Shown piece after piece: positions 1-18,152 of a stretch of 18,152 bases of DNA. How positions within the stretch are numbered: position 1 is the stretch's first letter; every line of letters begins with the position of its first letter. A model generated the notes under the pieces. The model was not told the origin of the DNA. It ran no database searches and saw only the letters and a program-made list of their open reading frames with translations. Source of the stretch: Bdellovibrionia bacterium (GTDB lineage Bacteria > Bdellovibrionota > UBA1018); the NCBI GenBank assembly GCA_045805065.1, contig JBJMMA010000025.1, positions 1 through 18,152 of the forward strand. Reading direction: 5' to 3'. A program made the translations under genes and the position numbers.

Positions 1-223
1 TCTCATTGAGAGCCACTGCCGAGAATGGCTGCTGCGGCGATCCAAAAAGCGCGTGCTCCCCGAGCACCTGTGAGCCCGCTACCTGATAGATCTCAATGTT
101 TTTCTTGGGGCGCTGGAGATAGACGGAGATCAGCCCGGATTGAACCAGGTAGACTGTCGTCGCCTTGTCGCCTTCGTTAAAAAGTAACTCCCCCTTCTTT
201 AAAGTCTTCAGGTATTGACTCAT
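1..223 (-). CDS. Crp/Fnr-family cyclic-nucleotide-binding protein (N-terminal part, runs off the window)
   Basis: Manual translation from ATG at 223: MSQYLKTLKKGELLFNEGDKATTVYLVQSGLISVYLQRPKKNIEIYQVAGSQVLGEHALFGSPQQPFSAVALNE. It has the cNMP-binding pattern KGE-LF-EGD...YLV-SG...GE-ALF...SAVA. Not in the ORF track because it is truncated. Confidence 0.85.
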   Translation of the reverse strand, partial: MSQYLKTLKKGELLFNEGDKATTVYLVQSGLISVYLQRPKKNIEIYQVAGSQVLGEHALFGSPQQPFSAVALNE

Positions 224-232
224 TCGCAAGTC

Positions 233-260
233 GTATCGACACGGGTCTTTATAAACTTTA
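233..260 (-). promoter_or_regulatory. Putative sigma28 (FliA/SigD) promoter for the Crp-like gene
   Basis: Minus strand reads TAAAGTTT-N12-GTCGATAC (consensus TAAAGTTT-N11-GCCGATAA, or TAAA-N15/16-GCCGATAW) and ends 9 nt before the ATG. Confidence 0.5.
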
Positions 261-571
261 AAGCAAATCGAAAGGGGTGAATTTGACATCCATTTCGTTG
301 CACGAACCCCATGCACGAATGATTGGCGAAGAATGCAATGCTCAACCTGCTCTGCTGCGCTGAGAAAACAACATAGCAAGGCGCGCTAGCTCGGTGCTCA
401 GACCAATTCCCCTTTGAAACCTGCTTTTCAGTGTCGCAATCTGCGCCAAATTCCCGAAAACGAGCCGCAGGTACGTCGCTTGCTTTGGTCCCAACAGCAT
501 GCGGCCTGAGTTGTTTGAAAAAGCCGCGTACTTGGATTTGTTTACAAATTCGTCAAAGGAGGACGACACAC

Positions 572-1003
572 ATGCTACGGAAAGCACTGCTTGGAACTGC
601 AATGATGGCTCTCATTTCTTCTGTCGCTATGGCAGACATTCTGCCTCCAGTGAACTACGCTGGTCAGAAGGCTGGCACCTATGCTGGCCAGAAGGCTGGA
701 CAAAAGGCTGGTCAGAAGGCCGGTCAGAAGGCCGGTCAGAAGGCCGGTCAAAAGGCTGGTCAGAAGGCTGGACAAAAGGCTGGACAAAAGGCTGGCCAGA
801 AGGCTGGACAAAAAGCTGGCCAGAAGGCTGGTCAGTTTGCAGCTCAGAAGGCTGGCCAGAAGGCCGGTCAGAAAGCTGGACAAAAGGCTGGCCAGAAGGC
901 TGGACAAAAAGCTGGCCAGAAGGCCGGTCAGTCCGCTGGTCAGAAAGCTGGCCAGAAGTCTGGCGTCAGCTACAGCAACGGCAGCGGCAGCACCGGCTAC
1001 TAA
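572..1003 (+). CDS. Exported AGQK tetrapeptide-repeat protein (143 aa), putative precursor or structural peptide
   Basis: Strong RBS AAGGAGG at 556-562 before ATG 572; the ORF-track start at 431 is unlikely. Sec-type signal MLRKALLGTAMMALISSVAMA, then DILPPVNY, 25 tetrapeptide units and tail SGVSYSNGSGSTGY. Variation among the AGQK units is at third codon positions in this frame. Confidence 0.9.
   Translation: MLRKALLGTAMMALISSVAMADILPPVNYAGQKAGTYAGQKAGQKAGQKAGQKAGQKAGQKAGQKAGQKAGQKAGQKAGQKAGQKAGQFAAQKAGQKAGQKAGQKAGQKAGQKAGQKAGQSAGQKAGQKSGVSYSNGSGSTGY
659..958 (+). repeat. 12-bp coding tandem repeat x25 (GCY GGH CAR AAR = AGQK)
   Basis: 21 AGQK units plus the variants AGTY (671), AGQF (827), AAQK (839) and AGQS (923). 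Confidence 0.97.
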
Positions 1004-1028
1004 GCTCTAGCAGTCATCAGGCATTACA

Positions 1029-1072
1029 CGGGGAAGAATTTGCGAAAATCGCAGTTCTTCCCCGCTTTTTTT
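1029..1072 (+). terminator. Rho-independent terminator/stabilising hairpin after the repeat gene
   Basis: CGGGGAAGAA-TTTGCGA-AAA-TCGCAG-TTCTTCCCCG followed by CTTTTTTT. Confidence 0.85.
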
Positions 1073-1119
1073 AAATCTCTCTCTTACAATCCTCTTTTGG
1101 CCATTCGGAGCAAAGAACC

Positions 1120-1695
1120 ATGCAAACCCTTCGAATCGAGGCCCACCCGAGCGCTCCTCAAGCTTTGGCTCCCATCACGTTGCTTACGGGAACGGTACTC
1201 ACCATCTCCATTCTCTCAGGTTTTCAATCCACCCCGGTTCCTCATGAACTTGCCTGGCAGTTCTCACCGATCGGTTTTTTAACGAGCGCACTCAAAGGCG
1301 GACTGCCGGCAGAATACCTGGACCTTCCTACGGCGAATTACTTCCGCGGTCCCTCAGGCCTGAGCCTCGATTATGCGACGGTCTTTTTCAAAACCTGTTT
1401 TCTGGAAGCGCCTTTCTATGCCTGGTGTTTAAGGCGAGAAGGCTTCTTCAAAGCGGTGCAACTCATCCTCACCGCCAACTTCCTCACCCACCCGATCGTA
1501 TTTTTCGTGTTTCCGCTCTTATTCGCCCGCTACGTCCCGGCAGCTCTTTCAGCCGAAGTCTTTGCGGCCGGCGCTGAGATGCTCTTCATCGGGCTCTGGA
1601 TGAAAAACTCATATGGGGCGCGCACTGGCTGGATCTCGGCTTTCATCATCCTTTTTGCAAACCTTTTCTCATGGGAAGTGGGGATGTTTGTCTAA
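1120..1695 (+). CDS. Uncharacterised integral membrane protein with T-x3-E / AN-x2-THP / E-x6-E / AN-x2-S motifs
   Basis: 191-aa ORF with GGAG upstream and about 5 hydrophobic segments. Polar residues E96, N120, H124, E146, E153 and N181 lie in or at the edges of these segments. Its stop overlaps the next start (TAATG). Confidence 0.8.
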   Translation: MQTLRIEAHPSAPQALAPITLLTGTVLTISILSGFQSTPVPHELAWQFSPIGFLTSALKGGLPAEYLDLPTANYFRGPSGLSLDYATVFFKTCFLEAPFYAWCLRREGFFKAVQLILTANFLTHPIVFFVFPLLFARYVPAALSAEVFAAGAEMLFIGLWMKNSYGARTGWISAFIILFANLFSWEVGMFV

Positions 1696-2828
1696 TGACC
1701 TGGGCAATGATGGATTTATGCGCGGAATGCTTTGATTTCTTTCGCTCACGAATTCTTCGTCTCACCATGAAGTTCGAATGGGCGCGCCCGCTGTTCTACA
1801 ATCGCTCTTTGCGACTTGCGTTTTTGTTCCTGCTTTCCTGCACGACATCCCTGCCACTGGCTCTTTTTTTTCCGCTCTGGCTTCTGCTCTTCGGGCCTTT
1901 GGTTTATGGGGTTCCCCACATCGCTTCAAGTCTTCGCTATTTTCATCACTCGGCAAGAGCGGGAGAAAAAGATGACTCAAGAACGCGGACGCTCGCCTTT
2001 GTGGCCGCGGGAGTCATTTTGGTTGGCGTCTTTGTCCACAGACTTTTACTGACACAAAGCGTATTCAACATCTCGGTCCCGCAACTCAGCGAATGGAAAG
2101 GCTCGACTTACATCGACCTGATCGCCCTGAGCGTAACCTTTGCTTTAGGTGCTTGGATTTATCGCAAATCGCTCTCGCAGCTGATTGCAGGAACTCTCTT
2201 CATCACGCCACTCGCGGTCGCGTTCTGGTTCAAGCCCATGGAAACCATCGGAGCCATGGTCTTGATTCATAATTTCGTGGCTTTTGTGTATTGGATCCGC
2301 TCGACCCGAAGTCGATCCGAGAAAAGGGTCGCATGGTCCGCCTTTGCCATCACGCTGGGCGTCTCAGCCGCGATCTTTCTGGGGGTATTTGATCCACTTT
2401 ACTCCGCCTTTCATCATTTTGAGCCCAGGCTTGCGCTCACGGTTGCGCAACTGACCGCAGAGGACACGGGACGCCTCATCGCGCCCTGGTGGCAAGGCGC
2501 TGACTCGTTCTGGCTTCATGCCTGCAGCGTTTATGCTTTCGGTCAGGCACTCCACTACTTTGTCTGGCTCAAGGCGATCCCCGATCAATTCCACACTCAT
2601 GACGTACCCACCACGTTTCGTCAAAGTCTGAAGCTTTTGTCAGAAGACTTTGGCCGAACGGTAAGCATTGCACTGGTCCTGATCAGCGCCGGGTCGATCG
2701 TGATCTGGAGCTTCATGTCGCTTCAGGAGGCCAGGATGATTTATTTCTGCCTCGCAGGCTATCACGGGTATCTTGAAATCGCGGGGCTGGCACTCTCGCT
2801 TCGAGCACCAGCCCCGCGCTACCGCTAG
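1695..2828 (+). CDS. Uncharacterised polytopic membrane protein with four His motifs (putative non-heme metal enzyme)
   Basis: ATG 1695 overlaps the TAA of the previous gene. 377 aa, about 9-10 TM segments. Motifs GVPH(75)xxSSLRY, H(192)N, QALH(287)Y-xxWL and YH(357)GYLE. Confidence 0.8.
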   Translation: MTWAMMDLCAECFDFFRSRILRLTMKFEWARPLFYNRSLRLAFLFLLSCTTSLPLALFFPLWLLLFGPLVYGVPHIASSLRYFHHSARAGEKDDSRTRTLAFVAAGVILVGVFVHRLLLTQSVFNISVPQLSEWKGSTYIDLIALSVTFALGAWIYRKSLSQLIAGTLFITPLAVAFWFKPMETIGAMVLIHNFVAFVYWIRSTRSRSEKRVAWSAFAITLGVSAAIFLGVFDPLYSAFHHFEPRLALTVAQLTAEDTGRLIAPWWQGADSFWLHACSVYAFGQALHYFVWLKAIPDQFHTHDVPTTFRQSLKLLSEDFGRTVSIALVLISAGSIVIWSFMSLQEARMIYFCLAGYHGYLEIAGLALSLRAPAPRYR

Positions 2829-2856
2829 GATCACAACAGCGCTTGCGGATATGGCT

Positions 2857-3708
2857 TTATTCGGTCAAAGGAACCAACACACCACACGCCACACCGAGCG
2901 TTTGTTGAGGCGTCATGCCCGATACATCGCTTGCCGCAGTATTTGGAAGAAGCGTTGTTGGGGAGACACCGTGAATTTCCACAACGCGACCACTGAGAGC
3001 AAGGTTTGCCGAGCCCGCCGATCCTGAGGCGGTAGGACTTATGGTGGGACTTACACTGGGAGTTGCAGCAACTCCCGCTTGAGGCGATGCAGTTCCAGGA
3101 GCTGGGAGACTGCTGAGAAATGCGGATGATCCGCCGTTGATATAGTTCAGTACGCCATCCGCGGCCGCGGTCGGAAAGACCATGCTTGCGGAGGCCTGTG
3201 GCGTGGCTGGAGCGATATCTCCTGAGAGGCTCAGCGGAATGATGGGAGGACCCGAAATCGCTTCAGCCTCAACCGCATCGACGACTCCATCTCCATTGAC
3301 ATCAGCGGAGATATTCGCGCAGGCCGTGCCCTGATGAATATGCATTTCATGCACCACGTCTGGAGCAAGATTTGAAGCCTGAACCATTGCTCCTATTCGG
3401 CCCTGGTCCACCACGACGGTCACTGTTCCTGTAGCACCGCTGCCGTTTGCGGGATTTAAGACTGCAGAGTAGACCTGACGAGTGGTAGAGCCCGTCGCTC
3501 CGCCTGCGCTCGCTGGACTTGGAGAAACAGTAGGAGAAGCGGTTGGAGATGCCCCTGGCGAAGCTTTCACGCCCGGAAGTCCTTCGGGTGCACCAACGCT
3601 TCCCCCTCCTGCCCCTGTTTGCGCAGATACTCCGATTGCAACGAAAGTTGCCGTACCCAGTGCCGCGACCAGTGTGGCGCGGAACTTTGTCTTCTCACTC
3701 ATCGACAT
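2857..3708 (-). CDS. Exported Cu/Zn-SOD-like/CHRD-like protein with DxNxDG loop and Ser/Pro/Thr-rich linkers
   Basis: RBS AAGGAG 9 nt before ATG 3708; signal-like N-terminus ending VSA-Q. Motifs L-x-P-x-N-x-SG-x-x-G, HEMHIH-x4-C, DVNGDG, LSGRVVEIHG and VACG. Confidence 0.7.
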   Translation of the reverse strand: MSMSEKTKFRATLVAALGTATFVAIGVSAQTGAGGGSVGAPEGLPGVKASPGASPTASPTVSPSPASAGGATGSTTRQVYSAVLNPANGSGATGTVTVVVDQGRIGAMVQASNLAPDVVHEMHIHQGTACANISADVNGDGVVDAVEAEAISGPPIIPLSLSGDIAPATPQASASMVFPTAAADGVLNYINGGSSAFLSSLPAPGTASPQAGVAATPSVSPTISPTASGSAGSANLALSGRVVEIHGVSPTTLLPNTAASDVSGMTPQQTLGVACGVLVPLTE

Positions 3709-3784
3709 AAAAATCTCTCCTTTGGGTTTGACTCGTTTCAATGCAAAGCGTGTGCGTTGTTTGGCCCAGAAGGAGAATTCTCGT

Positions 3785-4894
3785 TTAGGCGACTTCGGGA
3801 TTCATCTCATCGCCTGTGGCCGCGGGCGGAGCTGACGGATAAGGAGGAGGCGCAGGTTGATAGCCTGACATCGGCATAGGTATTGTGAGTCCCTCACCTT
3901 CCAATTCTGCAAGGATGCGACGACGTCTTTCGAAAAGTGCAACGACTCCCGCAAAAACAAGCCCGCGCACGATCCATTTTCCACCGGTCTCCATGAAATT
4001 CGCAACGCGCGAGGGTTTCATTCCACCGAAGACATTCGAGGTTCCAGGCACAGGATCATAGAGATTGTTCGGCTGATCGGGCGTCTTGGGCTTTGAAGTT
4101 TTTTGCAAGTGGGAGGCATACCACGACTGCAGATGAAGAAATGTCTCCGGAAATCGACGTTGCATGAAAATCGCATTCTTTCCAAATCCGCCGACGACGG
4201 TCGAAAAACGCGGCTTCTCGCAAACCTTCATGATCGCATTGACTACAAGCTGGGGATGATAAGTCGGAGGAATCGGTGCGGGCTCGACTCCCAATTGTGT
4301 CTTTGCATGTTTAAAGAGCGGCGTTGCAAACGAGGATGGAAGAATCGTGGAGAGCTTCACGTTGGAATGCTCATACAGAAGTTCCGTATAAAGAGATTTA
4401 TAGTAACCATAGAGTGCATGCTTACTGGCTGAGTATGATGCGCTGAACGGAACCCCGATTTCTGATTCCACACTGAGGATCCCGATCAGCTGCCCACTGG
4501 ATTTCTCCAGATGAGGAAGAGCCGCCCGTGCGCCATAGATCTGTCCGTAAAAATTGACGTCCATGACTCTTTTAAAATCATCGAGCGAGATCTCAGAATC
4601 CAATCCGTAAATCGATGTGCCGGCATTATTGATCCAAATGTCGATACCACCAAATTCCTGGGCAATGTGATCAGCAGCGCGCTTCATGCCTTCCGCATCT
4701 GTCACATCCATGGGAAACACATAAGAGCGTCCACCTAAATCCTTCACCTCAGCAGCCAGTGTCCCAAGCCCATCGCGGCTTCTAGCTATCAGCCCAAGCT
4801 TTGCTCCTTGTTTGGCGAAACACAAAGCGGTCAGGCGCCCTATTCCTGAACTTGCTCCCGTAATTACGACGGTTTTTCCTGTAAATGAGTTCAT
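3785..4894 (-). CDS. SDR family NAD(P)-dependent oxidoreductase with C-terminal extension/membrane anchor
   Basis: TGASSGIG, NNAG and YSASK motifs; C-terminal NLYDPV region, then a hydrophobic stretch followed by RRRR. Confidence 0.93.
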   Translation of the reverse strand: MNSFTGKTVVITGASSGIGRLTALCFAKQGAKLGLIARSRDGLGTLAAEVKDLGGRSYVFPMDVTDAEGMKRAADHIAQEFGGIDIWINNAGTSIYGLDSEISLDDFKRVMDVNFYGQIYGARAALPHLEKSSGQLIGILSVESEIGVPFSASYSASKHALYGYYKSLYTELLYEHSNVKLSTILPSSFATPLFKHAKTQLGVEPAPIPPTYHPQLVVNAIMKVCEKPRFSTVVGGFGKNAIFMQRRFPETFLHLQSWYASHLQKTSKPKTPDQPNNLYDPVPGTSNVFGGMKPSRVANFMETGGKWIVRGLVFAGVVALFERRRRILAELEGEGLTIPMPMSGYQPAPPPYPSAPPAATGDEMNPEVA

Positions 4895-4945
4895 CCTTTT
4901 AACCTCTTATTAGCCTCTTAACCTCGCCTGATTCTTTGCCTCCAG

Positions 4946-4983
4946 TTTGTGCATCAGGTATTCCTTTGTGCATCAGGTATTCC
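4946..4983. repeat. Perfect 19-bp tandem duplication (TTTGTGCATCAGGTATTCC x2) in the divergent intergenic region
   Basis: 4946-4964 and 4965-4983 are identical. On the minus strand each copy contains GG-N10-GC (GGAATACCTGATGC). Confidence 0.9.
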
Positions 4984-5041
4984 AGCATGCCCTTCCAGCT
5001 GAAAGTTGACAGCTACGACCTCGCGCGTTACAAGGCCGACC

Positions 5042-5491
5042 ATGAAGTCGATCTCCAAGCCAAAGCTCGCGTTGTCCGGAACCATGATTTTTGTCTGCGC
5101 AGCCGCCCTGGCCGTAACAGAGAGCCCATGGCGTCGAACCTGCCGTGCACAAGGGGGTACGCCTTGGGATGTTCGCCTGGAAGATGATCAAATCACTCTT
5201 TGCCGCTTCAATGGCATCGGAGTGGATACCGAGACTTTCTATCATCAGCTTGAAAACGACAATGCTCCACAAGCCGTCAGTGCCTTTCTGAGTCAGCCTC
5301 AACCAGGCCCTTCAAGTCCGAGAGTCGCTTGCGAGAACAGCGGCGGAAATTATGTCAGCGTCGTTGACCTCGAAGAAATGCCAACCGCGCTTTGCCAATT
5401 CTCAGATAACTCTCGCATTGAGGCGCGTGCGTTTTCCGTAGGCTCAGGCCCAGGAGCTGGCGCTGCGCTGGCTCGCGCGCTCCGCCCATAG
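5042..5491 (+). CDS. Exported protein with two DUF333-like (C-x3-GG...C-x-F) modules
   Basis: Hydrophobic N-terminus. CRAQGG...TLCRF and CENSGG...ALCQFSDNSRIEARAF resemble the DUF333 pattern C-x3-GG...C-x-(L/F)-x-DG-x3-E-x2-L. Start uncertain (5042 or 5084). Confidence 0.6.
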   Translation: MKSISKPKLALSGTMIFVCAAALAVTESPWRRTCRAQGGTPWDVRLEDDQITLCRFNGIGVDTETFYHQLENDNAPQAVSAFLSQPQPGPSSPRVACENSGGNYVSVVDLEEMPTALCQFSDNSRIEARAFSVGSGPGAGAALARALRP

Positions 5492-5501
5492 GGTCACTCG
5501 G

Positions 5502-6704
5502 TCAGGCTGCGTCCGACACAGTCCGCTGTTTGTCCCCTAGTTTGGGAAGACTCAGGACAAAACAGGTCTGCGGTATGTTTTCATCCAGATAGAGGCAGCC
5601 TCCATGCATCTCGGCAAGAGTCCGTGAGATCAGGAAGCCCACCCCGGCTCCCTGCTTTTTCTCGCGAATGACCCCGCTTTTGTTGCCCTTTCTAAAGTTC
5701 TCCCTGAGCGATTGAGGTACGCCAGGACCGTTATCAATGATCCGTACCTGAATCTCATCATCACGTTCCATGACCTCCAGGCGAATCCAGGGATCCTTTG
5801 TCCCGCGCAATGCCATCGCCGCGTTCCGAACCAGATTGGTGATGATCTGAAGAAAATGAATACGCACGCATTCAATCAGAATCTCTTCCAACTGAGCATA
5901 GTCCGGGATTTCCACACGAACGGATTGAACATACTCTCGAGTCATTGCCAGTGCGTCATCCAAAAGCGCACGAACACTCAATCGTTCGTACGGCTCTTTG
6001 ACAGAGCCTTTGAACATCGAAAGCATTCCATTGACGATTGATATGACCTGATCGACAGTCTCTTCGATCTGTCTGCATGATTCGATCAGGCTTTGCGAGT
6101 TGAACTTTCCCAAAGTCAGTGCATGCCGTATCAACCCTGCTCTTGTCATGATCACGCTGAGAGGATTTTTGATTTCATGACTGACAAACCCCGTCCATTC
6201 AGCGAAAGCAGCTCTTCTTTCCTGCTCCAGGAGCCGCCCTCTCAGTTCATTGACACGCTCCGAGAGAACACGCTTGGTCGTGATGTTTTGATGAATGACC
6301 GCCACGTAGGCAGCTCCGTCGAATTCGCACCGTATCAGCCAGACTGAAAACCAGCGTTTCTCCAAAGGCGAATGACAAGGATATTCGAGCTGACTGAAGC
6401 TGGAGGAGCCAGTCGACGTATTATCCTGGAACATCGAGATGATTCGCGAGCGCAGCACGCCGGCTTCCCAGACATGCTCTTTCTCCGCTCGTTCGCAGAC
6501 GCCAAGATAATTCGCGCCGATATCCGTTTTGCCGGCCGATCCTTCATTCTCGACTGAGAACCGCTTCCACGCTTTGTTGGTCCATACGATCTGCCCGCTC
6601 GAATTCAAAACAGCAACATGCTCGGGCATGTTATTCAGCACCCGACCCAGGACCAGGCCGCCTTGCTCTTTCTCAAAAAGCGTGGAAAAAATGGAAGCGC
6701 TCAC
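5502..6704 (-). CDS. Cytoplasmic PAS-domain sensor histidine kinase
   Basis: PAS (AVLNSSGQIVWTN-AW...LEYPCHSP-EKRWF), H-box SHEIKNPL, N-box NLVRNA, G1 DNGPGV and G2 GAGVGF. No TM segment. GTG start uncertain. Confidence 0.92.
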   Translation of the reverse strand: MSASIFSTLFEKEQGGLVLGRVLNNMPEHVAVLNSSGQIVWTNKAWKRFSVENEGSAGKTDIGANYLGVCERAEKEHVWEAGVLRSRIISMFQDNTSTGSSSFSQLEYPCHSPLEKRWFSVWLIRCEFDGAAYVAVIHQNITTKRVLSERVNELRGRLLEQERRAAFAEWTGFVSHEIKNPLSVIMTRAGLIRHALTLGKFNSQSLIESCRQIEETVDQVISIVNGMLSMFKGSVKEPYERLSVRALLDDALAMTREYVQSVRVEIPDYAQLEEILIECVRIHFLQIITNLVRNAAMALRGTKDPWIRLEVMERDDEIQVRIIDNGPGVPQSLRENFRKGNKSGVIREKKQGAGVGFLISRTLAEMHGGCLYLDENIPQTCFVLSLPKLGDKQRTVSDAA

Positions 6705-6725
6705 ACCTCAAATGAGATGCAATCT

Positions 6726-7568
6726 TTATTCGACCTTGCTGAGGACGCTGGAAACGATCGGCGCCTCGACCAGAACCAAAGCTTTGTCGGCACCCACGTG
6801 GCCCACGTGCTTGTTCTGAGGAAGGTAGTAGGTTCTGAAGACCTGGTCCCAGATGCTCAAGACTTTGCCATAGTTTTGCTGCGAGGTTTCGATGTTCACC
6901 GAGTGATGCCAGCGATGCAACTGAGCCGTGTTGAAAACGCGATTCAACCAACCGGCATCAAAATCAATATTGGCATGCTCCAAAAGCCCTGTTGCCGCGT
7001 TCATTGAAAAAACGAGCGCGAAGACCTCGGTTGGAGCGCCCAGAATTGCCAGCGGCATGAAATAAAGAACGAAGTTCAAAAGAAGGTCAAACGGGTGGAA
7101 TCTGGCGGCATTCATCCAGTACACACGGCGCGGAGTATGGTGCGTTCGATGACACTTCCAGAGCGCTTCAGTCTCGTGCCCCAGCCGATGGGTCCAGTAA
7201 AAGAAAAACTCACTCATGACCAACGCCAAGACCAGTTGCACAAGGATTGGCGCCTGTTTTGGCCAGATCGAAAACAATCCATCGCCAAACCCGTGTTTGA
7301 GTAGAAAAGAAACACCTTCCACCAGAACCGGAAAGACAAGGTTGGTCAAAAGAAGATCTGACCAGAAGTCATGATCCATTCGGTTCCAGCTTTTCCGGTA
7401 AGGCATGAGCTGCTCCAGTACCATGACGATCACAACTCCCGGAATGATCACACCCGAGGCAAGAAGCGTTGGATGCAAGGACGGATACGCACGAATCAGA
7501 GTGAGATGCCCGATCAATGCCAGAAAGACAAACGCTGGATAAAAAGCATTTCGAAACACGTCTCTCAT
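6726..7568 (-). CDS. Sterol desaturase / fatty acid hydroxylase superfamily membrane di-iron enzyme
   Basis: His boxes YWTHRLGH, HRTHH, FHPFD, HAN and HRWHH, plus NYG-x2-SIWD. Overlaps the upstream gene by ATGA. Confidence 0.93.
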   Translation of the reverse strand: MRDVFRNAFYPAFVFLALIGHLTLIRAYPSLHPTLLASGVIIPGVVIVMVLEQLMPYRKSWNRMDHDFWSDLLLTNLVFPVLVEGVSFLLKHGFGDGLFSIWPKQAPILVQLVLALVMSEFFFYWTHRLGHETEALWKCHRTHHTPRRVYWMNAARFHPFDLLLNFVLYFMPLAILGAPTEVFALVFSMNAATGLLEHANIDFDAGWLNRVFNTAQLHRWHHSVNIETSQQNYGKVLSIWDQVFRTYYLPQNKHVGHVGADKALVLVEAPIVSSVLSKVE

Positions 7569-8965
7569 TGCATCGTCTCCACTTGCTCAAGCACCGTCTG
7601 ATATAAAGCCTGATAAGCGTTGACCCGGGTCTTTCGGTCAGAAAGATCGAAAGAACCTACCGTTCCGTCCGTCAGCATGTGGGTGCCATTGAAGACAATG
7701 ACAGAATGGTAAGGCGAGACATCATTCGGGAGCGTATTTCCTGGATACTCAATAAAGCCATCGTTTGCTCCCACGGAAAGGTGAAGAGCACGATCCAGGT
7801 TCTGAAAAGTGCGCATGGTTGCCGCATCGTTGGCAATCAGGCCGTTGCCTGGCACCACACCGACTACTTCCAGATAAACGGCATCTGATGGGAGACCTGT
7901 GATGAATTGTGAGCGGACCTGCGAAAGATGCTCCACGGAGATGCTAGGGAGCGCGCGCTCGTACTCCCCCGCTTCTTCAAGCTTAGGGATCGGCATTTTT
8001 CTCAAAATCCGGCCAAGCGTCCGCGTGCCATGAAGGGAACCTGCGAACTCAGAGAAAAACGTTCCCCTGAACATCCCTGAAAGATTGATCACAGCGACAA
8101 TACGACCATATCCCGCTGGGCGACTCTTCTGGGTGCGCTCGGAATCCAGATAGGATGAGAGCACTTGAGAGGTGGCTGCAAGCATTTCGGTGCTCCCCTT
8201 GCACAAGCCAAATAAGATAATATCCCCGCCTGCGCGAAGCTGCGTCTCAATTTGCGGCACCAGCAGCGCTACGTTTTCCTCATAAGTTCCCAAAGGCGGT
8301 CTTCTGAGAATTGTCGTTTCGATTCCGGTCTGCTGAATCTCAGTCACGAAGTTTTTGACGTAGTCAGGAGTGGACGCCTTGATGTCCTGATCCCAGCCCA
8401 GGCCCATGACCACCAGCGCACGCAGACCGCGCTCTCTTTTTGAAGGTCTAGCCGAGTGAATGGAGGAAAGAGTCTTCAAATAGCGCGCTCTGAAAGCCGC
8501 ATTGGCAGGCTGACTTTCAATCCAGGCCTGGTAGACTTCACCTGCAAACCCTTTTCCATATCTTTTAGATAATTCGCGATTGGTCTCGAGCGTGAATTCC
8601 CGGATCGGATGGTGAGCCAGATAGGTCGCGCCATCGGGTTCTTCGTGATAAACGTTTCCCCCCTGCTTGACTTGCTCCAATCGTTGCAGGATTTCTGAAT
8701 CATTCCCCCAGCGCAGGGTTTGCTGGGGTGCCCCTATCCCCTCCATCCAGCGCTCGCACGACATCGGTATCGCCGAAGAATGAATCTTCCGGGCATAGGA
8801 ATCTTTTAGATTCCACTGATAGAGCACGGTCTTGTTCCCCGTCGACACGCAACGAGGCATGCCCCCCTCATCCACAGTCCACTGGGCTGCAGAACAAGTT
8901 GCAGCAGGAACTACGCAGAGGAAGATATTCAGCGCTAAAATGAAAGAGCGTCGACGGGCCCACAT
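7565..8965 (-). CDS. Exported alpha/beta-hydrolase-fold protein with Cys nucleophile elbow (GLCKG)
   Basis: Signal-like N-terminus; oxyanion-like VVMGLGWD; ILFGLCKGSTE; late NDG and GTH motifs, giving a putative triad C255-D402-H429. Confidence 0.7.
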   Translation of the reverse strand: MWARRRSFILALNIFLCVVPAATCSAAQWTVDEGGMPRCVSTGNKTVLYQWNLKDSYARKIHSSAIPMSCERWMEGIGAPQQTLRWGNDSEILQRLEQVKQGGNVYHEEPDGATYLAHHPIREFTLETNRELSKRYGKGFAGEVYQAWIESQPANAAFRARYLKTLSSIHSARPSKRERGLRALVVMGLGWDQDIKASTPDYVKNFVTEIQQTGIETTILRRPPLGTYEENVALLVPQIETQLRAGGDIILFGLCKGSTEMLAATSQVLSSYLDSERTQKSRPAGYGRIVAVINLSGMFRGTFFSEFAGSLHGTRTLGRILRKMPIPKLEEAGEYERALPSISVEHLSQVRSQFITGLPSDAVYLEVVGVVPGNGLIANDAATMRTFQNLDRALHLSVGANDGFIEYPGNTLPNDVSPYHSVIVFNGTHMLTDGTVGSFDLSDRKTRVNAYQALYQTVLEQVETMQ

Positions 8966-8974
8966 TCGCGCTGG

Positions 8975-9003
8975 ATCTTACAATTCCAGCCTTTTTTAGT
9001 CAA
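8975..9003 (-). promoter_or_regulatory. Putative sigma70 promoter of the hydrolase-desaturase-kinase operon
   Basis: TTGACT-N17-TAAGAT, ending 9 nt before ATG 8965; no SD sequence in between. Confidence 0.6.
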
Positions 9004-9031
9004 CTATATTAAACTCAGTACTTTTATTGGC

Positions 9032-10600
9032 TTAGCCTGCTTTTTGAAGACTCTGGTCTTCTTCGCCTCCGCGAACTTGGAGGGTCAATGCTGCCACCAA
9101 GGATTTAAGCTCCACGGCCTGACCGCTCAATTGATGGGCGGCTTCTGAGGACTTCTGCGAGGCACTGGAGTTGCGATGCGTGACTTGATCGAGCTGTGAC
9201 ATGGCCTTGGTGATTTCCTGAACTCCCTGAGCTTGCTCATGGGATGCCGTCGAAATTTCCTGGACCATGCGCTTGAGATCACCCACGTTGCCCACAATCT
9301 CATCGAGGACCTGGCCGCATTTCTCAGCAACCTGGGTTCCTGCGTCCACCTTTGACTTACCGGATTGAATCAGGCTTTCGACTTTGGAGGCGGTGTTATT
9401 GACGATGCCCTCGACTTTGGAAATGCTCTCCGAAAGCATATCGGAAATATCCTTTGCGGCCTTTCCGCTCATCGCGGCGAGATTGCCCACTTCTTCTGCA
9501 ACGACTGCGAAGCCCTTTCCATGCTCGCCTGCGCGCGCTGCCTCAACCGATGCATTGAACGAAAGAAGCTTGGTTTGGAATACGATGTCGTTGATGACTT
9601 TGGTCTTATTGCCAATCTCAGAGATCACTTGAACGATTTCCGAGATCTCGCGATTGCTTTGCTCGACTTGCTGGAAGATCTGAACGTTGCTTTCGCTGAT
9701 CTCGTGAATCGATCCGATCATTTCCTGGACCACGTTTTTGCCTCGGGTCGCAGCCTGATGACTTGCTTCAGAAACACCCTCAGAGCGTTTCGCGTTTTCA
9801 GCATTCTTTCCAACCATCGCGCTCACCTGCTCAATGGAAGCAACGGTCTCCTGAAGAGCAGCGGCCTGCTCGGTCGTGCTTTGTGCGAGATCCTGGCCTG
9901 TTTCCGAGACCTGAGAGGATGCACCAGCTACGACATTCGATCCCTCAAAAAGCTTTTCCACTAGGAATGTGATGTTTTTGCTGAGTCTGGATACTGACCA
10001 GACAATGAGAGCCCCCACAGCAAAGAGTCCGCCCAGAAGCGAGGCGATGATCAGCATCGCAGAGTGCTTCATGTCCTGATCCACACCATGCGTGGCATGA
10101 TCCACTTCTGCATGAACGCGTTCACTTAAAGCCGAATGAAGCTCCATATAAAGCGAGCGAAGCGGCATGTAGTTCTTCACGTAATAAGCTTGCGCGTCCT
10201 TGACCTGACCGGCAGAAACGAGTTTCATGACCTCCTGCTCAGCTGGGTCAAGCTTGGACGCATCAAAGTCAGCCAACTCCTGAATGAGCTTCAACGACTG
10301 AGGATCATGAGTCAGCGACTTCATTTCCTCAAGGACCTTGCCGTTCATATCATCAGCCTTCTTCTTGCGATCCAGCTCCGCCTTGTTGGAAGGATCCAGA
10401 ATAAAGCCCTTCATCGCATCGGCCATTTCAAGCACGTACGCTTTGGAGTCTTTAGCGTTATCATCCAGTTTTCCGGCTTGCTCAAGATCCGAAACTCCGC
10501 GAGAAAGCGCCTTCCAGGTCACGATAGAAACTGCACCGCCTAAGATTGCGAGCGGAATTAAGAGCATCATGAATTTTTGCGTCAGTGATAGTTTTTTCAT
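9032..10600 (-). CDS. Methyl-accepting chemotaxis protein (2 TM, periplasmic four-helix-bundle-type sensor)
   Basis: TM1 at aa ~10-30, helical periplasmic region, TM2 at aa ~181-203, MCP hairpin tip [31 protein letters not shown]. Confidence 0.96.
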
Positions 10601-10616
10601 AAGTGATCCCTCATTT

Positions 10617-12272
10617 TTAAAAGCTCAACTCAAAGCGAATAGACCCCACGGAGGCATTGGCTAAACCGGGGTTTGCCACTGGATCTCCCTGAGGATGAAT
10701 AATGTATTGATAGTCAGGTTGCACTGCGATCCCGGGTAAAAGCTCGATGCGATAGTTCGCTTCGATGGCGCTTTCCGCACCCGGGACTACAACTCCCTGG
10801 TCCTGAAGCGAGGCTTCGTACTCTCCGCCGTTCGTGACTCTTGCGAGCGCGACTCCGAAACGATCTTTCGGACGATGCGGAACAAGACCGGTAAAGACAA
10901 CGCCTGTGCCGAGCGATGTTCCAAAGCGATTGACTTCAGTGGACGCGATTCCATACCGGCAAAACAGCGTCACATTGCCAAAAATGGATTGCTCGGCCAG
11001 AAAGTAGATTCCGTGACTGCTTGCCTGAGTCGGAATCGTATTGCCGGAAGAGTCTGTGATCGAGTTATGGAGCGAATCAAATGTTCTCGTATACGTCCAG
11101 TATCCGATGCCATACTTGCCAGGGTTTTTGGTCTGGTCGATTTTACCGCGAAGATAAGCCATTTCAGAGATCAGCAGGAGCCCATCCTTCGCGTTCAGAC
11201 GAAACTTTGTTCCGTATGGGTTTCCAGGATCACCGCTTTGCGCATTCCACACGCCAAACTGAAAGTAGAATTCCTTCGTAGGCTCAACACGAAACCGGAT
11301 CGCTGGCGCCGTCGTCGGGAAGATCGATGGGCCATTCACGCCGGTCTGAGATAGATCCTTTCCTACTCCAAACGTGCTGTTAAAGAAAAGGCCGGACGAA
11401 TCCGTCACATAAAATTCGCTGTTCAGATCGTGCATGCCCACGAGAACCGAGACTTTATCTTCGAACAAAATCTGCTGAGCCCAGAGTTCGTACACCTTGG
11501 CGGTGTTCACAGGCGTTTCGATATTGCTGCTGATCTGAGCATCGCCCACGTTTTTGGAAGGATCTCCTCCCAGGTCACCCAATCCGTAGAAAAAGAAGCT
11601 TCCGCCTTTCCAGCCAACAAGCTTCTCTCCGTCAACACTCACGCGAAGATCAATATTGGATAGATACGTCGATGCTTGGCGGATCCCGCCTGAAAAATTG
11701 CGATTCCACTCACCGCGATAGATCAGCGCCAGGTCGATCCCAAGGTCGGAAATTTTCTTTCTTGCCCCACCCCAGTTCTTGGTGAGTCGAGATTCCTCTT
11801 CCATCGGACTTTCTGCGACAGGAGGAACCTCTTGGGTCTCACGCGTCGCCGAGCGCTGAGGCAGTGGCGTTTCGCCTGCAAGCTTTTCAAGACTCTCGGC
11901 TTCTTTCTTAGCCTGAAGCTTCGACTTGGACTTCTCTTTGATCTTCCGCTTTTTCTTTTTTTCTTTTTTCTTCTTCGGAGGCGGAGCTTGCTCTTCGCTT
12001 TCGCTCTCTGGCTCCGCAGTCTCTACTGCAGCAGGTGCGGCACTAGGCGGCACTGGCGATGGAACAACGGTAATTTTAACTTCGGGTTGAACTGAGACCT
12101 GAGAGGGAGTGGCCTGCTGGTTTGCTTCAAGCTTTTTGAGCTTTTCACGGACGGATGAGATCGCATCCTCTGCGGTTTTCGCCTCTTCAGCAAATCCCAA
12201 AGATGCGCTTCCCATCGCGAGCGCCAAAAGGGATGCGCTGACATAAATCTGACTGCCTCTTTTTCTAATCAT
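10617..12272 (-). CDS. OprB-family carbohydrate-selective porin with long charged N-terminal extension
   Basis: Signal peptide; LT-x-NWGG-R-x6-[30 protein letters not shown] and [10 protein letters not shown] motifs; C-terminal Phe (RFELSF). Confidence 0.9.
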
Positions 12273-12313
12273 CTCGAACTCAACCTCATGGATGCATTAA
12301 GAGTATGCATTCC

Positions 12314-12340
12314 CTTTCGGCAATTCGCGGACTTAACTGA
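12314..12340 (-). promoter_or_regulatory. Putative sigma28 promoter for the porin-MCP operon
   Basis: Minus strand TCAG-N15-GCCGAAAG, about 40 nt upstream of the porin ATG; fits chemotaxis-gene regulation. Confidence 0.55.
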
Positions 12341-12534
12341 GGTTAGTTGTGAGATGAGAACAATTAAGGCGCACTATTCTTGAGTGAACAGTGGATGATT
12401 AATGTGTGATTTCGGGAGCTTCTCTACTCTTTAGAATTTTTGTAGAAATCGTGAAGCCAAGAGAAAATGAGTCAATTGTCGCCAGGAAAGGACAAGCCGA
12501 AACGCTCATCCATTCCTGGCTTCATATAAATTCA

Positions 12535-12975
12535 TTACATCGGATGACTGATCGAATGGCAGGTCAGCTCGGCAGAGGTCGTGCCGGTATCGGTTGGAAG
12601 AATGAGAGTCGCGTTCATGGATTCAGGAGAATCTTCCATGTTCACGTCCGCGCTGTAAACCAACCGGAAATTCTCTCCATTCGTTTCGGTGTCAGTAAAG
12701 ATCTGGCTGACTCCTTGTGACGTCAGCGTGACGGTAGGAATCGTCAGAATCACCTTCTTGCCTGCAATCGACGATTCAGAAACTTCGGCCGAGTAATGCG
12801 GCATAAGACCGCCGTAGGAGATCTCAACATTCACGCCCGCATCCGCCAGGTTAGGATTTGAGCAACGGAGCGTCAGGTACATTTCATCTGGATTGCCATC
12901 GCGGACCACAGCGAAAGCAGGAGCCTGAGCCAATACAGCCAAAGCAGAAGCCAGAACAAGAATCGTTTTTTTCAT
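12535..12975 (-). CDS. Secreted hypothetical protein (146 aa, two Cys)
   Basis: RBS GAGGA; signal MKKTILVLASALAVLAQAPAFA; beta-rich; Cys in LRC and ELTC. Confidence 0.8.
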   Translation of the reverse strand: MKKTILVLASALAVLAQAPAFAVVRDGNPDEMYLTLRCSNPNLADAGVNVEISYGGLMPHYSAEVSESSIAGKKVILTIPTVTLTSQGVSQIFTDTETNGENFRLVYSADVNMEDSPESMNATLILPTDTGTTSAELTCHSISHPM

Positions 12976-13093
12976 GAGTTCCTCGTTTCAATGATCAACA
13001 CCGTTCAACTTGATCACTTTTTAGCCGTCTAGGCGAAAGATGGAAAGCAATTTACTGCTCGGTTTCGCGATAATGCTCAGCATCAGGACCAAT

Positions 13094-13516
13094 TCAGTCT
13101 TTAATTGAGCAGCTGAGGTCACGCTCTTCGCCTTCAAAAGCAACCGTCACATCCGTAACCTGGCCATCCTTCTTTTCGATAGCAAAAACACCACCGCTGT
13201 TTTCGCCAAACAGGTAGACAAGCTGACCTGGACGCACGGTCGAGTGAGCGCTGATCGGTGCGCCATTGATCAGGTCATTCTGGTCCAAAGTAAGGACAAG
13301 TCCCACTCCGTCACGAGACTTCATCTGAAGGGTTAATCCCCTCTCTGAGGCCGTGAAGTTTGCGAAGCAATGGGTGCCTTGAACTCGATACTCAGAGCCA
13401 GACAGAAAGTCGCGAGCCTGGGACAGAAAACTCACGCTGCTGTTTTCAGAAGCATAAGCCTGGGATCCAGAAACAACGGCGGAAATGGCAGCAAAGATAA
13501 CGAAGAGTTGGGTCAT
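13094..13516 (-). CDS. Secreted hypothetical protein (140 aa, two Cys)
   Basis: GAGAGG before ATG 13516; signal ending QAYA; Cys in THC and DLSC. Confidence 0.75.
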   Translation of the reverse strand: MTQLFVIFAAISAVVSGSQAYASENSSVSFLSQARDFLSGSEYRVQGTHCFANFTASERGLTLQMKSRDGVGLVLTLDQNDLINGAPISAHSTVRPGQLVYLFGENSGGVFAIEKKDGQVTDVTVAFEGEERDLSCSIKD

Positions 13517-13646
13517 ATAGCCTCTCAATTGCTTAAAGATTTGCGGGTCTTTTACAATGGCAGGCTAACGAGGTCCATTCTTTAATATTTGTGTAGTTAG
13601 AGCTGGAGAACGCACACGCTAAGCTCTTGAATTCATTCAAGTCGCT

Positions 13647-15824
13647 TTACGGATTCACGGTTCCGCCGTAAGGCGAAGTTCCCGTCGCCACCGACAGCGT
13701 GCCTCCGCCTTTTGTGACCGTGTTGCCATTCAAGCTCAGCGCATGCAGGGTCAGGTTATAGCCCGACATATTGATCGATCCGCTCGTAACGGTAGTCGTT
13801 TGCGTGGATCCGTTCCAGATCACGTTGGATGCGAGCGTGATGCCGCTTGGGTTGTTCACCGTAATGACTCCGCTTGGAAAGGTCCCACCGCTTTGTGTGA
13901 CGCTTTGTGCGCTGGATCCATTGAATGTCATAGCCGCGGTGCCGCCGTATATTTCCGTAATCGTCACATTACCGGCCACTGCCAGCGTTCCTCCATCAAT
14001 GAGGTGAAAGGTATTAAAGGTTAAATTTCCACCGATGTTAAATGTCCCGCTTACGGTCTCATGCAGGTAAGTGCAGCTCTTGCTGACGAACTGAACATTG
14101 TTATACGTCGCGGAGCCCGGCGAGATTGTGAGAGGGATACAATCTGAATTGAACATCAGAGTTGATCCCGTCGTCACTAGATTTCCCGACGTGTAAGTAA
14201 AACTTCGCCCAAAATAAATGGAGCCTGATAATGTGACATTATTCGCTCCCGCTGCGATGGTGACGTTAGGAAGGTTCGCTGACGACGAACCATTGCCCGA
14301 AATCGTCTGGCCAGCGGCATTTCCTGCGACAACGATCGTTGCTGATCCAGAATAGACGTAGTTGCCTGTGACGATGTCTCCATAGGCATTGATTGTTCCG
14401 CCATTGATGTAGTTCTGCCCGTTAAACGTGAGAGTTCCGCCCACATTCAATGTTCCAGAGATGTTAGCAGTGGGTCCATTGGCACCTTGGGTGAATTGAA
14501 CATGGTTAAGCATCGCGCTTCCGGCAGAGATCGTTTTTGATCCATTGGCAGCGTTAAAGATGAACGTTGATCCTGTTGCCGTAAATGTACCGACGGTCGT
14601 CACCGTGAAGTTACTGTTGTAGAGGTTGACCGTACCGCTGAAGGTCACAGGATTTGACCCCGTATCAATCACCAGATCCGCCCGCAGACTCGACGTCGGA
14701 TCTCCGGTGACGGTCTGTCCTGAAGCGTTTCCTACCAGCTTGATCGTCATGCCGGATGACTGCCCGTAGCTTGAACTCGGCATATTGAGATTGCCTGAGA
14801 GAAGAATCGTTCCGTTCGAAAGCTTTCCGTATCCGGGACCCGATACATTAGCGAGAGTGAGATCCCCTGCAATGGTCATCGAGCCACCGCCCAGGTCATT
14901 GTTCGTTTCCGATCCGCTGAATTTCACATTTTTATAAGTCACGCTTCCTGGAATGATGGAAGTCACAGTTGACCAAGGCTGATTGAATTGAAGCATTCCG
15001 CCATTGTGCGCAAACGTAGGTGATCCACTCACCTTGAAAAGCGTGCCATTGACCTGCCACGTTCCAGAAGTCGCTGTGTAAGCTCCACCCAGAAGTGCCC
15101 AGCTTCCGTTGTCGGTAATCGCATCGCCGCTGCTGCTTCCAGCAAAGGATCCTGCGGATTGAATCCAGCCCGATGATCCAATCGTCAGAGTCACACCGCT
15201 GTTTTGAGTGATCGTGCCTGAGTAAGTTGAGTCCATTCTCACTCCGCCCACGCTCATGTTCGCAGTGATATTGGGTGAGCAATTGGATGAGCAGGTTCCG
15301 TTGAAAATGGCGACGTTAGATGCCCCCGGAGCTGCACCCCCCGACCAGTTTGCAGCCGTGCTCCAGTTGGCATTCCCCCCTCCTCCGGTCCAGACAAAAG
15401 GATTGGTTGAGATCGTCTCGCTCTGGGACACGCTCTTATAAGCAGTTGCTGAAGCTGTGATCGGCAAGGTCCCCGTCGCGCCCGCGACAAAGTAAAAGCT
15501 TGAGTTATTGGTCCCTGAACTTACCGTGATGGACGTCACTGCCGAAGTGCAATCCGGGTCCGAGTAGAAAGTCAGGTTGGTTCCTGCGAGATTGACCGTG
15601 AGGGTTGAACTCACATTCGTTGCGACACCCAGGTAATTCAAAGTCTGAATCGTGGCTGTGCCCGAGCAGTTCGACTGATAGATCGATTGCGCCGAAGTCG
15701 TGAACTTCAACTTGCCCAGATGAGAAGCCCAAAAAGCAATCGTAGGCACCGTGGCGTGCGCTTGCTGGCACGCCGTCACGCCGAGAAACAAAAGCAATAA
15801 GGGTTGAACTCTATCATTCCTCAA
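13647..15824 (-). CDS. Large exported Gly/Thr/Asn/Ser-rich beta-helix (adhesin/passenger-like) protein
   Basis: Probable TTG start at 15824 after GGGAGAGG; signal or lipobox region LLLLFLGVTAC-QQAHA. Ig-like N-terminal part, WTGGGGNANWSTAANW cap motif and ~135-143-aa internal repeats; no C-terminal beta-barrel. Confidence 0.8.
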   Translation of the reverse strand: MRNDRVQPLLLLFLGVTACQQAHATVPTIAFWASHLGKLKFTTSAQSIYQSNCSGTATIQTLNYLGVATNVSSTLTVNLAGTNLTFYSDPDCTSAVTSITVSSGTNNSSFYFVAGATGTLPITASATAYKSVSQSETISTNPFVWTGGGGNANWSTAANWSGGAAPGASNVAIFNGTCSSNCSPNITANMSVGGVRMDSTYSGTITQNSGVTLTIGSSGWIQSAGSFAGSSSGDAITDNGSWALLGGAYTATSGTWQVNGTLFKVSGSPTFAHNGGMLQFNQPWSTVTSIIPGSVTYKNVKFSGSETNNDLGGGSMTIAGDLTLANVSGPGYGKLSNGTILLSGNLNMPSSSYGQSSGMTIKLVGNASGQTVTGDPTSSLRADLVIDTGSNPVTFSGTVNLYNSNFTVTTVGTFTATGSTFIFNAANGSKTISAGSAMLNHVQFTQGANGPTANISGTLNVGGTLTFNGQNYINGGTINAYGDIVTGNYVYSGSATIVVAGNAAGQTISGNGSSSANLPNVTIAAGANNVTLSGSIYFGRSFTYTSGNLVTTGSTLMFNSDCIPLTISPGSATYNNVQFVSKSCTYLHETVSGTFNIGGNLTFNTFHLIDGGTLAVAGNVTITEIYGGTAAMTFNGSSAQSVTQSGGTFPSGVITVNNPSGITLASNVIWNGSTQTTTVTSGSINMSGYNLTLHALSLNGNTVTKGGGTLSVATGTSPYGGTVNP

Positions 15825-15879
15825 GAGACCTCTCCCGCTTACGTACAACAAGGAATTCAGGCAGTTTGCCTTATTAGAA

Positions 15880-15908
15880 ATCTTACTAATTCTATAACAT
15901 TTGTTCAA
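15880..15908 (-). promoter_or_regulatory. Putative sigma70 promoter for the beta-helix gene
   Basis: TTGAAC-N17-TAAGAT lies inside the ORF-track 5' extension, which supports the later start. Confidence 0.5.
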
Positions 15909-15927
15909 CTGTGTCTGCGATGACCTC

Positions 15928-15970
15928 AAAAAACAAAAAAGCCCGGCCTGAACTGAATCAAGCCGGGCTT
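15928..15970 (-). terminator. Rho-independent terminator of the 16004-16543 gene
   Basis: Minus strand AAGCCCGGC-TTGATTCAGTTCAG-GCCGGGC-TTTTTTGTTTTTT. Confidence 0.85.
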
Positions 15971-16003
15971 CAATCGATTTTATCGCCAGTTTTTATCGTT
16001 AGC

Positions 16004-16543
16004 TTATTGATAGAACATGTAGATGTTCGGCAGATTGACCGGAGTACCGTCTGGAAGCGTTCCTGTGACAATCATGGCCCGGATCATCCCAAAGTCATTG
16101 TATGCGCCATTCGGAGCGACCTGAGGTTGATGGTAATAAAACTGCTCATTGAGAAGAGAGGATTGGCCGTTCTGGTTCATTACGCGGATACTGCGAACAT
16201 AGACATCACTGTTTTGGGCGTATCCGGTTGTTCTGTAGAGAAACTTCCAGACCGTCAGGCCCGTGATTCTCAAGAAGTAGACCTGACCGCTCATCTGGAC
16301 TCTCACATATCCTTCAGGATGCGGATCTTTCGCAGGGCGTGGCATCTCTCCAAAGCAAAGCGCTGGATTGAATGGCTGCGTCTGAGTCGTTGCGCAATAC
16401 TCATGGGTTCCAGCTGGAGGAAGCGGCGTCGTGCTCAAATGCCAGAGGACAAGATCCGTCTGGGGAGGAGGCGTATCGGCAAACGCCAGAGAGCTCGAAA
16501 AAGCCAAACCTAAAACCGATAGAATCAATCCAAACTTCTTCAT
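16004..16543 (-). CDS. Secreted hypothetical protein (179 aa)
   Basis: Signal MKKFGLILSVLGLAFSSSLAFA-D; Pro-rich start; Cys pair; followed by a terminator. Confidence 0.8.
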   Translation of the reverse strand: MKKFGLILSVLGLAFSSSLAFADTPPPQTDLVLWHLSTTPLPPAGTHEYCATTQTQPFNPALCFGEMPRPAKDPHPEGYVRVQMSGQVYFLRITGLTVWKFLYRTTGYAQNSDVYVRSIRVMNQNGQSSLLNEQFYYHQPQVAPNGAYNDFGMIRAMIVTGTLPDGTPVNLPNIYMFYQ

Positions 16544-16649
16544 ATGCCGCCTGGACTATCATATTCGATAGAACGCGGCAATTCCTTGTAAAAAGGCGCT
16601 TTCCCCGCTGGGGCCTTGGGATCTAACCCTTTGAGAGCCTTCATCTTTT

Positions 16650-16689
16650 AAAGCAAAACGCCCCACCCGACAACTCGGATGAGGCGTTT
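16650..16689 (-). terminator. Rho-independent terminator after the SRPBCC gene
   Basis: Minus strand AAACGCCTCATCCGA-GTTG-TCGGGTGGGGCGTTT-TGCTTT, with G:U pairs in the stem. Confidence 0.7.
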
Positions 16690-16711
16690 CTTTGAGTGAT
16701 AATGCCTCGAA

Positions 16712-17536
16712 TTATTTGAACCGCGTCTGGAGCTGCGCCGTCACATACTCCCAACCGTCCCGGTGACTGGTCACTTGTTCTCCGAGCGGTAAGAATTCGT
16801 GCACAAGCTCCAGACTGGATCCGCCCTCGTCTTCATCATCAAACACGAGGGTCACGCGAGTTGGGCGATCAAACTTCATATTGCAGCCTGAGAGCCAGGA
16901 AAAAACGATTTTCTTTCCAGGAATGATTTCCTGAAATTCCCCTGCAACGCCGCCATGCTCGTTAGGGAATTGATACTGACCACCCACGCGAAAATCTGCG
17001 CTTCCCTTCTCAACATCCGAAATGATTCCAAAGAAGTTCTTGGGATTGCTGCATGCGGAGTAAAGAACATCGCGGCTCACTGGAAACATACGAACGATGC
17101 GGACACGTCCTTCCGCAAGCTCACCCGTAAGATCATCCAGCCCTGCGCACCAGCCATGATCATGAGCATCTGCTTCTTCCTGCGTTGCAAAGCCAGTATG
17201 CACGATCAGGATCTTTGTCTTAGCCCCCCCCGACTCAGGAGATAACTCGATCAAAACCCGAGTCTTTGGAAATCCTTCGTCCGATCCCACATCACCCCAG
17301 GTGAAAACCAGTTTCCGGTCAGCAACAATTTCGAGAAACTTTCCGCAGCAGACCACGCCTGCGTTCGCGAAAAAGCTCTTGTATCCGCCTCCCTCGCGGA
17401 AGTCGATCTCAAGCCTCTCACCATCCGCGCCACAGTTTCTAAACAGCCTTCCTTCTGAAAGCGCCCGGAACACATCACGAGGCGCACTGTTTAGAACTCT
17501 TTCGACTCTCACTTCATTTCCGCTTTTTACTGACAT
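16712..17536 (-). CDS. Tandem SRPBCC (AHSA1-like) domain protein, 274 aa
   Basis: Two copies of R-x4-(A/V)...D-F-R-x-GG-x-Y...G-x-F-x-EI...K-x-VF-x-W...T-x-V...H...H-x2-GW. ATG 17536 overlaps the end of the ArsR gene and has a purine-rich RBS. Confidence 0.9.
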   Translation of the reverse strand: MSVKSGNEVRVERVLNSAPRDVFRALSEGRLFRNCGADGERLEIDFREGGGYKSFFANAGVVCCGKFLEIVADRKLVFTWGDVGSDEGFPKTRVLIELSPESGGAKTKILIVHTGFATQEEADAHDHGWCAGLDDLTGELAEGRVRIVRMFPVSRDVLYSACSNPKNFFGIISDVEKGSADFRVGGQYQFPNEHGGVAGEFQEIIPGKKIVFSWLSGCNMKFDRPTRVTLVFDDEDEGGSSLELVHEFLPLGEQVTSHRDGWEYVTAQLQTRFK

Positions 17537-17864
17537 TTGCTTCCCTTTCCAAATAGAGCGCCAGATCATCGAGGCGTTCGTTCCAAAAGTTCTGATAAAA
17601 ACGGATGCACTCTCCGGCTTTCGCCAAAGGCGCTGCATCAAGTTCACACTGGTGCACTCTTCCGTGCTTGGTTCGTTTCACCAGCTTCGCTTTCTCAAGA
17701 ACCTTGATGTGTTTCGAAACAGCCGCGAGCGTCATCCTAAACGGCTCGGCTAACTCTGTGATGGAACGGGTTTGCTCGCCCACCATCTTCAGAATCTGGC
17801 GCCTTGTGGGATCGGCCAGCGCATAGAAGATGCTGTCGAGCTCAGCTGTTTGAAGGTTTACCAT
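17514..17864 (-). CDS. ArsR/SmtB family transcriptional regulator
   Basis: LDSIFYALADPTRRQIL...ELAEPF-MTLAAVSKHIKVLEKA-LV-R-K-GR; the typical ArsR-SRPBCC pair. Confidence 0.95.
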   Translation of the reverse strand: MVNLQTAELDSIFYALADPTRRQILKMVGEQTRSITELAEPFRMTLAAVSKHIKVLEKAKLVKRTKHGRVHQCELDAAPLAKAGECIRFYQNFWNERLDDLALYLEREANVSKKRK

Positions 17865-17912
17865 ATGGTTGAGTATCTCAGAGAGTGATCCAATAGTCAA
17901 CCATTTGGTAAA
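17857..17912 (-). promoter_or_regulatory. ArsR promoter with two operator boxes
   Basis: TTTACCATATGGTTGA (17857-17872) and TCAACCATTTGGTAAA (17897-17912) are near-palindromic and inverted copies of each other. They overlap the -35 TTGACT and the start codon; the promoter is TTGACT-N17-GATACT, 7 nt before the ATG. Confidence 0.75.
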
Positions 17913-17918
17913 GTATCG

Positions 17919-18152
17919 TTATTTCGACGGGAACTTCCAGTTTTGCGCTTCCGTTTCCAAGAACGTCATAAACGCGCGGACGCGTTGAGCAAGGAATCTT
18001 CGGTTGGGTATGACCGCATACATGTTGCCATAGGGTTCGAGTGGATACCGCTGCAGGACTTGTATCAATTTTCCGGACTGCAGCAGTGAAGCGACATCCC
18101 AGATGGAGCGGATTGCGATTCCCGCTCCCTGGCAGGCTAGCTCGCTCAAAAA
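17919..18152 (-). CDS. LysR-family regulator, C-terminal end of substrate-binding domain (partial)
   Basis: LACQGAGIAIRSIWDV...SGKLIQVL...YAVIPNRRFLAQRVRAFMTFL, a CrgA-like LysR C-terminus. Confidence 0.9.
   Translation of the reverse strand, partial: FLSELACQGAGIAIRSIWDVASLLQSGKLIQVLQRYPLEPYGNMYAVIPNRRFLAQRVRAFMTFLETEAQNWKFPSK

Follow-up and report, generated by a model that had tools for sequence, protein, structure and literature searches.

We herein describe three neighbouring forward-strand genes, ORF1 to ORF3, from a stretch of 18,152 nt of a predatory-type soil bacterium of the Bdellovibrionia (the window), and we postulate, with a probability of roughly 0.4, that they constitute one copy of a conserved cell-envelope module, in which ORF2, together with ORF3, captures or modifies an Asp-led tag carried by an exported protein. 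The structure of the genes, the conservation of both membrane-protein families, their invariant residues and the association of the tag with ORF2 and ORF3 are directly observed. Since no similarity to an enzyme, a transporter or a solved fold was found, the capture or modification of the tag is suggested by the gene association and the invariant polar residues. The tag-ORF2-ORF3 module is present in many related bacteria and has never been described; the tag strings ADIPPP, ADILPP, ADIPLP and ADFLPP gave no relevant match in the full-text literature.

ORF1 (positions 572-1003) encodes a protein of 143 aa, and the Shine-Dalgarno sequence AAGGAGG (556-562, read from the sequence) lies 9 nt 5' of its ATG. 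The N-terminus, MLRK / ALLGTAMMALISSV / AMA, exhibits the n/h/c pattern of a 21-aa signal peptide (572-634), which would be cleaved directly behind A-M-A. A-x-A followed by Asp is a common signal-peptidase context. The predicted mature protein starts with the tag DILPPVNY (635-658), with Asp at +1, a hydrophobic residue at +2 and Pro at +4 and +5, continues with a lineage-specific polycationic body of 25 AGQK-type units (659-958; 21 of the 25 are perfect), and closes with a Gly/Ser/Tyr tail, SGVSYSNGSGSTGY (959-1000). Its 122 residues include 22 Lys, 24 Gln, 4 Tyr and a single Asp, and are devoid of Glu and Arg. The strong Shine-Dalgarno sequence, the signal peptide, the length of the mature part, the number of units and the residue counts given in the earlier note were thus all confirmed. 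TRF assigned the repeat a period of 12 and 25.4 copies (score 307), and the perfect units are encoded by 8 different DNA versions; hence, the AGQK period is kept at the protein level. Orthologues of ORF1 occupy the same position in three closely related loci (L007, L008 and L009), two of which (L007 and L008) also share similar tails. Among the homologous loci examined, the AGQK body is confined to the window and these close kin, the four of them having 21, 13, 17 and 4 GQK units, and the string AGQKAGQK had no match in the full-text literature.

ORF2 (1120-1695) lies 116 nt downstream of the end of ORF1, and the spacer between them contains an intrinsic-terminator-like element on the forward strand (1029-1072), composed of a long, G+C-rich hairpin (1029-1064) followed by a run of seven T (1066-1072). 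Folding of the region 1001-1080 gave a dG of -26.4 kcal/mol (z = -4.9), which none of 200 shuffled sequences equalled, and so corroborated the hairpin terminator previously ascribed to ORF1. A simple consensus scan for terminators reported none in 300-3000 and missed this hairpin. The three orthologous loci (L007-L009) have hairpins in the corresponding position, two of them with weaker statistics. A scan of 300-3000, the ORF1-ORF2 spacer included, detected no promoter-like site. ORF2 and ORF3 (1695-2828) are joined by TAATG at 1693-1697, in keeping with the translational coupling proposed earlier; an alternative in-frame start of ORF3 is the ATG at 1671, and both starts overlap ORF2. In one soil metatranscriptome run (X9), the only matching contig spans 2855-3000, which corresponds to the neighbouring minus-strand gene, and no contig covered ORF1 to ORF3.

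ORF2 encodes a membrane protein of 191 aa (confident AF2 model, pLDDT 82), which presumably possesses an N-terminal transmembrane helix, a segment placed in the periplasm by the helix limits of the model and the positive-inside rule, and a four-helix core. Its family counts 295 relatives, and in the 18 aligned sequences E96, Y100, N120, T123-H124-P125, P132, E146, A149, E153, N181-L182, S184-W185 and G188 are invariant (18/18). ORF3 encodes a membrane protein of 377 aa, modelled, likewise with confidence, as ten helices (pLDDT 90), whose family comprises 78 close relatives and 1169 representative clusters at E<=0.001. The residues H75, H192-N193, Q284, H287-Y288, H357-G358 and E361 are invariant in all 32 aligned sequences, and the four His (H75, H192, H287 and H357) are situated in helices 2, 6, 8 and 10 at about equal depth in mid-membrane. 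Judging from the AF2 helix limits and the positive-inside rule, each of these His would be 11-12 residues away from the end of its helix on the cytoplasmic side, and the conserved loops would face the periplasm. The window ORF2 and ORF3 have every invariant column of their family alignments; the Glu/Asn/His motifs of the former and the four-His motif of the latter, as pointed out earlier, are real.

Also the statement that none of the three genes belongs to a named family held true, as searches of Pfam, NCBIfam, PADLOC and the solved structures yielded no match to ORF1, ORF2 or ORF3, and sequence and profile searches of the PDB gave nothing meaningful. Foldseek returned no match for the ORF2 model, and its best hit in the wide VIA search (1y2m_A, Z 6.8, rmsd 3.7, 105 aligned residues) is a generic helical bundle. 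For the ORF3 model there was no Foldseek match at E<=0.001, the best wide VIA hit reached Z 5.0 (7kc4_B, rmsd 6.0, 185 aligned), and a search of the ESM Atlas retrieved unnamed clusters only. No internal duplication was detected in ORF3 (hhalign of the N-terminal against the C-terminal half, probability 0.25%), and the extensions of its longer relatives (P0087, P0093 and others) are without a Pfam domain. ORF3 resembles the Brp/Blh beta-carotene dioxygenases (PF15461) in being polytopic and in having several invariant helix His (five in 8 Blh sequences), but the Blh His pattern is different (HG..D, HF, HxxxH); there was no Pfam match to this family at E<=1, hhalign of the ORF3 alignment with the 8 Blh sequences gave 0.3%, and no carotenoid or rhodopsin genes were found near the module. 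Complex prediction with ORF3, ORF2 and residues 21-60 of ORF1 gave no answer (score 0.00 in two runs made without controls) and speaks neither for nor against a complex.

Of 35 ORF3 loci, 20 have an ORF2 that adjoins ORF3 and is encoded on its strand; since this ORF2 lies upstream of ORF3 in the kin of the window and downstream elsewhere, the pairing survives changes in gene order. A sample of 301 Bdellovibrionota genomes contained ORF2 in 27 and ORF3 in 18 of them, and in all 15 genomes that hold both the two are adjacent. An ORF with a signal peptide, a predicted mature N-terminus D-[ILFVA] and a Pro close behind was found in 19 of the 35 ORF3 loci (L035 is without the Pro), a count for which ORFs were read partly by eye and of which a strict scan caught 13. 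Every one of these 19 has an adjacent ORF2, as does only one further locus, which is cut upstream, and no tagged ORF was seen at the ORF3 loci of this set that are without an adjacent ORF2; genomes that are related do not, however, count as independent samples. The earlier note had tied the exported protein to the membrane genes and had named, as a refutation, membrane homologues without a linked secreted ORF; the small signal-peptide ORFs beside 19/35 ORF3 and 19/20 ORF2-bearing loci do not refute this tie, and a functional link is supported. The 13 matches of the uniform regular expression, found in 0.278 Mb of loci, all lie directly upstream of ORF3 on the same strand, and the same expression gave 14 matches, mostly to dubious ORFs, in the whole 4.22-Mb genome of the organism. 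A genome-wide sorting signal was considered and rejected, the genome having the tag only on ORF1 and on a few doubtful or unlinked ORFs. There was no further conserved neighbour around the module loci.

Moreover, five ORF2 loci without ORF3 within their flanks of about 1.5 kb (L090, L092, L095, L076 and L102) still have a tagged ORF just upstream, with the tags DITPSP, DIPPPH, DVPPPP, DIPPPQ and DGIPVP, respectively. The tag thus appears to go with ORF2, and not with the His-bearing ORF3. In 16 of the 35 ORF3 loci the tag was not found; most of these are loci from Myxococcota, and some from Bacteriovoracaceae, that are also without an adjacent ORF2, and therefore ORF3 can work without the tag. 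Among Myxococcota, a plausible tagged ORF was seen in three of seven loci with both ORF3 and ORF2, after more upstream DNA had been read for four. In a distant ORF2-like group, the exported neighbours begin with N-D-G-G and not with the Asp tag.

The conserved element of the exported partner consists of the signal peptide, A-x-A, Asp, a hydrophobic residue and Pro. Asp stands at +1 in all tagged proteins seen, with no lipobox Cys, and the window ORF1, with DILPPVNY beside an ORF2-family gene, conforms to the Asp-hydrophobic-(x)-Pro form that defines the module. The bodies behind the tag are diverse. One family has a 2-Cys mini-domain (A at -1 and D at +1 invariant, 12/12), L017, L022 and L039 have Pro-rich linkers, the tagged protein of L025 is a Gly/Tyr-rich protein of 734 aa and that of L030 is similar, and the three Myxococcota partners (L133, L141 and L146) are mini-proteins with a transmembrane anchor. 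His/Asp-rich stretches follow the signal peptide in relatives from L009 and P0211. The invariants of ORF2 and ORF3 are identical in modules with a repeat partner and in those with a 2-Cys partner.

Given these observations, we propose that the module may operate as follows. A Sec-exported protein would be cut by signal peptidase after A-x-A, exposing Asp, a hydrophobic residue and at least one Pro within the next four residues. The new Asp N-terminus could then be taken up by ORF2, whose periplasmic N-terminal segment and four-helix bundle would offer intramembrane Glu, Asn, Thr-His-Pro, Glu, Glu and Asn-Leu-x-Ser-Trp, while ORF3, with its ten helices and four invariant His, would serve in most, not all, cases as the catalytic or metal-holding partner. 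Whether chemically modified or just held, the Asp N-terminus would keep the remainder of the protein at the outer face of the inner membrane. The polycationic (AGQK)n chain of about 100 residues would be a lineage-specific cargo or spacer that the machinery does not recognise, and the terminator behind ORF1 would allow much tagged protein and little ORF2 and ORF3 to be made.

More specifically, it is conceivable, and we propose it only tentatively, that the module is a protein-tagging pathway, in which ORF2 and ORF3, perhaps with the aid of a metal, act on the Asp of proteins beginning with Asp-hydrophobic-Pro(-Pro), by covalent modification or anchoring. Such a pathway, which would occur in Bdellovibrionota, Myxococcota and some Alphaproteobacteria, might parallel the lipoprotein and exosortase routes, but at the N-terminus and without a cysteine, with AGQK as one of several interchangeable cargoes. 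Like the module, lipoprotein maturation (lipobox, Lgt and LspA) relies on a motif where the signal peptide meets the mature protein; its +1 residue is invariant, the bodies behind it are unrelated, and it is served by a small protein with four transmembrane helices and a larger polytopic one. However, the +1 residue of the lipobox is Cys, whereas the module has Asp and no lipobox, and usually one cis-encoded substrate rather than many across the genome. In the exosortase/PEP-CTERM, rhombosortase/GlyGly-CTERM and archaeosortase systems, a short tag on a variable body is paired with a polytopic protein bearing invariant, catalytic-looking residues; these tags are C-terminal and include a transmembrane helix, whereas that of the module is the mature N-terminus, and no family model matched. 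The MBOAT enzymes HHAT and GOAT are polytopic, have an intramembrane His and recognise the N-terminal residues that a secreted protein exposes once its signal peptide has been removed, but the module proteins had no MBOAT Pfam match. The fold matches listed contained no MBOAT chain, which is no argument against such a fold.

The four invariant His of ORF3, lying at one depth with polar neighbours (Asn, Gln, Tyr and Glu), would also suit a transport or metal-handling complex, in which ORF3 is a permease or a metal site, ORF2 a small subunit and the exported protein an accessory in the periplasm that delivers or gates a cation through the amine and carboxylate of its free Asp N-terminus. Transporters composed of a small and a large subunit with a periplasmic partner are exemplified by TRAP DctPQM and CopC-CopD, and CbiM/NikM insert their N-terminus; the layout of an exported protein with 4-TM and 10-TM proteins fits this idea, as do the His/Asp-rich stretches in the L009 and P0211 relatives. 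Nevertheless, we consider it doubtful, as the partner body is not conserved and may be a bare repeat or a tether of about 30 residues, the tag accompanies ORF2 rather than the His-bearing ORF3, the prolines behind Asp-hydrophobic add no metal ligands, and no transporter family or fold matched. Unlikely, in our opinion, is a dedicated signal peptidase, with ORF2 as an LspA-like intramembrane (glutamic) peptidase that cuts A|D and ORF3 acting before or after it. ORF2 is indeed small, with a 4-TM core and three invariant intramembrane Glu as well as His and Asn, and the invariant A at -1 and D at +1 straddle the cleavage site; canonical lspA and lgt, also a small and a larger membrane gene, are encoded elsewhere in this genome and are adjacent in relatives. 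The sites, however, resemble ordinary signal-peptidase-I sites with small residues at -3 and -1, and hhalign gave 0.1% for ORF2 against LspA (PF01252) and 1.0% for ORF3 against Lgt (PF01790), with 100% for the LspA self-control.

The 22 Lys and one acidic residue of mature ORF1, the layout of a strongly expressed small gene with membrane genes and the Bacteriovoracaceae-like lineage might point to a cationic antimicrobial directed at prey or competitors, with ORF2 and ORF3 shielding the producer membrane in the manner of CPBP/Abi proteins. ORF2 shares with CPBP/Rce1-like and Abi proteins (PF02517) its small polytopic form and intramembrane Glu, His and Asn, and its third ESM Atlas match, a weak lead only, was a cluster auto-named 'CAAX protease self-immunity' (0.81). 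This explanation seems improbable, given that most tagged partners are neither cationic nor peptide-like, and that a constant mature N-terminus followed by a freely varying body does not fit bacteriocins. Furthermore, ORF2 is devoid of the EExxxR, FxxxH and HxxxN motifs and has one invariant His only; PF02517, searched at E<=10 against the whole genome, matched three other places and not ORF2, hmmscan of 18 ORF2 members gave no match to it at E<=5, and hhalign of the ORF2 alignment with 26 CPBP sequences remained below 1%. As regards an Rce1-like fold, Foldseek with the ORF2 model placed 4cad_L 33rd (E 1.4, TM 0.20) and the first 50 hits of the wide VIA search did not include it, which speaks neither for nor against such a fold. 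The earlier note had proposed a RiPP-like route, with membrane enzymes that oxidise Lys or Tyr, cross-link Gln to Lys or cut the AGQK repeat, and the order of precursor, terminator and downstream genes and the abundant Gln and Lys agree with it; signal-peptide-bearing RiPPs, such as the bufferins with their MNIO enzymes, likewise have a small exported precursor beside processing genes. This proposal was not supported and is now very unlikely, because the repeat occurs only in close kin and most homologous modules are without it, core residues are not conserved among them, and the ORF2 and ORF3 invariants are the same with a repeat or a 2-Cys partner. The linked bodies elsewhere are unrelated, so that Gln, Lys and Tyr cannot be the recognition target of the membrane proteins. 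That the cargo might become a metal chelator, an antimicrobial or an adhesive polymer, as the note suggested, is speculative. Pfam and NCBIfam revealed no known RiPP enzyme class, transglutaminase or peptidase domain in the window; compared with bufferins, the module lacks an MNIO/DUF692 or partner gene and conserves an N-terminal tag, not a modified core. That ORF1 is an independent gene merely lying upstream, as the terminator-like hairpin between it and ORF2 could indicate, is barely credible, for the arrangement is preserved in L007, L008 and L009, tagged ORFs adjoin ORF3 or ORF2 in many distant genomes, and the spacer, like the rest of 300-3000, has no promoter-like site.

If the capture or modification of the Asp tag by ORF2 and ORF3 is correct, the ORF3 family, the ORF2 family and the tagged proteins, all unannotated, would gain a common context, with the invariant mature N-terminal Asp as a sharp, testable handle for the three families. 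Should the module prove to be a transporter whose periplasmic subunit is unusual, the rule that links the tag to ORF2 still serves as a key for annotation. In this organism, the proposed module would also account for the joint production of two membrane proteins and a strongly expressed, polycationic repeat protein, and it could provide a portable tag for display on the surface of the inner membrane. N-terminal processing or anchoring would join the few known envelope sorting routes, those of lipoproteins, sortases, exosortases and rhombosortases.

We show that the exported AGQK-repeat protein ORF1, the small membrane protein ORF2 and the four-histidine membrane protein ORF3 form a conserved, unannotated module, which combines an N-terminal Asp tag with two new membrane-protein families. 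The three-gene layout described in the earlier note was confirmed: ORF1 (572-1003, + strand, 143 aa), with a Shine-Dalgarno sequence AAGGAGG 9 nt 5' of its ATG, is followed by a long, G+C-rich hairpin (1029-1064) and then seven T (folding of 1001-1080 gave dG -26.4, z -4.9), and ORF2 (1120-1695, +) overlaps ORF3 (1695-2828, +) in TAATG. A hairpin also follows ORF1 in the homologous loci L007-L009. A simple terminator scan returned no terminator 3' of ORF1, and no promoter-like site was found in 300-3000, including the spacer before ORF2. An in-frame ATG at 1671 offers an alternative ORF3 start; the seemingly conserved 'MGSGDV' that precedes the ORF3 start in several homologues arises because the conserved C-terminus of ORF2 is read there in another frame.

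Residues 1-21 of ORF1 resemble a Sec signal peptide in their n/h/c pattern, with the predicted end A-M-A, leaving a mature protein of 122 residues: DILPPVNY, 25 four-residue units and a tail SGVSYSNGSGSTGY. Its composition is that reported earlier (22 Lys, 24 Gln, 4 Tyr and a single acidic residue, Asp), with neither Glu nor Arg. The repeat has a period of 12 and 25.4 copies (TRF), and 21 of the 25 units are exactly AGQK; since these 21 are encoded by 8 distinct DNA versions, the repeat is held at the protein level. Orthologues of the AGQK type are restricted to L007 (same genus), L008 and L009, each upstream of ORF2-ORF3, with 13, 17 and 4 GQK units, respectively, vs 21 in the window. Soil metagenome contigs from runs X2 and X5 bridge parts of the repeat at 645-982, skipping 85-253 nt, in some cases with different letters inserted; related strains may thus differ in the length or sequence of the repeat, or other organisms may carry related genes. 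Two metagenome proteins (P0211, P0215) are further small signal-peptide proteins with AGQKAGQA or TGQKAGQK repeats and no Asp tag; a His/Asp-rich stretch (HDQNGDHRGDH) lies behind the P0211 signal peptide, and L009 has QHDHNG.

The association of the two membrane proteins was followed in 35 loci found by the ORF3 profile in one-genome-per-species contigs, whose neighbours were searched with an ORF2 HMM. A same-strand ORF2 neighbour was present in 20, upstream of ORF3 in three (L007-L009) and downstream in 17; weak ORF2 matches came from three more loci, in two of them on the opposite strand. Among 301 genomes of the window's phylum (one evenly drawn sample), ORF2 occurred in 27 and ORF3 in 18, and the genes abut in all 15 genomes that carry both; ORF3 alone was found in three (one at a contig end) and ORF2 alone in twelve. 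No other conserved neighbour gene surrounds the pair. At 3869-5542 of L039, an alphaproteobacterial MAG locus, the ORF3 homologue is split over two frames (frameshift or assembly error), so that one long frame spans ORF3 into ORF2.

As judged from ORFs read around each locus and their predicted mature starts, what characterises the third partner is the beginning of its mature form, not the repeat. Other loci possess a same-strand signal-peptide ORF whose predicted mature end resembles DILPPVNY of the window: DFLPPVNS (L008), DFLPPPQH (L009), DLATPN (L012), DILPGP (L017), DLVLPH (L018), DIPLPH (L019), DIPQPL (L020), DIVLAP (L021), DIGPRP (L022), DAIAPL (L024), DIPNKN (L027), DVILPT (L028), DLVDGK without Pro (L035), DIPLPPVV two genes upstream (L036/L037) and DIAPRP (L039), as well as DIINPQ (L025) and DLLPVQ (L030) in large proteins encoded downstream of ORF3-ORF2. 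Tagged ORFs occur in 19 of the 35 ORF3 loci, all 19 with an adjacent ORF2, and in none of the loci devoid of ORF2; the only remaining ORF2-bearing locus, L038, is cut upstream. This 19 of 20 supports the functional link between the three genes proposed in the earlier note, and we consider the reading in which they have none the least likely of all. The tag accompanies ORF2, as its predicted occurrences indicate: where ORF2 lacks ORF3 in the fetched locus, a tagged ORF still lies directly upstream (L090, DITPSPGE; L092, DIPPPHGS; L095, DVPPPPGS; L102, DGIPVPME; L076 of Myxococcota, DIPPPQDY), and two additional triads carry DIPPPSGF (L088) and DIVIPPQF (L093). When one pattern was applied throughout (signal-peptide-like start, small-x-small, D, hydrophobic, Pro within four), it matched 13 times in the loci (0.278 Mb in total), in each case immediately upstream of ORF3, and 14 times, mostly in doubtful ORFs, in the window's whole 4.22-Mb genome; a genome-wide sorting signal was rejected on this ground. 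An unlinked 679-690-aa protein with ADFLNPAN behind its signal peptide (G000:C56:6381-8420 of the window's own genome, - strand; L152 582-2654, - strand) is possibly a second tagged protein whose gene stands apart from ORF2/ORF3.

The bodies following the tag are mutually unrelated. One type, a family of 60-90 residues, carries 'TIxGxxA' and has a Cys...Cys hairpin at the C-terminus; its invariant columns (12/12 aligned) are A(-1), D(+1), a single Gly, a single Ala and both Cys. In the alphaproteobacterial L017, L022 and L039, a Pro-rich linker precedes this domain. In the Bdellovibrio-type loci L025 (5563-7767, +; 734 aa, no Pfam or NCBIfam match) and L030 (5605-6559, +), the tagged protein is Gly/Tyr-rich and continues into a Glu/Lys-rich segment. 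Mini-proteins of L133, L141 and L146 (Myxococcota) consist of a signal peptide, the tag (DIPPP, DLPPRP and DVAPGG), a few residues and, at the C-terminus, a TM helix with an Arg-rich tail, leaving essentially no cargo. Two N-terminal Cys are present in the short-type ORF2 proteins (12/12, alignment A3) and two in their tagged partners (12/12, A4); in the window's kin, Cys is absent from the tagged protein (4/4) and from the aligned ORF2 segment (4/4). This matching hints at a periplasmic contact, and only hints, because it is confounded by relatedness.

Myxococcota carry more weakly scoring ORF2-like genes in 43 of 251 genomes. An ORF3-like neighbour accompanies 7 of 30 fetched loci; three of the seven have a plausible tagged ORF and four have none, extra upstream DNA included. 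Of five Myxococcota genomes in which ORF3 has no adjacent ORF2, four have ORF2-like genes elsewhere. In a distant group (L096, L097, L101), the ORF2-like protein is about 115-120 aa, the TM helix and '(L)TPxGL' segment, which are fused to ORF2 in the window, form a separate upstream gene, and the exported neighbours begin N-D-G-G-[IV]-A.

None of the three proteins matched Pfam or NCBIfam at E<=1 or PADLOC at E<=0.1, which bears out the absence of a named family stated earlier; the same held for 18 ORF2 members, 14 ORF3 relatives including longer ones, and 15+13 partner proteins. ORF2 has 295 relatives, unnamed throughout, and ORF3 78, with a lowest identity of 31%; the ORF3 profile retrieved 1169 representative clusters at E<=0.001, 402 of them at E<=1e-30. 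Invariant in 32 ORF3 sequences are 20 columns, including H75, H192-N193, Q284, H287-Y288, H357-G358 and E361, and hhalign of its N-half against its C-half revealed no internal repeat. Conserved in 18 ORF2 sequences are E96, Y100, N120, T123-H124-P125, P132, E146, A149, E153, N181-L182, S184-W185 and G188. The AF2 model of ORF3 (pLDDT 90.2) has ten long helices and an N-terminal amphipathic helix, and that of ORF2 (pLDDT 81.8) a single N-terminal helix and a four-helix core. If the positive-inside rule is applied to the helices of the models, ORF3 would have ten TM helices with both termini inside, and its four invariant His, on helices 2, 6, 8 and 10, would each lie 11-12 residues from the cytoplasmic end and hence at one depth. 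The ORF2 core probably begins from the periplasm, with the Arg/Lys-rich loops 1-2 and 3-4 cytoplasmic and the preceding segment periplasmic; an extra TM helix leads this segment out in the window's kin, and shorter ORF2 forms have two invariant Cys there.

Comparison with solved structures gave no Foldseek match for ORF3 at E<=0.001 (best wide VIA Z 5.0, not convincing) and a generic bundle for ORF2 (best Z 6.8, not convincing); PDB sequence profiles returned nothing for either, and the ESM Atlas returned unnamed clusters. Several candidate identities found no support in family-model and profile comparisons: CPBP/Rce1 for ORF2 (PF02517 did not match it at E<=10 on its own genome; hhalign probability below 1% with 26 CPBP sequences taken from relatives), LspA for ORF2 (0.1%; LspA self-control 100%), Brp/Blh for ORF3 (8 Blh sequences, 0.3%) and Lgt for ORF3 (1%). 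The canonical lspA and lgt are both encoded elsewhere in the genome, on different contigs and with two lgt copies; in many relatives they adjoin (G014, G009, G008, G003 and others; L153-L202), as at 6993-7418 and 7462-8199 of G014:C7. Full-text searches found no published work on the AGQK repeat or the Asp tag. By every test run, the module is far from any described system.

Elsewhere in the window, a convergent gene (2857-3741, -) encodes an exported 294-aa protein, rich in Ala, Ser and Pro, whose sole domain matches, to CHRD (E 0.018) and dockerin (E 0.03), are weak. Its region 2855-3000 is covered by a contig from a soil metatranscriptome (X9), and no RNA contig fell on ORF1-3. ORFs of 466, 146, 144, 760 and 179 aa without Pfam match lie at 7565-8965, 12535-13528, 13647-15929 and 16004-16543 (-), the first abutting a fatty-acid-hydroxylase-family gene (6726-7568).

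Four features make up the pattern: a residue invariant at +1, next to a normal A-x-A cleavage site; a short run of hydrophobic residues and Pro after it; a freely exchangeable body; and a cis-encoded pair of membrane proteins whose intramembrane ionisable residues are invariant. Such a pattern is that of processing or docking directed by a tag, as in lipoprotein and exosortase-type pathways. This pattern does not fit enzymes working on the repeat. The earlier RiPP-like model, in which the membrane proteins oxidise, cross-link or cleave the AGQK units, is further weakened by the confinement of that body to the window's kin and the unrelated bodies elsewhere, and we regard it as very improbable. 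A transporter or metal complex formed by ORF1-3 is a less favoured but appreciable alternative; a dedicated peptidase seems improbable, and so, to the same degree, does an antimicrobial with its immunity proteins.

On this basis, ORF1 may be read as a tagged exported protein in the form that bears the local cargo. We tentatively propose, at a probability of roughly 0.4 and going beyond gene association, that the tag is taken up by ORF2/ORF3 and modified or held. The hairpin would allow much ORF1 and little ORF2/ORF3 to be made; once ORF1 has been exported and has lost its signal peptide, ORF2, often jointly with ORF3, would take up its Asp N-terminus, and the modification or retention of this end would hold the polycationic AGQK chain to the surface of the membrane.
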